From Acidobacteriota bacterium (GTDB lineage Bacteria; Acidobacteriota; UBA4820; DSQY01): a stretch of DNA of 64,000 bases. The notes beneath the pieces were generated by a model, which was given only the letters and a program-made list of their open reading frames with translations, made no database searches and was not told where the DNA came from. Shown piece by piece: positions 1 through 64,000 of this stretch (positions within the stretch are counted from its first letter, which is position 1; every line of letters begins with the position of its first letter). The position numbers and the translations under genes are program-made. The stretch covers positions 96,001 through 160,000 of the forward strand of contig JBMFSH010000002.1 in assembly GCA_049967655.1 (NCBI GenBank). The letters run 5' to 3'.

Positions 1-310
1 ATACGATCAGGCCCCCCAGGGCGATGATCCCCAGGGCCTCGCAGGCCAGCAAGGAGATCAGGGCCGAGTCGTCGTGCGCCGAGATCCGAGCGGGGTCCAC
101 TCCGGGGATATTTTGGACGAAGTCTCCCGCCTTCCCCCCCGTGAAGTAGACGGGGATGGCCAGCAGGGCTACGACCACCAGAAATCCCAGGCTGAAGCGC
201 TTGAGTTCCGGGCTGCCTTTCCACATGGCGTACGCGAGCATGCCGAGGGCGAAGATGCTTCCCATGACGGGAAAGTGGTTGATGATCAAGTGCGCGTGGG
301 CCCAATTCAT
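1..310 (-). CDS. Membrane protein, DUF2231-like (partial, runs off window start)
   Basis: Manual translation from ATG at 310: MNWAHAHLIINHFPVMGSIFALGMLAYA...AIPVYFTGG...ISAHDDSA. HxHxxxNHFP start and hydrophobic helices; not in the ORF track. Confidence 0.7.
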   Translation of the reverse strand, partial: MNWAHAHLIINHFPVMGSIFALGMLAYAMWKGSPELKRFSLGFLVVVALLAIPVYFTGGKAGDFVQNIPGVDPARISAHDDSALISLLACEALGIIALGGLIV

Positions 311-528
311 GACTGAATCTCCTTTGGACGTTGGCCTTCCACCCCAAAAATAGTTCGCACGATTTATCGTCTCGATTATATCGCCACATCCATCGAGAGA
401 AACACCACCGGCACCCGATCCTATCCCACTTCTGGTCCCCGCCCCTTCCCAGGGCCAGTCCGGCGAGGCCAAACCCTCGGGCGCCACGCGCCGTTCGCGA
501 GGACGGGCAGCCACGGTTCTGGCGGAGT

Positions 529-1386
529 CTAGGCTTCCTCTCCACCGGTCAGACCCTTCAGCCGATCGGGGTCGTGGCCGTGATCGTGGGTGTGCCCGTG
601 GCTGTGGGGGTGGCTGTGCACGACGGGCCCGTGTCGGTGGCGGTGTTCGTGGATCAGATTCGCCGACTGGAGAAAATCCTCATCCGCCAGGATCTCTTTC
701 ACCGGCCCTTCGCGCGCGACGCGGTGGTCCTCGCCCAGCACCAACAGCCGGTCCGCCAGATGCGGGAGAAGGATCATGTCGTGCGTGGCCGTGACGAGCG
801 TCAGCCCCGCCTGCGCCAGCTCGCCGAGAAGGTCCACGAGAGCGGACTGATTGCGCGGGTCCAGCCCCGCCGTCGGCTCGTCCAGCAGTAGTACCGAGGG
901 AGAGAGAACGAGCAGCGAAGCGAGCGCCACCCTTTTCTTTTCGCCCGCCGAGAGAGCGTGGGGGGGGCGATCCCGAAGATGCGCGATCCTCATGAGGCCG
1001 AGACAATCCTCCACCCGTTGCTCCACCTCACCCTGGGGTAACTTGAGCTGAAGGGGACCGAAGGCCAGTTCCTCCTTCACCGTGGGGCAGAAGAGTTGGG
1101 AGTCGGGGTTCTGGAAGAGGAACCCCACACTGCGACGAAACCTCGGTCCGAAGGGCACTGCTTCGAGAACGGATTCGCTGAGCGGCTGGCCCTCGAAGGC
1201 CACGGTGCCGCTCGTTGGAAAGAGGAGGCCCGCCATGATGAGCAGGAGGGTGGTTTTGCCGCAACCGTTGGCGCCGGCCAGAGCCAGGCGCTCCCCGCGC
1301 GCGACGGTGAGGGTTAAATCGCGAAGGCAAGGCGCACTCCCTGGATATCCGAAGGCGAGGCCCTTCACCTCGTAGACCGGGTCCAC
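529..1386 (-). CDS. cbiO: ECF Ni/Co transporter ATPase (CbiO/NikO) with His-rich C-tail
   Basis: GANGCGKTT Walker A, FQNPDSQLF Q-loop, LSAGEKKR signature, LLLDEPT; GGGAGG RBS before GTG. Confidence 0.92.
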   Translation of the reverse strand: MDPVYEVKGLAFGYPGSAPCLRDLTLTVARGERLALAGANGCGKTTLLLIMAGLLFPTSGTVAFEGQPLSESVLEAVPFGPRFRRSVGFLFQNPDSQLFCPTVKEELAFGPLQLKLPQGEVEQRVEDCLGLMRIAHLRDRPPHALSAGEKKRVALASLLVLSPSVLLLDEPTAGLDPRNQSALVDLLGELAQAGLTLVTATHDMILLPHLADRLLVLGEDHRVAREGPVKEILADEDFLQSANLIHEHRHRHGPVVHSHPHSHGHTHDHGHDPDRLKGLTGGEEA

Positions 1387-1395
1387 GGTTCCTCC

Positions 1396-2313
1396 CTATC
1401 TCGGCAGTTGAATGGCGAGGGCCGACGCCCACATGGCCGCCATGAACAACCAGTCCCAAGGCCTCATTCGCCCCTCCCGCTCGGCGGTGGGTTCGCCCGT
1501 GTAGCCGCGCGCGATCATCCCCATGTAGGTCTGTTCCGCCATGACCTTGGTTCGACGGTAGAGGGCACCCACGCCCGCGGACACCCACCGCCGGTCGGCC
1601 CGTGAGCCCGCGCCTCCCACGGTGCGGCTGATGCGGGCCAGGTGAAGTTCGGAGGCGGCGCGCAAGAGGATCTCCAGATAGCGGACCATGAGGTCGAGGG
1701 TCATCACCGCGAGGCGGGGCACCCAGAGCGCCCGGAGGCCGCGGAAGAGACGCGCCGTACCGCTCGTCGCAGCCAATAGGAGGGCCAGCGTGGTACAGAG
1801 GGCCACCCGCAGCACAAACCGGGCCAGAATGAAGAACCCCTCCCGCGTAACCGCCAGTGCGGGGTGCGCCGGCGACGCTCCCTCCCAAGGCCAGAGCGCG
1901 AGAAGAGGGTGGCCGGGGGTGAAGAGGTTGAGGGCCGCCGGCCATGCGATGAGCGCGGAGAAGAGGAAGGCCACCAACGAGGGCGCCAAGCGGGACGCCG
2001 GCACTCGGGAAAACAGCACCAACAAGGCGGCCAGCCCACAAACCAGCAGAAGTCCCTTCAGGGAGGGGGCCATGCTGGCCGAGACCATGAGCCCGCCCAG
2101 CCCCAGCACCTTGGCCCTGGGGTCGATGGACTGCAGGAGACCGCGCCGCTCGATTCCGTGGTCCCCTTCAACGAGCCGGTACCCTGCCTCTAAGAAGGAG
2201 AAGAGAGCTTTGCGGAGCCAGCGCGTGCGCGGAGCGCCTGGCGCCCACGCTCCCGGCGCGCAGGCGTCCGATGAGCGCTGCGGGGCGACCAACAACCACT
2301 CAGGCAGAGGCAT
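1396..2313 (-). CDS. cbiQ: ECF T component (CbiQ/NikQ)
   Basis: LQSIDPRAK motif, multiple TM helices, ARISR and MIARGY motifs; start placed at MPLPEWLL. Confidence 0.88.
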   Translation of the reverse strand: MPLPEWLLVAPQRSSDACAPGAWAPGAPRTRWLRKALFSFLEAGYRLVEGDHGIERRGLLQSIDPRAKVLGLGGLMVSASMAPSLKGLLLVCGLAALLVLFSRVPASRLAPSLVAFLFSALIAWPAALNLFTPGHPLLALWPWEGASPAHPALAVTREGFFILARFVLRVALCTTLALLLAATSGTARLFRGLRALWVPRLAVMTLDLMVRYLEILLRAASELHLARISRTVGGAGSRADRRWVSAGVGALYRRTKVMAEQTYMGMIARGYTGEPTAEREGRMRPWDWLFMAAMWASALAIQLPR

Positions 2314-3349
2314 CGTCTGGCTTTCGGCCCCCCAGCCAACGGCGTACGAAAAGCACCACGCCCACCACGAGCGCGGATCCCGCCAAGGCTGACAGGATAT
2401 ACCAGACGCTCTGCATCGCGAGAGACTGGCCTTCCGCGCCGGGGGGACCATAGTCAGGGGCGGGGGCGCGCCACAGCGCGGAGAGCTTCGCCAAGCCCGC
2501 GGGAACCCACCCCGTCATGGCCTTGAGCTCCTCCGCTCCCCACTCGCCCCATGCCCCCTTCGAACCCCACAGCCACGGCAGCAGGATCCCCAGTGGGGTC
2601 AAGAGTGCGAGCAGCGCGAGGCCAACCCAGAGACGCCTGCTCCCCGTCGAGATATCCGCACAGGAGCGGGGCAATGGCTGAGAGGACACCAGAAGGGGCT
2701 CCGTCCGCTCCAGAAAAGCCAGGACGGAGGCTGTGATGAGCGCCTCCACGACGCCGAAAAGGAGGAGGTGTTCGGCCATCATCACCGGTACGGTGACATT
2801 CAAGCCGAAGGGGGCATACAGGGGCCTACCCGCCGCATCGTGGGCGATAAGGGGCTGCAGGCCGAGCATCACGGAGGCGGAAAGGGCGGCGGCGTTGAGC
2901 CCTAAGTACCCTCCCGCCGCTGCGGCCAGCCAGCGCCTCTTGGAACCCGGCTGCGCTCCCGCCCCCGCCAGGCGAAAGACCCACCATCCGGCGAAGGGCA
3001 TGATCACGGCCATGTTCAAGCAATTGGCCGCGTACGAGGTGATCCCCCCGTCACCAAAGAGCAGAGCCTGCACGAGGAGCACGAGGGAAACCGCCAAGAC
3101 GGCGGCCCACGGGCCCAGAAGGATGGCCACCAGGACGGCTCCGACGGCGTGTCCCGTGGTCCCCCCCGGGATCGGCACGTTGAACATCATGACGAGAAAG
3201 CTGAACGCCGCCCCCATCGCGAGGACAGGCACCTGACGCAGCCTGAGCGTACGGCTGACGCGCCGCGAGGCCCAGGTCCAAATGGGAATCATCACGACGT
3301 AGGCGGCGCCATAGGTTTGCGGTCCGAGGTACCCGTCGGGAATGTGCAT
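2300..3349 (-). CDS. cbiM: ECF S component CbiM/NikM fused to a NikN/PDGLE-like C-terminal domain
   Basis: N-terminal MHIPDGYL metal-binding motif, GGTTGH; C-terminal AWGEWG...APAPDY plus TM helix. Confidence 0.93.
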   Translation of the reverse strand: MHIPDGYLGPQTYGAAYVVMIPIWTWASRRVSRTLRLRQVPVLAMGAAFSFLVMMFNVPIPGGTTGHAVGAVLVAILLGPWAAVLAVSLVLLVQALLFGDGGITSYAANCLNMAVIMPFAGWWVFRLAGAGAQPGSKRRWLAAAAGGYLGLNAAALSASVMLGLQPLIAHDAAGRPLYAPFGLNVTVPVMMAEHLLLFGVVEALITASVLAFLERTEPLLVSSQPLPRSCADISTGSRRLWVGLALLALLTPLGILLPWLWGSKGAWGEWGAEELKAMTGWVPAGLAKLSALWRAPAPDYGPPGAEGQSLAMQSVWYILSALAGSALVVGVVLFVRRWLGGRKPDDASA

Positions 3350-3359
3350 CGCCTCGCCC

Positions 3360-4052
3360 TCACTTTCCCCGTGCTTTGGTCTTGAAGCTTCCCGTCAGAA
3401 CCACGTGCACCACGACGATTGCGGAGCCCCCACCGTTGGGCCACTGCCCGCCCACGATGACCTGCCACGAGGCTCCCGACCAGCCGACCCCGGCCGAGGA
3501 GTAGTTCTCACTTCCCGCGGTGTGGTCGGCCATGAGCTGCCAGTGCTCGCCGAGGGCACGGTCCACGCCCACAAACCAGCGGTTCCGGTTGCCCTCCTCA
3601 TGCTGGATACCGGCATGGGTCCTCAGGATGCCCCAGTCCTTGGTGGCGACCACGTAGGGATAAGAGTCAAAGGACTGGTTCAGGTTTTGCAGCCCCACGG
3701 CCACGGCCAAGCGCTGCGGATCGCTCCGCAGGAGGACGTATTTGGCGTTGAAGAAAGCCCGATGGTCCACGGAGCCACCCGTGGCATCGACGTCCAACCC
3801 CATCTCAAAGCGGTCTCCGATGCCCCACTCGGTGTTGACGATCAACTGGTCGGTCCTGAAGGCCGAGGAATAGCCTTGCCATTGGACGTCCAGCGCCCAG
3901 GCGAGGGGCCCCGTCACGTCCGCCGTGGGAATGAGGATGAGCCCGCTGTAACAGGCCTGCGCATCACCTCCCCAAAGGATCAGAAAAAACAGGACGGAAG
4001 GCAGAAGGTTGAACGGGCCTCCCCGCCGCATCTTCTCCCGCCTCATTGGCAC
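3360..4052 (-). CDS. Secreted hypothetical protein, probable small outer-membrane beta-barrel
   Basis: Signal peptide ending AQA, LIPTAD motif, amphipathic strands (FEMGLDVD, FFNAKYVL, LAVAVGLQN, WFVGVD); lies between nikR and cbiM; exact start uncertain. Confidence 0.7.
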   Translation of the reverse strand: MPMRREKMRRGGPFNLLPSVLFFLILWGGDAQACYSGLILIPTADVTGPLAWALDVQWQGYSSAFRTDQLIVNTEWGIGDRFEMGLDVDATGGSVDHRAFFNAKYVLLRSDPQRLAVAVGLQNLNQSFDSYPYVVATKDWGILRTHAGIQHEEGNRNRWFVGVDRALGEHWQLMADHTAGSENYSSAGVGWSGASWQVIVGGQWPNGGGSAIVVVHVVLTGSFKTKARGK

Positions 4053-4062
4053 CCCCGCCCTG

Positions 4063-4494
4063 TCAGGTGAAAGGCTTCCGGATCCCCGTACCCGTCGTCG
4101 TAGCCACGATTCCGCCGTGCCGCACGCCCCTCATGCTGAGAAGGCCGTCGGCGATGGCCTTTACCTCGGCGCTGCGCCCCCGAGCGATGATCACCTCGAG
4201 GCAGTTATGCGCATCGAGATGAACGTGGGTTGTGCTCACGATGTTCTTGTGGTGCTCATGCTGGAGGTCGGTGAGGGCGTCTCCGAGGTGGTGCTCATGG
4301 TGCGTGTACACCACACTGATCGTGGCGACCACGTCGGCCTTCGGGTCGGCCCACTCCTCCTTGACCAGCTCCGCGCGCACCAGATCCCGAAGCGCCTCGG
4401 ACCGAGAGGCGTAGCCCCTGGCTTCGACCAGGGCGTCAAAGCGGCGCAGAAGGGCCTCTTCCATGGATACCCCGAATCGTTCCGTGCTCGGCAT
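4063..4494 (-). CDS. nikR: Nickel-responsive regulator NikR
   Basis: RFGVSM ribbon, GYASRSEALRDLVR, DLQH, THVHLDAHNCLEVI nickel ligands. Confidence 0.96.
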   Translation of the reverse strand: MPSTERFGVSMEEALLRRFDALVEARGYASRSEALRDLVRAELVKEEWADPKADVVATISVVYTHHEHHLGDALTDLQHEHHKNIVSTTHVHLDAHNCLEVIIARGRSAEVKAIADGLLSMRGVRHGGIVATTTGTGIRKPFT

Positions 4495-4503
4495 CTTCCC
4501 TCC

Positions 4504-4531
4504 GTGACACGACTATTCAAATTAGTAACAC
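4504..4531. promoter_or_regulatory. Putative NikR operator
   Basis: GTGACAC-N14 (AT-rich)-GTAACAC about 10 nt upstream of the nikR start; resembles GTGTTAC-N13/14-GTAACAC-type NikR sites. Confidence 0.7.
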
Positions 4532-4585
4532 GATGGCTCACTCGATGCAACTCCCGCCTTCGACTCTCGCCTTCCCCATACCATT

Positions 4586-4609
4586 AAAGCCGCCTTCCGG
4601 CGGCTTTTT
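4586..4609. terminator. Intrinsic terminator downstream of tmRNA
   Basis: AAAGCCGCC-TTCC-GGCGGCTTT perfect hairpin with A/T flanks. Confidence 0.8.
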
Positions 4610-4643
4610 CCCCTGTCTCTCTGTTTCCCTGTTTCGATCTCTT

Positions 4644-4988
4644 TGGTGGAGGCGGCGGGAGTCGAACCCGCGTCCGGAAATGCCAGCCAAGGCAGCTTCT
4701 ACGCGCGTAGCCGGTTCCCAGGGTTTCGCTTCCCGCCAATGGAGCCGGCAATTCGTCGGGTCGCTAGCCCTCTGCATCTTAGCCGGCGCGGCCGGGGCGA
4801 GCCGCGCCGGAGCATCCCGCTAGCGTCGTCCTTGAAAGGCCGCGGGCCCTCCCCTCAAGGACGTGGCAGCTTACGCCGCCAGAGCCAAGTTATTGTTGGC
4901 AGTTGTGGGTTTCCGGTCGTTTTACGAGAGCCCGGAACTCGGCGCGCGACCACCTCCCGCACATCCCCGTCGAGACCGTTTCGCCCCC
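4644..4988 (-). ncRNA. ssrA: tmRNA, tag peptide ANNNLALAA
   Basis: 5' GGGGGCGAAACGGTCTCGAC; 3' GGTTCGACTCCCGCCGCCTCCACCA; tag frame at 4900-4871 encodes ANNNLALAA*. Confidence 0.97.
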
Positions 4989-5003
4989 ACGTTGTGCTCA
5001 CCT

Positions 5004-5032
5004 AATGTAGGGCCCCGTCGGGGGCCCGTCAA
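5004..5032 (-). promoter_or_regulatory. sigma70-type promoter of ssrA
   Basis: TTGACG-17 nt-TACATT, 15 nt upstream of the mature 5' end. Confidence 0.75.
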
Positions 5033-5129
5033 GGTTGGCCTTCACTCCCGCCATCGGAGGCTGCTGCCGTCGTCTTTCGCCTGCGCGCCCGCCAACCCGC
5101 GAACCCGCAAACCACGCTCCCCGCCATGA

Positions 5130-5358
5130 GGATTCCCGCCGCCACCAGGAGGCGCTCGTGGTGCTCCAGCTCCCCCTACGCAAGGACCAGGAGGCGCCCG
5201 AGGAGATGGCCGCACGACAGCCAGACCAGCGCCCAGAGTGCTGCCGCAGCTACGTCCTTCGCAAAGAAGTTGGACCACGAAAGGCCGCGCGTGCCGGCAT
5301 AAAAGAGGTCGGTTGGCCTTACCCCTGCGGGGACGATATACTCATGCTCGAAGGTCAT
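5130..5358 (-). pseudogene. Possible degraded DedA-family C-terminal fragment
   Basis: YIVPAGVRPTDLFYAGTRGLSWSNFFAKDVAAAALWALVWLSCGHLLG resembles the DedA C-terminal half; in-frame TAG at 5176-5178; no N-terminal half. Confidence 0.45.
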
Positions 5359-5425
5359 CGCCTGCCTGGCTGGCCGCCAAGGCGTGAAAGGGTCCTCGTC
5401 TGAAAGCGATCATAAGGGGCGCGCC

Positions 5426-6610
5426 ATGGAGAGTTTATCAAGAGTGGGTCTGGTTTTCTCGGGAGGTCCGGCGCCTGCGGCCAATGCGGTGATCTCGGCC
5501 GCCGCTCTGGCGTTCCTGGACAACGGGGTGGAAGTGGCGGGGCTACTGGACGGCTTCTCCCGGCTTCAAGGCACCGAGCCGCTCGCGGAGGGGAGGGACT
5601 TCCTGCTTCTGGATGCGAAGATCTCGGCCATCCGAAACCAGCCGGGCATCCACATTCGGACCTCCAGGGCCAATCCCGGCAAAGGCATACGCGGCGCCCA
5701 GGACCTGCGGGACCCCCACAAGACCGAGAAGCTGAGCGCGGTCGTCGCCTCTCTCAAGGCCATCGGAGTGCACGGATTGGTGACCATGGGCGGAGACGAC
5801 ACCCTCAAGACGGCCAATTACCTGCATTTGCTAGGCCTACCAGTTGTCCACGTGCCCAAGACCATCGACAACGACTACTTCGGAATCCCCTGGACCTTCG
5901 GTTACTGGACGGCCGTGGACACGGCGCAAAAGGCCCTGCTCAACCTGAAGTCGGACGCGGATTCGACCAACGCCTACTTCCTGGTGGAATTGATGGGAAG
6001 GAAGGCCGGCTGGATCACCTACGCCGCGGGCGTGGCGGGAGAGGCGTGCGACATCATCGCGGCGGAGGACATCCAGGGCGACGTGGATCCGGATGTCCTG
6101 GCCGACCGGCTGTGCGGCCTGCTCATCGCCCGGGAGAAGGAGGGGAGGACTTCCGGAGTCATCTGCATCGCCGAAGGACTGGCGGAGCGGCTTCCCGACC
6201 GGCTCAAGCCCAAGGAGATCGACCAGCACGGCAACCCCTATTACGGCCACGTGGAACTGTGCCGCACTTTGGCCCAAAGGGCCTCGGCCCTTTACAAGGA
6301 GCGGACCGGTCGTGAAAAGAAGATCACGCCCAAGCAGATCGGGTACGAAACACGCACGGCGCGGCCCATTTCCTATGACGTGGTCCTGGGCTCCATGCTG
6401 GGATACGGCGCCTACCGCCTCTGCGCCGAGGGGCGGTTTGGCCACATGGTGAGCGTCGAGGACAACTTCGCTCTCAAGGCCATCCCCTTTTCCGACCTGA
6501 TCGATCCCGAGACCCTCACCACGAGGATCCGCCTCGTCCCGAGGGAGTCCGACCTCTTTCGCCTGAAGGAGGCCCTATCGTTCCCGGTGCCTGGCCGACT
6601 GGACCTCTGA
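5426..6610 (+). CDS. Phosphofructokinase, likely PPi-dependent
   Basis: FSGGPAPAAN, TSRANP, GGDD, PKTIDND, MGRKAG. Confidence 0.92.
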   Translation: MESLSRVGLVFSGGPAPAANAVISAAALAFLDNGVEVAGLLDGFSRLQGTEPLAEGRDFLLLDAKISAIRNQPGIHIRTSRANPGKGIRGAQDLRDPHKTEKLSAVVASLKAIGVHGLVTMGGDDTLKTANYLHLLGLPVVHVPKTIDNDYFGIPWTFGYWTAVDTAQKALLNLKSDADSTNAYFLVELMGRKAGWITYAAGVAGEACDIIAAEDIQGDVDPDVLADRLCGLLIAREKEGRTSGVICIAEGLAERLPDRLKPKEIDQHGNPYYGHVELCRTLAQRASALYKERTGREKKITPKQIGYETRTARPISYDVVLGSMLGYGAYRLCAEGRFGHMVSVEDNFALKAIPFSDLIDPETLTTRIRLVPRESDLFRLKEALSFPVPGRLDL

Positions 6611-6763
6611 GGCGCGCGCGCTCGGCGATGGCGCTGGACGGGGCCTATAAGCCCAGGTTGAGGCTTGAGCATTGAAGGTGCACGGGATCGCTGGGGCCAT
6701 GCCCCTTCCTGCGATCCTGGCCTTGTGCTAAGCTGGCTTTCCGTTTTCAGTGGAGGGTGCGGT

Positions 6764-7513
6764 ATGTCCGGTCACAGCAAATGGGCCAACATCAAGGCAC
6801 GCAAGGGCGCCCAGGACGCCAGGCGCGGCCACTTGTTCACGAAGACCGCCAAGGAGATCATCATCGCCGCCCGACTCGGTGGCGGCGATCCTGACGGCAA
6901 CCCGCGCCTGCGGAGCGCCATCCAGGCCGCGCGTGCGATCAACATGCCCAACGACAACATTAAGCGAGCCATTCAAAGGGGAACCGGAGAACTAGCCGGC
7001 GAAACCATCGAAGAGGTCCTCTACGAAGGGTACGGACCCTCCGGCGTGGCGATCCTGGTCGAGGCCACCTCCGACAACCGGAACCGCACCACCGGCGAGA
7101 TCCGGCACCTGTTCAGCAAGTACGGAGGCAACCTGGGGGTGAGCGGGGCGGTGTCGCGCTTCTTCGTCCGGCAGGGAGAGATCACCATCCCCTCCGAAGG
7201 GCTTACCGAGGAGAAGGTCTTCGAGGCCGCCATCGAGGCTGGCGCCGAGGATGTCCGGAACGACGGCGAGTCGTTTACGGTTGTGACAGCTTTTGAAGAG
7301 CTGAACGCTGTGGCTGGCGCCCTGACCAAGGCCGGGCTTCCAGTCCAGAAGGTGGAGCCGGTGTACAATCCCACCCTGACGGTCAGCCTCAAGGGCGAGA
7401 ACGCAAAGGGGCTTCTCAAGCTCATCGACGCGCTCGAGGACAACGACGACGTGGCCCACGTCTGGGCCAATTTCGACATCGACGAGAAGGATCTGGAGGC
7501 ATTCACCGAGTGA
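6764..7513 (+). CDS. yebC: YebC/PmpR family protein
   Basis: MSGHSKWANIK, GGGDPDGNPRLR, YEGYGP, DNRNRT. Confidence 0.96.
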   Translation: MSGHSKWANIKARKGAQDARRGHLFTKTAKEIIIAARLGGGDPDGNPRLRSAIQAARAINMPNDNIKRAIQRGTGELAGETIEEVLYEGYGPSGVAILVEATSDNRNRTTGEIRHLFSKYGGNLGVSGAVSRFFVRQGEITIPSEGLTEEKVFEAAIEAGAEDVRNDGESFTVVTAFEELNAVAGALTKAGLPVQKVEPVYNPTLTVSLKGENAKGLLKLIDALEDNDDVAHVWANFDIDEKDLEAFTE

Positions 7514-8007
7514 CCGTGGTGCTGGGGGTGGACTCGGGGTCTCTCTGCACGGGATTCGGGGTCGTGCAGGCGCGGGGAAGCTCTTACCGTGCGCTGGAGT
7601 TCGGTGCCATCCGCAACCCCAGCACGGCCACCCATCCAGAGCGCCTCGGCAGAATCCATGAGGCGCTCCGTGAGGTCATCGCTAGGCACCGCCCCGAGCT
7701 TCTGGCCATCGAGGGTGTGTTCGTCTCCAAGAATGCCCAGAGCGCCCTCAAGCTGGGGCAGGTCCGCGGTGCGGTCATGGTGACGGCCCTCCAGGCGGGA
7801 TTGGAGGTCCGCGAGTACTCCCCGGCGGAGGTGAAGATGGCCGTTACGGGTTACGGGAGGGCCGAGAAGCAACAGGTGCAGACGATGGTCCGGGCCATCC
7901 TCGGGTTGTCCTCCGTACCGCGGCCCCACGACGCGGCAGACGCCCTGGCTCTCGCCATCTGCGCCCTCAATCGGCGGGGATGGGACGGCAGGACGGCTCA
8001 CCCATGA
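7510..8007 (+). CDS. ruvC: Holliday junction resolvase RuvC
   Basis: VLGVDSG, LAIE, KLGQVRG, VTGYGRAEKQQV, DAADALA. Confidence 0.96.
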   Translation: MTVVLGVDSGSLCTGFGVVQARGSSYRALEFGAIRNPSTATHPERLGRIHEALREVIARHRPELLAIEGVFVSKNAQSALKLGQVRGAVMVTALQAGLEVREYSPAEVKMAVTGYGRAEKQQVQTMVRAILGLSSVPRPHDAADALALAICALNRRGWDGRTAHP

Positions 8008-8597
8008 TCGCGCGACTAAGGGGCAGGCTCCTTGAAAGGGAGCCGTCGGGCCTTGTTATTGAGGCGGGAGGCGTCGGCTACGCCGTGGCCGTTCCCCTTT
8101 CCACCTTCACCAGACTGGCCGGGGAGGAGGTCGACCTCTTCATCCACACCGAGGTCCGGTCCGACGCCATCCTGCTCTTCGGCTTCCTGAGCAAAGGGGA
8201 GCGGGAGGTTTTCCGCCAGCTTCTGAGCGTGCAAGGCGTCGGACCCATGACGGCCTTGGCCGTCCTCTCGGGGCTCACCCTCGGAGAATTGGTGGAGGCC
8301 GTTCGTTCCGGAGACACGAGCCGCTTCAGGGGCATTCCCCGTGTGGGAAAGAAAACGGCCGAACGCATCTGCCTGGAGCTGCGCGAAAAGCTCAACGTGG
8401 GACCGCCTTCCGAGGTCATCCCGCAGGAGCCCGTGGAGAGCCTTCCCGCCGACCTTTCGGACGCCCTGCTCGCCCTGGTGAATTTGGGGTACCGGACCCA
8501 GGAGGCGCGGGAGGTTCTTCTCGGGGCTCAGCGGGAGGCCCCCGAGGGGCCTATCGAAGCTTGGATTCGTATCGCCCTCAGGGCCCTGGCTCGCTGA
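8004..8597 (+). CDS. ruvA: Holliday junction DNA-binding subunit RuvA
   Basis: MIARLRG, GGVGY, VQGVGP, IPRVGKKTAERICLEL, ALVNLGY. Confidence 0.96.
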   Translation: MIARLRGRLLEREPSGLVIEAGGVGYAVAVPLSTFTRLAGEEVDLFIHTEVRSDAILLFGFLSKGEREVFRQLLSVQGVGPMTALAVLSGLTLGELVEAVRSGDTSRFRGIPRVGKKTAERICLELREKLNVGPPSEVIPQEPVESLPADLSDALLALVNLGYRTQEAREVLLGAQREAPEGPIEAWIRIALRALAR

Positions 8598-8736
8598 GGC
8601 CTCTACCCTGATCCGCCCGTGACGCGCCACCGCTTCGCCTTCCCCAGCCGGGAAACTCTCATGCGCGGGCCAGTCCTCCGCCGGAGCAGCGAAAGCGCCG
8701 GCCCACCTCCTCATCTTTGCCGTTATCAGGAAAGAA

Positions 8737-9429
8737 TCAGCCGCCCGACTGGGCCTTGGCGCGGAGCTCCTCGTCCACGAAATGCTGGATCCGCGCCTTT
8801 TCCTCCTGGCTCAGATCCTCGAACTGCACCCCGTAGGCGTTCAGGCGAGTACTCACCTCCCGCGCCTCCCTAACCACGACGCCGTTGACGCGGACCTTTT
8901 CGCGTTCCCGCGGAAGCGTGATCTGCAAGACCAGCCGCTCACCCATTTTAAGGCGCCGCGCGGTGAGAATGAGAATGCCGGAGGCACTGAGGTTGATGGA
9001 GTTGCAGAGGAACATGCTGGATTGGAGGTAGCCCTGGACCTGAACGTACACCAGAAGCCGGGCATCCTTCCGCGCTTCGATGGTGAGGAGCTTTTTGCAG
9101 GCCTGGTTCAGGTCATGGCCCGAGACGGGCTTCGGGAGAACCAGGTTGACACCTTCGCCAGGCAGCGCTTCCGGGAGCGAACCCAAGAGGATGACCCCGC
9201 ATTGCCTGCCTTCGGAAGACTCCCGTATTTTCTTGATCATCTCGGGCACCGGCATGTCGCTGACGTGGTCGTCGGTGATGATGAGCTGGGGCTGAAACTG
9301 CCGGACCTTATCGAGAGCCTCGGCCCCCGTAGCGGCCCTGATAAGCTCGTGCTCCTTGCGGAGCAACAGGCTCTGCTCGAAGGGGACCACCGGGATTCCG
9401 CTCTCTACCACCAGAATGCGCTTGCCCAT
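8737..9429 (-). CDS. Receiver domain + PilZ domain protein
   Basis: N-terminal REC (RILVVE, LIITD, LPKP); C-terminal RKDAR and NLSASG PilZ motifs, YGVQF. Confidence 0.85.
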   Translation of the reverse strand: MGKRILVVESGIPVVPFEQSLLLRKEHELIRAATGAEALDKVRQFQPQLIITDDHVSDMPVPEMIKKIRESSEGRQCGVILLGSLPEALPGEGVNLVLPKPVSGHDLNQACKKLLTIEARKDARLLVYVQVQGYLQSSMFLCNSINLSASGILILTARRLKMGERLVLQITLPREREKVRVNGVVVREAREVSTRLNAYGVQFEDLSQEEKARIQHFVDEELRAKAQSGG

Positions 9430-9511
9430 GCCCCTACCCCCGGCACGAAATCGCCGCCGGCACTGCTGCTTCCAGTGTAGCCTCGTCGGGAGGGCGGCGC
9501 AAGCCCGGTTC

Positions 9512-10465
9512 TCAGGACCTTGGTGGTGCGGGCTCCTCGTAGGGAAAGAGCGGAGTTGAGAGATAACGCTCTCCGGTGTCGCACACGATGCTGACGACGC
9601 GCTTGCCGGGGCCGAGTTCCCTCGCGACCTGCAAGGCGGCGCTCAGGATGCCGCCCGAGGAGATGCCCGCCAGGATGCCCTCCTCCCTGGCCAGCCTCCG
9701 AGCGGTCTCCAAAGACTCCTCGTAGGTGATTTGGATGACCCGATCCACCACCTCCGAGTCGTAGTTCCGCGGCACGAAGCCCGCTCCCAGTCCCTGAATT
9801 TTGTGCGGCCCCGGCTGTCCTCCGGAGAGCACCGGCGAGTCCGCCGGTTCCACCGCCACGACCAAGATCTGCGCCCCCAGGGTGGCCTTCAGCATCCTTC
9901 CCACGCCGGCCACCGTACCACCCGTGCCCACGCCAGCGATGAAGGCATCCAGCCGCCCTCTCGTATCCCGGATCACCTCGGCAGCGGTCGTGTTCCGGTG
10001 GACGGCGGGATTGGCCGGATTGTCGAACTGACCCGGCATGAAGGCCCCGGCGCGCTCTGAGAGGAGCCGCTCCGCCTCCGCCATGGCCCCCTTCATGCCC
10101 TTCGCACCGGGGGTCAGGACCAGCTTGGCCCCGTAAGCCTGAAGCAGCCTCCGGCGCTCAAGAGACATGGTCTCCGGCATGACGAGAGTCAAGGGGTACC
10201 CCCGCTGCGCGCAGACCATGGCGAGGGCGATGCCGGTGTTCCCGGAAGTGGCCTCGATCACGGACATGCCGGGCTTGAGCTGCCCGCTGGCCTCCGCGGC
10301 CGCGATCATGGCGGACCCAATGCGGTCCTTCACGCTCCCCGCGGGATTGAAGGACTCTAGCTTCACGCAGAGCTCCGCCATCCCCTCTTCCACCATCCGC
10401 GAAAGCCGCACCAGGGGGGTGTCGCCGATAGTCTCCGTGATGTCGTTGTAAATACGTCCGCTCAT
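9512..10465 (-). CDS. cysK: Cysteine synthase A
   Basis: [44 protein letters not shown]. Confidence 0.96.
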
Positions 10466-10483
10466 GGCAGTTCTCCTTCTTCC

Positions 10484-11116
10484 TTACACCCCGATCCTGG
10501 GGCAGAGGTCTTCCAGGGGGCAGAGCTCGCAGGCCGGCCTCCTTGCCGCGCACACCCGTCTCCCGTGCTCGATCAGACGATGGCTCAGAGGGACCCAGTC
10601 CTCTCTTCGAAATTCTTTCATCAGGTCCGATTCGATCTTCTCGGCCGTCGTGGCGGAGGAGAACCCGAGCCTCGCCGCCAGGCGGGCCACGTGCGTGTCC
10701 ACCACCACCCCTTCGCTCTTGCCGAACACGTTTCCCAGGACCACGTTGGCCGTCTTCCTCGCCACGCCCGGCAGCCGGACCAGCTCCTCCATGGTGCCGG
10801 GTATCTCGCCGCCGTGCTCCGTGACGATCATGCGGGCCGCTCCCAGCAGGGATTTCGCCTTGTTCCTGTAGCACCCGGTGGAGCGGATCATCCCCTCCAA
10901 CTCCTGCGGGTCTGCGGCCGCCAGGGAAGAGGCGTCGGGGAAGCACGCGAAAAGCGGGGGCGTCACCCGATTCACCCGCTCGTCGGTGCACTGCGCCGAC
11001 AGGACGGTGGCCACCAGAAGCTCGTAGGCATTACGGTGGAGGAGGCTGCACGAGGCCCGCGGGTAGGCCTCGGCAAGCCTCTCCCCAATGGCCTGGCAGG
11101 GGGCGATTCCCTTCAT
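10484..11116 (-). CDS. nth: Endonuclease III
   Basis: LSAQCTD, LPGVARKTANV HhH, VDTHV, C-x6-C-x2-C-x5-C cluster motif. Confidence 0.96.
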   Translation of the reverse strand: MKGIAPCQAIGERLAEAYPRASCSLLHRNAYELLVATVLSAQCTDERVNRVTPPLFACFPDASSLAAADPQELEGMIRSTGCYRNKAKSLLGAARMIVTEHGGEIPGTMEELVRLPGVARKTANVVLGNVFGKSEGVVVDTHVARLAARLGFSSATTAEKIESDLMKEFRREDWVPLSHRLIEHGRRVCAARRPACELCPLEDLCPRIGV

Positions 11117-11126
11117 CTGGCCTCCC

Positions 11127-14100
11127 TCATGGTCCCGCCGTGGGACCCTGGATCTTCGTCTCCGGGGCGCTCGACTTCAGCGCCTTGATATGGTTGATTA
11201 ACTGCCAGATGCTGATGGTATTCCCTCGGGGAATTCGTACCTCGTAAGAGAAGTCCTGCCGAAGGATCGCCTTGAGAGGGTTGGCTTCATGCAGGAGCAC
11301 GAGCCGGTAAAAGGAGAGCTCTCCTCCGTCCAGACCGCAGCGCAGGGAGGCCTGGTCATAGGGTAAGGTAGAGCTGTGCGTAAGGCTTCTTATTCGCTCG
11401 CCCCCTATGCGGACCAGGAAATCGCGCCCGATCAGCATGGGCTCCGCCCCCCGAGGATCGACCCACAGGTCGCCGAGAGCCCGGATACGGCTGAGACCGA
11501 GGCCCTCCCCTCCGAAGGTGAGGCTGCCGTCCAAGTCGCCAGAGAGGTCTCCCGCCAGCGATCCAGACTGGGAGCAGAAGGCCTTGAGGCTGGCCCGGTC
11601 GAGGAGAATCTGACCGGCGTAGCGGATGCCTGCTTCACTTAGAGAAAGCCTGGCCTCGCCCTGCAGCTCTCCATCCCATAGCTTCCCCTTGGTGGCCCTG
11701 AGATCCATGAGCCCCTGCCGGGTGCTCGACGACAGCTCCAGGTCGTCTGCGTGAAAGACGCTGTACCGGATGCGGCGGATGCTTAGGGCTTCGCCCCCTG
11801 GAAGAGGAAGGCCCAAGGCCCGCGCGCCCTCCCCGAGATCCGCGCTTCCCCGCTGCTGAAAGCCGGGGATGGCGAGGGTATCCTTCCCGAGGATGACCTC
11901 CATGGGGAGCCTTCCTTCCATCCCCGCCACCTTGAGCGATTTGTCTTCAGAGAGAAAGCTGGCGCCGTTCAGCTCCAGGTCGCACCGCAGGATGGGCTGG
12001 CTCCCCGTGAGGTCGAGGCTTCCGGAAACGGCGCCCTGCCCTTCAACCGTCCCGTAGCCCAGATACTCCGGCAGGAAGTCGAAGAAGGCGTTCTGGAGCT
12101 CCGCCGCGGCGACCCTTGGGACCGAAAACTGGAGGCGAAGGCCTCCGCCGACCGATTGGGCCTCGGCCTTCACGGGCAGCTTGCCGCCCTCCAGGCTTGC
12201 CCCTTCGGTGCGCAGCGCAAACCCATTCTTGCCGTAATCCATCAGCATGAGCCCGGAGAGTTTCCGCAGGGTACGGTCCGGGCTGCCGAACTGAAGAGTG
12301 GAGTCTCTGACGGTCAGCCTCCCCTTGATGGCCGGCGGGCTCTCTCCCAGGTCGGCGTCGCCTTCCACATCGGCCCTGCCCCCGGCCACGCTGAAGGGCA
12401 TGGGCACGGTAGCGCGAAGGAAATCGGCCATGGGCTTGGCTTCCACGTCCTTCAGCCGAATCGAAACCCGCGGCGCGGAGCCGGCGACCGACTCTACCGT
12501 GGCCTGCCATGGCCCGCCCCAGTGGGTTCCCGCGGCTTCGAGGCCGTAGCTGGAGACCGCCGGATCGATCTTCCACGCTCCCTTCGCCGCGCCCAACTGC
12601 TCCGAGCGGAGCGAGATCCCCTCGCAGCGCCAATCTCCCTGCCGAGCCGCGAGGGGGGTGAAGGGCGCCTCCAATCCCTTGACGACGAACTGGCCGCCGA
12701 AGAGCGAGAGGTTCGCCTGGCTGATTCCCGCTCGCACCGCGCCGCCGAGATCTTCCAGGCGAAGGCTTCCGCGGGCTTGGCCCTCCAGAAAGGGGAGCCC
12801 GGCGGAGAAGTCGGCATCCGCGCGCCCCTCCCTTCCCCTTCCCGAGAGAGCCAGATCCTTCAGCTCCTTGCCCCAGCCCTCGGCGCGCGCCACTTTCATG
12901 GTCCCCCACCAGCGGCCGCCCTCACCCGCGACCTTCACCTGGACGCCCTCAAGGGAGAGCTTGCTCCCCCTGAGCTGCCCGGCGGAGACGTCGGCGCTCC
13001 AAGCTCCCTCTTCACTCCGAAAGCGCCAGGACCCTCCTCCCTTGGCATCCAGATCCAGCGTGCGCAGGGAGGTTCCCTCCCCAGAGGCGGAAAGGGTACC
13101 CACCAAGCCACCTTCGGGCATCGGCCAGGCCCCGCCCATCCCCCGCCAAGCACCCTGACCCCGAAGGGTCCAGGCCTTCCCCCGCGCCTCGCCCTCCAGA
13201 TCCATGCTCCCAGACGGACCCTGCAGTGTTCCGGATAGCGACAGCTTCCCCGAGGTGAAGATGGAGCGAAAATCCGCACCCAATTTCCCCCAGCGGAGGG
13301 TCAGCGAACCCACCGGATAGCCTCCCGTTCCGGGTGCCAGCCATCCCGCGAGGCGGGGGGCGCCCGAAGGCGGGGCCCTCCTGGCCAGTCCCGTCTCTGC
13401 TGAGAATCCCAGGCTCCATGCCTTGCCCTCCGTTTCCAGCCAATCCACGTTCGCCCGCAGCGGCATGGGTGCGCCTCCGCGGGAGTTCGCCCACAAACCA
13501 TGCAGGCAGGCGGAAATGCAAGTGGATGGAAGCTCGTTTTCGTGAGGGGTTGGATGATAATGTAAAGTTAGGATCGGGTCTTGGATACGGCCGATTCCCT
13601 TCACCATCGGAGAGGCCAGGAGTAGTTCTCCCGCCAGATATCTGATCGAGCTTCCGGGGGAACCGGGGGCTCCTCCCGGGGCCACGACCGCGCAGGCGAC
13701 CCCGCCGCCCTCCAGTGACCCCGGATTCCAGAGAGCGAACTGGGCGTTGCCGCCTCTCACGACCCTTCCCTCAATCCCCCAACTCCGACCGTTGGGCCAG
13801 CCCTCCAGATCGGTGGAGATTTGGTCCGGGGTCCAGCCGCATCGCCCGATGGCCAGAGTCTTCCCTCCCCTGAGGAAGAGCAGGTCGGCGGATCCTCCTC
13901 CGCGGCTCCAACTCCCGGAGAGGTCCAGCGCTCCTTCTGCTCCGCTCACGTGAGCGGCCCAGGTGCCCTCCCCCCCTCCGCGCCGGCCGCCCACCCATCC
14001 GATTCCCCGCCAGAGACCGGCAGGACTTTCGATGCGAAGATCTCCTACCCGAAGATCCAGGGGCAGATTCAACACCCAGCCTTGGGGGCTTCCTGCGCCT

Positions 14101-14495
14101 TGGCCGAGTGACGGCCATCCCGCCGCGAACGGCCTCACCGCGATCCTTGCGACTTGCCCCGTCGGAAGCCCCCAGAGATCTTCCAGCCGCAGATCCTTCA
14201 GCGATAGGAGGGGGGCCTTCACCGGACCCAGCTCGGCGTCCTGGGCGCTCAACCGTCCCCAAAGGTCCAGGCGGAGCCCCGACCACCGCACGCCGACGCC
14301 CCGGAAGAGGCCGGAACCTTCCGGGGACGCGATGTCGAGGGTCAGGAGGTGAACGCGGATGGGCGGCCTCGCGCCGAGCCAATGGCCCAGCCACGCCGAC
14401 GCCGCCCATCCTGCTCCCTCCTGAAGGAGCCCCAGAATCAGGACCGTGTAGGTTGCCCATCCCACGAGCCGGCGAAGCCGGCGCGGGGCGCTCAT
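11127..14495 (-). CDS. Large AsmA/YdbH-like periplasmic beta-rich protein (~1120 aa)
   Basis: Start MSAPRRLRR overlaps the lnt stop (ATGA); one N-terminal TM followed by long Gly-rich amphipathic beta strands. Confidence 0.65.
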   Translation of the reverse strand: MSAPRRLRRLVGWATYTVLILGLLQEGAGWAASAWLGHWLGARPPIRVHLLTLDIASPEGSGLFRGVGVRWSGLRLDLWGRLSAQDAELGPVKAPLLSLKDLRLEDLWGLPTGQVARIAVRPFAAGWPSLGQGAGSPQGWVLNLPLDLRVGDLRIESPAGLWRGIGWVGGRRGGGEGTWAAHVSGAEGALDLSGSWSRGGGSADLLFLRGGKTLAIGRCGWTPDQISTDLEGWPNGRSWGIEGRVVRGGNAQFALWNPGSLEGGGVACAVVAPGGAPGSPGSSIRYLAGELLLASPMVKGIGRIQDPILTLHYHPTPHENELPSTCISACLHGLWANSRGGAPMPLRANVDWLETEGKAWSLGFSAETGLARRAPPSGAPRLAGWLAPGTGGYPVGSLTLRWGKLGADFRSIFTSGKLSLSGTLQGPSGSMDLEGEARGKAWTLRGQGAWRGMGGAWPMPEGGLVGTLSASGEGTSLRTLDLDAKGGGSWRFRSEEGAWSADVSAGQLRGSKLSLEGVQVKVAGEGGRWWGTMKVARAEGWGKELKDLALSGRGREGRADADFSAGLPFLEGQARGSLRLEDLGGAVRAGISQANLSLFGGQFVVKGLEAPFTPLAARQGDWRCEGISLRSEQLGAAKGAWKIDPAVSSYGLEAAGTHWGGPWQATVESVAGSAPRVSIRLKDVEAKPMADFLRATVPMPFSVAGGRADVEGDADLGESPPAIKGRLTVRDSTLQFGSPDRTLRKLSGLMLMDYGKNGFALRTEGASLEGGKLPVKAEAQSVGGGLRLQFSVPRVAAAELQNAFFDFLPEYLGYGTVEGQGAVSGSLDLTGSQPILRCDLELNGASFLSEDKSLKVAGMEGRLPMEVILGKDTLAIPGFQQRGSADLGEGARALGLPLPGGEALSIRRIRYSVFHADDLELSSSTRQGLMDLRATKGKLWDGELQGEARLSLSEAGIRYAGQILLDRASLKAFCSQSGSLAGDLSGDLDGSLTFGGEGLGLSRIRALGDLWVDPRGAEPMLIGRDFLVRIGGERIRSLTHSSTLPYDQASLRCGLDGGELSFYRLVLLHEANPLKAILRQDFSYEVRIPRGNTISIWQLINHIKALKSSAPETKIQGPTAGP

Positions 14496-16045
14496 GGAGA
14501 GAGCCGCGCTCCGGGCTGGTTGGCCCGGGACGGCCGGGCGAAAAAGAGAACCACGAGCAGAGGCAGCAGAAGCCAGCCATTGCCGACGCGGTCCCAGAGG
14601 GTCTTTTGGGACCGGAACTCCACCAAACCCCAAAAGGAAGCGGGCTGGCCCTTCGGAGTGGCGGCCTGGAGTTGGCCGCGCGGGGTGACGACGCCGCTGA
14701 CCCCCCCGTTGGCGCTGCGGATCAGATAGCGATCGTTCTCCACCGCCCGAACCCGCTGAATCAGAAAGTCCTGGTCGGGTCCGGGCGTGCCCCGGTACCA
14801 GGCGTCGTTGGTCATGTTCACCAGGAGCTGGGCCCCGTTCAGAACCTCCCGGCGCACGAGGGACGGGAAGATGCCTTCGTAGCAGATGGTAACCCCCACC
14901 TTTCCCTCCGGCAGGGAGAGGGGCTGAAGGCTGTGGCCCGGAGCGAACTCCCCAACCTCCTCCACGATGGGCCTGGCGAAGAAGAGCCACTGGCGGAGGG
15001 GCACGTACTCGCCGAAGGGCACGAGGTGGGTCTTGGCGTAGCGCCCCGCCTCCTTGCCGTCGGGCATGACCAGCACGGCGCCGTTCTGGTAGCCTTCCGC
15101 GGAGGAGAGGACGCTTCCCACCAGGATGGGGGAGTTGATGGCGCCGGCCACCTTCGCCACGGCCTGGCGGTAAGTGGCGTCGGCGTCCCATTCGAAGGGC
15201 GTGCTGGATTCGGGCCAGACCAGGAGCTTCAGGCCATAGTGCTGGAAGGCCATGGAGAGATCCAAGGTCCGCTTCAGGATCATGCCGGAGAATTGGGGGT
15301 CCCACTTGCGGTTCTGCGGAATTTGGGGCTGCAGATAGCCCACCGGCACGGTCGGCTTGGGCTCCACGGGCCGTGCGTTCCACCACGCGCCCGCCAGATA
15401 GGACCCCACGAGGAGGAGCAGCGCGGCGGGGACGGCCACCAGGGCGACCGTGCTATGCCGATCCCTGAGGTACAGGGTGATCGCGGCGGAGCCGAGGAGG
15501 ACCAGGAAGGAGAGCCCAAGGATTCCGAAGAGCCGGGTTCCCTGCAGGAACGCGGGGTAGAGGCTCAGCGCGTATCCGGGCCCCCACCAGGGAAAGCCGC
15601 TGAGGAGGACGCCCCGCAGCCACTCCCAGAGGACCCAGACGAAGGGCGCCAGGACGATGGCCCAATCGCCGCGCCGCTTCACAAGAAAGGCCATGGTCCC
15701 GAGAAAGCCTGCCATGTAGAGCCCGAGGACTCCGCACATGCCCAGGACCAGAAGGAGGGCCAGCGGCTCGGCGATGTTCCCGTATCGGACCAGCGTTGGA
15801 ATGAGCCACCACAGGGTGCTGAACTCCCAGAGGGTTCCCGCCAGCCAACCCTTCGACAGCACTTTGGCCATGGGCACGCCGGGCAGCGAATAGAGCAGGG
15901 GCACGAAGGCCAGGACGGCCAGGATCCCGATCCCGTACGGAGGAAGGGAGGCGGCCCAGAGAAAAACTCCGAGAAGCAGGGAGAGCGGCCACCTCAGCCG
16001 ATCCGACCCAAGGAACCCCAGCGCGCTTGCCACTCTTCGAGCCAT
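14492..16045 (-). CDS. lnt: Apolipoprotein N-acyltransferase
   Basis: SGFPW, QPQI, VWPESS, YAKTHLVPFGEY, ICYE, TNDAWY, RSANGGVS; start uncertain. Confidence 0.95.
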   Translation of the reverse strand: MARRVASALGFLGSDRLRWPLSLLLGVFLWAASLPPYGIGILAVLAFVPLLYSLPGVPMAKVLSKGWLAGTLWEFSTLWWLIPTLVRYGNIAEPLALLLVLGMCGVLGLYMAGFLGTMAFLVKRRGDWAIVLAPFVWVLWEWLRGVLLSGFPWWGPGYALSLYPAFLQGTRLFGILGLSFLVLLGSAAITLYLRDRHSTVALVAVPAALLLLVGSYLAGAWWNARPVEPKPTVPVGYLQPQIPQNRKWDPQFSGMILKRTLDLSMAFQHYGLKLLVWPESSTPFEWDADATYRQAVAKVAGAINSPILVGSVLSSAEGYQNGAVLVMPDGKEAGRYAKTHLVPFGEYVPLRQWLFFARPIVEEVGEFAPGHSLQPLSLPEGKVGVTICYEGIFPSLVRREVLNGAQLLVNMTNDAWYRGTPGPDQDFLIQRVRAVENDRYLIRSANGGVSGVVTPRGQLQAATPKGQPASFWGLVEFRSQKTLWDRVGNGWLLLPLLVVLFFARPSRANQPGARLSP

Positions 16046-18174
16046 TGGTTGAATCGCTCCTTCTCGTCCGCATCCCACGTGAAATCCGGGGCGGCCAGCC
16101 GGGCCGCCCAGTTCCTGGCCTTCTGGAGCATATCAAAATCTCGCAGCGGATTGGCCAGCCGGAAGCCACCCCCTCCCCACTGCCGGGTACCCGCCGGATC
16201 TCCGGCCCCGCGGAGCTGCAAGTCGGCCTCCGCGATGGCGAACCCGTCGCGGGTGCCTTCCAGAACCTTGAGGCGCTTCAGCGCCTCGTCTCCGGCGTCC
16301 GGACCCTGCATCAGGATGCAGTACCCTTTATGGCCGGCCCGGCCGACCCGGCCCCGGAACTGGTGGAGCTGGGCCAGACCGAACCGCTCGGCGTGCTCGA
16401 TCATCATGACCGAGGCCTCGGGCAGGTCCACCCCCACCTCGACCACGGAGGTGGCCACGAGGAGCCGGATCTCGCCGCTCCTCAAGCGCTCCATCACGGC
16501 CTCCTTCTCCCGCGGTTTCATGCGGCCGTGGAGGAGGGCCGCCGGGTAGCCCCGGAACGGCCCCGCCGTCAGCCGCTGGAATCCCTGCGTAGCGGCCTGG
16601 AGGTCGGTGGCCGCCGACTCCTCCACCAGCGGGTAGATGACGAAGACCTGGCGCCCCGCGTCCATCTCGCGCCGCAGGAACTCCTCCACCCGATGGCGCG
16701 CCGTTGGGTCGCGGACCACGGTCACCACCTCCCGGCGCCCCGGCGGCAGCTCGTCCAGGACGCTCAGATCCAGATCGCCGTACAGGGTAAGGGCCAGGCT
16801 CCGGGGAATGGGCGTGGCCGACATGACCAGGACGTTGGGCTCCCTCCCCTTCGCCACCAGCCGCGCTCGCTGAACCACCCCGAAACGGTGCTGCTCGTCG
16901 ATGACGACCATACCCAGAGAGGCGTAGTCCACACCCTCCTGAAAGAGACTGTGCGTCCCCACGATCAGACGCATTTGCCCGGAGGCGAGGGCGGCCAGGA
17001 GATCCCTGCGCGCCTTTCCCTTGACGGCCGCCGTCAGGAGCCCCACGGGCATCCCCGAGGGCCCGGCCATGGATTGCAGCTGCTTGAACTGCTGGCCCGC
17101 GAGCACCTCGGTGGGCGCCATGAAGGCCGCCTGGAAGCCCTGGTGCGCGGCCATGATCATAGCCAGGAACGCCACCACCGTCTTCCCGCTTCCCACGTCC
17201 CCGTGCAGGAGCCGGTACATGGGCGCGGGCGACTCCAGATCCGCGACGATTTCCTTGAGCACGCGGCGCTGCGCCCCCGTCAGGCGGAAGGGCAGGAGCC
17301 CGCGGAGGAGATCGCCGGTGGCGGGATCTGGGCGGATGATCACTCCGCGCAGGCTCTTTCTCTCCTGCCGCGCCGCCACGAGGGAGGACTGGAGCCCGAG
17401 CAACTCCTCAAAGGCCAACCGCTTGTAGGCGGGCGTCTTGACCGCCGCCAGATCCTGTAGTGAGTCGCCGTCATCAGGGAAATGGGCCTTTCGAAATGCC
17501 TCTTGGCGATCCGCCCAGCCCTCCTCCCGCAGGAGTGCCTTCGGAAGAACCTCCAAAATGGGCTGGCCCGCTTCGAAGACCCTAAACATGAGCGTGCGGA
17601 AAGCCTTGCTGGATAGGTTCCCCGCCCTCTTGTAGACGGGGACGATCCGATCCAAGTGGATGGCGGCCTCGCCCGGCGAGGGCACCTTCTCCACCTCCGG
17701 ACTCTCCAGCTCGAGCCTGAGCCCGCCTCGGACGGAAAAGAGTTCGACCCTCCCGAAGAGGAAAAGCTCCGTGCCTTGAGGAAGGGATTCCTTGAGCCAG
17801 GGCTGGTTGAACCAGACCACGTGAATGCTGCCCGTGGCGTCCGCCACGAGAGCCTCGGTGACGTGCACCCCCCTTCGCCTGGCGCTCCGGGAGGTGAGGG
17901 CGAGGAGCTTGGCCCTCACGCAGACCGCCTGGCCAGGGCTGAGGGAGGCGATGGGTACGGGATGGCGGCGGTCTTCGAACCGGCAGGGAAGCCACCACAG
18001 CAGATCGTCGCGGGTGACGAGCCCCGCGGCCGCCAGACTTCGCGCCGTGGCAGCGCCCACACCCGGCAGACCCTGGAGGCCTTGGCCGGAGGGAGCCCGC
18101 CTGGTGGGCGTATCAGTCGCAGCGCTCTTCGTGGTTCCCGTTCGCCGCGTAGAGCTCTTCGATGAGATGGGCAT
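15994..18174 (-). CDS. recG: ATP-dependent DNA helicase RecG
   Basis: GDVGSGKT, APTEVLA, IDEQHRFGV, SATPIPR, QLHQFRGRVGR; start approximate. Confidence 0.96.
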   Translation of the reverse strand: MPISSKSSTRRTGTTKSAATDTPTRRAPSGQGLQGLPGVGAATARSLAAAGLVTRDDLLWWLPCRFEDRRHPVPIASLSPGQAVCVRAKLLALTSRSARRRGVHVTEALVADATGSIHVVWFNQPWLKESLPQGTELFLFGRVELFSVRGGLRLELESPEVEKVPSPGEAAIHLDRIVPVYKRAGNLSSKAFRTLMFRVFEAGQPILEVLPKALLREEGWADRQEAFRKAHFPDDGDSLQDLAAVKTPAYKRLAFEELLGLQSSLVAARQERKSLRGVIIRPDPATGDLLRGLLPFRLTGAQRRVLKEIVADLESPAPMYRLLHGDVGSGKTVVAFLAMIMAAHQGFQAAFMAPTEVLAGQQFKQLQSMAGPSGMPVGLLTAAVKGKARRDLLAALASGQMRLIVGTHSLFQEGVDYASLGMVVIDEQHRFGVVQRARLVAKGREPNVLVMSATPIPRSLALTLYGDLDLSVLDELPPGRREVVTVVRDPTARHRVEEFLRREMDAGRQVFVIYPLVEESAATDLQAATQGFQRLTAGPFRGYPAALLHGRMKPREKEAVMERLRSGEIRLLVATSVVEVGVDLPEASVMMIEHAERFGLAQLHQFRGRVGRAGHKGYCILMQGPDAGDEALKRLKVLEGTRDGFAIAEADLQLRGAGDPAGTRQWGGGGFRLANPLRDFDMLQKARNWAARLAAPDFTWDADEKERFNQWLEEWQARWGSLGRIG

Positions 18175-19948
18175 ACCGTTGGTCGATCACCCGCCGCTTG
18201 ACCTTCAGGGTGGGCGTCAGCTCCCCCTCCTCCTGGCTGAGCTCCCTGGGCAGCAGCTTACAGCGCTTCACCTGCTCGTAGCGAGACAGGTTGGCATTGG
18301 CTCGTTCGATGACGTGGCCGAACAGGTGCTTCACCACCGGCTCCTCCACCAGGTCCCGCGGATCGATCTTGTTTATGCCCTTGGAGCGGGCGTAGTCGAT
18401 GACGTTGTCCCAGTTGGGAACGATCAGGGCGGTGATGTAGGGGCGACGATCGCCGATCAGGACGGCCTGGGAGACGTACTTGTTCATCTTGAGGAGGTTC
18501 TCGATGGGCTGCGGCGCCACGTTCTTGCCGCCCGCCGTAACGATGAGCTCCTTCTTCCGGTCCGTGATGAAGAGGTAGCCGTCCTCGTCGAGGCGGGCGA
18601 TGTCGCCCGTGGCGAACCAGCCGTCCTCGGTGAGCACCTCGCGCGTTTCCGCCGGCATCTTGTAGTAGCCGCTCATCACGTTGGGGCCCCGCACCCAGAG
18701 CTCTCCGTCCTCGGCGATGCGGACCTCCACGTTGGTGAGGGCGCGCCCCGGCGAGCCGAAGCGGATCCGGTCGGTGCCGTCGGCATCCACCTCGTTCACG
18801 GTGACGACGGGCGACGTCTCCGTCAGGCCGTAGCCCTCGGCGACGGGGAGGCCGCAGCCGTAAAAGAACACCGCGAGGTGCCGAGGGAGGGGGGCCCCAC
18901 CTGAGACGAAGAAGCGAATCCGCCCGCCGACCTTCTCCCGCAGCTTCTTCCCCAGGATCTTGTCGGCGATGGACCTTCTGAAGGCCAGCCCGACCGGGAT
19001 CTTCCCGGCCTTCTTCGCTTCGGCCCACGCGCTCAGGGTGTCCATGCTCCAATGGATGAGACCCTTCTTGAGGCGGGAGGAGTGCGCCGCCTGCTCCATG
19101 AGGCGCGCATAGACCTTCTCGTAGAGGCGGGGAACGGCCGCCATGACCGTGGGCTTCACCTCGGCCAGGTTCTCGGCGACCTTGTCGATGCTCTCCGCAT
19201 AGGCGATGGTCATTCCCTTCCAGAAGAAGCAGTAGTCGATCATACGCTCGAGGGAGTGGCTGAGCGGGAGGAAGACGAGACCCCGGTCGGTCTCGTCGAT
19301 GGCCAGGTATTGCATGCCGGCCCGGCAGTTCTCCACGAAGCACTTGTGTTCGAGCAGGACGCCCTTCGGCACGCCCGTGGTCCCAGAGGTGTAGATGATC
19401 GTCGCCAGGTCTCCCGGCTTCACGGTGCCAGCCACCCGGCGGTGCACTCCCGGGTTTTTAGCCGCGAAATCCACTCCCCACTGAAGGATGGTGTCCCAGG
19501 GGAGCAGCTCGCTCGGCCCCTTCGGAGGGGGGTCCATGATCACGATGTTCCGAAGGCGCTTCAGCGAGTCTTTCTGGGAGAGGAGCTTGTTGGCCTGATC
19601 CTCGTTGGAGACGATGGCCACCTCGGCGTCTGAATTCCCCACGATGTAGGCGCTCTCGACCGCGTTCAGCGTGGCGTAAAGGGGTACGTTGACCGCCGCT
19701 GCGGTGAGGATGGCGTAGTCGGCCATGAGCCACTTGGGGCGGTCCTCCGAGATCAGGGCCACCTTGTCGCCCGGCTTCACCCCCAGGGCCATGAGGCCGC
19801 AGGAGAACCGCTCCACCGTCCGGGCCACCTCCTCGGAGGAGACCACCTCCCAGAGCCCCTTCTTCTTGCGCATCAGGAGGTCCGGCCTTTTCAGGTTGTC
19901 CACGGTGTTGAAATACAGGTCGCACAGGGTCCGAATTTCAGCCATCAC
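18113..19948 (-). CDS. Long-chain fatty acid-CoA ligase
   Basis: IYTSGTTGVPKGV, EGYGLTETSP, TGDIA, TDRKKELIVTAGGKNVAP. Confidence 0.93.
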   Translation of the reverse strand: MMAEIRTLCDLYFNTVDNLKRPDLLMRKKKGLWEVVSSEEVARTVERFSCGLMALGVKPGDKVALISEDRPKWLMADYAILTAAAVNVPLYATLNAVESAYIVGNSDAEVAIVSNEDQANKLLSQKDSLKRLRNIVIMDPPPKGPSELLPWDTILQWGVDFAAKNPGVHRRVAGTVKPGDLATIIYTSGTTGVPKGVLLEHKCFVENCRAGMQYLAIDETDRGLVFLPLSHSLERMIDYCFFWKGMTIAYAESIDKVAENLAEVKPTVMAAVPRLYEKVYARLMEQAAHSSRLKKGLIHWSMDTLSAWAEAKKAGKIPVGLAFRRSIADKILGKKLREKVGGRIRFFVSGGAPLPRHLAVFFYGCGLPVAEGYGLTETSPVVTVNEVDADGTDRIRFGSPGRALTNVEVRIAEDGELWVRGPNVMSGYYKMPAETREVLTEDGWFATGDIARLDEDGYLFITDRKKELIVTAGGKNVAPQPIENLLKMNKYVSQAVLIGDRRPYITALIVPNWDNVIDYARSKGINKIDPRDLVEEPVVKHLFGHVIERANANLSRYEQVKRCKLLPRELSQEEGELTPTLKVKRRVIDQRYAHLIEELYAANGNHEERCD

Positions 19949-19989
19949 CCCCTCCTCCGTTGAATGTCAGTCTAACACGGCGCCCGCGC

Positions 19990-20598
19990 TCAGCGGACCA
20001 GGCCCCCCGCGGGAACGTTGATGCCCAGGACCCCGTCCACCCAGTGGTCCCCATCCCTGACGAAGGGCACCGCCACGTAAGCCAGGCCGGTGGGTTCGAA
20101 GAGGCACTCCACTCCCGTGACGTCGCCGGCCCTGTCCAGATAGGCCAGCCAGGTCAGGCGGGCCATCTCGGGAAGGTCCGCCGGATCCAGCACTCCCTCC
20201 AGGACGGGGGCCTCTCCCGGCTCCAGGGCGATGCTCGCCGGAGCCAGGGCGTAGCGGAGCGTCAGGTTGTCATAGAGAGCCGCCCTCGGGCTCCAGAAGG
20301 CCGGGAAGAACAGGGGCCCCAGGGGAGTGAGGCGGTCGTAGGCCCTCCTGCGCTCCTCGTTCGGCGCGCGCCAGCTCGCCTTGCCCTCCAGCCGCCAGAA
20401 GGGGACGTAGATCGTCTCTCCCGAACCTGCGCCCGCCGAAGGTTTGGCGTACAGGAGGGGGAAGGGTCTCGGAGATCGGTGCATGGAAACCGCCAAGCGG
20501 CAGGGGTGGCAGAGAAAGACGAGGGCCCTCTCGCCTCCCGCCAGCTCGCCTCCGCACCGCGGACAGTCCAGAGGAATCAGCAGGGGCTCGCCGCTCAT
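19990..20598 (-). CDS. Zinc-ribbon hypothetical protein (paralog 3, no clear TM)
   Basis: MSGEPLLIPLDCPRCGG...CHPC, IYVPFWR; start overlaps the upstream stop. Confidence 0.75.
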   Translation of the reverse strand: MSGEPLLIPLDCPRCGGELAGGERALVFLCHPCRLAVSMHRSPRPFPLLYAKPSAGAGSGETIYVPFWRLEGKASWRAPNEERRRAYDRLTPLGPLFFPAFWSPRAALYDNLTLRYALAPASIALEPGEAPVLEGVLDPADLPEMARLTWLAYLDRAGDVTGVECLFEPTGLAYVAVPFVRDGDHWVDGVLGINVPAGGLVR

Positions 20599-21764
20599 AG
20601 GCCCCACCGCTCCAGCCCCTTGGTGGCTCCGCCAAGGATGGCCTCCACGAAGAACCGCAGCAGCCCGTTGACCGGAGCCATGGGGCTCTTGGGCACGGGT
20701 CCCGCGGCGTCCACCCTCGCGCCGCCGCCTCCCAGGCGGACCACGAACGGGGCCCGGATCAGCAGCCAAGCCGCGTTGAGTCCCAGCGCAATGAGTGAGA
20801 AGAGGAGCACGCCCACTATCGCCAGGACGCGCACCACGGCCCAGCGCCCCTGGCCCTGCGCGAGCTCCTGGCCGGCGCTGAGGGCGCCGGCGATGGCCGA
20901 GAGGAGCTGGCCGACGAAGAAACCCAGGCCCGCGGTCATGACGAGGCCGGCTACGACCGCGTAGTCCCTGCGGAAGGGGAGGTGGCCCGACACCCATCGC
21001 CCGCCCACCTCCTCCACCGTCACGGCATAGAACTGGCCGCCGTAGCGGAAGGTCAGGGTCTGAACCGGAATGTAGAGAAGCGCCGGCTGGAGCTGCATGA
21101 CCTTGAGCTCTCCCGCCGCCGACTGGACGGCCTTCACGCCGATATCGAGAATCCTCTCGAGGGGGATGTCCACATCCACCACCTCGCCCTGGCCCGCCAG
21201 CTCCGCGATGTCGGCGGGCACCGCGCGGTCCAGGCTCTCCTTCACGGCGTCCCGAAGGTCCACGTCCAAAAGGTCCCAGTTGGTGAGGGCCGCCGCGGAG
21301 TAGATGTAGCGGAAGTCGCCCAGGATCACGCGGCTGTCCTCCTCCACGCGGACCTCCGTCTTCGGTCGTTCGAAGGTGCGCTGAAACGGCTTGCGGATGG
21401 CGACCTCGTCCAGTCCAGCCAGGCCGGCCGCGGGGTCTTGCACCACCCGCTCCCTGCCGATGGCCAGTACGCCGCCCCTCTTGCCGGTGAGGAGATAGAA
21501 GGGGAGATAGCTCCTTTGCCGCTGCACGAGGAGCGCCCTGCGGCTGAGGTCCGACGGGAGCCAGCGGCCGCGCAGCAGGGCCCGCGCCGCGGCCTGCAGC
21601 TCCTGCTCGCCCATGGAGGGCGGGAGCAGGTATCGCGGGAGAAAGCCCGGTTCGCGGTAGAAGAGCGGCTTGCCGCAGAATTCGCAGATCATCTTTCGGG
21701 CGGCCAGCGGCGGGCCGACCGTTCCCCCGCACGCGGGGCAGCTCAGCGCCCTCGGTCCACTCAC
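20595..21764 (-). CDS. Zinc-ribbon membrane protein (paralog 2)
   Basis: GTG start in a GTGA overlap; CPACGG...CEFCG, YLPFY, LYIPV, C-terminal TM helices. Confidence 0.75.
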   Translation of the reverse strand: MSGPRALSCPACGGTVGPPLAARKMICEFCGKPLFYREPGFLPRYLLPPSMGEQELQAAARALLRGRWLPSDLSRRALLVQRQRSYLPFYLLTGKRGGVLAIGRERVVQDPAAGLAGLDEVAIRKPFQRTFERPKTEVRVEEDSRVILGDFRYIYSAAALTNWDLLDVDLRDAVKESLDRAVPADIAELAGQGEVVDVDIPLERILDIGVKAVQSAAGELKVMQLQPALLYIPVQTLTFRYGGQFYAVTVEEVGGRWVSGHLPFRRDYAVVAGLVMTAGLGFFVGQLLSAIAGALSAGQELAQGQGRWAVVRVLAIVGVLLFSLIALGLNAAWLLIRAPFVVRLGGGGARVDAAGPVPKSPMAPVNGLLRFFVEAILGGATKGLERWGL

Positions 21765-22477
21765 GGCCCGCCCTCCTGGAAGAATCGTCGCACGGCGGGA
21801 TAGGCGGCCGCCGCGCTCCCCGCCACCACCGCGAGGCTCCAGATGCCCCGCAGGAGGAAGGCCTCGGCGGTGAAGACCAGGAACAGGAGAGTCAACACCG
21901 CCCAGAAGCGCCGCGAAATCTGCGTGGTCTGAGGGGGCGGGCCCTCTCCCAAATGGACCTTGCCCGTGACCCCGTCGATCCAGGCCGAGTAGCTCTTGTC
22001 CGCACCGTAGGTCAGCCGGTAGAAGGGCACCATGACCAGGCTGAACCGGCCCGATGCCTCGCGCCCGTGCCACTGGGCCGAGGCGCTCTCCGCGCAGGGC
22101 AGCACCGCGAAGCCGCTCGCGGCCTCCTCGGAAAAGTAGGCGGCGCCGGCCGAAGGCAGGCTGAAGCCGTGCAGGGCGGGAGGCTGGGGGCTGAAGGCGG
22201 CGATGGTCCTCCGTCCGCCCTCCTCCTGAACGCTCCAAAACGGAAGGAGCTCCGGAGCCACGGACTGAACGGGAAGGGAGGGCATTTCCGCCTCCGCCAG
22301 GGCCTCTCCCAGGAGCAACTCCACCCTGGCCCGGGGCACGGCGGGCGGAATCAGAAACCGCTGGAAGGTCTGAGCCCGATCCAGGTAGAGGGTGGAACCG
22401 CAGAAGGGACAGCGGAGGAAGGGCTCGTCCCGTTCAAGCGCAATCTTCCCGGCGCAGTTCGCGCAGCGGACCTCCAT
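21761..22477 (-). CDS. Zinc-ribbon membrane protein (paralog 1, YdjG-like)
   Basis: CANC...CPFCGS, LLPFW, VPFY, IDGVTG, two C-terminal TM helices; GGAGAGG RBS. Confidence 0.8.
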   Translation of the reverse strand: MEVRCANCAGKIALERDEPFLRCPFCGSTLYLDRAQTFQRFLIPPAVPRARVELLLGEALAEAEMPSLPVQSVAPELLPFWSVQEEGGRRTIAAFSPQPPALHGFSLPSAGAAYFSEEAASGFAVLPCAESASAQWHGREASGRFSLVMVPFYRLTYGADKSYSAWIDGVTGKVHLGEGPPPQTTQISRRFWAVLTLLFLVFTAEAFLLRGIWSLAVVAGSAAAAYPAVRRFFQEGGP

Positions 22478-22556
22478 CGTCCCTCTCCACGGCCCTGGAA
22501 ACTTAAACCCCTCTCCCGATCATGGCACGCAGCTCGAATCGGACTCGAACGCCATC

Positions 22557-23963
22557 TTACCGCCCATTCCGTCTTCCTTCCAGCATCCCGGCCAGCCTCC
22601 GCGGCAGGTCGTAGAAACTCCCGCTGGAAAAGAAGGCCACGAGATCCCCGCCCTTCAGCCGACCGCCGAACCACTCCAAGTATTCCTCCGGCGAGGCCAT
22701 GACCTCGGCCTCCTTTCCCGCCGCCCTCAGCGCGGAGGCCACGAGGACGAGGTCGAGCCGCTCCTCCGCTGGAATCTTCCCCGGGCCCGGCATGGGACCG
22801 AGAAGGACGGCCTGGGCCAGCGCAAAGGCCGTGGGCAGGGAATCCTGATGCTGCCGGGTCTGGCACGTGAAGGAGCGGGGCTCGAAACAGGCCACGATGC
22901 GGCGGCCCGAGAAGCGCTGCGCCAGTGCGCCGAGCGTCTCGCGGATGGCCGTCGGGTGATGCGCGAAGTCGTCCACGATGGTGATTCCGCCGCCGTCGAA
23001 CACCACCTCCTGCCGACGGCGGACCCCCGGGAAACCGGCCAGCGCCTCGCGCAATGCCTCCAGGGGGGCGCCGGCTTCCAGGCATGCGCCGAGCGCGGCG
23101 ATGGAGTTCCTGAGGTTGTGGGCGCCGCTCAAGGGGCTGGCGAAGGGGCCCAGCCGCACTCCCGCCCGGACCAGGTCGAATCGCGCGCCCGCCGGAGTGA
23201 AGGCCACCGCGGCCGCGGTCCACTCCTCCGTTCCGGTGAGGCCGAAGCTCTGGACCCGCCGCCCAGCGAGGGGCGCGAGTTTCCTCACCGACGGGCTCTC
23301 CACGCCGAGGAGGACCAGCCCCTCCGGGCGCACCGCGCCGAAGAGGCGCACGAAGGCCGTTTCGAGCTCGCCCAGGGTCCTGAAATTGTCCAGGTGGTCC
23401 ATCTCGATGTTGTTCACGATCAGGAGGCTGGGAGCGTAATGCAGAAATTTCGGCCCCTTGTCGAAGTAGGCCGTCTCGTACTCGTCGCCCTCGAGGACGG
23501 TCCACTCCCCTCCGCCCCAGAGGAAGGAACTTTCCAGACCCCTCACGACGCCGCCCACGATGAGGTTGGGCGCGAGTCCGGCCCTCTCCAGCAGGTAGCC
23601 GCAGAGGGCCGTGGTCGTGGTCTTGCCGTGGGTTCCCGCCACCACGAGGCTCCTGCGCCCTTGTACCGCGAAGCGCCCGATCGCCTCGGCCATGGATAGG
23701 TAGTCGATGCCCTCGTCCACCGCGGCTCGGGCTTCAGGGTTGTCTGAATGAATCGCGTTGCCGATGACCACGAGATCCGGCCGAGGATGTAGGTGTGCCG
23801 GATCAAACCCCTGGGCCACGGGGATGCCGTAGCGCGCCACCATCTCGCTCATGGGCGGGTAGAGGGCCGTGTCGCACCCCGTCACCTCGTGTCCCTGCGC
23901 CTTCAGGAGCCCCGCGAGAGCCCCCATCCCCGTGCCGCCCACGGCCATCATGTGGATCCTCAT
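22557..23963 (-). CDS. mpl: Murein peptide ligase Mpl (MurC family)
   Basis: MRIHMMAVGGTGMG, YPPMS, AGTHGKTTT, EGDEYETAYFDK, DDFAHHPTAI. Confidence 0.92.
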   Translation of the reverse strand: MRIHMMAVGGTGMGALAGLLKAQGHEVTGCDTALYPPMSEMVARYGIPVAQGFDPAHLHPRPDLVVIGNAIHSDNPEARAAVDEGIDYLSMAEAIGRFAVQGRRSLVVAGTHGKTTTTALCGYLLERAGLAPNLIVGGVVRGLESSFLWGGGEWTVLEGDEYETAYFDKGPKFLHYAPSLLIVNNIEMDHLDNFRTLGELETAFVRLFGAVRPEGLVLLGVESPSVRKLAPLAGRRVQSFGLTGTEEWTAAAVAFTPAGARFDLVRAGVRLGPFASPLSGAHNLRNSIAALGACLEAGAPLEALREALAGFPGVRRRQEVVFDGGGITIVDDFAHHPTAIRETLGALAQRFSGRRIVACFEPRSFTCQTRQHQDSLPTAFALAQAVLLGPMPGPGKIPAEERLDLVLVASALRAAGKEAEVMASPEEYLEWFGGRLKGGDLVAFFSSGSFYDLPRRLAGMLEGRRNGR

Positions 23964-24160
23964 CGCCCCTCCCTCACAACAGGCCCGAGCCGGCCCACTC
24001 GCCGTGCTCGCGGAATGAGCATGATAAACCAGGGACAACCAAAAATGCAGGGTGAGGGCCACCCGGGGCCGGCCTCCGCAACCCGGCGGGGACGAGAGAT
24101 CGAGCTCGTCTTCCTTGAAATCGGCTGGGCTTCTTGCTACCTTGGCGCAGCGGAGGCCCC

Positions 24161-25459
24161 ATGCGGGAAGCAGCGAGGATTGCGCTTGAAAACGGTGTGG
24201 TGGGCGCCGGCGGGGCCGGCTTTCCAACCCACGTCAAACTCTCGGCCTCCGCGGACACCTTCGCCGTCAACGCCGCCGAGTGCGAGCCCCTTCTCTACAA
24301 GGACCAACAAATCCTCGAGCGCTTCCTTCCGGAGTTCTCGGCGGGGCTTCTCCTTTGCGGCGAAGCCGTGGGCGCGCGGCGGCTGATCGTGGGGATCAAG
24401 GACAAACACCACGAACTCATGGAGAGGCTGCGCGACGAGCTCCCCCCTCAGGTGGAGGTCTGCCCCCTGCCCGACACCTACCCCTCCGGCGACGAGCACC
24501 TGCTGGTCTTTGACACCACCGGCCGCTCCATTCCCAAGGGCGGAATTCCTCTGGACGTAGGCGTCGTCGTCAACAACGTCGAGACGGTCTTGAACGTGGG
24601 CCTGCAAAGACCGGTCACCCATAAATTCCTCACCGTTTCGGGGGAGGTGCCCGAGGCCCTCACCTTTCGGGTGCCCATCGGGGTGAGCCTCCGAGAGCTG
24701 CTGCGTGCCGCCGGCGCCCCCATCGAGGGGATGGGCTTCATCGTCAACGGTCCGATGATGGGAAGGGTCACGGAGGACCTCGAACAGCCGGTCACCAAAA
24801 CCACCTCGGGAGTGCTGGTTCTTCCCGCGGACCACTCGCTCATCCTCCGGAAGGGCCGCAGTACGCAGGACGTCCACAAGATCGCCTACACCTGCGACCA
24901 GTGCATGCGGTGTTCCGATTTGTGCCCGAGGGACCTCCTGGGCCACTTCGTCAAACCCCACAAGGCCATGATCTCCATCGGCTTCGCGGCGGAAGAGAAG
25001 TTGGCCTGGCAGCAGACGGCCCTCTACTGCTGCGAATGCGCCCTCTGCACACTCTACGCCTGCCCCGAGGACCTGGACCCCTTCCGCATGATGGTGGAGA
25101 GCAAGCGCGCCCTCATGGCCCAGGGAATCCGGCCTCCCAAGGTGGCGGTGGAGCCCACCCCGCTGTACGATTTCCGCCGCACGCCCACGAGCCTGCTCAT
25201 CCGCCGGCTGGAGCTGGCGCCCTATCAGCATCCCCAGAAGTACGTGGAGATAGACCTGCATCCGAGCCGCCTTGAGCTGCCTCTCAAACAGCACACCGGA
25301 GCCCCCTCCACGCCCTCCGTCGGGAAGGGACGCTCGCTGCGCGGCGGGGAGCTGGTGGCGGACATCCCCGAGGGGAGCCTGGGCGCCAAGATCTTCACTC
25401 CCCTCGCGGGCCGCGTGGGCGAGGTTTCCCCGGAGCGCATCGTCGTGGAGGTCGCATGA
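24161..25459 (+). CDS. PduS-like (RnfC-related) flavin/[4Fe-4S] reductase
   Basis: GVVGAGGAGFPTHVKL, NAAECEPLL, YPSGDE, GPMMG, CDQCMRCSDLCP and CCECALCTLYACP, LKQHTGAP. Confidence 0.9.
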   Translation: MREAARIALENGVVGAGGAGFPTHVKLSASADTFAVNAAECEPLLYKDQQILERFLPEFSAGLLLCGEAVGARRLIVGIKDKHHELMERLRDELPPQVEVCPLPDTYPSGDEHLLVFDTTGRSIPKGGIPLDVGVVVNNVETVLNVGLQRPVTHKFLTVSGEVPEALTFRVPIGVSLRELLRAAGAPIEGMGFIVNGPMMGRVTEDLEQPVTKTTSGVLVLPADHSLILRKGRSTQDVHKIAYTCDQCMRCSDLCPRDLLGHFVKPHKAMISIGFAAEEKLAWQQTALYCCECALCTLYACPEDLDPFRMMVESKRALMAQGIRPPKVAVEPTPLYDFRRTPTSLLIRRLELAPYQHPQKYVEIDLHPSRLELPLKQHTGAPSTPSVGKGRSLRGGELVADIPEGSLGAKIFTPLAGRVGEVSPERIVVEVA

Positions 25460-26151
25460 GCCCCAAAATCCACCAAATCCGCGGGGCGGACCGCGGGCGC
25501 GGCCCCGCGCCGAAGAAGCCCAAGGCGGGCGCCGCTCCAATCCAGCCGCCGAAGGACAGCTACGGCGGCCAGAGGCGCGGACCCGCCGTCAAGGACGCCA
25601 TCGGCCTTCTGGAGCTGACTTCCATCGCCAAGGGGATCGAGGCCACGGACCTGATGCTCAAGGCCTCCGACGTGGAACTCCTGGCCAGCCGGTCCATCTG
25701 CTCTGGCAAGTACATGGTTCTGGTGCGAGGCGACGTGGCCGCCTGCACCTCCTCCGTGGCCGCGGGCGAAGAGGTGGCTCGGGAGGCCGTGGCCGACTCC
25801 ATCGTGATCCCCCACCTCCATCCCGAGATCTTTCCGGCCATCGCGCAGGCCTCGCTTGTGGAGGAGGTGGCGGCGCTGGGCATCCTTGAATCCTTCAACG
25901 TGGCCAGCCTGATCGAGGGCGCCGACACCGCCGTGAAGTCCTCCGAGGTCCACCTGATCGAGATCCGCCTGGCCATGGCCCTGGGGGGCAAGGCTTTCTG
26001 CGTGCTCACGGGACAAGTGGCCGCCGTGCGCTCGGCCGTGGAGGCCGGCAAATCCGTGATCGGAGCCAAGGGCGCATTGACCAACTGGGCGGTCATCCCC
26101 TCCCCCGATCGCGCGCTCGTCAAGGAAATTCTGGGTGGCCGCCTGATCTAG
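25456..26151 (+). CDS. PduT-like tandem BMC-domain shell protein (BMC-T) with N-terminal extension
   Basis: AIGLLELTSIAKG, ICSGKY (pore Cys), AD-x-AVK, IRLAMALGGKAF, VIPSP. Confidence 0.9.
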   Translation: MSPKIHQIRGADRGRGPAPKKPKAGAAPIQPPKDSYGGQRRGPAVKDAIGLLELTSIAKGIEATDLMLKASDVELLASRSICSGKYMVLVRGDVAACTSSVAAGEEVAREAVADSIVIPHLHPEIFPAIAQASLVEEVAALGILESFNVASLIEGADTAVKSSEVHLIEIRLAMALGGKAFCVLTGQVAAVRSAVEAGKSVIGAKGALTNWAVIPSPDRALVKEILGGRLI

Positions 26152-26178
26152 GGCGGCCCAAGCCATGGGAGACACGAG

Positions 26179-27531
26179 ATGAGATCGAGCACCGTCCCGA
26201 ACGGACCAACGGCCGGGGAAGGCCGGGCCTTTCCCCTCCTCCTCGTAGCTCTGGCTCTTTTCTCGACCTGCGCCGCCGTTGCGGCCCAGACCCCTCCGCC
26301 CGCTCCTCCCGAGAAGCAGATCACGGGGGTCATCACATCGAGCGGCTTCACCCAGCTCTCCATCGCCATTCCGCCGAGCAAGACGGAGGCCACGACGGCC
26401 GTCCAGGCCCAGGAGATCCTCTCCACGGTGACGGGCGATCTCGAGTTCTCGGGCTACTTCCAGCTCGTGGACCCCTCCCTTTTCGCCGGGATGAATCCGA
26501 ACGACACCAAGGTCGACTACGATGCATGGACGGGGATGAAGGCGGACTATCTCCTCCTCACCAACGTCTACGCCTCCGGGAACCAGCTCACCCTCGAAGG
26601 CCGGCTCTATGACATCAAGCGGAAGGAGATGGTGACGGGCAAGCGCATCAAGGGGCCCGCCCAGGACGTGCGGGTCCTGGCCCACAACCTCTCCTCCGTG
26701 ATCCTCGACTACCTCTTCGGCGCTGGGAGCTTCCCCACCAGCCAGATCCTCTTCACGTCGCACCTGGCCACCACCGAGGACATCTTTCTCTGCGACTACG
26801 ACGGGAAGAACATCCTCCGCCTCACGGCCATGGGCCAGCTCAACGTGACCCCCGACGTGAACCCCCAGGGCAACCTCATCGTCTTCACCTCCATCCTGAA
26901 AGACAGGCAGGAGATCTTCCTGCTGGACCGCCAGGGGCATCGGAGGAAGCTCTACGGCGACGGCGAGGGACTCAACTCCAACCCGCGGTTCTCCCACGAC
27001 GGCAAGACCGTGGCCTTCTGCTCTTCCCGGTCAGGAAACCCCGACATCTGGACCATCGGCGTGGACGGCAAGAATTTGACCCGGCTCACCTTCTCCTACG
27101 CCATCGACACCGCGCCCTGCTGGTCGCCCGATGACCAGCACATCGCCTTTACCTCCGATCGCTCCGGCTCTCCCCAGATCTATATCATGGACAGGGACGG
27201 CGCCAACGTGCGGCGGTTGAGTCCACCGGGCAGCGGGCGTTGCGATCAGCCCATCTGGTCTCCCCGCGGCGACAAGATCGCCTACAGTTGCTTCAAGGAC
27301 GGCCACTTCAACATCGCCGTGGCGGACCTGACCACCGGCGAGGTCACCTTTCTCACCCACGGGGAGGGAGACAACGAGGCGCCCTCCTGGTCGCCCGACG
27401 GGCGGTACCTGGCCTTCGCCAGCAACCGCTCCGGAAGCTATCAGATCTACATCATGCGTTGGGACGGGTCGGGAGTGACCCGAATCACAAACCAGCCGGA
27501 CTGCTATTCGCCCTGCTGGTTCAAGGGCTAA
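26179..27531 (+). CDS. tolB: TolB-like periplasmic beta-propeller
   Basis: Signal peptide, TolB N-domain (DLEFSGYF), PD40 repeats (PCWSPDD, FTSDRSGSPQIY, PSWSPDG). Confidence 0.88.
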   Translation: MRSSTVPNGPTAGEGRAFPLLLVALALFSTCAAVAAQTPPPAPPEKQITGVITSSGFTQLSIAIPPSKTEATTAVQAQEILSTVTGDLEFSGYFQLVDPSLFAGMNPNDTKVDYDAWTGMKADYLLLTNVYASGNQLTLEGRLYDIKRKEMVTGKRIKGPAQDVRVLAHNLSSVILDYLFGAGSFPTSQILFTSHLATTEDIFLCDYDGKNILRLTAMGQLNVTPDVNPQGNLIVFTSILKDRQEIFLLDRQGHRRKLYGDGEGLNSNPRFSHDGKTVAFCSSRSGNPDIWTIGVDGKNLTRLTFSYAIDTAPCWSPDDQHIAFTSDRSGSPQIYIMDRDGANVRRLSPPGSGRCDQPIWSPRGDKIAYSCFKDGHFNIAVADLTTGEVTFLTHGEGDNEAPSWSPDGRYLAFASNRSGSYQIYIMRWDGSGVTRITNQPDCYSPCWFKG

Positions 27532-27680
27532 AAAGGACCTGCGGGGGAGGGAATCATGCGCTCGCTGGGGAATCGGCGGATCGGGGCTGACAGGACAGTC
27601 CGCGGCCTTTCGGTTGAGCTGGCTGCGACGGTTCGGGTTCCCGGGCGAACCGGCCCTTCGGCCCTCCGGCCGGTACTGCG

Positions 27681-29369
27681 GTGATTACCAGCCTACGCCT
27701 GAAGGACTACGCCCTGGTAGAGGAGCTCGTGTTGGAGCCGGGGGGCGAGCTGTGCCTTCTCACCGGTGAGACGGGCGCGGGGAAATCCATCCTGGTGGAT
27801 GCCGTGGGACTGCTCGCTGGCAACCGCGCCGAGACCGAGATGGTGAGAACCGGAGCCGAGGAGGCCGTGATCGAAGGCTCCTTCCGGCCCTCGCTGAAGG
27901 CCGCCGAGGTGGCCGCGCTCCTGCGGGGCTGGGATCTGGCCTTCGAGGGCGAGCTGGTGATCCGGCGCCGGATTCAACGCTCGGGAAGAAACACCGTGAC
28001 CCTCAACGGCGCCGCCATCACGCTGGCGCAGCTCCGCGAACTGGGCGCCCTCCTCGTGGAGATCCACGGGCAGAACCAGAGCCAGACGCTCCTCGACGAG
28101 GAGACTCACCGCCGCATCCTCGACGCGTTGCCCTCGGTCTCCCCGGCGGCCGACGCGCTTCGCGCCGCGTCCACGGATCTCTCCCAGGCCCTGTCCCGGT
28201 GGCGGACGCTCAGCCGCAGCGAGGCGGAGAGGGCCCAGCGGCTGGACCTCCTCCGCTTTCAGATGGAGGAGATCGACCGGGTGGCCCCGAGGGCGGGCGA
28301 AGAGGAGGAGCTGCTGGCCTCCAAGAGTCGGCTGCAGAACGTGGAGCGCATCGCCGAGGCGGTCGGCTCGCTTCACCAGCTCCTCGCCGAGGGCGACCCC
28401 TGTGTGCGGGTGCTGCTGTCGGAGGCGACCCGATGGATCGAGGCACTGAAGGAGGTGGATCCGGATTGGGGGGGCTACCTCGCCGACCTCCGCCAGGCCT
28501 CCGGCGTGCTCTCCAGCATCGCCTCGGAGGCGGAGCGGACCGCCTCTACCATCTCGTTTGATCCCGAAGCCCTGGAGAGAACCCTTCAGCGCCTCGCCGA
28601 CCTGGACCGCCTCAAACGCAAGTACGGCCCGACCCTCGATGACCTCCTCGCTCACCGGGCGAGCATAGGAGAAGAGGCGGCCCAGCTCTCCGGCGGCGAA
28701 GCCACCGCCGACGGGGCTCGCGAGCGAATCGAGGCCTCCTTCGCGGAGTACATGAGGCGCGCCCTGGAGCTCAGCTCCGCCCGCAAAGTCGCCGCCCTCG
28801 AGTTCGGCGGCGCCGTCGAAGCGGAGCTCAAGCCCCTGGCCATGGAGCGGGCTCGCTTCCTGGTTGAACTGGTCCCGCGTCCCGTGGGCCGAGCGGAGGA
28901 GGCTACGGAGGCAGGCCTGGAAGAGGTCCGGTTCCTCTTTTCGAGCAACCCCGGCGTGCCCCCCAAGCCTCTGGCCAAGATCGCTTCGGGCGGAGAGCTG
29001 AGCCGGACGCTCCTCGCCCTCCTCACGGCTACGAGGCAATGGATGGGTACCGACACGATCATCTTCGACGAGGTGGACGCGGGCATCGGAGGGCGGCCCG
29101 CCGAACGGGTAGGCAGGCGGCTTCGCAGGCTGGCCGAGCACCACCAGGTGCTCTGCATCACCCACCTGCCGCAGATTGCCGCGTTCGCCCACCAGCACAT
29201 CATCATCGAGAAGGTTCAAACATCCAGGCGCACTTGTGTCACCGCCAGGACCCTCGGACCCGAAGATCGAGAGAGGGAACTGGCCCGGATGCTCGCCGGG
29301 GAGAGGATCCAGGAGACCGCCCTGCGCCACGCCAGAACCCTGCTCGCCTCGGCCTCCGCTGCGGAGTAG
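27681..29369 (+). CDS. recN: DNA repair protein RecN
   Basis: LTGETGAGKS, EIHGQ, KIASGGELSR, IFDEVDAGIGG, ITHLPQIA. Confidence 0.96.
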   Translation: MITSLRLKDYALVEELVLEPGGELCLLTGETGAGKSILVDAVGLLAGNRAETEMVRTGAEEAVIEGSFRPSLKAAEVAALLRGWDLAFEGELVIRRRIQRSGRNTVTLNGAAITLAQLRELGALLVEIHGQNQSQTLLDEETHRRILDALPSVSPAADALRAASTDLSQALSRWRTLSRSEAERAQRLDLLRFQMEEIDRVAPRAGEEEELLASKSRLQNVERIAEAVGSLHQLLAEGDPCVRVLLSEATRWIEALKEVDPDWGGYLADLRQASGVLSSIASEAERTASTISFDPEALERTLQRLADLDRLKRKYGPTLDDLLAHRASIGEEAAQLSGGEATADGARERIEASFAEYMRRALELSSARKVAALEFGGAVEAELKPLAMERARFLVELVPRPVGRAEEATEAGLEEVRFLFSSNPGVPPKPLAKIASGGELSRTLLALLTATRQWMGTDTIIFDEVDAGIGGRPAERVGRRLRRLAEHHQVLCITHLPQIAAFAHQHIIIEKVQTSRRTCVTARTLGPEDRERELARMLAGERIQETALRHARTLLASASAAE

Positions 29370-29639
29370 ACCGCGGCGCATTCCAGGAGACAGGGAACGT
29401 GAGGGCCATCACAAAAGCCCCTTCCAGCAAGCTTCCAGGCTTGCATCGCTGGAAACGCCGCAATACACTGTATTTGAATGTCATTTTTCCGCCACGAGAG
29501 GAGTCTGCTCGCAATTCCCCGGGAGGCGGCATGAGGAAGGCCCATGGATCAAAGACCATCCCCATCAACCCGTGACCCGGCCTTGCACCGTGAGCGGAGA
29601 CCCGGACCGATAAAACGCAAGCCGGGCTCGGAGGAAATC

Positions 29640-32600
29640 ATGGAACAGATCAAAGGACGAGCGGGCACGGAGTTTCGGTGTCTGCTGCTGGCGTTGGCTT
29701 GCCTTCCCCTTCTGCACGCCATTCCCGCGCGCGCCTCGGGGTCAACGCCCCTTTCCGCCCAGGCGGGCCCGCGGCTGGAGAAGGCCTTTGGAGCTATCCC
29801 GCTGCATTTCGAGCCCAACCGGGGGCAGAGCGATCCTCGGGTCGAGTATCTCGCCCGCGGGCGCGGCTTCGGCCTCTACCTCACCAGGAGGGGGGCGACC
29901 CTCGTCCTGAGCGCGCCGACAGGCGAGTCGGCGCGGGGCTCCCGGCGGCCTCCCCGGGATACCCGCCCGCATGTCCGCTCCACGATCCGCATCTCTCTGG
30001 AGGGCGGCAATGCGGCTCCCGCGCTGGTGGGCCTCGACCGCCTCGCCGGCACCTCCAGCTACTTCCTGGGGAACGACCCCTCGCGGTGGATTAGGGCCAT
30101 CCCCACCTTCGGGCGCGTCGCCTGCAAGCAGGTCTACCCGGGCGTGGACGTGGTTTACTACGGGGCCGGAAGGGCCCTGGAATACGATTTCCAGCTTGCC
30201 GCGGGGACGAATCCCCGAACGATCAGGCTCCGGTACGACGACGGGGCGGGGAACCCCGTCCCCTTGCGGGTCAGCCCCAGCGGTGATCTCCTCCTCTCGA
30301 CTCCCTTCGGTCGGCTCGTCCAGCACGCCCCCGCCGTCTTCCAAATGCGGAACGGGGAGAAGAACATGCTCTCCGGCCACTACGAGATCCTGGGACCGGG
30401 GCGCGTGGGACTGGTCGTGGCCAGTTACGACGCCTCTCGCCCGCTGACCATTGATCCAATTCTTAGCTACTCCACCTACCTGGGCGGCAGCGGCCAGGAT
30501 CAGGCGGCGGGCATTGCGGTGGATTCCAACGGGAACGCCTACGTGACCGGCTCCACGCAGTCCACCGATTTCCCCCAGGCCAGCGATGCGCCGAGCGGAG
30601 GATGGGACGCCTTCGTGACCAAGTTCTCTCCGGACGGCAAGAGCCTCCTCTACTCCATCTACTTCGGGGGGAAGGGGGATGACCTGGCCCACGCCATCGC
30701 CGTGGACTCCTCAGGTGACGTGACCATCGCCGGCCAGACCACCTCCTACGACCTGCCCGTCCTCAAAGCGTTCCAGCCCACCCACGCGGGGACCGCGAGC
30801 TCTGCTAACGAGGATGCCTTCATCGCCGAGTTCGGCCCCTCCGGCACGGCGCTTCTCTATTCTTCTTACCTGGGCGGCTTCGGGGATGACGTGGCCACGG
30901 CCGTAGCCCTCGATGCCGCAGGCGATGCTTTCGTGACGGGGTACACCTATTCACCCGATTTCCCCGCCTCTTCGAACGCCGACCAGCCGGCCTACGGTGG
31001 CGCCGGCGACGGGTTCCTTTCCGAGGTGGCAGCGGGCGGGAACAAGCTCCTCTACTCCAGCTTCCTGGGGGGCGAAGCCTACGACGAGGGGCGGGGCATC
31101 GCGGTGAGCACCGACGGCCACGTGTTCGTCACGGGCGACACCTCGTCGGTCGCCTTCCCCATTCTCAACGCCTATCAGGCCCAGCTCGCTGGAGCCAGCG
31201 ACGCCTTCGTCAGCGCCTTCGATTTCAGCGGTGCCACCGGCACCAGCCCCGGTCAGGTGATCTACTCCACCTACTTGGGGGGCGCCGGCAGCGACGCCGG
31301 CCTGGCCGTCGCCGCCGACGCGAGCGGGGACGCTTACGTAACGGGCTACACCTATTCGACTCACTTTCCAACCAGCCCCGGCGCCTACCAGAGGGCCCTC
31401 ACCGCCGGCCAATCGGCCGACGCCTTCGTAACGGAGTTTTCGCCGACGGGCGGCTCCCTGGTCTACTCCACCTACCTCGGGGGTTCGGCCTTTGATGCCG
31501 CCTACGCCATTGCCTTGGCCAGCGACGGAAGCGCCTGCGTGGCCGGGGATACCTATTCCACCGACTTCCCGGTGGCATTCCCCGTCCAGGCGGCCAACGC
31601 CAGCGCCTCCGCCGGCAACAGCGACACCTTCGTGAGCAAGTTGTCGCCTTCTGGCTCGGCCCTCTCCTTCTCGACCTATCTAGGCGGAAGCGACACGGAC
31701 CAGGGCCGCGCCATCGCCCTGGATTCCTCCAACAACATTTACGTGGCAGGGACCACCTACTCCAGCAACTTCCCGATGCAGAACGCCTTTCAGAGCGTCT
31801 CCCACGGAGCGGGGGACGCCTTCGTTTCCAAGATCCTTCTGGCCGGCTGTACCCTCACCTGCACCGCCGTGGCCTCACCCGGCACCGGTGCTGCCCCTCT
31901 CCCCGTCACCTTTTCGGCTACCGCTACCCCGAGTAGCTGCGGAAGCGGCACCGTGGCCTACGACTGGAATTTCGGCGACGGCACACCCCACGCAAGCGCG
32001 CCGAATACCAGCCACACCTACCTCCAGCCGGGGAGCTATACCTGGACGCTGACCGTGAGCCTCGACGGCACCACTTGCACCCAGAGCGGCTCCATCGTGG
32101 TCACCCCCGGCTGCACCGTGAGCTGCTCGGCCAACGCCACCCCCACGGCGGGTCCGGCGCCGCTGGCCGTGGCTCTCACCGCTTCCGCCTCCTCCTCGGA
32201 CTGCGGAGGGGCCGCCACCTACCTCTGGAACTTCGGTGACGGCTCGGCCGCTTCCACGGCGCAGAACCCGAGCCACACCTACCTTCAGCCGGGCACCTAC
32301 ACCTGGGCCGTGACGGCCACCATCGCCGGCAGCACCTGCACCCAGAGCGGCTCGGTGACGGCGCTGGCGACCCCGGGAAGCCTTTCGGGCATGGTGGCCA
32401 TCTCCGCGGGAGACCAGTTCTTCTCCCTCGACGGGCCCGGCATCGTCTCGGGCACGGTCACGGCGGTGGACTCCGCGGGCAACGCGACGACGGCGCCTCT
32501 GTCGGGAGGCCACTTCTCCTTCTCGGGGCTCGCCCAGGGGAGCTACCAGCTCACCGCCACGGTGACCTACACGGACAACGTCCTCTACGACGCCGATCTG

Positions 32601-35360
32601 CTGAGCTACGGTTGTACGGCGCCTTCGGGCATGCAGATTCAGAAGACGGCCATCTCTGCGCCGGTCGCCGTGGACACCTCCAATACCGCCTACGTGGTGG
32701 TCTCCTTCCCGCCGCCGCTGGTCATGATTCACGGCATGTTCGACTGCTACCAGAAGTGGTACGACCCCAACGCCTCGGACTCCAACGCCGCCCTTTACTG
32801 GGACAACGACGCGAGGGCCCACGGCCTCATCAGCTTCACGCCGAACTACGCCTGGTGGGGAGGGATCTCGAGCTGGCCCACCATGGCCGACGAGGTGGCC
32901 CAGCAGATCGGGCAGGACCTCTCGGGACTGAGCTCCAGCGGCGCGGGAACGGGCTCCGCAGTCCCGCCCATCCCCACCGTCTGGATCGCCCACGACATGG
33001 GGGGCCTCGTGGCACGGGTGCTGGCCTCGGGGGACCACCGGAACGACGTGCTGGTGCAAAACGTCTGGAAGATTTACCTGCTCGGCGTGCCCAACAGCGG
33101 CACGAACCTCCAGCTGGCGGGGAGCGACAACGGCACCCTGAGCACCGACACCATCCTGCGGCGCTTCAACGCCGTCTATCCCGACTTCGGGAGCCTTCAG
33201 GGCCGGGTCTACGCCATCGCCGGGGACAGCGGCCTGTGGGGGCTCCAGAACGATGACGGGCTGGTCTCTCTGGCCTCGGCCTTCACCATCTCGCGGGAGC
33301 TGTGCACCACGACCTTCGGCTACCCCGTCTGCCAGCAGTACCCCGCCGTCAGCTTCGCCGCCGGGACCGGCCACATCTTCGGTTACAGCCACGCCGATCT
33401 GGGCGGCCCCGCCTCGGCGAAGGCCATCCTGGAGGGGGTCATCCTGCCCGGCGTCGCGGCGCTGGCCAAGAGCGGGCCGCTTCCGGAACACGTGCCGGAG
33501 AGTCCCGCGGGCACTACGGTCTGGGGCACCACCAGCCGCACGTCGGGAACCAAGAGAGGGCGCATCAAGGCCACCCTCAGCCGCTCGGAGGCGGGCCAGT
33601 CCTTCTCCTACCCGTTTACCATCGGAGAGACCGACGGCATGGCCCTGCTGGCCACGGTCACCGACGGCTCCGCCGCTTTCCAACTGCTCGACCCCACGGG
33701 CCAGGTGGCGCAGAGCAGCCCCTCGGTGGACGGCCTCTTCTCCTTCTCCACCCTCAACCCGGCCCCGGGCGCCTGGACGCTCGTCGTAACCCCCGGCGGC
33801 TCGGGGGTCTCCTTCACCGCCACGGCGCAGGAGGACAGCCCCTTCGGCATCCGCGGGAGCCTGGATGAGAGTGCCTATCTCCCCAACTCCACGGCGGTCC
33901 TGAGGGTGGACCTCGAGGGCAGCCTCAAGGTGGTGCCCGCCTCGGTGACGGCCAGCATCTACGACGGCTACGACAACCTGATCGAGACCGTTCCTCTTTA
34001 TGACGACGGCCAGCACGACGACGGCGCTCCGGGCGACGGCGCCTACGGTGCCCTCCTCGCCGCCTTCACGTCGCCCGGCTCTTACCCCGTCGTCTTCACC
34101 GCCACCGGCTCCTACCAGGGCGAGGCCTTCTCCCGTCTCGCCTTCGCCACCCTGACGGTGGTGCCCTCCACCCACCTGCTGACGGGCGCCTTCGCCCTTT
34201 CGCCCGTGAGCCAGAGCGGCGGGGGCCCCACGGACGCCATCCAGATGACCGCCGGCGTCAACCTGCCGGCGGCGGGGAGCTACGCCCTCTCGGCGGACCT
34301 GCTGGATGCGGGGGGCCTCTTCGTGGCCCACGCCTCCACGGCGCTCACGGCCACGGCGGCGGGCCTCACAACCGCGACCCTGGTCTTCCCGCTGGACGGC
34401 GCCACGTGCAGCCAGCTCGATGCCCCGCTGACGGTGGCCGGCCTTCAGGTCCTGGATGGAACCACCCTGACGCCCGAGGACGTCTGGGGTTCTCCCATCT
34501 ACACCCCTGCCTACCCCTCCGGCACCTTCTCCTGCCAGAGCGGTACCCCCGAGCCCACGCCCACGGCTCTCCAGCCCTCCCAGGCCGTGACGGGCACCTC
34601 CATCAGCCTGCTGGTGGCGGGCACCGGCTTCCAGGGCGGCGCCACGCTCACCTTCGATTCGGGCATTCAGGTCAACAAGGTCATCGAGCTCTCGCAGAAC
34701 CTCCTTTCGGCCTCCGTCACCGTCCTTTCGAACGCGGCTGCGGGCGGCCACACGCTGACCGTCACCAACCCCAACGGCACTTCGGGGAACCTGGTCTCGG
34801 CCCTGACGGTCACGCCGAACCAGCCGCCCGCCGTCACCCTCTTGACCCCCGCCAGCGGAACGAGCTACTTCAGCTCCTCCCCCACCCAGGTGAGCGTCTC
34901 GGCCTCCGCGAGCGACGACATCGGAGTCACCCAGGTGGTCTTCCTGCTGGACGGAGCGCCCGAGGCCAGCGTGAGCCAGTTCCCGTTCATCTGGAGCTTT
35001 CCCTCCTCCGTTCTGACCCACGGCGCCCATACCCTGACGGCCGTGGCCTACGACACCAGCGGCCTGACCGCCCAGGCCTCCGTGACCATCTACAAGGACC
35101 CGCCCACCGTCACGGCCATCAGCAAGCTGATCAACCCCTTCCGCCTGAAGGTCACGGGGACCAACTTCCTCCCGGGCCTCTCGGTCACCATCGGGAGTGA
35201 CACAACCCCCTGGCCCGGCGTGACCGTCAAATCGGACACCAAGCTGATCCTCAAGAAGGGGGCCCGCCTCAAGGCGCTCTTCCCGAAGGGGCAGGCCGTG
35301 TCCATCCGCATCGCCTACCCCGATGGCACGCAAGGAACGGCCAGCTACACCAGGCCCTGA
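29640..35360 (+). CDS. Large secreted multidomain protein: SBBP propeller repeats, 2x PKD, alpha/beta-hydrolase-like domain, Ca-binding LYDDG motif, IPT/Ig domains
   Basis: GGAGG RBS, signal peptide ending ARA, FEPNRGQ, repeated YSTYLGG...DAFV, WNFGDG x2, IHG...AHDMGG...DGLV...H, LYDDGQHDDGAPGDG. Confidence 0.88.
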   Translation: MEQIKGRAGTEFRCLLLALACLPLLHAIPARASGSTPLSAQAGPRLEKAFGAIPLHFEPNRGQSDPRVEYLARGRGFGLYLTRRGATLVLSAPTGESARGSRRPPRDTRPHVRSTIRISLEGGNAAPALVGLDRLAGTSSYFLGNDPSRWIRAIPTFGRVACKQVYPGVDVVYYGAGRALEYDFQLAAGTNPRTIRLRYDDGAGNPVPLRVSPSGDLLLSTPFGRLVQHAPAVFQMRNGEKNMLSGHYEILGPGRVGLVVASYDASRPLTIDPILSYSTYLGGSGQDQAAGIAVDSNGNAYVTGSTQSTDFPQASDAPSGGWDAFVTKFSPDGKSLLYSIYFGGKGDDLAHAIAVDSSGDVTIAGQTTSYDLPVLKAFQPTHAGTASSANEDAFIAEFGPSGTALLYSSYLGGFGDDVATAVALDAAGDAFVTGYTYSPDFPASSNADQPAYGGAGDGFLSEVAAGGNKLLYSSFLGGEAYDEGRGIAVSTDGHVFVTGDTSSVAFPILNAYQAQLAGASDAFVSAFDFSGATGTSPGQVIYSTYLGGAGSDAGLAVAADASGDAYVTGYTYSTHFPTSPGAYQRALTAGQSADAFVTEFSPTGGSLVYSTYLGGSAFDAAYAIALASDGSACVAGDTYSTDFPVAFPVQAANASASAGNSDTFVSKLSPSGSALSFSTYLGGSDTDQGRAIALDSSNNIYVAGTTYSSNFPMQNAFQSVSHGAGDAFVSKILLAGCTLTCTAVASPGTGAAPLPVTFSATATPSSCGSGTVAYDWNFGDGTPHASAPNTSHTYLQPGSYTWTLTVSLDGTTCTQSGSIVVTPGCTVSCSANATPTAGPAPLAVALTASASSSDCGGAATYLWNFGDGSAASTAQNPSHTYLQPGTYTWAVTATIAGSTCTQSGSVTALATPGSLSGMVAISAGDQFFSLDGPGIVSGTVTAVDSAGNATTAPLSGGHFSFSGLAQGSYQLTATVTYTDNVLYDADLLSYGCTAPSGMQIQKTAISAPVAVDTSNTAYVVVSFPPPLVMIHGMFDCYQKWYDPNASDSNAALYWDNDARAHGLISFTPNYAWWGGISSWPTMADEVAQQIGQDLSGLSSSGAGTGSAVPPIPTVWIAHDMGGLVARVLASGDHRNDVLVQNVWKIYLLGVPNSGTNLQLAGSDNGTLSTDTILRRFNAVYPDFGSLQGRVYAIAGDSGLWGLQNDDGLVSLASAFTISRELCTTTFGYPVCQQYPAVSFAAGTGHIFGYSHADLGGPASAKAILEGVILPGVAALAKSGPLPEHVPESPAGTTVWGTTSRTSGTKRGRIKATLSRSEAGQSFSYPFTIGETDGMALLATVTDGSAAFQLLDPTGQVAQSSPSVDGLFSFSTLNPAPGAWTLVVTPGGSGVSFTATAQEDSPFGIRGSLDESAYLPNSTAVLRVDLEGSLKVVPASVTASIYDGYDNLIETVPLYDDGQHDDGAPGDGAYGALLAAFTSPGSYPVVFTATGSYQGEAFSRLAFATLTVVPSTHLLTGAFALSPVSQSGGGPTDAIQMTAGVNLPAAGSYALSADLLDAGGLFVAHASTALTATAAGLTTATLVFPLDGATCSQLDAPLTVAGLQVLDGTTLTPEDVWGSPIYTPAYPSGTFSCQSGTPEPTPTALQPSQAVTGTSISLLVAGTGFQGGATLTFDSGIQVNKVIELSQNLLSASVTVLSNAAAGGHTLTVTNPNGTSGNLVSALTVTPNQPPAVTLLTPASGTSYFSSSPTQVSVSASASDDIGVTQVVFLLDGAPEASVSQFPFIWSFPSSVLTHGAHTLTAVAYDTSGLTAQASVTIYKDPPTVTAISKLINPFRLKVTGTNFLPGLSVTIGSDTTPWPGVTVKSDTKLILKKGARLKALFPKGQAVSIRIAYPDGTQGTASYTRP
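31850..32362 (+). repeat. Two tandem Cys-containing PKD repeats (~85 aa each)
   Basis: Near-duplicated segments: WNFGDG...SHTYLQPGxYTW...TCTQSGS, also similar at DNA level; boundaries approximate. Confidence 0.8.
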
Positions 35361-35385
35361 GTCTTCGTAATCTCACCGATGCAGA

Positions 35386-35415
35386 GGGGCGGCCTCCAGG
35401 CCGCCCCCCTTCTTC
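35386..35415 (+). terminator. Hairpin terminator after the large secreted-protein gene
   Basis: GGGGCGGCC-loop-GGCCGCCCC followed by CTTCTTC. Confidence 0.65.
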
Positions 35416-35428
35416 ATCCCCCCGAAGG

Positions 35429-35581
35429 TGTCACCCTGAGATCACCCCCCAGAGGGCTCCCCGGAAAGGGCCTCAGGCGTGGAACCCGCAGAAACCGCCG
35501 TGAAGGCTCCGCTGGCGTTTTGCCTAGACCAGCGCCTGAGGTCCTTCAGGGGCACTGCTTCGAAGGGGCCTTCAGGATGAC
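35429..35581. repeat. REP/MITE-like long imperfect palindrome
   Basis: Outer arms GTCACCCTGA / TCAGGATGAC; inner arms AAGGGCCTCAGGCG / CGCCTGAGGTCCTT. Confidence 0.6.
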
Positions 35582-35617
35582 GGGAAAGCGGACGGGCGGA
35601 TCGGGAGCGGATCTCCC

Positions 35618-35653
35618 TTGACAAGACGTGGGGGGGGGGGGGGGTGGTAGCCT
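35618..35653 (+). promoter_or_regulatory. sigma70-like promoter with G15 tract in the spacer
   Basis: TTGACA (35618-23), G15 (35630-44), extended -10 TGg-TAGCCT (35645-53); spacer 24 nt as assembled. Confidence 0.6.
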
Positions 35654-35679
35654 GGAGCCGTCTTGAAAGGAGGTGTTCG

Positions 35680-35757
35680 ATGGGCACGATCCTCTTCCTC
35701 ATCACGGTCCTGGTCTGTTCTCCTGCCGGCGGCACTATCTGGGGCACGACGACCTGA
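35680..35757 (+). CDS. 25-aa small peptide MGTILFLITVLVCSPAGGTIWGTTT
   Basis: AAAGGAGGT RBS 5 nt before ATG, mostly G/C-ending codons, upstream promoter and downstream hairpin; below the ORF-track size cutoff. Confidence 0.75.
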   Translation: MGTILFLITVLVCSPAGGTIWGTTT

Positions 35758-35776
35758 ACGGCACCGGGATCCGAAG

Positions 35777-35807
35777 CCCAGGGGGGCCCAGGCCGGGTTT
35801 CCCTGGG
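35777..35807. terminator. Hairpin between the convergent peptide and cyclase genes
   Basis: CCCAGGGGGGCCC-AGGCC-GGGTTTCCCTGGG, pairing with G-U on the + transcript; weak U-tail. Confidence 0.5.
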
Positions 35808-35823
35808 GCTCTTCCCTCCCGTG

Positions 35824-38800
35824 TCATCCCGCAGGCCCCTCGGCCCGAAGCGCCCGCACCTCCGGGAGAGCGGCCAGGGCTTTTCGGATGGCTGGGTCGC
35901 TGTTTCGCGCTTCCACCTCTTTCAACAGATCCAGCGCGGCTTTCCGCCAAAAAGCGGCGCTTCTCGCCTTTCCGCTGTTCATCGCGGCTAGCCGCCGGAG
36001 CATGCGGTACCTGATTCCCATGAGGCCCCGGTCCAGTTTGGGACCATAGGGCCTCAGGAGAGCCATCAGAGAGGCAAGGTACTCTTTGTCGTTGCTGGCG
36101 ATGGCGACTTGGGCCACCGTGAGCAAGAGCGGGGCGACTTTCAAGACCGAGCGATGCTTCGCTACCTCTGGTAGGAGCCGCCGTGCGATCGCGGCAGCAA
36201 CTTCATGGCGGCCTGCCTCCCATAGAGAGCGAACCAGGGTCTCCCCCACCTCGGCCGTGAGCCAGAGGGTCCCGGTCAGGGAGGCCTCCTCCAGACATCG
36301 CTCCAGGGCCTCCCTCGCATCTTCGAAGCCAGTGTCTCCCATGAGATGGAGCCAGAGAGCCCGTTGCGCGCGAAAGCCGATGGACCAGGCCTTTTCAGTG
36401 TGAACGAGCTCCGCCGCCACGACCGGGCTGCCCTCCTCCATGGCGGCAAGGGCCAGCTCTGGCCGATGCAGGTGGTTCGCCAGCGCCACGATTTCATTGA
36501 GGCAGGCGAGAGCCTCTCCCGTGTTGCCTCCCTGCACGTGAAGGCGCATGGAATCGGTCTGATTCTCCAGGGCCATTTGCAGATGCCCGCTCACAGCGTG
36601 AAGAATGCCTGAAGTATGGAGGTTCGCGGCACAATAATGCTGCATACCGAAATGAAGCGCTGTTGCGAAAGCCAATCTGCTCGCCTCCATAGCTTCATCC
36701 CACTGGCCGAGCATGGTCTGGTAGAGAGCGCGGTTCGACAGCAGAACCACATACAACTGACGGTAGCCAAACTGTCTGGCAATTACTGTAGCTTCCTCTA
36801 CCATACCGAGCGCCTTCCGGTAGCGCCCCTCCTCGAAATGAACCTGGGCAAGGTTGATCGAAAGGGAGACCAGGTTCGGCCGAAGGGCGTAGCGCTCCGC
36901 CGTCCGGCGCGCTTTCCGGTAGGCGGAAGCCGCCGCCCCGAGATTGCCCCAACCATGGTAGTGGCACATGCCTTGGTTCATCAGCGCGTACACCAAGGAG
37001 CTACCCTCAGCCAGCTTCCTAGCGAGACGCTCCGCCTGTTTGAACTGCTCCATGGCCTCGTCCATGCGGCCTGACATGGCCAACGGAACGGCCGAATCCA
37101 AGAGGATCCGGCATCGAAGCTGGTCGTCCCCCAGCTTCTTCGCTAGGCTCATGGCCCGGTCATATTCCTGGATGGACGCATTGAGCTCGCCACGGCTTCG
37201 ATGACATCCTGCCACGTGCATGCGTGCATCCACGAGCTCGGGGCATAGTGTGCCGGTCTCCTGGATGATCTGGCGGCATCTGGCTTCGGTCTCGTCCAAT
37301 CTTCCCAAGTCCTTGCTTGTCTTGGCGAGCTCCATTAGGCCTCGACGATACTGTTCGTCCTCGCCGGCCGAGACGCCGTGCTTCTCTCGCAGTCGGATGT
37401 ATCGCTCCAATAGGTTGAACGCCGCGCCGTTGTCGTAGCGGTTGCGGGCGTCCTGGGCGGCGAGCCAGAGGTAGTGGGCGGCTTTCACGTCGTCGCCGGC
37501 GGCCTCGAAGTGGTGGGCTAGGTAGGGCCACGTCCGGCGGTCGCCGGCGGCCTGCTCCTCCAGGAAAGCGGCGACCTGGGCGTGCACGGCCCGCTTGACC
37601 GAGAAGGTGAGCGACTCGTAGAGGGCATCGCGCAGGAGCGAGTCGGAGAAGGTGGCGTAAGGGCGGCGCCCCGAGGCGTCCAGGCGCAGGAGCCCCTTCT
37701 CCGAGAGGGCCCTCACCCGCCCCTCGACGTCAAGCGCCTTCAGCCCCAGGACCCTGGCCAGCAGGCTGACGGAGAAGGAGGCGCCTAGCACGGAAGCCGT
37801 CTTCAGAAGCTGGCGCTCCTGATCGGGAAGGCCCTCGACCTGGGTCAGGAGCACGCCCTCGAGGGTGTCCGGGAAGGCCGAGGCCGTCAGGCGGTCCTCG
37901 TCCGCCTCGAGGAGCCCGGAGGGGCCCCGGGCCAGAAGACCCTGGTGGGCCAGCACGGCCAGCACCTGCTGGATGAACTTGGGGTTGCCCCGCGTCTTCT
38001 CCATGACGAAGCGGGTGAAGGCCTCGGGGGGCGCGGCCATGCCGCCGGCCCGCATCAGGAACTCGCGCGCCTCCTCCTCGCTCAGCGGTTCGAGGCGGAC
38101 CGTCCGAAGGCCGGCCACCGCCTCTCCCACCGACGCGGGGGCGCTGGTGCGAAAGGCCAGGAGAAGCTTGAGAGGGGCCTGCTCCAACTCGGCCAGAAGG
38201 GCCGCCAGGAACTCCAGCGAGGCGGGATCGGCGTGCTCCAGGTGGTCCACGAAGAGGCCGTACGGCTCCTGCGCGGCCTGACGCAGGAAGAGCCGGGCCA
38301 GCATGGCGAAGGCGGCCTCCTTGCGCTCCTTGGCAGAGAGGGCCTTGACGGCGGCCGTCTCCTCCATGGCGACACCCAGGAGGGGCGCCAGGAGGCAGAG
38401 GAAATCCGGGTCCTCGTGAGCCATCCCCTGCCGGAGGGCCTCGAGGCGCAGGGCCTCGCCGGAGGTGCGGCTCACGCCCAGAGAGGAGAAGAGCACCGGC
38501 GTCCAGGCCGAGAGGTAGCTCTCGCTGCTGTAGGGGACGAGCGGCACCGTGATGTGGCGGATTCCCGCCGCATCCAGCCCCAGCCCGAGCCGGTGCAGGA
38601 GGGCGCTCTTCCCGACCCCGGCCTCCCCCGTCACGGCCAGCGCCAGAGGCTTCGACGGATCGGCCAGGAGCGGTCCCAGCTCCTTGAGCAGCTCCTCCCG
38701 CCCCACGTACTCCGCCAAGCGCTCCTCCTCCGCCTGCCGCTCGCCCTCGGGCCTGAAGACGCGCACCCGCTCGCCGATGCCCTTGACGAAGACGGGGTCC

Positions 38801-40008
38801 AGCTCTCGGAAGACAAGCGCCCCGTCGGCCTCTGCGGCCACCTCCCTGGCGACCAGGACCCGCCAGGCGTGGGCGTTCTGCATCAGTCGGGCCGCCAGGT
38901 TGATGCCGGCGCCCATGACCGTGTACTCCCGCCGCTCCTCGCAGCCCACGAAGGCCGCGAAGAGCCCGGAGACGGTGATCCCGATGCGGACCTCGGTGAG
39001 GAGTTCTCGCAGAGCGGCAGAGCCGACCAGCTCCAGGGCCGCCCGGCAGGCCATCTCCTCCTGGCGCTCCAGGGCGTAGGGAACGCCGAAGCAGCAGATC
39101 GCCTTGCTCCCCTTGTCGCCCATGTCCAGCTTGTTCACGTGGCCGCCGTACTTTCGAACCGTTTCGGCGATGATCCGGTAGACCCGGCGGCAGCGGTCCA
39201 CCGCTTCGGAGTCGAGGTCGTAGTCGATGCCCCGGAAGGCGAGGAACAGGACCGCCGTCCGCCGGTGTTCGGCGACGGTCTGGCTGCGGCCTGTCCCAGC
39301 CCTGGCTCGGACGAAGGCTGGGAGGAAGGCTTCGAGACTCTCCCGGCTGGGTAACGGCGGGCTGGCGTTGGCGGAAGGTTCGGGAGGCCGGTGAAGCCCA
39401 TCGAAGCCCGCGAGAAGCAGGAAGCCGTCGCCGGCCTCCTCCACCCGGCAGCCGATCGGGAGGCCGGCCCGGCAGGAAGGCCCCAGGAGGATCCGCCCCC
39501 GCGAGGCGCGGTGCTCCGCCTCCGCCGCCTCGTCCAGGGCCGTGCCGGCGGCGAAGTAGTCGCGTCCGACCTCCTGGTCACCCACCGTACCGATCAGGAG
39601 GGAGCCGATGGAGATGCCCGTCTTCATGGCGAGCGAGAACTCGCCCCCGCGGGTGGGAATGGACTGGAAACGGCCGATCTCCTCGTGCATCCGGAGTGCG
39701 GCCCGCAGCGCCCCCGACAGGTCCGGAGGGAAGAATAGCGTCATCGCATCGCCACCGAATCGGAGAACGTCTCCGCCCTCCTCGTGGACGATCGCGATCA
39801 TGGCCGCGAAGAAGTCGTTCAGAACGCGGGTGAGCTCCTCCGCCCCCTCCCTCCCGATGGCCGCCAGCCGCTCGGTCATGGCCGTAAAGCCGGCCAGGTC
39901 AGCGAAGAGCAGGCATCCCTCCGTCCGCTGGGCACCCCCCGTGGAGCCCAGGAGAGGCCACAGACTCCTCGGCACGAAGGCGGTCAGATCCCGTCTGAAA
40001 TTGCTCAT
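35824..40008 (-). CDS. Tandem class III adenylate/guanylate cyclase + STAND-type ATPase + TPR protein (soluble-AC-like)
   Basis: LLFADLAGFT and RFGGDA (C1); KLDMGDKG and YTVMGAGINLAAR (C2); GEAGVGKS; TRGNP; LRDALY; helical TPR-like C-terminus. Confidence 0.92.
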   Translation of the reverse strand: MSNFRRDLTAFVPRSLWPLLGSTGGAQRTEGCLLFADLAGFTAMTERLAAIGREGAEELTRVLNDFFAAMIAIVHEEGGDVLRFGGDAMTLFFPPDLSGALRAALRMHEEIGRFQSIPTRGGEFSLAMKTGISIGSLLIGTVGDQEVGRDYFAAGTALDEAAEAEHRASRGRILLGPSCRAGLPIGCRVEEAGDGFLLLAGFDGLHRPPEPSANASPPLPSRESLEAFLPAFVRARAGTGRSQTVAEHRRTAVLFLAFRGIDYDLDSEAVDRCRRVYRIIAETVRKYGGHVNKLDMGDKGSKAICCFGVPYALERQEEMACRAALELVGSAALRELLTEVRIGITVSGLFAAFVGCEERREYTVMGAGINLAARLMQNAHAWRVLVAREVAAEADGALVFRELDPVFVKGIGERVRVFRPEGERQAEEERLAEYVGREELLKELGPLLADPSKPLALAVTGEAGVGKSALLHRLGLGLDAAGIRHITVPLVPYSSESYLSAWTPVLFSSLGVSRTSGEALRLEALRQGMAHEDPDFLCLLAPLLGVAMEETAAVKALSAKERKEAAFAMLARLFLRQAAQEPYGLFVDHLEHADPASLEFLAALLAELEQAPLKLLLAFRTSAPASVGEAVAGLRTVRLEPLSEEEAREFLMRAGGMAAPPEAFTRFVMEKTRGNPKFIQQVLAVLAHQGLLARGPSGLLEADEDRLTASAFPDTLEGVLLTQVEGLPDQERQLLKTASVLGASFSVSLLARVLGLKALDVEGRVRALSEKGLLRLDASGRRPYATFSDSLLRDALYESLTFSVKRAVHAQVAAFLEEQAAGDRRTWPYLAHHFEAAGDDVKAAHYLWLAAQDARNRYDNGAAFNLLERYIRLREKHGVSAGEDEQYRRGLMELAKTSKDLGRLDETEARCRQIIQETGTLCPELVDARMHVAGCHRSRGELNASIQEYDRAMSLAKKLGDDQLRCRILLDSAVPLAMSGRMDEAMEQFKQAERLARKLAEGSSLVYALMNQGMCHYHGWGNLGAAASAYRKARRTAERYALRPNLVSLSINLAQVHFEEGRYRKALGMVEEATVIARQFGYRQLYVVLLSNRALYQTMLGQWDEAMEASRLAFATALHFGMQHYCAANLHTSGILHAVSGHLQMALENQTDSMRLHVQGGNTGEALACLNEIVALANHLHRPELALAAMEEGSPVVAAELVHTEKAWSIGFRAQRALWLHLMGDTGFEDAREALERCLEEASLTGTLWLTAEVGETLVRSLWEAGRHEVAAAIARRLLPEVAKHRSVLKVAPLLLTVAQVAIASNDKEYLASLMALLRPYGPKLDRGLMGIRYRMLRRLAAMNSGKARSAAFWRKAALDLLKEVEARNSDPAIRKALAALPEVRALRAEGPAG

Positions 40009-40150
40009 GAGCGCCCCCGAAGCAGTCCTAATCAGGTTCCGACGGCCCGCGCCGCCGGCTTCAGGGCCTCAGGATGGACCAGGAAGCGCCCCACTGTCCA
40101 CGGTGGTGTGCACGGGCCACGCAAAGTTGGGTGGACCTCGTGGAACCCGG

Positions 40151-40936
40151 TCAGGGATTGGGCGGCGGAGGGGATCCCGAGACCGATTGCGTGTAGGCCA
40201 GCAGGAACCGCCTGGCCTCGGGGTTCATTTCCAGAAAGACGATTCCGTAACCGGCCCTGGTCTTCCGCACCACGCGGGCCTTGAATTCCACGACCTTGAG
40301 CGGTACCGTTCCCGGCATCCCCACGCGCAGGCTGACCATGGCCTTGTGCGGAAGCTCTTCAACCAGCGCCACTTGGGCTCCGGTCAAAGAGATGTCGCGG
40401 AGCACCCCGCGCAGCTTCTGCCCTCCGCCCGACAGCAGGCATGCGGCCTGGAGGTTGCGCCGCGGCGCCCTTCGCAGGTCCCAGCTCGCGGAGCCTTCAT
40501 CGGTCTGGCTTTCTACCAAGCCCGGGGGAGGCGGCCCCGGGGGCGGCTTGCGGGGGGTTTCCGCATGGAGGTTGCCCAGGAGATGGACCAGCGAGCTTTC
40601 CAGCTGGTTCCTCCGGACGGGCTTGGTCAGGACGATGGTGTGGCACCCCGTCGACGCCTCCACGTTCATCCCCTCTTCCGTGAGAATGAGGACGGAGAGG
40701 TCACCAAAGGCGGCCTCGGAGCGGAGCGCGCTCAGCATCCGAAAGCCCCCGACGGTGGGAAGCGAGAAGTCGATCACCAGAAGGTCGGGGGGGCCCGAGA
40801 GATACATGGCCTGGATGGCCGACATGTCGCTCGCGAAGACCTGGCAATTCAGGCGCGCGCCGCCCAGCCCCTCGAAGGGATCGGTGAAAAGCGACAACTC
40901 CGCTTCGGCCAGAACGGCCGACACTCGGTACGACAT
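40151..40936 (-). CDS. Atypical receiver + PilZ domain protein
   Basis: PDLLVIDFSLPTVGG, LTKP, Pro-rich linker, RRAPR and DISLTG PilZ motifs. Confidence 0.82.
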   Translation of the reverse strand: MSYRVSAVLAEAELSLFTDPFEGLGGARLNCQVFASDMSAIQAMYLSGPPDLLVIDFSLPTVGGFRMLSALRSEAAFGDLSVLILTEEGMNVEASTGCHTIVLTKPVRRNQLESSLVHLLGNLHAETPRKPPPGPPPPGLVESQTDEGSASWDLRRAPRRNLQAACLLSGGGQKLRGVLRDISLTGAQVALVEELPHKAMVSLRVGMPGTVPLKVVEFKARVVRKTRAGYGIVFLEMNPEARRFLLAYTQSVSGSPPPPNP

Positions 40937-41063
40937 CTGTCCCCGCCCTGCTGGGCCGCCCATCTAGACGATGCGGCAACCCATCCGTTCCTTAATGCCG
41001 TCTTATTTTATCACGGGCGGCGCGGGGAGGGAACGGGACGAGGCCGGCCGGCAAAACCCGATG

Positions 41064-41822
41064 TCAGGCCGTCTGCTCGGGGGCGGGCTTCCGCCGGAAG
41101 AGGTAGGAGATGAGAATGCCCAGGCCATAGAGCACGATGATCGGCACGGCCACGATGGTCTGGTTCACCGGGTCGCCGGAGGGGGTGATGACCGCGGCGA
41201 TAATGAAGGCGATCAGGACGGCCCACTTGAACTTCCTCAGCAAAAACCCCGGGCTGACGATGCCCAGCCGTGTCAGGAACAGGATGAGGATGGGGGTCTC
41301 GAAGGTCAGGCCGATGCCCAGAAGGAACTTCATTTCGAAGTCCCAGAAATAGGAGACCGTCACCACGTTGGTGAACCCCTCGTTGAACTGGAAGAAGAAC
41401 CGGAAGGTGTAGGGCAGAACGACGTAGTAGCAGAAAGCCACGCCGGCCAGAAAGAAGAGGGAGGTTCCCAGCACGAAGGGGAGGGCCATCCGCTTCTCCC
41501 TCGATTTGAGGCCGGGAGCGATAAAGCGCCAGAGCTGGTAGAAGATCCAGGGAGCCGAGATTACAAGGCCCACCACGAAGGCCACCTTCATGTAGAGGAA
41601 GAAGACCTCCGTGATCTCCGTATAGGCTAGGCTCTGCTGGCCCTTGGGCAGGTATTTGAAGTAGGGGGCTACCAGAAACTTCATGATCTTGTCCAGGAAC
41701 AGGGTGGCCACCCCGAAGGCTACGACCAATCCGACGAGTGCGAAGTAGATGCGCCGCCGGAGCTCCTCGAAGTGCTCGAGGAAGCTCATCTCTCCCGTTC
41801 CTTGACTCCCCTTCCTGGCCAT
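41064..41822 (-). CDS. tatC: Twin-arginine translocase TatC
   Basis: MSFLEHFEELRRR, YQLWRFIAPGL, FETP, AAVITPSGDP. Confidence 0.96.
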   Translation of the reverse strand: MARKGSQGTGEMSFLEHFEELRRRIYFALVGLVVAFGVATLFLDKIMKFLVAPYFKYLPKGQQSLAYTEITEVFFLYMKVAFVVGLVISAPWIFYQLWRFIAPGLKSREKRMALPFVLGTSLFFLAGVAFCYYVVLPYTFRFFFQFNEGFTNVVTVSYFWDFEMKFLLGIGLTFETPILILFLTRLGIVSPGFLLRKFKWAVLIAFIIAAVITPSGDPVNQTIVAVPIIVLYGLGILISYLFRRKPAPEQTA

Positions 41823-42235
41823 CAGCGTGGCTCCGCCGGCGGGGGCGGTTCGTTACGGCGCTCCAGTTCGCCAGTACCGGGCGAGGGGGACTGCGGCGGC
41901 GCCACCGGCGGTTGGGAGCCGGTTGCGGGGAGGGCATCGCGCCGCTCCTGATCCGCGGGAGAGGAGACCGGAGCGGTCGCCGTTTCGGCGGGCGGCCGAT
42001 AGGAGGGCGCGGGAAGGGCGCCGCTGGGACGCTCGGCGGGCGGCTCCACCGTGGCCGTGCGCTTGATGTCCTCCACCTCCCGCTCGATGGTCTCCTGCAA
42101 CTCCTGTGTGGCGCGCTTGAACTCGCGTATGGCCCGTCCCAGTGACTTGCCCAGCTCGGGAAGCTTCTGGGGCCCGAAGAGGAGGAGGGCAACGACCAGG
42201 ATGAGTAGGAGTTCGCCGGAGCCGATGTCAAACAT
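41822..42235 (-). CDS. TatA/TatB subunit
   Basis: [40 protein letters not shown] plus Pro-rich tail. Confidence 0.93.
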
Positions 42236-43055
42236 GGCGTTCCTCCAGAGGTCCATGGCTCAAGCTTCCGGAGCGGAAGCCCTCCAGGTCCAGCGTGATG
42301 AAGCGAAATCCCAACTCCTTCATGTGGCGGCAGAGGGCCGCCCTGAAAGCCGGTTCCAGGAGCTGGTTCATCCCCTCTTCTTCCACCTCGATACGGGCCG
42401 CGTCGTCCAGCAGGCGGACGCGAGCCTGGCGCAATCCGTGGGCCTTCAGAAACTGCTCGGCCCTCTCCACGCGCGACAGGTCCCCCAAAAGGATGGGCCG
42501 GCCCGCCGGGAATCGCGAGGAGAGGCACGCCGCAGCCGGCTTGTCCCAGGTCTCCAGTCCGAGCTGTTTGGATCGCTCCCGCACCTCCGCCTTGGTGAGG
42601 CCCGCCTCCATGAGCGGTGCCCGCATCCCCCGCTCCTCGGCGGCCTTCATGCCGGGCCTCCAGTCCCCCACGTCGTCGGCGATGGCCCCGAACAGGAGCC
42701 AGCTCAACCCCTGCCCCGACGCCAGCTCCTCCATCCGGGCAAAGAGTTCGCTCTTGCAGTGGTAGCATCGGAAGGTGTCGTTGGCCACGAAGGCGGGATT
42801 GTCCATCTCCCGGGTTTGGACCACCTGATGCCGGATCCCCCGCCGCCGGGCGAAGACAACGGCGGCCTCCAGCTCGTCGCGGGGAAGGGTGGGCGAGTCG
42901 GCCGTGACGCCCATGCAACGCTCACCCAGGACGCCGGCGGCCTCCACGAGGAGCAGGGCCGAATCGGCGCCACCGGAAAAGGCCACGAGCGCCCCCTCCC
43001 TGAACTGCTCCAGGATCGCGCGAAGCCGGGCCACCTTCTCTTCCAGCGCATTCAC
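42228..43055 (-). CDS. larE: LarE-family ATP-dependent sulfur transferase
   Basis: [10 protein letters not shown]-loop, [35 protein letters not shown]. Confidence 0.92.
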
Positions 43056-43136
43056 GGGGGGCTCACCTCGATTCTCCAGACAGTTGTCCACTGTAGTCCA
43101 GATGAGGCGGGAGGACAACGCTTGCCCGCCCAAAGC

Positions 43137-45704
43137 TCAGGTGCGCTCTCCCTCTTGCCGGTCCGGTTTCCTTCGGTCCACGACGGTGAGGAGCGCCACG
43201 AGCACGGTGAGGGTGCCGATCATGCAGAACAGGCTGCCCAGGAGGCTCACGTAGCCCATGCTGCGGAGGCCGGGGTAGGACGACAGGGACATGGAGCCGA
43301 AGCCCGCGATGGTGGTGAGCGCGGCGATGGCGATGGGGTTGCCCGTCTCTTGAATAACCCGGACCATGTTGTGTCCGTCCTCCTCCAGGTACCTGTGAAC
43401 GAGATAGATGCCGTAATCCGAGCCGATGCCGAGTATCATCGTGGTCACGAAGATGTTCATCATGTTGAGCGACTCTCCCATCAGGCGGAGGCTCCCCAGC
43501 ATCCAGACGAGGCCCACCGACAGCGGAACGAGAGAGTACACGGCGGGCCAGAAGGCCCGAAAATCGAACACGATGATCAGGAAGACCAGGAGGGTTCCCA
43601 CGAGGAAGGCGAGGAGGGCGTCGTGGCGCACCTGCCTCCGCAGCACCTTGCTGAGGATGTTGATGCCCACCACCTTTGCCTCCGGGTCGGCCGCGTGCAC
43701 CGTCCGGATCAGCCCCTGGGGCTCAAACCGCTTGAATTCGTCCGGGATGTAGAGATAGGCCACTCCCCGGTAATGGTCGGGACCCTTCTGGACGATGTAT
43801 TTTTTGAGGATGGGGGCCAGTGAGCCCTTCATGAGCTGGTCATAGGTCACCGGCCCGGTGGGATTCAGCATGCGGTGGAGGGTCTTGAGGTAGGGATCGA
43901 AGTAGGCCTGATTGAAGTTGTTGGCCTGGCAGGCGGAATCGAAGACGGACCGGATCCGGTCGTAGGAGAAGGCTCCGCCCTTGTCCTCGTGAAGCACTCG
44001 AAGCACCGCTTCCTGGCTCTTCTCGGTCGGGAGGTAGGTGGAGATGCTGTCGGTGAAGAGGATGTCCCCCGCCTTCACGAACGGCTGCACGGCCTCGACG
44101 ACCTTCTTGGAAGCCCGGACCACCCCGTCGGGCGTGGTGGCATCCACGACCACCATCATATAGGTGAGGGAAGCTCCGAACTTCTTCGCCACCTCGGTGC
44201 TCACGTTCATCCCCTCGTTCTTGGGGCTCCTGAGGTTCTGGACGTTGTCGTCCAGGCGAACCCCCAGCGCCAGCACGCCCATCGCCACCGTCACGATGGC
44301 CGCCACCGAGAGGGTCCACCTGGGATGGCGGTGGGCCCACCGCGCCATTCCCTCGAACCCGAAGCTGTGCATGTGAAAGGTGGGTTCGATCCCCTTGCGC
44401 GCCTTGTGGACCTGGTGGAAGTAGAGCATGGCCGGAAGCAGAACGAACACACTGGCGCAGCAGAACAGGATACCCACGGCCGTGTAGATGCCCACTTGGC
44501 GCATGCCGTTGAACTTGGTCAGAATCATGGCGCCGAAGGTGCAGGCCGTGGTGGCGGCTCCGACCATGACCCCCTTGCCCGTATTGCCCATGATGGAGGC
44601 CAGACTCTCCTCGGCGGTCAGGCCCCGGTTGCGCTCCTCGATGTAGCGCCCGTACATGACGGTCGAGAAGTCGATCCCGAGTCCCACCAGGAGAGCCCCG
44701 AAGCCCGCGGTGGCGCTGTTGAGCGTCACCCCCAGCAGGTGCGCGATGCCGAAGGTGAGAACGAGACCCAGAAGGAGCGGAGCCCATCCGTAGACCAGGG
44801 CGCTCTTGCGCCGGAAGGCCCACAGGAACACGAACATGACGAGGACCACCGAGGTCACCGTGTTGACGAGGGCATCGTGCTTGATCAGGTTGGCGTCGTC
44901 CTGGGCGATGGGATAGCCGCCGCCGTAGCTCACCTTGAGGTACTTGACCTCCCCCGGGTTCTCCTCGCCCCACTGGGCGCGCACCTTGGCCTCCAGGGAG
45001 CGGACGGTGCTCATCAGCTTCTTTCCGTAGGTGATGTTCTGAGCGGGGTGATCGGGGCGCACGATCATGAGGAGGGAGCTGCCGTCCTTGGAGAGGTAGT
45101 AGCCGTCGGAGAGGTCCACGTTGAGCTGCCGCGTCTTCCCCATGAAGTGGCGCTTGAGAACCGAGAACAGCCCGAACGGATCGTACTGGATCAGCTCCTT
45201 GGTCATCAGCGATGCCGGATTGGAAAGGAACCGCCGGTTATCCGCCACCTGCTTGCGGATCTGGGCGTCCGTGAACCGCGAGCCCACCTCGGGAAGGTCC
45301 GACTGGTTCAGATAAAGGAGCGTGTAGGGAAGCATCTCCTGGATGACGCCCTCGTAATCCTGAAGGCGGTACTCCACGCCCTCCACCATGCCGCTCTTCC
45401 GCAAAGCCGCGGCCATTTCGTCGGCGAATTCCTCGTAGTTGTCGATGGGGTGACCCTTGGGATCCTTGGTCTGCACAAGGATGAACAGGTAGTCGAGGCT
45501 CTTGAAGTCGTGCGTGGCCTCCCGGAAGTTCTCGACGGTAGGATTGTGGCGCGGCAGGAGGTCGAGGATGTCGGAGTCGATCCGGGGAGGCTTGACGATA
45601 AAAAAGACCACCACGGACACCACGAGAAGCAGGGCGATGCTAAACACCCACCGATAGTGCACGGCGCAACCGCTGGCCAGTTTGCGTAGCAAGGTCTCTC
45701 TCAT
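43137..45704 (-). CDS. MMPL/RND-family lipid exporter
   Basis: Two repeats of TM, periplasmic domain and TM bundle; GLGIDF and GIGSDYGIY motifs. Confidence 0.88.
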   Translation of the reverse strand: MRETLLRKLASGCAVHYRWVFSIALLLVVSVVVFFIVKPPRIDSDILDLLPRHNPTVENFREATHDFKSLDYLFILVQTKDPKGHPIDNYEEFADEMAAALRKSGMVEGVEYRLQDYEGVIQEMLPYTLLYLNQSDLPEVGSRFTDAQIRKQVADNRRFLSNPASLMTKELIQYDPFGLFSVLKRHFMGKTRQLNVDLSDGYYLSKDGSSLLMIVRPDHPAQNITYGKKLMSTVRSLEAKVRAQWGEENPGEVKYLKVSYGGGYPIAQDDANLIKHDALVNTVTSVVLVMFVFLWAFRRKSALVYGWAPLLLGLVLTFGIAHLLGVTLNSATAGFGALLVGLGIDFSTVMYGRYIEERNRGLTAEESLASIMGNTGKGVMVGAATTACTFGAMILTKFNGMRQVGIYTAVGILFCCASVFVLLPAMLYFHQVHKARKGIEPTFHMHSFGFEGMARWAHRHPRWTLSVAAIVTVAMGVLALGVRLDDNVQNLRSPKNEGMNVSTEVAKKFGASLTYMMVVVDATTPDGVVRASKKVVEAVQPFVKAGDILFTDSISTYLPTEKSQEAVLRVLHEDKGGAFSYDRIRSVFDSACQANNFNQAYFDPYLKTLHRMLNPTGPVTYDQLMKGSLAPILKKYIVQKGPDHYRGVAYLYIPDEFKRFEPQGLIRTVHAADPEAKVVGINILSKVLRRQVRHDALLAFLVGTLLVFLIIVFDFRAFWPAVYSLVPLSVGLVWMLGSLRLMGESLNMMNIFVTTMILGIGSDYGIYLVHRYLEEDGHNMVRVIQETGNPIAIAALTTIAGFGSMSLSSYPGLRSMGYVSLLGSLFCMIGTLTVLVALLTVVDRRKPDRQEGERT

Positions 45705-45732
45705 GAACCTCTCCTGTTGTGGCTCCCAGGCT

Positions 45733-46371
45733 TCATAAGAGGGCCTCTCCCTTGATGCGCATGGGCGTGTTCACCGCGCCCGCCGACATGATGAAGGTGA
45801 GCCCCTCCTCCACGCTGATATCCAGCGGAAGGACCTCATCGGCCGGCAGGATCACGAGGTATCCGGAGGTGGGATTGGGGGTCGTGGGGACGAACACGTT
45901 GTAGTGCTCCCGCTGGCAGCGGGCGTTGAGGTCCCCCTGGGTTGCGCTGGTGATGAAGCCCATGGTCCAGCACCCCTTTCTCGGGAATTCTACCAGGGCG
46001 ACCCGCTGGAAGCCCTTCTCCCGCTGGAAGGTTTCGAGCAGTTGCTTGGTGGCCGAATAGATGGGCCTGGCCACCGGCAGGCTCATGAGAAGGCGTTCGA
46101 ACCCCTGCCACATCCTCTTGCCCAGATAGGAGCGCACCATCAGGCCGAGGAGCACGAGCAGGGCGACGGTTATGACCAGGGAAGCGGTCTCCGTCACTCC
46201 CGCCACGGGCTCATGTCCGATCCACTGAAAGCCCAGCTTCACGAAGGGGGCGCTCACGGAGACGAGCAACTTGAAGCCGGTGTAGAGGATCCAAGCGGTG
46301 ACGGCCAGCGGCAAAACCAGGACCAGCCCCGTCAGAAAAGAGCGCCGAAGGGCGATCCAGAAACCTCTCAC
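45733..46371 (-). CDS. DUF502 membrane protein
   Basis: FLTGLVLVLPL, IYSATKQ, VEFPRKG, VFVPTTPNPTSG. Confidence 0.92.
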   Translation of the reverse strand: MRGFWIALRRSFLTGLVLVLPLAVTAWILYTGFKLLVSVSAPFVKLGFQWIGHEPVAGVTETASLVITVALLVLLGLMVRSYLGKRMWQGFERLLMSLPVARPIYSATKQLLETFQREKGFQRVALVEFPRKGCWTMGFITSATQGDLNARCQREHYNVFVPTTPNPTSGYLVILPADEVLPLDISVEEGLTFIMSAGAVNTPMRIKGEALL

Positions 46372-46961
46372 GCCTGGTCCCCGCGGAAGAGGTCAATGCG
46401 GCGGGCGAACTTCACGAAGTACTCCACCATGGAGACGATGGCGATGAAGGCGACGAAATAGAGAAGTCCCACGCCCGCGAACTTGACCCACTCCCAGTCC
46501 CGCTGGTTGCCCCAGATGATGAAGGAGATGGCCAGGACCTCCACCACCATCTTCCACTTGCCCAGAACCCCCGCGGGGATGGCCACCTGGTGAATGGCCG
46601 CGATCATCCTGAGGCCCGTCACCGTAAACTCGCGACCGATGATGATCACAACCACCCAGGCCTGCGCCAGGTGCAGCTCCACGAGCGAGATGAGGACCGA
46701 GGCTATGAGGAGCTTGTCGGCAATGGGATCGAGGAGCTGCCCCAGGGTGGTCACCTGATTGCGCTTGCGGGCCAGGTAGCCGTCCAGCAGGTCCGTGAGG
46801 GAGGCCAGCACGAAGATCCCGACGGCCAGTTCCTCGCGGTTGAAGAAGAACCACTTCTCGAAGTGAAATTCGGTGAGCAGGACGACGACCACCAGGGGCA
46901 CCAGAAAAATCCGGAACCCCGTGAGGGTGTTGGGGAGATTGAGGGCTGGATTGTTCTTCAT
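46368..46961 (-). CDS. pgsA: Phosphatidylglycerophosphate synthase
   Basis: NLPNTLT, TDLLDGYLAR...G..LDPIADK, REFTVTGLR. Confidence 0.92.
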   Translation of the reverse strand: MKNNPALNLPNTLTGFRIFLVPLVVVVLLTEFHFEKWFFFNREELAVGIFVLASLTDLLDGYLARKRNQVTTLGQLLDPIADKLLIASVLISLVELHLAQAWVVVIIIGREFTVTGLRMIAAIHQVAIPAGVLGKWKMVVEVLAISFIIWGNQRDWEWVKFAGVGLLYFVAFIAIVSMVEYFVKFARRIDLFRGDQA

Positions 46962-47072
46962 GGCCGACCGCCGATCCCGCCCATCTCCGAGGGCACATCC
47001 CCCTCCTCGAAAGGCCTTCGCCGGCCGCGGTTGCGGCGGCTCTTTCGCCCGAACGGCGGGGTATTCACGACG

Positions 47073-48620
47073 CTACCTCGGCCGCTTCCGGCGGTCCAGG
47101 TCGAACCGCTCGATCATCTTGATCAGCCCTCGGCGCGTGATACCCAGGTCCTCCGCGGCGCGGGTCTTGTTCCAGCGGTACTTCTGGAGGGCCTCAAGCA
47201 GCATCTTCCGCTGGATGGCGTCCAGGGACTCCTTCAGGCGGTTGCCACCGGCGGCGTTGGAGAGGAGCGCGGCCTGCTGAATGACCTCCGAGAGGTGGTG
47301 GGCCGTCACCATCTCGCCGTCGTTCAGGAGGATGGCCAGGCGCTCCATCTCGTTCTTGAGCTGGCGCACGTTCCCGGGCCAGTGATAGGCCGTGAGCACG
47401 TCCACGGCGTCCTTCTCGAACCCCACGTGCCTCCTGCCCAGCTTGCCCGCGAAGAGGGTCAGGAAGTGTCTGGCCAGCAGCGGGATGTCCTCCTTGCGGT
47501 CCCTCATGGGCGGAAGCTTGATGGTGACCACGTTGAGGCGGTAGAAGAGGTCCTCTCGGAACAGACCGCGCTGGATCTGGTCCTGGAGGTCCTTGTTGGT
47601 GGCCGACAGAATGCGCACGTCCACCTTCCGCAACTGGTTGTCCCCTATCCGTCGGATCTCGCCCTCCTGAAGTGCCCGAAGGATCTTGGCCTGGGAGGAG
47701 AGGGAGAGGTCTCCGATCTCGTCCAGGAGCAGGGTCCCCCCGTCGGCCACCTCGAAGAGGCCCGGCTTGTCGTGGGTTGCCCCCGTGTAGGAGCCCTTCT
47801 TATAGCCGAACAGCTCGCTTTCGAGAAGGGTTTCCGGAAGGGAGGCGCAATTCTGGGTGATGAACTTCTTGTCCCGCCGTGGAGACTTGTAGTGGATGGC
47901 CCTGGCGATGAGCTCCTTGCCCGTGCCGCTCTCGCCCATGATCAGGACGGAGACGTTGCTGGCGGCCACCAGCTCCACGGTTTCGAGGATGGAGATGATC
48001 TTCGGCGAGTTGGAGATGATCTCAGGGAACCCCTGTTCCGCCGAGACGATCTGGCGGAGGTAGCTGTTCTCCAGGCGGAAGCTCTCGCGCTCCTGCGCGG
48101 TCTGGACGGCCGAGGAGGAGAGGTCGACGAAGGACTTCAGGAAGAGGTAGTCCCTCTCGGTGAAGGCTCCCGGGAGCTTGCCGTGGTCCACGTACAGCGC
48201 GCCCAGGAGCGCATCCCCGTGGATCAGCGGCAGGCAGAGCACGGAGAGGATGTTGTAGTGGATCGCGCTCTCGCTCTGGAAGCGGGGATCGGTCTGGGCG
48301 TTGGCGGCGAGGATGCCCTCCTTCCTGTTGATGGCGGATTGCACCACCGACAGGGCCACCTTCTGGGCGTCCACCAGCTCGTCGGGATACAGGGACCGAG
48401 CCACCGTCGGATAGAGATCCCCGTGCCGGTCCCGCAGGAACACCACCCCCCTCTCGGCGTGAAGGTGCTGGATGGCCAGGTCGACCAGGTTCTGGAGGAG
48501 GGGCTCCAATTCGGTGAAGGAGTGGACCACGTAGGCCAGACGGTAGAGCGTTTCCAGATCCTGGCGGCCTTCTGGAATGGGCGGCTCTTCCGCTGTCTGG
48601 CCCAGGATCTCCTCAGTCAT
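47073..48620 (-). CDS. GAF + sigma54-interaction AAA+ + Fis-HTH regulator
   Basis: GAF domain, GESGTGKE, ESELFG, GSYTGA, LLDEIG, FREDLFYRL, WPGNVR, HTH. Confidence 0.93.
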   Translation of the reverse strand: MTEEILGQTAEEPPIPEGRQDLETLYRLAYVVHSFTELEPLLQNLVDLAIQHLHAERGVVFLRDRHGDLYPTVARSLYPDELVDAQKVALSVVQSAINRKEGILAANAQTDPRFQSESAIHYNILSVLCLPLIHGDALLGALYVDHGKLPGAFTERDYLFLKSFVDLSSSAVQTAQERESFRLENSYLRQIVSAEQGFPEIISNSPKIISILETVELVAASNVSVLIMGESGTGKELIARAIHYKSPRRDKKFITQNCASLPETLLESELFGYKKGSYTGATHDKPGLFEVADGGTLLLDEIGDLSLSSQAKILRALQEGEIRRIGDNQLRKVDVRILSATNKDLQDQIQRGLFREDLFYRLNVVTIKLPPMRDRKEDIPLLARHFLTLFAGKLGRRHVGFEKDAVDVLTAYHWPGNVRQLKNEMERLAILLNDGEMVTAHHLSEVIQQAALLSNAAGGNRLKESLDAIQRKMLLEALQKYRWNKTRAAEDLGITRRGLIKMIERFDLDRRKRPR

Positions 48621-49363
48621 GCCTTCGCCTTGAGGTCCTGCAGTTTGGCCTCCACCCGCTTGACCAGCGGGTCGTCCTTGGCCTTGTCGCCCGTCACGGT
48701 CTTCTGGACCATTTGATAGGCCTCTATGGCTTTCGCCTTCTCCGAGCGCCGCTCGTAAAACTGACCCAACTCCCAATACCCCTCGCCCTTCGGCCACGTG
48801 GGGTTGTTCAGGGTGGCCAGCGTCTTCCAGTCCTGCTCCGCCTTGTCCCACTGCTTAGAGGACTCGTAGAGGCGCGCGCGCAGGTTCAGCGCCAGCGGGG
48901 CCAGGTTGCCTTGCGTGAGAGGAGAGACCGTGGCGATGGCCTCGGGAAGGTTTCCCGAATCGGCCTGGACCAAAGCCTTGTAATAGGTGGCCAGCCCATC
49001 GGTCGCCCCGAAGCCCACCTGACTCCGAAGGGCCTGGAGGCGCGCCTGGACCTCTTGGAGCTTCTGGGCCTCGGAGGTGAAGGAGAGCTGGCCCGCGGGG
49101 GCGCTCTTGCCCTTCTCCTCGATGGGCGCCGTGTAGGCCTCCATCACCCGAGCCATGAGGTAGGAGGCTTTGGCCTGCCGGCTCTCGTGACGGGACCAGA
49201 GCGCGAAGGCTCCCAAACCCACCACCAGGAGCGCGAGGAGGGCCGCCGCGTAAACCTTCCAGTGCCGTTCCATGTTGGCGATGGTGCCGAAATAGAACTC
49301 CGACAGCAGGTCGCGGAATTCGTCCTCTCTCATGTCCCGTTTGGTGAGTTTCTTGCTGACCAT
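48617..49363 (-). CDS. Membrane-anchored TPR protein, YfgM-like
   Basis: KRDMREDEF, single TM, TPR-like helices. Confidence 0.75.
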   Translation of the reverse strand: MVSKKLTKRDMREDEFRDLLSEFYFGTIANMERHWKVYAAALLALLVVGLGAFALWSRHESRQAKASYLMARVMEAYTAPIEEKGKSAPAGQLSFTSEAQKLQEVQARLQALRSQVGFGATDGLATYYKALVQADSGNLPEAIATVSPLTQGNLAPLALNLRARLYESSKQWDKAEQDWKTLATLNNPTWPKGEGYWELGQFYERRSEKAKAIEAYQMVQKTVTGDKAKDDPLVKRVEAKLQDLKAKA

Positions 49364-49383
49364 TTCTTCTCCTCTGAGTGTGT

Positions 49384-49460
49384 TGGTGTGCCTGGCGGGA
49401 GTTGAACCCACGACCCCCTGCTTAGGAGGCAGGTGCTCTATCCAACTGAGCTACAGGCAC
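49384..49460 (-). tRNA. tRNA-Arg(CCT)
   Basis: GTGCCTGTAGCTCAGTTGGATAGAGCA-CCTGC CT CCT AA GCAGG-...GGGTTCAACTCCC-GCCAGGCACACCA, 77 nt with encoded CCA. Confidence 0.97.
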
Positions 49461-49480
49461 ATACCAGGCCAAAAGGCCGC

Positions 49481-49768
49481 TCAGTATTGTATAGTAAAGC
49501 TCCCGGCCTTTTCAAGGGATTTTGAGGGAGGGAAGGCCTCCAGCCGGTCCACCCTGGCGTGGCCGGGACCCGCGCGCAGGGCGGTCTCCAACGCCGCGAC
49601 GGCGGACCACGGGCCCCGCGCCTGCACTTCCACCGTCCCGTCCATGAGGTTGCGGGTCCAGCCCGTGAGGCCCAGGGAGAGAGCCGTGCGCGCAACGAAA
49701 TAGCGGAAGCCCACCCCCTGAACCCTGCCGTGCACGTACCAGGCCGCCGAACGCCACTGCTCGTCCAT
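49481..49768 (-). CDS. acyP: Acylphosphatase
   Basis: VHGRVQGVGFR, GWTRNLMDGTVEV. Confidence 0.93.
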   Translation of the reverse strand: MDEQWRSAAWYVHGRVQGVGFRYFVARTALSLGLTGWTRNLMDGTVEVQARGPWSAVAALETALRAGPGHARVDRLEAFPPSKSLEKAGSFTIQY

Positions 49769-49863
49769 GGCACGATTGTAGGATCCCGCCTTACGAGGAG
49801 GCAACGGCACGCCGCCTTTCCCGGTCGGTGGAGTGATATAATGTCTCTGGGAGGTCCAGTACC

Positions 49864-50022
49864 GTGCGGAATCGGCTCTTTGCCTTCATCCTACTGGTGA
49901 TCTTCGCCATGCTGCTCTCCTCCTGCGGACGAAAGGGGGATCCGAGCCCCAGGCGGGACCTGCACCGCCAGGTGAACCCGCCCTCACCCGCCGCTCCGCC
50001 GGACAACCCTTCCCATGGCTGA
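49864..50022 (+). CDS. Small lipoprotein, LptM/YifL-like (52 aa)
   Basis: GGAGG RBS; MRNRLFAFILLVIFAMLLSS-CGRKGDPSP..., lipobox LSSC; overlaps the dapF start; not in the ORF track. Confidence 0.78.
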   Translation: MRNRLFAFILLVIFAMLLSSCGRKGDPSPRRDLHRQVNPPSPAAPPDNPSHG

Positions 50023-50857
50023 GGACCTCGAGTTCTACAAGATCACGGGAGCCGGCAACGACTTCATCGTGGGCGACAACCGCCACGGGCGGTGGGCTGC
50101 TCATCCCCTCGAACGGCTCTCCCGAGGGCTGTGCCGCCGCGCTCTGTCGGTGGGCGCGGACGGCTTGATCCTCATCGAGAACTCCAACCGTGCCCGCTTC
50201 CGGATCCGGATCTTCAACAGCGACGGCACGCAGACTCGCATGTGCGGGAACGGCGCCCGCTGCGCGGCCCGGTTCGCCTTTCTCAAAGTCATCGCCGGCC
50301 GCCAAATGACCATGGAGACTCCATCGGGCGTCCTGGAGGCCGAAATTCTCTCTAACGGAGCCGTTCGCGTGGAGATCCCGGGCTTGGCGGAGAACCCTCG
50401 CAGGCTGGAGATCACCGGCGGCGGGCGGCGAATCCCTTGCCTCTTGACCCACACGGGCGTCCCTCACGCCGTGGTGTTCGTGAAAGACGTGGAGAAGGTC
50501 CCGGTGGCGAACCTGGGAGCGATGCTTCGACGGGCCCCCGAATTGGGCGCCGAGGGCGCCAACGTGGACTTCGTTTCCGTTGAAGGCGGCCCTCCCTTCC
50601 CCTTGCGGACCTTCGAGCGGGGAGTGGAGGGCGAGACGCTGGCCTGCGGCACGGGCGTCACTGCGGCGGCCTGGGTCCTGCGGCACCTCGGCAAAGCTGG
50701 GGACCGGGTGGAGATGAGGGTTCGCTCGGGCCAGGTGCTCGTCGTGGAGATCGACCCATCCAGGGTGGGCAAGCCCCTGTTCCGGCTCACCGGGGAGGCG
50801 CGCGTGGTCTACCGGGGCTACCTCTCGCAAGAATCCCTCTTGGAGGCGCTGGCATGA
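50015..50857 (+). CDS. dapF: Diaminopimelate epimerase
   Basis: GAGNDF, GADG, NSDG...MCGNGARC, TGVPH, ERGVEGETLACGTG. Confidence 0.96.
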   Translation: MAEDLEFYKITGAGNDFIVGDNRHGRWAAHPLERLSRGLCRRALSVGADGLILIENSNRARFRIRIFNSDGTQTRMCGNGARCAARFAFLKVIAGRQMTMETPSGVLEAEILSNGAVRVEIPGLAENPRRLEITGGGRRIPCLLTHTGVPHAVVFVKDVEKVPVANLGAMLRRAPELGAEGANVDFVSVEGGPPFPLRTFERGVEGETLACGTGVTAAAWVLRHLGKAGDRVEMRVRSGQVLVVEIDPSRVGKPLFRLTGEARVVYRGYLSQESLLEALA

Positions 50858-51582
50858 CGTTCGGACGGGTGTTCTGGCTCGGGCGTGAACTGGACGTGAC
50901 GCGGGACGAGGGAGGTAGGGTCTGGACGGTGGATCACCGGGAGGTGCCGCTCTCCGAGGCCGAACTTCTGGCGCCCGTGGTTCCAAGCAAGATCGTGTGC
51001 GTCGGCCGCAACTACCGCGAGCACGCCAAGGAGCTGGGCAATCCGATGCCCGCGGAGCCCCTTCTCTTTCTCAAGGCCCCCTCATCGGTCCTCGCACCCA
51101 ACGGGACCATCGAACTCCCTCCCGAGTCCGGCCAGGTGGAATACGAAGGCGAGATAGCCCTGGTCATGGCCCGCGCCTGCCGGAGGCTTGGCCCCCAGGA
51201 GGACCCCCTGGCCTACGTCGCGGGAGTGACCCCATTGAACGACGTCACCGCCAGAGACCTCCAGAAGAGGGACGTGCAGTTCACCCGGGCGAAATCCTTC
51301 GACACCTTCTGCCCCTTCGGCCCGTGGGTGGTGCCCATCGGTGATCCGCAGGAGCTCTCGGTCCGGACCACCCTCAACGGGGCCGTGGTTCAGGAGGGGT
51401 GGGCGCGGGACATGGCTTTCCCCATTCCTTTCTTGATCCGCGCGATCTCCCAGGTGATGACGCTGTTTCCGGGCGACGTGATCGCCACCGGAACTCCCTC
51501 GGGAGTCGGCAGGCTGGCCCCGCGGGATCGGATCTGCGTGGAGGTCGCCGGTGTCCGTCTGGAGAACGTCGTGGGGGAGTGA
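50854..51582 (+). CDS. Fumarylacetoacetate hydrolase family protein
   Basis: KIVCVGRNY, FLKAPS, EYEGE, NDVTARD, KSFDTF, TGTPSGVG. Confidence 0.93.
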   Translation: MTFGRVFWLGRELDVTRDEGGRVWTVDHREVPLSEAELLAPVVPSKIVCVGRNYREHAKELGNPMPAEPLLFLKAPSSVLAPNGTIELPPESGQVEYEGEIALVMARACRRLGPQEDPLAYVAGVTPLNDVTARDLQKRDVQFTRAKSFDTFCPFGPWVVPIGDPQELSVRTTLNGAVVQEGWARDMAFPIPFLIRAISQVMTLFPGDVIATGTPSGVGRLAPRDRICVEVAGVRLENVVGE

Positions 51583-51588
51583 GCCATT

Positions 51589-53133
51589 ATGCGCGACAGA
51601 ACCGACCCCCACGGCACCACCGACCCATACGCCCATCTCCAGGCTCTCGCGGACGCCTGCGATTGCGCCGTCCTCGCCTGCCTGGGTGACGGGAAGGTCG
51701 CGGCCGCCAACGGCGAGGCGGAGAGGCTTCTGGGTTGGACCCGACACGAGCTGATCGGCCGCCGCCTAGCCTCGGAACTGGCTCTCCTGGCGGAGGAGCC
51801 TTCCCACCCGGGCGGCACCGCCGCCCCTACCGAGGAGCGCCTCCCGCTGAAGCTGAGAGACGGGAGCCGCAGGATCTTCTCGGTCCGAATCGCCTCCCTG
51901 CCCCCGAGGGCCCCGGGAGACTCGGCCACGCTCTGGATCGGCCTTCGGGATCCCGACACGGCGGGGTTGAAGGAGCGGTTGCGGGACCTCAACGGCCAGC
52001 TCGGCGTCTTTCTGGACCACGCAACGGACGTGATCTTCCGGCTGGATGCCCGCGGGCGCCTGACCTTCGCCAATCCGGCCGCACGAACCGTCCTCGGCCA
52101 TGAGCCGGCACAGTGGATAGGACGTGAGCTTGAGCTCGCGCAGTTTCTCCCCCCCGAGGAAATCGACCGACTCAATCTGGGCGGGGCCGTCCGGCTTTTT
52201 CGGGAGGGATTCAAGAACCGCCTCCTCCGGGTTCGTCGGAAGGACGGGAGCACCTTCTGGGGGCTTCTCACCCTGGCTCCCACGCGCTATAGAAACCGCC
52301 GCTCCCTTCTGGGCGTACTCCGGGACGTCAGCGAGTTCTACCAGACCCGGGAGGCCCTCGTGCAGCAGCACTTGGAGCTCCAGCAGACGGTCGCCCAGCT
52401 CGAGGAGGCGGGCCGCCTCCAGGAGCAGTTCGTGGCGAACATCACTCACGAGCTGCGCACGCCGGTCACGGCGATCCTCATGGCCTGCGAGCTCCTCCAG
52501 CGGGATGCCCGCGAACTTTCGAGGGACCAGGAGGTACGCCACCTCGCCCTCATTCACCGAAACGCCACCACCCTCCTGGGCACCATCAACGGCCTGCTGG
52601 ATCTGGCCAAGCTCAAGAGAAACGCCTTCCTGCCCAGGCCCCGTCCCTTTCCGCTGCGAGCCTTCCTCGAAGGGGTGACCGAGGAGGTGGAACCGCTCTT
52701 CGTGCAGAAGGGGCTGACGCTCAGCCGCGATTTTCCGTTCGATCTGCCCGAGCAGATCTCGTCCGACCCGGAACTGCTGCACAAGGTGCTGGCCAATCTG
52801 CTGAGCAACGCCTTCAAGTTCACCCAACAGGGTGGAGCCGCCTTCTCCGCGCGTTGCAGCGACCGCCTCCTCCGCGTAAGCGTGGCCGATTCGGGGCCGG
52901 GCATCCCCCGGGACCAGCTCGGTCTCATCTTCCAGGAATTTCGCCAGGTGGACGGATCCGACTCCAGGGTCTACCCGGGAAGCGGCCTGGGGCTCGCCAT
53001 CGCGGATCGCCTGACGCGGCTGCTGGGCGGGAGCATCGAGGTGACCTCCGTTCCGGGCGAGGGGTCCGTCTTCACGGTCGTCCTGCCGCTGGAGCCTCCG
53101 GCCCGGAGGCGCCGGGCCCAGGGGAGCGCATGA
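51589..53133 (+). CDS. PAS-PAS sensor histidine kinase (no evident TM)
   Basis: Two PAS domains, THELRTP, NLLSNAFKFT, DSGPGI, GSGLGL. Confidence 0.93.
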   Translation: MRDRTDPHGTTDPYAHLQALADACDCAVLACLGDGKVAAANGEAERLLGWTRHELIGRRLASELALLAEEPSHPGGTAAPTEERLPLKLRDGSRRIFSVRIASLPPRAPGDSATLWIGLRDPDTAGLKERLRDLNGQLGVFLDHATDVIFRLDARGRLTFANPAARTVLGHEPAQWIGRELELAQFLPPEEIDRLNLGGAVRLFREGFKNRLLRVRRKDGSTFWGLLTLAPTRYRNRRSLLGVLRDVSEFYQTREALVQQHLELQQTVAQLEEAGRLQEQFVANITHELRTPVTAILMACELLQRDARELSRDQEVRHLALIHRNATTLLGTINGLLDLAKLKRNAFLPRPRPFPLRAFLEGVTEEVEPLFVQKGLTLSRDFPFDLPEQISSDPELLHKVLANLLSNAFKFTQQGGAAFSARCSDRLLRVSVADSGPGIPRDQLGLIFQEFRQVDGSDSRVYPGSGLGLAIADRLTRLLGGSIEVTSVPGEGSVFTVVLPLEPPARRRRAQGSA

Positions 53134-53193
53134 TGCACCTCCTTCTGGAATTGCTGAAGTGGTAGGCGCGTTTGTTGCCGACGGAGGGCTGGC

Positions 53194-53979
53194 GTGGCCG
53201 AAGAGCGAAGGGTGACGGCGGTGGAGGTGGCGGGGGAGGCCGGCCCCTCTGAGGGCGGCTTTCTGACGCTCGTGCGGCTGAAGTACCGGAATCGCTACGA
53301 CGACGGTACCCACTCCAGGCCCTATCTTTACGAATACATCCACCGGCGTGGCTTTGACGCCGTGGCCATGGCGCTCTACCACGAACTGGGCGGGCAGCCC
53401 CAGATGGCCTACCGGCCTGGCATCCGCGTGCCGGTCTACTTCCGGAAGGACCTTCCCCTTCCCCTGCCCGACCGGCGCAGCTACCTCTTCATCCCCGAGG
53501 CCGTGGCCGGTAGCCTCGAACCGCAGGACCGGGGAGTGGATGGCTTTTTGGCGCGGGTGGTGGCCGAGGTATGGGAGGAGGCCGGGCTTCGCATCTCGCC
53601 CGGCCAGGTCGAGCCGCTGGGCGGGGGCTTCTTTCCCTCGCACGGGCAGTCCTCGGAGAAGATCCACCTCTGCGCCGTCCGAGTCGATCCAGACGCGGCC
53701 ACTGTGCCCGAAGGCGACGGCTCGGTGAACGAAAGCGACGCGCCGCCCATCCGCTTCGAGCCGGTCCGCGAGATCCTTCTAGGGTGCGCCAGGGGGGAGA
53801 TCGAAGACCCCAAGGTGGAGGTGCTCGCGTGGCGCCTCTGCCTGAGGCTGGGGTACCTGCCCGTGGAGGGGCGCTACGCGAATGCGGCGGAGCGATCCTC
53901 TGTGGTAGGATTCCAGGACGCGATCCGCGACGGCGGTTGGTCGGGGGGCCCGCCTGAGGAAAGAGAATCTGGGGCTTGA
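53194..53979 (+). CDS. NUDIX-like hydrolase
   Basis: EAVAGSLE...EVWEEAG variant Nudix box, FPSHGQSSEKI, IEDPK. Confidence 0.7.
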   Translation: MAEERRVTAVEVAGEAGPSEGGFLTLVRLKYRNRYDDGTHSRPYLYEYIHRRGFDAVAMALYHELGGQPQMAYRPGIRVPVYFRKDLPLPLPDRRSYLFIPEAVAGSLEPQDRGVDGFLARVVAEVWEEAGLRISPGQVEPLGGGFFPSHGQSSEKIHLCAVRVDPDAATVPEGDGSVNESDAPPIRFEPVREILLGCARGEIEDPKVEVLAWRLCLRLGYLPVEGRYANAAERSSVVGFQDAIRDGGWSGGPPEERESGA

Positions 53980-53995
53980 CTGGGAAAGGGCGCCC

Positions 53996-54967
53996 ATGAA
54001 GGAGAACGTCTTCTGCCGATTGCTCAAGATCCGCTATCCCATCCTCGTGGGAGGGATGACCTGGGTCTCGGAGGCCGTCCTCGCGGCCGCCGTTTCCGAG
54101 GCCGGCGGGCTCGGGACCATCGCCACCGGCAACATGCCGGGGGAGCTCCTCCGCGATGAGGTGCGCAAGCTGCGCACGCTCACGGACAGACCGTTCGCGG
54201 TCAACCTGATCATGCTCTCCCCCAATTTCCGCGACTGTCTGGAGGTGGTCAAGCAGGAGAGGGTACCCGTCATCACCCTGGGCGCAGGCAACTCCGGGCC
54301 CTTCATCGCCGATCTGAAGAGGGCGGGCGTCATCGTGATCCCCGTCGTCAACTCGGTGGCCCTGGCCAGGCGACTGGAGCGCTCCGGCGCCGATGCGATC
54401 GTGGCCGAGGGCGAGGAGGCGGGTGGACACATCGGCGACACCTCGACCATGCCCCTCATCCCCCAGATGGTGGACGCCCTCTCCATTCCGGTGGCGGCGG
54501 CGGGGGGCATCGCCGACGGGCGGGGCATGGCCGCGGCCTTCGCCCTCGGGGCCCAGGGCATCCAACTGGGCACGGCCCTCGTTGTGGCCCACGAATCCAG
54601 GGCTCACGACAACTACAAGGAGGCCATCGTCAAGGCCTCCGACCGCGCCACGGCCGTGACGGGCCGCTCCATCAACAAGCCAGTTCGCGCCCTCAAGAAC
54701 ATGCTCACCCAGGAGTTCCACGAGATGGAGGGCCAGGGGGCGCCGTGGGAGGAGATCGAGGGCCTGGCCGTGGGCAGGCTGCGCGCCGCCGTCATGGAGG
54801 GAGACGTCACGCGCGGCTCCGTGATGATGGGCCAGGTGGCCGGACTCGTGAAGCGCCGTGCGAGCGCAAAGGAGATCCTCGACGGTGTAGTGAAGGAGTT
54901 CAACGAGGTCATGGAGAAGATCGGGGGCTACCGAATCCCGCCCGGCGGCTTTCCAGTCGATTCTTGA
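53996..54967 (+). CDS. fabK: Enoyl-ACP reductase II / nitronate monooxygenase family
   Basis: GGMTWVS, AVSEAGGLG, EGEEAGGHIG, AAGGIADGRG, MMGQVAG. Confidence 0.88.
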   Translation: MKENVFCRLLKIRYPILVGGMTWVSEAVLAAAVSEAGGLGTIATGNMPGELLRDEVRKLRTLTDRPFAVNLIMLSPNFRDCLEVVKQERVPVITLGAGNSGPFIADLKRAGVIVIPVVNSVALARRLERSGADAIVAEGEEAGGHIGDTSTMPLIPQMVDALSIPVAAAGGIADGRGMAAAFALGAQGIQLGTALVVAHESRAHDNYKEAIVKASDRATAVTGRSINKPVRALKNMLTQEFHEMEGQGAPWEEIEGLAVGRLRAAVMEGDVTRGSVMMGQVAGLVKRRASAKEILDGVVKEFNEVMEKIGGYRIPPGGFPVDS

Positions 54968-55009
54968 TCGAGATCTAAAACCGTCCACCCGCCATCAAAG
55001 GCATGCGCC

Positions 55010-55987
55010 ATGGCTCCCTACCCCTCCTATTTGAACCTCCTCTCGACCGGAGAACTGGACAGGCGCGTGGGGCTGCTGCTGGGCCGCCTGGGCCAGTGCG
55101 TCGTCTGCCCGCGCCACTGCCGGGTGAAGCGGCTGAGGGACATGAAGGCCGTCTGTAGCACGGGACGCTGGGCGGAGGTAGCCTCTTGGTGCGTTCACCG
55201 GGGTGAGGAGCCCTGTATCAGCGGGCTTAGGGGCTCAGGCACGGTCTTCTTTGCCCACTGCAACCTCTCCTGCCTCTTCTGCCAGAACTGGCAGATCAGC
55301 CAGGCCTGGGAGCCAGGCGAGCAGGCCAAGAACGCCGAGGAGTTGGCGGAGATCTACCTTGACCTCCAGGCGCAGGGGGTCCACAACCTCAACTGGGTGA
55401 GCCCCAGCCACGTCGTCCCCCAGGCCGTGGAGGCTCTGGCCGTGGCGGCGAGGCGGGGCCTGCGGCTGCCGGTGGTCTACAACTCCAACGGCTACGACGA
55501 CGTGGACACCCTTCGCCTGCTGGACGGAATCGTGGACCTCTACCTTCCGGACCTGAAGTACGCTGACGACGCGGCCGCCGACGAGCTCTCCCGCGCCGTG
55601 GGCTATGCGGCCAACGCCCAGGCGGCCATGGCCGAAATGTGGCGGCAGGTCGGCCCGCTGGAACTGGACGAGGAGGGCCAGGCCGTCCGTGGGCTGCTGG
55701 TGCGCCACCTCGTCCTGCCCAACGGCCTCAGCCAGACGCGCGAGGTGTTGAGGTTTCTCGCTTCGCTCGGCCCGGAGGTGGCGGTAAGCCTCATGGCCCA
55801 ATACTCCCCGCAGGGGCGGGCGTTCGACCACCCCCTCCTGGCGCGCCCGCTCCAAATGGGCGAATACGCAAGGGCCGTGGAGGCGCTCGAAGAGAGCGGG
55901 ATCACAGACGGCTACGTTCAGGAGCTGACGGCCCAGTCCAACTACCTACCCGACTTCTCCTCGGACGGGCACCCCTTCGAGCGGTAG
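55010..55987 (+). CDS. Radical SAM protein, PflX-like
   Basis: CVVCPRHC, HRGEEPCISG, CNLSCLFCQN, YLPDLKY, VRHLVLP. Confidence 0.9.
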   Translation: MAPYPSYLNLLSTGELDRRVGLLLGRLGQCVVCPRHCRVKRLRDMKAVCSTGRWAEVASWCVHRGEEPCISGLRGSGTVFFAHCNLSCLFCQNWQISQAWEPGEQAKNAEELAEIYLDLQAQGVHNLNWVSPSHVVPQAVEALAVAARRGLRLPVVYNSNGYDDVDTLRLLDGIVDLYLPDLKYADDAAADELSRAVGYAANAQAAMAEMWRQVGPLELDEEGQAVRGLLVRHLVLPNGLSQTREVLRFLASLGPEVAVSLMAQYSPQGRAFDHPLLARPLQMGEYARAVEALEESGITDGYVQELTAQSNYLPDFSSDGHPFER

Positions 55988-55996
55988 GCCCCAACC

Positions 55997-56845
55997 TCAC
56001 CCGCCCTTTTCGGTCACGTGGCGGAACGAGTTCTTGCCCTCCCGCTTGGCTTCGTACATCAGCTGGTCCACCCGTTTGAGCATGGCCGTGTAGGAAGAAG
56101 GGGGGCCCTCGAAGGTGACCGCTCCCACGCTCAGCGTCACCGGCCAGCCCTGAGCCTGCACCGCCTCCTGAAGGTGGCGGTGGAGGCGCGTGAGGACGAA
56201 GGGGGCCGCGCTGCCACCGCACTCGGGAAGCAGGAGCGCGAATTCGTCCCCGCCCAGTCTCGCGAAGGCGTCGCTGGAGCGCACGTTTTGCATCACCGCT
56301 CGGGCCACCGTCTGCAGGACCGCGTCTCCGGTGGCGTGGCCAAAGCGGTCGTTGACCGCCTTGAAGTTGTCCAGGTCGGCGAAGGCCACGGTGAACGGCC
56401 GCCCGTTGCGGCCGGTGCGCCCTATCTCTCTCTCGGCCACCTCCTCGAAGGCGCGGGCGTTGAGGGCGCCGGTGAGGTGGTCGGTGCGCGCGTAGCTCCG
56501 CTCCCTCTCCAGGGTCTTCCTCAGACTGGTGGTGAGGGCCACCGCGGCGAGGAATACCAGCAGCTCTAGGGCTGCGTTCAGGAGGGGCAGGAGGCTGTGG
56601 TGGCCGGGTGCGAGGGCCAGGAACTCCCATACGAACAGGTCCAGAACCGTGAGCACCAGGGCCAGTAGGCCCGCCCAGAGGCCGACGAACCAGGAGAGCA
56701 GGACGATGGGGACCAGGTAGAGGGCCGAGAGGGAGAGGAGGGAACCCATCGCGTAGTCCACGAAACCGAGGGCCAGCAGGATGAGGAGCCCCACGATCAA
56801 CCATACGGCCTTGGCGCGCTTTCGCAGCGCCTTCCTAAGGTTCAC
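55997..56845 (-). CDS. Membrane diguanylate cyclase (GGDEF)
   Basis: N-terminal TMs, TDHLTG, DLDNFK.VND..GH, RSSD I-site, RLGGDEF. Confidence 0.94.
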   Translation of the reverse strand: MNLRKALRKRAKAVWLIVGLLILLALGFVDYAMGSLLSLSALYLVPIVLLSWFVGLWAGLLALVLTVLDLFVWEFLALAPGHHSLLPLLNAALELLVFLAAVALTTSLRKTLERERSYARTDHLTGALNARAFEEVAEREIGRTGRNGRPFTVAFADLDNFKAVNDRFGHATGDAVLQTVARAVMQNVRSSDAFARLGGDEFALLLPECGGSAAPFVLTRLHRHLQEAVQAQGWPVTLSVGAVTFEGPPSSYTAMLKRVDQLMYEAKREGKNSFRHVTEKGG

Positions 56846-57509
56846 GCTCTTCCCCCAAGTGGCCCCAGGTCACTTCCGCGGCCGCGAAGCGCGCCATGAG
56901 ATCCGCCATCCTTCCGGCCGCCGCCTTCGCCTCCGCGGCGAGCGCGCGCGGCGCATAAACGATCCCCAGGGCGCGCCGGGTCCCGGCGTGGGTCTTCGTG
57001 GCCTGGCTGTCCTTCACCGGCGACGCGCAGGGAAGATCCGACGGCAGCCGGGCCACCAGCAACAGATCGCGCAGGTCGATCACCTGTCCCGAAGCATTGA
57101 AGGCGTACGACTCGGCCTCGCGCCCCCGCCGAACCCTGAAGGCGCATCCGCCCGCTGCCTCCACGTCCACGAGGGAGATGGGGAGCAGGGTCTCCAGGGA
57201 GACCAGGTTGTTGATGTCGGCGAGGGTGTTGATCCTCGGAAACCGCCCCTCCACCGCCTCCCGCAGGAGATACTCGCTCGCCGGCTTGGCCCGACCCGTC
57301 GGCTTGTAAGCGCCGAAGCGCAGGAGATCCCTGACCGCCGCCTTGCGGGCGCGGTTCGACGACCGAGCCTCCTCCTCGACCGCTGCCGCAACGGCGCGGT
57401 CAATCTGAGAGAGAAGGGGCGAGGGCGAGGGGCCGGCGCGGCACCCCCTGGCCTCCACCCAACCAATTGCTACACCCTGTTCCGTAAGACCTAAGGACAG
57501 CTCATCCAT
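56835..57509 (-). CDS. B3/4 (PheRS editing-like) domain protein
   Basis: YKPTGRAKPASEYLLR, PRINTLADINNLVSL, FNASGQ. Confidence 0.85.
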   Translation of the reverse strand: MDELSLGLTEQGVAIGWVEARGCRAGPSPSPLLSQIDRAVAAAVEEEARSSNRARKAAVRDLLRFGAYKPTGRAKPASEYLLREAVEGRFPRINTLADINNLVSLETLLPISLVDVEAAGGCAFRVRRGREAESYAFNASGQVIDLRDLLLVARLPSDLPCASPVKDSQATKTHAGTRRALGIVYAPRALAAEAKAAAGRMADLMARFAAAEVTWGHLGEEREP

Positions 57510-57576
57510 TCCGTTACGATTGTACGGCCTCTTCCGCCGCCAGGGAATGGACGCCCCCAAAAACCACAGGGGGGGC

Positions 57577-58752
57577 CTAGAGCTCCCGCAGCGCAACGGC
57601 GACGGGTAGGCGGGCCGCCCGAAGGGCCGGCACGAGCCCGCCCACAAACCCCATGGCCAGTGCGAAGAGGAGGCCCCTCGCCAAGAGGCTTGGGGCAACG
57701 CGAAAGGCGAAGGCCACTTGGGAAAAGCTCTGCCAGTTGAGTGTGGACGTGGTGAGGCCGTTGACGGGCCACACGGCCAAGCAGCCCACGATGCCTCCCG
57801 CGAAGGCCACGAGAAGGGACTCGGTGACGAAGGAGAGCGCCACGGCAACCCCGCCGAACCCCATGGCCCTCAGCGTCGCGATCTCCCGCGCCCGGGCGGC
57901 CACGGAGGCATAGAGGGTGTTGAAGGCCCCGAAAACGGCCCCCACGCCCATCACCGAGGCAACGAGAAAACCGAGAACCGTAATGACCTTCGAGACGGCC
58001 CTGGACTGATCCGCGTAGTAAGTCGTCTCCCGCTGCGCTCGGACCGTCAGCCTGGGGTCGCTCTCAAGGGCCCGTTTGAATGGGGTGAGGGCCGAAGGAG
58101 AGGCAAGACGCACGGTGACCGACGAGAAGAGGTCTGCGGGACGCTTGTAGGTCTGGCTCAAGATGGGTTCGTCGGCCCAGACCTCCGAATCGAAAGCGCT
58201 CCCCCCTGAATTCATGATGCCGACAACCCGCCAGGTCCGCCCGCCAAAGCGTGGCTCGTCTCCCAACCGGAGCCCCGAGTAAATATTCTCTGCATTTCTT
58301 CCCACGACCAACTCCGGAAGGCCAGGCCGAAAAAAGCGTCCCTGCACGATGCGCACACCGCGATGCACTCGCAGAGCCTCGGCAGAGACACCCCGCACCG
58401 GTGCAAGCGCAGCCGCGTCGCTGGCGCGGTGGTGGAACGGGGCTATGACGAACAGTTCGCCGCTCACCATGGGGCGACCTTGGGCATCGTGAGCCACACC
58501 GGGGGCGTCGGCGATGACCTCCATTTGGTCTCTCGTGATAACCGACTCCATCTCGGTCGTAGCTCCTCCTCTGAGCACGATGGCATTGGTTGGCGAACCC
58601 GATTGCACGAGCGTCTGCCGAAACCCCTTGGCCAAAGAGAGCATGGCTACGAACACGGCCACCACGCCGGCTATCCCCAAAACCGCAACCAGGTTGCTAC
58701 GCCAGCGCACCCTGACGCTTCGCAAGTTATAAATCAGCGGGATGGCGCTCAC
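57577..58752 (-). CDS. MacB/FtsX-like ABC permease
   Basis: YNLRSVRVR, GRFFRPG, NTLYASV..RAREIATLRAMGF. Confidence 0.9.
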   Translation of the reverse strand: MSAIPLIYNLRSVRVRWRSNLVAVLGIAGVVAVFVAMLSLAKGFRQTLVQSGSPTNAIVLRGGATTEMESVITRDQMEVIADAPGVAHDAQGRPMVSGELFVIAPFHHRASDAAALAPVRGVSAEALRVHRGVRIVQGRFFRPGLPELVVGRNAENIYSGLRLGDEPRFGGRTWRVVGIMNSGGSAFDSEVWADEPILSQTYKRPADLFSSVTVRLASPSALTPFKRALESDPRLTVRAQRETTYYADQSRAVSKVITVLGFLVASVMGVGAVFGAFNTLYASVAARAREIATLRAMGFGGVAVALSFVTESLLVAFAGGIVGCLAVWPVNGLTTSTLNWQSFSQVAFAFRVAPSLLARGLLFALAMGFVGGLVPALRAARLPVAVALREL

Positions 58753-58870
58753 GTCGCTGCTTCTCCCCAGGATCGAATGGATGGAACCAAGCCTGCCTCC
58801 TCCTTAGCCGCCTCATACCACCCGGCGCGCCCCAGTACTGCCTCATCCTCTCTTCCTCGCCGGTCCATGC

Positions 58871-60010
58871 TCACACCCTTCGCAGGGCCTCCACGATCTT
58901 CAGGCGTCCGGCCGCTAGTGCGGGCAGAATTCCCGCCGCCACCCCCACCACCGCCGCCAGCAAGAACCCGAGGAGCATTCTCCCCGGCCCCAGGTAGAAA
59001 ACGGGCAGCAGACCGCCCGTGGGGTCGCCTCGGAGGGTGAAGAGTTTGGCCCCGAGCAGCCCTAGCGCCCCGCCCGAGAGGGCGTAGAAAAGTGCCTCCG
59101 CCAGCACGAGCCAGAGCACCTCTCCGTCTCCGAAGCCGACCGTCTTGAGCACGGCCAGCTCGGCCGTCCGCTCCCTGACAGCCAGGGCCATGGCGTTGCC
59201 CGTCACGAGCAGGAGGGTGAAGAATACCACCCCGCCGACCACAAGGATCAGGAGCTGAATGTCCCCCACCTGTTTTACGAAACCAGCGGCAAAGGCCTTT
59301 TCGCTCTCGGCCGCCGTCTCCCACGGGGAGTTAGCGAATCGGCGGTCGATGGCCTCGGCCACGGCTGCCGCCCGGTCGGGGTTCCGAACCTGCACCACGT
59401 ACCAGCCCACGGTCCCTTTGCCCCACACGCGGCGCTCGTCCAAGTAGTCGTTGCGCAACCATAGCTGGCTCGTATCGTCCTCCCGGCGCGTGCCGTCATA
59501 GATGCCGCACACGTCGAAATCCCAATCCCCGCCGAAGATGCCGGCCATGAGTGGGATACGGTCGCCTACCTTGAAACCAAAGCGCTCCGCAGTCTTGCGC
59601 CCGACGATGCAGCCCTGGCGGTCCCTAAGGAAGGCCTGCCACTCCTTGGGCGGAACGCGGTATTCGGGGTAGACCCGCAGCCAGGTGGCCGCGTCTACGG
59701 CGAAGTTGGGAAAGAAATTTTTGGGGTCCCGGTAGTACCCTCCGAACCAAGTGGCGTAGGTCACCGCCTTGACGCCGGGTAGCTGCACCATCTGGTCCTT
59801 GTAAGCGAGAGGCAGGGGCAGGATGAGGGAGACTTTGTTGCGGACGATGAGCCGGTCCACACCAGCCACCTGGACCCCCTGCGTGAAGGCTGTCTGAATG
59901 GCCGCCAGGAGGCCGAAGAGGAAGAGGGCCACGGCGAAGGACCCCATGGTGAGAGCCGAGCGAACCCTCTTTCGCTTCACGTTGGCCCAAACGAGACGAA
60001 GAAACTTCAC
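58871..60010 (-). CDS. MacB/FtsX-like ABC permease
   Basis: WANVKRKRVRSALT, TWFGGYY, RERTAELAVLKTVGF. Confidence 0.9.
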   Translation of the reverse strand: MKFLRLVWANVKRKRVRSALTMGSFAVALFLFGLLAAIQTAFTQGVQVAGVDRLIVRNKVSLILPLPLAYKDQMVQLPGVKAVTYATWFGGYYRDPKNFFPNFAVDAATWLRVYPEYRVPPKEWQAFLRDRQGCIVGRKTAERFGFKVGDRIPLMAGIFGGDWDFDVCGIYDGTRREDDTSQLWLRNDYLDERRVWGKGTVGWYVVQVRNPDRAAAVAEAIDRRFANSPWETAAESEKAFAAGFVKQVGDIQLLILVVGGVVFFTLLLVTGNAMALAVRERTAELAVLKTVGFGDGEVLWLVLAEALFYALSGGALGLLGAKLFTLRGDPTGGLLPVFYLGPGRMLLGFLLAAVVGVAAGILPALAAGRLKIVEALRRV

Positions 60011-60021
60011 GCTCTTCTCCC

Positions 60022-60741
60022 TTAGGGTCCTGGTAATGAGCCCCTGCTCTCCACGAGGACTCCCTTCTCGAGATGGAGGAGGACGCCCGCCCGCTCGGCC
60101 GCCTTGGGATCGTGCGTTACCATGAGGATGGTCTTTTCGTAACGCACCGATAGGGTCGTGAGGAGGTCGAGCACGCCGTCCGCGCTTGCCCGGTCCAAAT
60201 CGCCCGTCGGCTCGTCGCAGAGCAGGAAGGTGGGATCGGCCACGATGGCTCTTGCGATGGCCACGCGCTGTTCCTGGCCCCCTGAGAGCTGGCGGGGGTA
60301 GAAGTCTAGGCGGTCCGAAAGGCCCACCAGCGACAAGGCCGCCTCCACGTGGCCCCGGCGCTCGGCCTTGGAAAGTCGCGTAAGCAATAATGGGAGCTCT
60401 ACGTTCTGGAAGGCCGTGAGGACGGGGAGCAGGTTGTACATTTGGAAAACAAAGCCCACGTGGCGGGCCCGCCAGGCAGCCAAGCGCGAAGCCGAGAGGC
60501 GCGTAATCTCATCCCCCGCCACCGTAATGCTACCCGAGGTGGGCACGTCCAGTCCGCCCAAGAGGTTCAGGAGCGTCGTCTTGCCCGAGCCGCTCGGCCC
60601 CATGAAGGCTACGAATTCCCCCTCGTCCACGCTCAGGTTCAGGCCCTGCAGGACGTGCACCTCCTGGCCGCCCCGCCGGTAGCTCTTGTCGAGGTTGCGA
60701 ACCCGGATGAGCGCCTCGCCATTATCGTCGAGCCTGACCAT
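60022..60741 (-). CDS. ABC ATP-binding protein (LolD/MacB type)
   Basis: [30 protein letters not shown]. Confidence 0.94.
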
Positions 60742-60849
60742 CGAAGCGGCCCCCTCGTTGCTTCCATGGGAAGAGAATCTGGGACGGGACGGGAAGAGAT
60801 CGCGCCGCCCGCGGTTCGAACCTTCTCCAGACCCCTTATTCGGCCCCGC

Positions 60850-62073
60850 TCAGGAGCCCTTCACCTTGACGCGCTGGCCGTCCCTCAAGCGATCCAGCTC
60901 AGAAACGGCAACCACCTCTCCCGGGGAGAGGCCATCGAGGATCTCCACCTCGGAGCCCCGCTTCTCGCCCAGTACCACCGGCGTCATCCGGAGCCTGCCG
61001 CCGACCACCCTGAACGCCACCGGGCCTCCCTTCCCGGAGCGCACCGCGGCGTCCGGCACGAGCGCCTTGGCCTTGCTAGGCTTCAGGGCTTCGGGACTCA
61101 GGAAGGCCACCCGTACCCCCATATCCGGCAGGATGCGCGGATCGAGGTGGTCGAAGGCAACGCGGACCTTCACCGTGGCCTTCTGCCGGTCGGCCGTGGG
61201 GATGATGGTGCGAACCTTGCCTGGAATCCGCCAGGACGGGTAGGCGTCCAGCGTGGCCTCCACCGGCATACCCGGGTGGACCTCGGCGATGAAGGACTCG
61301 TTCACGTCCACTTCGATCTCCAGGGAGGACATGTCCACAACCGTGCAAATGCCCGTCCGTGTGAACCCTCCTCCCGCCGAGATGGGCGACACGATTTCAC
61401 CTGGCTGGGCGTCCTTGGATACTACGGTCCCCGCGAAGGGAGCTCGAATGACGCAATTCTCGAGATCCCTGTTGGCCACCTCCACTTGCGCCTCGGCGGC
61501 CTTCACCTGCTCCCGTTGAAGATGGAGCTGCGCCCTCAAGTCTTCCACGGCGGTGCGGGCCCGATCCAGGCTCTGCTGGTCGGCGTAGCCACTCTCCGAG
61601 AGCGCTCGGGTGCGGGAAAGCTCCCTGCCGGCCTCCGCCAAATCCGCGCGCAGCTTGGGCAGCGCCGCCATGGCCACAGCCCGGCCAGCCTCCGCCAACC
61701 GGTAGGCCGCCAGCGCATCCAAATCGTCCAGGCGGGCCAGCACCTGCCCCTTCTCCACGTGCATGCCCTCCTCCACGGGGACCTCTTTAACCCGGCCCGT
61801 GACCTTGGCCGCCACCGTGGCCCTGAGCCTTGGTGCAACATAGCCGCTCGCGTTGAGAACCGTAGCCGCCTCGATTCCCCAAGCGGGGCGCGCGGTGGCC
61901 GTCTCCACCACCAGCGGCCTGCTCCAGAACCAGAGGAACCAGAGCACCAGTGCGAGAAGAAGCACCCCTCCGCCCCAGAGCCAACGGCCCCGGCGAGGGC
62001 CTCCCCCTCTGCGATCAGGGTCTATCTTCAAAGCGGACAGGTCAACATCCCTGGCCGAATGGTCCTCGTTCAT
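60850..62073 (-). CDS. Periplasmic adaptor (MFP/MacA-like)
   Basis: N-terminal TM, LNASGYV, IRAPFAG, EVDVNES, PTADRQKATVKV. Confidence 0.92.
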   Translation of the reverse strand: MNEDHSARDVDLSALKIDPDRRGGGPRRGRWLWGGGVLLLALVLWFLWFWSRPLVVETATARPAWGIEAATVLNASGYVAPRLRATVAAKVTGRVKEVPVEEGMHVEKGQVLARLDDLDALAAYRLAEAGRAVAMAALPKLRADLAEAGRELSRTRALSESGYADQQSLDRARTAVEDLRAQLHLQREQVKAAEAQVEVANRDLENCVIRAPFAGTVVSKDAQPGEIVSPISAGGGFTRTGICTVVDMSSLEIEVDVNESFIAEVHPGMPVEATLDAYPSWRIPGKVRTIIPTADRQKATVKVRVAFDHLDPRILPDMGVRVAFLSPEALKPSKAKALVPDAAVRSGKGGPVAFRVVGGRLRMTPVVLGEKRGSEVEILDGLSPGEVVAVSELDRLRDGQRVKVKGS

Positions 62074-62138
62074 TGATTCCCCCTTCACCTAGGCCTGCGA
62101 CAACCGTAAAGTCCGGCGGCCTGAACCCTTTCGCAAGG

Positions 62139-62645
62139 TCACGCCAGCGAATAGGACTCCCAGCCGCCCCTGAGGGTGCGCACCCTCAAGAGACACTCCG
62201 GCAGGTCGAAACGGAGGGTCCGGCCCTGGCTTCCCCCCGTCAGTTCAAGCGCCAGCGGCACGGCGCCTCCGGCAAGCAGGGCCTTGAGGCGCTCCACGTT
62301 TCTGGCCCCGATGCCCGTGTCCAGAAGTTCCGCTCCCTGGAAGAGCCGGGCCCCGCCCACCAGGGCCGCCCTCATTCGAGCCGGTTTTGCTCCCACGCCC
62401 ACCAGGGCTCTGGACAGGGAAGGCAGCGCCTCCACTCCGTACTTGGCCGGCAGGCCGGCCCGATCGGTGCCTGGGGGGGGCTCGCCGGGAAGCAGCACGT
62501 GGGCCAGACCGCCGACCCCCGCCTCGGGGTCGCACAGGAGCAGCGCCACGCAGGAACCGAGCCCATAGACCGCCAGCGAACAGGAGCCGGTCTGGACGCA
62601 GAGCTGGCCGATGAAGACGGTATGTACCGGCCTGTTATCCTCCAA
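62139..62645 (-). CDS. cheD: Chemoreceptor glutamine deamidase CheD
   Basis: GLGSCVA, GGLAHVLLP, KYG, LVGGA, IGARNV, TGGSQGR. Confidence 0.9.
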   Translation of the reverse strand: MEDNRPVHTVFIGQLCVQTGSCSLAVYGLGSCVALLLCDPEAGVGGLAHVLLPGEPPPGTDRAGLPAKYGVEALPSLSRALVGVGAKPARMRAALVGGARLFQGAELLDTGIGARNVERLKALLAGGAVPLALELTGGSQGRTLRFDLPECLLRVRTLRGGWESYSLA

Positions 62646-62901
62646 GGAACTCCCTCACGTCCGGTTTCAGGAAGAGCTCCTCCAGGTCAGCGCCCGCCAC
62701 CTCTCTGCGAACGAGCTCGGCCTTCTCCTCGGCATCCAGGTACCGGTTCACGATCAGCACCTTTCGGCCCCTGACCACGCAGAGGGCGCCGGCGCTCTTT
62801 ATCCGGGAGGTCTCGCGGAAGTCGATCCCCATCTTGCGAAGAGCCTCCTTGAGCTCCTCGAGAAACGCCTCCCACTCCTTTCGGTTCCAGCGGCGGCTCA
62901 C
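62635..62901 (-). CDS. Conserved-looking small hypothetical protein
   Basis: 88 aa, GGAG RBS, GTGA overlap with the upstream stop; GALCVVRG...FLKPDVREFL. Confidence 0.7.
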   Translation of the reverse strand: MSRRWNRKEWEAFLEELKEALRKMGIDFRETSRIKSAGALCVVRGRKVLIVNRYLDAEEKAELVRREVAGADLEELFLKPDVREFLGG

Positions 62902-64000
62902 GACTCCTCCATGCGCTGCAAGATGTCCAGGATCTCATCGTCCGAGAGCATGTGGTCGGATTCCTTCGCCGCCCGGCAGATCTGGGTCACCTTCTCCGGC
63001 TCTGGCTCCACGCCGTGCTGGTGGAGCCAGAAGACCACGTTGGACTCCCCCGACATGGGTCCCACCTCGATGGTCTGTTGTCGCCCCACCCACGAGGCGG
63101 GCACCGACGAGTAGACGAGGTCCACGAGCTCCTTGTCTCCCATGTTGAGGGCCTTAAGCAGGGCGGAGGCGTGCACCCCCGTGCCCGTACGGTAGGCGTC
63201 CCTGCCGAACACTGGGTAGTTCCAGGGGATAGATATACCCACCCAGCGAGCCACCCAGTCCACGTAATCAACCAGCGGAGTGAGCTCCCCTCCCCACAGG
63301 CCCATGAGCTTCAGGTTGACCAGGATGAGGTCCATGGGCGTGTTGCCCACTCGCTCCCCCATTCCAAGGGCCGATCCGTGCAGCCGGTCCGCCCCGGCCT
63401 CCAGCGCCGCCAGCGTGGAGATCAGCCCGAGGCCCCGGTCCATGTGACCGTGCCAGTCCACCTGGACGGGCTCCCCGCTCTCCTCGATCAGGCTCCTGAG
63501 GAACCGGACGATCCGGTAGGCGCCGTTGGGCGTCGCGAACCCCACCGTGTCGGCGACGCAGACCCTGCGGGCGCCACACTCGATGGCCGCCAGGTAGAGA
63601 TCCCGGAGGATTTCGGGCCGGGCCCGGGTGGTGTCCTCCGTGACGTACATGACGGGCATCTTCTCCCGCGTCGCCAGCGAGACCGATTCGCGGGTGGCCT
63701 TGAGGAGGAAGGGAAGATCCCATCCCTCGGCGTAGTGGCGCACGGGGCTCGAACCGAGAAACACCGCCACCTCGATGGGCATCCCCACCTTCTGGGCGAT
63801 GTCGAGAATGGGCCGGATGTCCTTCTCGAGGGTGCGCGCCGCACAGTTGGGTGCCAGCGGGAGCCCTCCGCGGTGCACCTCCCTGGCGAGAAAGAGGGTG
63901 TCCTCATAGGCCTGGGGGCCGGCCGCGGGCAGGCCGATGTTCAGGGAGTGAATGCCCAGGCGCACCAGGAGCTGGAGGAAGTCTCTCTTGGCCTGAAGCG
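62898..64000 (-). CDS. LeuA/DRE-TIM family synthase (2-isopropylmalate synthase-like), partial at window end
   Basis: EDTTRA, ADTVG, WHGHMDRG, GERVGN, GVHASA; reading frame stays open to the window edge. Confidence 0.88.
   Translation of the reverse strand, partial: LQAKRDFLQLLVRLGIHSLNIGLPAAGPQAYEDTLFLAREVHRGGLPLAPNCAARTLEKDIRPILDIAQKVGMPIEVAVFLGSSPVRHYAEGWDLPFLLKATRESVSLATREKMPVMYVTEDTTRARPEILRDLYLAAIECGARRVCVADTVGFATPNGAYRIVRFLRSLIEESGEPVQVDWHGHMDRGLGLISTLAALEAGADRLHGSALGMGERVGNTPMDLILVNLKLMGLWGGELTPLVDYVDWVARWVGISIPWNYPVFGRDAYRTGTGVHASALLKALNMGDKELVDLVYSSVPASWVGRQQTIEVGPMSGESNVVFWLHQHGVEPEPEKVTQICRAAKESDHMLSDDEILDILQRMEES

Follow-up and report, generated by a model that had tools for sequence, protein, structure and literature searches.

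A WGT motif of giant secreted proteins and small peptide genes as a candidate ligand of cyclase-STAND-TPR proteins in one order of Acidobacteriota

In one order of Acidobacteriota, we examined 24 giant secreted proteins whose genes converge with a cyclase-STAND-TPR gene; we found that 23 of them contain a short motif, P-x-[AS]-P-x5-WGT, and that a 25-aa peptide gene in the window (the whole 64,000-nt stretch of Acidobacteriota bacterium DNA analysed here) carries a free copy of it. The evidence for this giant-motif-cyclase unit is genomic association among kin, from which we infer translation, cleavage, import and binding. It points to an undescribed way of sensing a piece of the cell's own surface protein, and we see about an even chance that the motif is a TPR ligand cut from the giant, the small gene being a switchable second source or a competitor. 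Our literature search found no description of a giant-motif-peptide-cyclase arrangement, nor did it turn up a ligand for the cyclase-STAND-TPR receptor class.

The peptide gene (35680–35757, forward strand) translates as MGTILFLITVLVCSPAGGTIWGTTT, a hydrophobic leader (aa 1–13) followed by the 12-mer SPAGGTIWGTTT. It is preceded by the Shine-Dalgarno sequence AAAGGAGGT (35666–35674, forward strand), which is kept in G001, G002 and L163, and its stop lies 66 nt from that of the 1394-aa cyclase ORF (35824–40008, reverse strand); the ORF, ribosome-binding site and convergent spacing of the initial annotation were thus all confirmed in the sequence. Start, ribosome-binding site, frame and stop are retained in two of three sister species (G001 and G002), with amino-acid differences mostly within the 12-mer, and the gene was not found in the third, G003. 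The promoter proposed earlier holds as far as its boxes go: TTGACA (35618) and TAGCCT (35648) are present (element 35618–35653, forward strand), but they stand 24 nt apart across a run of 15 G, a non-canonical spacing as assembled, and a consensus promoter scan listed none for this gene. The distance is 19 nt in G001 and 15 nt in G002, and the G15 spacer is probably length-variable; among DNA contigs of relatives, which cover the cassette piecewise and too thinly for phase variation, one is without 10 bases of the G run. No RNA sequencing run was listed as containing the sequence. The same TTGACA-polyG design precedes other small secreted-peptide genes of the source genome as well as motif genes in G017 and G007. 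The hairpin between the convergent stops (about 35777–35807; kept with changes in G001 and G002) does fold, yet it is unexceptional (z -1.44) and absent from the program's terminator listing.

Judged by its ribosome-binding site, its frame conserved in two of three sister species and its poly-G promoter, the 25-aa gene is real at the sequence level. We regard it as extremely improbable that the ORF is merely left over from the giant gene and goes untranslated, or that it encodes a membrane toxin of type I-like kind with no relation to the cyclase: the promoter spacing and the short, hydrophobic product would suit such an origin, but six short-peptide genes in two genera have their own leader, ribosome-binding site, promoter and a stop at WGT+2, the codons of the motif differ from those of the giant's copy, and a toxin would not need the motif. 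NCBIfam holds no family for the 25-aa peptide or the two-motif precursor described below, and P0061 gave no match above 0.79 in the ESM Atlas. A lipoprotein reading of the leader Cys was rejected, as there is no canonical lipobox and one of the peptides is without Cys.

The giant upstream is a type-A secreted protein of 1938 aa (29544–35360, forward strand, probable start 29643), composed of DUF7948, an SBBP propeller, two PKD domains, an alpha/beta-hydrolase-like domain with AHDMGG, the motif linker and Big_7, and its gene ends in a terminator-like hairpin (35386–35407, forward strand, z -3.27). The linker after the hydrolase-like domain contains the cryptic motif PESPAGTTVWGT (aa 1318–1329; 33495–33530, forward strand), which is copied by the peptide tail SPAGGTIWGTTT. 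The TIWG tail singled out in the initial annotation is accordingly part of the conserved element, which in full is the longer P-x-[AS]-P-x5-WGT. Across six frames of the 3.1-Mb genome, [SA]PxGxx[IVLTAG]WGT matches only twice, in the giant and in the peptide gene, and the chance expectation of a match in a 500-nt gap is about 1e-4. The copy at 33495–33530 had been overlooked earlier. A single-sequence fold of the giant's middle was unusable (pLDDT 35).

Motif counts across genomes were taken from a protein profile, since a DNA pattern is too loose and yields many out-of-frame matches; a loose regular expression gave hundreds of shadow-frame matches over the genome. Profile matches (E<1e-5) were obtained in 19 of 29 genomes of the order, all within the 20 that have a clade A or B cyclase, and in none of the nine without one or of 12 genomes outside the order. 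Homologues of the type-A giant face the type-A cyclase in all 15 of the 29 genomes having that cyclase. The motif-bearing giants form two unrelated families with no detectable similarity around the motif, and in type-B giants a shared C-terminal module begins with it. A third cyclase clade (C) faces giants without WGT, two orphan giant paralogues with no cyclase nearby miss the motif at the aligned linker, and no motif was seen at 46 distant cyclase-STAND-TPR loci with downstream DNA or in the cyclase ORFs themselves. Among 1.84 billion representatives, all 26 matches were the two giant types, their fragments or small two-motif precursors. Neither a protease gene nor a conserved third gene was seen to accompany the giant-cyclase unit.

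Free copies of the motif number nine, six in short peptides and three in two-motif precursors. In all nine, [AS]P immediately follows the hydrophobic leader, and eight end at WGT+2, which defines the 12-mer. The type of each short peptide agrees with that of the adjacent giant. The short peptides have an uncharged hydrophobic stretch of 10–11 residues and, by eye, no basic n-region, so that their export is uncertain; ordinary signal peptides are present on the two-motif precursors, which look like Sec substrates and place the motif directly behind the likely cleavage site. By its distribution, the free gene is accessory: it was found in 3 of 24 intergenic regions examined and is missing in G003 and L161, both of the same genus-level group, while in G009 a deletion scar has left the -35 box. 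Its orientation is inverted between genera, and in G017 and G021 it lies downstream of the receptor gene on the same strand.

These data bear on the earlier proposal of a two-gene, RRNPP-like quorum-sensing pair with the free peptide as primary ligand. PMC10075063 gives as RRNPP characters a propeptide of 10–100 aa, a Sec/SHP-type leader, a receptor of 250–500 aa, TPRs and gene adjacency. The 25-aa product, the TPRs (TPR_12; a helical solenoid with pLDDT 92) and the adjacency (66 nt here; elsewhere in 3 of 24 other intergenic regions) account for three of these five, and both the same-strand genes of G017 and G021 and the sister-species changes inside the 12-mer would suit such a pair. The receptor, however, has 1394 aa with cyclase and STAND modules and is not RRNPP by this test, and the scarce, deletable and invertible free gene stands against a near universal embedded motif. 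The link between peptide and cyclase is far beyond chance and similar genes do adjoin some other members, though most lack them; as a two-gene quorum-sensing pair we consider the system quite improbable.

The cyclase ORF has the tandem cyclase-STAND-TPR architecture originally assigned, with two Guanylate_cyc stretches, AAA_16 and TPR_12. The tandem class III cyclase (38758–40008, reverse strand) has human soluble adenylyl cyclase (sAC, ADCY10) as its closest solved relative (E 1e-27). Residues D37, D87, K293, T363, N370 and R374 align to D47, D99, K334, T405, N412 and R416 of 4clf and show little or no variation across 32 sequences; we take D37/D87 to be the metal Asp pair of C1 and K293/T363/N370/R374 the Lys/Thr/Asn/Arg set of C2, as expected of a sAC-like tandem enzyme. 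Such adenine-type residues imply cAMP, so that of the two outputs first suggested, cGMP was rejected in view of K293/T363. The bicarbonate residues of sAC are K95 and R176, to which R83 and A162 align here. Human ADCY10, which has the same cyclase-STAND-TPR order, and bacterial sAC-like SWACOS STANDs are thus among the closest known systems: our enzyme keeps the metal Asp pair and K/T/N/R, but its bicarbonate pair is replaced and the adjacent gene encodes a candidate ligand.

Following the STAND NTPase module and its helical region (37432–38709, reverse strand; AAA_16, Walker A GEAGVGKS), the TPR solenoid (aa about 860–1394; 35824–37431, reverse strand) found peptide-binding LGN/Pins solenoids as its nearest structures among the Foldseek matches listed, and no RRNPP chain among those listed (ranks 1–50 with gaps, of 500). 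An Asn ladder (N860, N1011, N1052) plus R1083 is shared by clades A and B; TPR_12 repeats often show such ladders. The distal part is hypervariable and mosaic, with lower GC (GC3 0.68–0.75 versus 0.83–0.94). Its identity within the genus is only 40–48%, also between genomes with the same motif (G001/G003), so that it does not track the motif. The co-variation anticipated earlier was therefore not seen for the distal TPR in the simple pherotype form. For the proximal TPR of type B a modest correlation with the motif exists (rho 0.43), and an equally good one for the cyclase domain of type A (0.73); both are confounded by shared descent, and the tree was a quick version. A complex prediction of TPR aa 787–1391 (24-row alignment) with the giant's 30-aa motif stretch scored 0.03, controls not being folded, and thus speaks neither for nor against binding.

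The hypervariable distal TPR invites another reading, in which the motif serves the giant itself, as a latch or as a site of cleavage, sorting or modification; the small peptides would then titrate whichever enzyme recognises it, and the cyclase would sense something else, Avs-like. The position of the type-B motif at the start of the C-terminal module and weak PycC matches are in line with this. We nevertheless hold it to be decidedly unlikely, because the motif has gone from orphan giants that retain the core and is common to unrelated giant families only beside the cyclase, and because neither an Avs model match nor a conserved third gene was seen.

In the preferred reading, that of a ligand cut from the giant, the exported protein carries [AS]P-x-G-x3-WGT-xx, 12 residues in a Pro-rich linker, as its sequence documents. 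A cut within the linker, followed by trimming as far as the X-Pro end, would release the 12-mer, with the same ends that free-peptide genes would leave after leader loss. It would then enter the cytoplasm, probably via an oligopeptide ABC importer (the source genome has three SBP_bac_5 genes), and bind the conserved proximal TPR groove; as in STAND biology generally, binding would flip the STAND module and hence the cyclase, changing cAMP. The cell might thereby report export, shedding or attack on the surface protein, its own or that of kin. The 25-aa gene, accessory and switched by its poly-G run, would supply a 12-mer with small differences and so adjust the threshold, either as an agonist or as a competitor, much as iCF10 competes with cCF10 at PrgX.

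Alternatively, the TPR may guard from inside, reading the motif without release and re-import on a giant precursor that a neighbour has delivered or that is retained in the cytoplasm when stress or phage blocks export, with the 25-aa peptide as an inner-membrane protein, tail inward, acting as tethered tuner or decoy. This accounts for the same motif-cyclase linkage and requires no outer-membrane passage, the uncharged hydrophobic stretch of the short peptides would fit it, and STAND-TPR sensors bind whole proteins according to 10.64898/2026.01.04.697583. We rate it as unlikely, as the signal peptides of the two-motif precursors and the motif after their likely cleavage site argue for an exported, N-terminally exposed ligand.

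With the released 12-mer as ligand, the cyclase-STAND-TPR class, kin of human soluble adenylyl cyclase, gains a defined, synthesisable candidate (SPAGGTIWGTTT and SPAGTTVWGTTS being those for synthesis), and a cAMP assay with a single protein and a single peptide suffices to test activation. If true, intracellular peptide sensing would reach from Firmicutes RRNPP regulators to NLR-like enzymes of diderms, and signals would lie hidden within giant surface proteins, overlooked by small-gene screens. In its widest form, which we offer tentatively and with more doubt than belief, an NLR-like sAC-type adenylyl cyclase of a diderm would be switched by a cryptic 12-mer cut from several unrelated giant surface proteins with clade-specific tags (WGT in A/B, FIPT/MIGT in the same register in C), while two-motif precursors and mini-genes under poly-G control would allow subpopulations to broadcast the signal or to jam it. 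This would amount to a bacterial pathway for peptides of damage or kin that acts through cAMP, and could serve to model how ligands control sAC-type STAND cyclases.

Several known systems share parts of this arrangement. PrgX draws its ligands from two sources, a larger exported protein from which one is cut and a short gene alongside that encodes the other. The RRNPP systems PrgX/cCF10/iCF10/PrgQ and Rgg/SHP likewise adjoin a cytoplasmic TPR receptor to a short hydrophobic peptide gene (criteria of PMC10075063), whereas here the 1394-aa receptor has STAND and tandem cyclase modules, no HTH and a diderm host, and the ligand is embedded mid-protein in unrelated giants, the small gene being optional. 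Avs and NLR-like STAND-TPR receptors (10.64898/2026.01.04.697583) share the effector-STAND-TPR layout and fast-changing sensor end, but here the candidate ligand is self-encoded and the output a second messenger; PADLOC gave only weak PycC and TPR matches. Pycsar was likewise rejected (best PycC 46.5 bits, cyclase fold only), the cyclase-gene neighbours being a REC-PilZ gene and the giant gene, with no cNMP-binding effector. BASS (10.1101/2020.01.06.895854) resembles our locus in a short motif common to neighbouring genes at an NLR locus; here the motif is rich in Pro and Gly and belongs to exported proteins, and membership was rejected as the STAND protein has no copy. Membership of the TIGR03903 TOMM kinase/cyclase fusions was also rejected (169 bits against a cut-off of 705.75, no kinase in Pfam, no modifying enzymes nearby), but the cyclase-STAND-TPR stretch is homologous, and a link of that family to peptide (TOMM) systems is given by its name.

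The 25-aa ORF (35680–35757, +), its RBS and the 66-nt spacing to the convergent 1394-aa cyclase gene (35824–40008, −) are all as initially annotated. That annotation overlooked a third part, a copy of the peptide's tail embedded in the 1938-aa secreted protein encoded upstream (+), a giant with DUF7948, SBBP, PKD, hydrolase-like and Big_7 domains. This protein contains PESPAGTTVWGTTS, in which 9 of 12 residues are the same as in the peptide tail, and the tight pattern [SA]PxGxx[IVLTAG]WGT matches these two copies in the genome and no others.

Around the best cyclase matches we took 20 loci. Among the 24 large ORFs facing a cyclase (window included), 23 have a linker between domains that contains P-x-[ASG]-P-x5-WGT. 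These giants form two families, type A (SBBP/PKD or He_PIG, hydrolase-like, Big_7) and type B (Vps10/BNR, PPC, TIG), which face two separate cyclase clades in a quick tree; BLAST found no similarity between the window giant and type B giants. Tandem arrays, with up to four motif-bearing giants before one cyclase, occur at G025:C31 (L046, L252), L041 and L038. The window giant also bears AHDMGG near 33000 (aa ~1150) in its hydrolase-like domain, with Asp at the nucleophile position; a regex detects it in 5 of 10 type-A giants, and this domain could process the motif linker.

The one exception without the motif, locus L049, belongs to a third cyclase clade. Three 1250-aa cyclases face giants having a C25-like domain, from which WGT is absent, and the clade can be read as counting against a universal WGT ligand. 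The linker of these giants holds, in the same register, P-I-A-P-x5-[VI]-P-T-V, a form identified post hoc; the matching regex is kept in 17 of 120 homologues, all of them closer ones, and distant homologues have a different conserved segment there. As a candidate tag variant this form is a lead only. One genome outside the order has a giant of this kind directly upstream of a cyclase gene. Loci L293, L295, L259 and L302, one of them outside the order, pair third-clade cyclases with C25-like/Kelch/TIG giants whose PIAP-x5-[VI]PTV linker is variable.

A profile built from the 23 motifs (E<1e-5) was run on 29 genomes of the order and 12 outside it. Matches occurred in 19 of the 29, which are kin and not independent samples, every one within the 20 genomes having a clade A or B cyclase; the lone genome of these 20 without a match is 73% complete, its cyclase truncated at a contig end. 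The nine other genomes of the order and the 12 outside it gave none. Because 16 of the 19 had supplied profile rows, only G007, G021 and G023 were fresh for this test. The type-A core was matched in 17 of 29 genomes, weakly and partially in two; the remaining 15 are exactly the 15 with a type-A cyclase. Distant cyclase-STAND-TPR loci (Chloroflexota, Zixibacteria and others) had no profile match, and such a peptide was found at none of the 46 with downstream DNA (a hydrophobic ORF at one of them is unrelated). A 36-row profile, so short that diverged forms would escape it, was run against 1.84 billion representatives and retrieved 26 proteins, of which 24 are type A/B giants or pieces of such giants and the other two are small precursors with two motifs. 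Judged from sequence, the three-part system is in our view real and restricted to this lineage; its genomic signature is unusually clean and its mechanism putative. That the motif serves the giant alone we consider unlikely given two orphan paralogues of the type-A core, in which the linker aligns but has no motif and which have no cyclase within the 17–19 kb fetched.

Outside the giants, the motif is found in six short genes (the window, G001, G002, two in G021 and one in G017, locus L163) and in three precursors of 167–176 aa with one motif immediately after the signal peptide and a second at the end (P0040 of G007, after another poly-G promoter, and P0061 and P0071, known without gene context). 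It begins at [AS]P after the leader in 9/9 free copies and WGT+2 ends 8/9, which therefore defines a 12-mer. In G021, MVSITIAVLVFIGCSPVGASIWGTGA lies next to a type-A giant and MVEVILLAVMVSALAPKGSVIWGTVL between a type-B pair. A short peptide never equals the giant motif of its own locus (7–9 of 12 residues the same), and one from G021 is identical to the motif in the giant of a different strain (L164). The initial annotation predicted adjacent short peptide genes at homologous loci; they exist at some, but just 3 of the 24 intergenic regions inspected contain one. This rarity, the changing orientation of the free gene between genera and a remnant in G009, where a −35 box abuts a terminator at the position of the cassette in sister G017, indicate that the small gene is accessory and the embedded motif the core. 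A plain two-gene quorum pair, as originally proposed, would account for the peptide gene beside the cyclase, and is decidedly unlikely in view of the embedded copies.

Among three same-genus genomes, G001 and G002 retain the start, RBS, frame and stop of the peptide gene, which is absent from G003. That the ORF is a remnant or toxin we find scarcely credible. The annotated promoter boxes, TTGACA and TAGCCT, are present on either side of a G run, but the spacers measure 24, 19 and 15 nt (window, G001, G002) and a consensus scan returned no promoter. The hairpin does follow the peptide stop, though its energy is ordinary (z −1.44). Runs of at least 15 G/C number just three in the whole genome, and TTGAnn-polyG-TAnnnT sites five, of which at least three precede small secreted-peptide or RiPP-like genes. 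We infer that the promoter is phase variable, and poly-G promoters seem to be the organism's switch for small secreted peptides. At L287 (G000:C47 near 11934, −), TTGACA-G16-TAATCT lies upstream of a presumably RiPP-like precursor of 74 aa, which is rich in Cys, Ser and Thr and whose leader is of the double-glycine type, and at L288 (G000:C11 near 62482, +) an A8-G11 promoter precedes a gene for a 68-aa secreted Cys-rich peptide. Between the giant and peptide genes lies a ~170-nt palindromic repeat unit (35420–35590; L031, 7872–8204); in G001–G003 several copies stand on both sides of a 100-aa ORF, which by its look we take to be GIY-YIG-like.

In the cyclase, as annotated, two Guanylate_cyc stretches are combined with AAA_16 and TPR_12, and it is the sole full-length copy in the genome; the nearest named records are from Acidobacteriota. 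Among solved structures it is closest to human soluble adenylyl cyclase (E 1e-27), with which the residues that we take to be metal- and adenine-type align, but not the presumed bicarbonate pair. Of the cAMP or cGMP output first suggested, these alignments thus predict cAMP. In a structure model (pLDDT 92) the C-terminal 615 residues form a TPR solenoid closest to the peptide-binding TPRs of LGN/Pins; N860, N1011, N1052, R1083 and E1172 are conserved across both clades, the Asn residues being also generic among TPR_12 repeats. Members of the genus share ~90% identity in the cyclase and STAND parts and, in 9/10 pairs, 40–48% in the distal TPR, which has lower GC3. The expected motif–TPR co-variation appeared in part: in type B (11 pairs) motif identity correlates 0.43 with the proximal TPR and 0.09 with the cyclase, but in type A (14 pairs) it correlates alike with all domains, and the distal TPR does not track the motif (46% between G001 and G003, which share one motif). 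In proteins P0006 and P0007 the catalytic part is 90–92% identical to the window's and the proximal TPR 54–56%, a pattern that suggests sensor swapping. The type-B cyclase is broken into separate frames at L289 (G005:C23) and G021:C117, through decay or assembly error. A REC-PilZ gene (40151–40963, −) stands immediately upstream of the window's cyclase on the same strand, making a c-di-GMP link possible.

The accessible text of PMC10075063 gives criteria for RRNPP receptors from which this receptor differs in size and build. Membership in Avs, Pycsar and TIGR03903 was rejected by test, as was BASS by comparison with the accessible part of 10.1101/2020.01.06.895854. SWACOS is mentioned in 10.64898/2026.01.04.697583, PMC13236601 and PMC7159879, whose accessible portions contain nothing resembling the unit; a description of it was likewise not found in the openly accessible portion of the literature.

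What the sequences show directly is linkage, specificity and where the 12-mer starts and stops; its release, import and binding we infer. In the reading that we favour, at about an even chance, the embedded 12-mer would be released from the giant, and the small gene would be a switchable second ligand source. The proposed unit would then resemble PrgX, which works with two peptides. Surveillance, from inside the cell, of giant that has not been exported is rather unlikely; it would dispense with import, for which the genome offers three SBP_bac_5 genes and the window no ABC permease genes beside the giant gene. One genus does have such permease genes (BPD_transp_1), next to the type-A giant gene (L246, 3223–5312, and L037).
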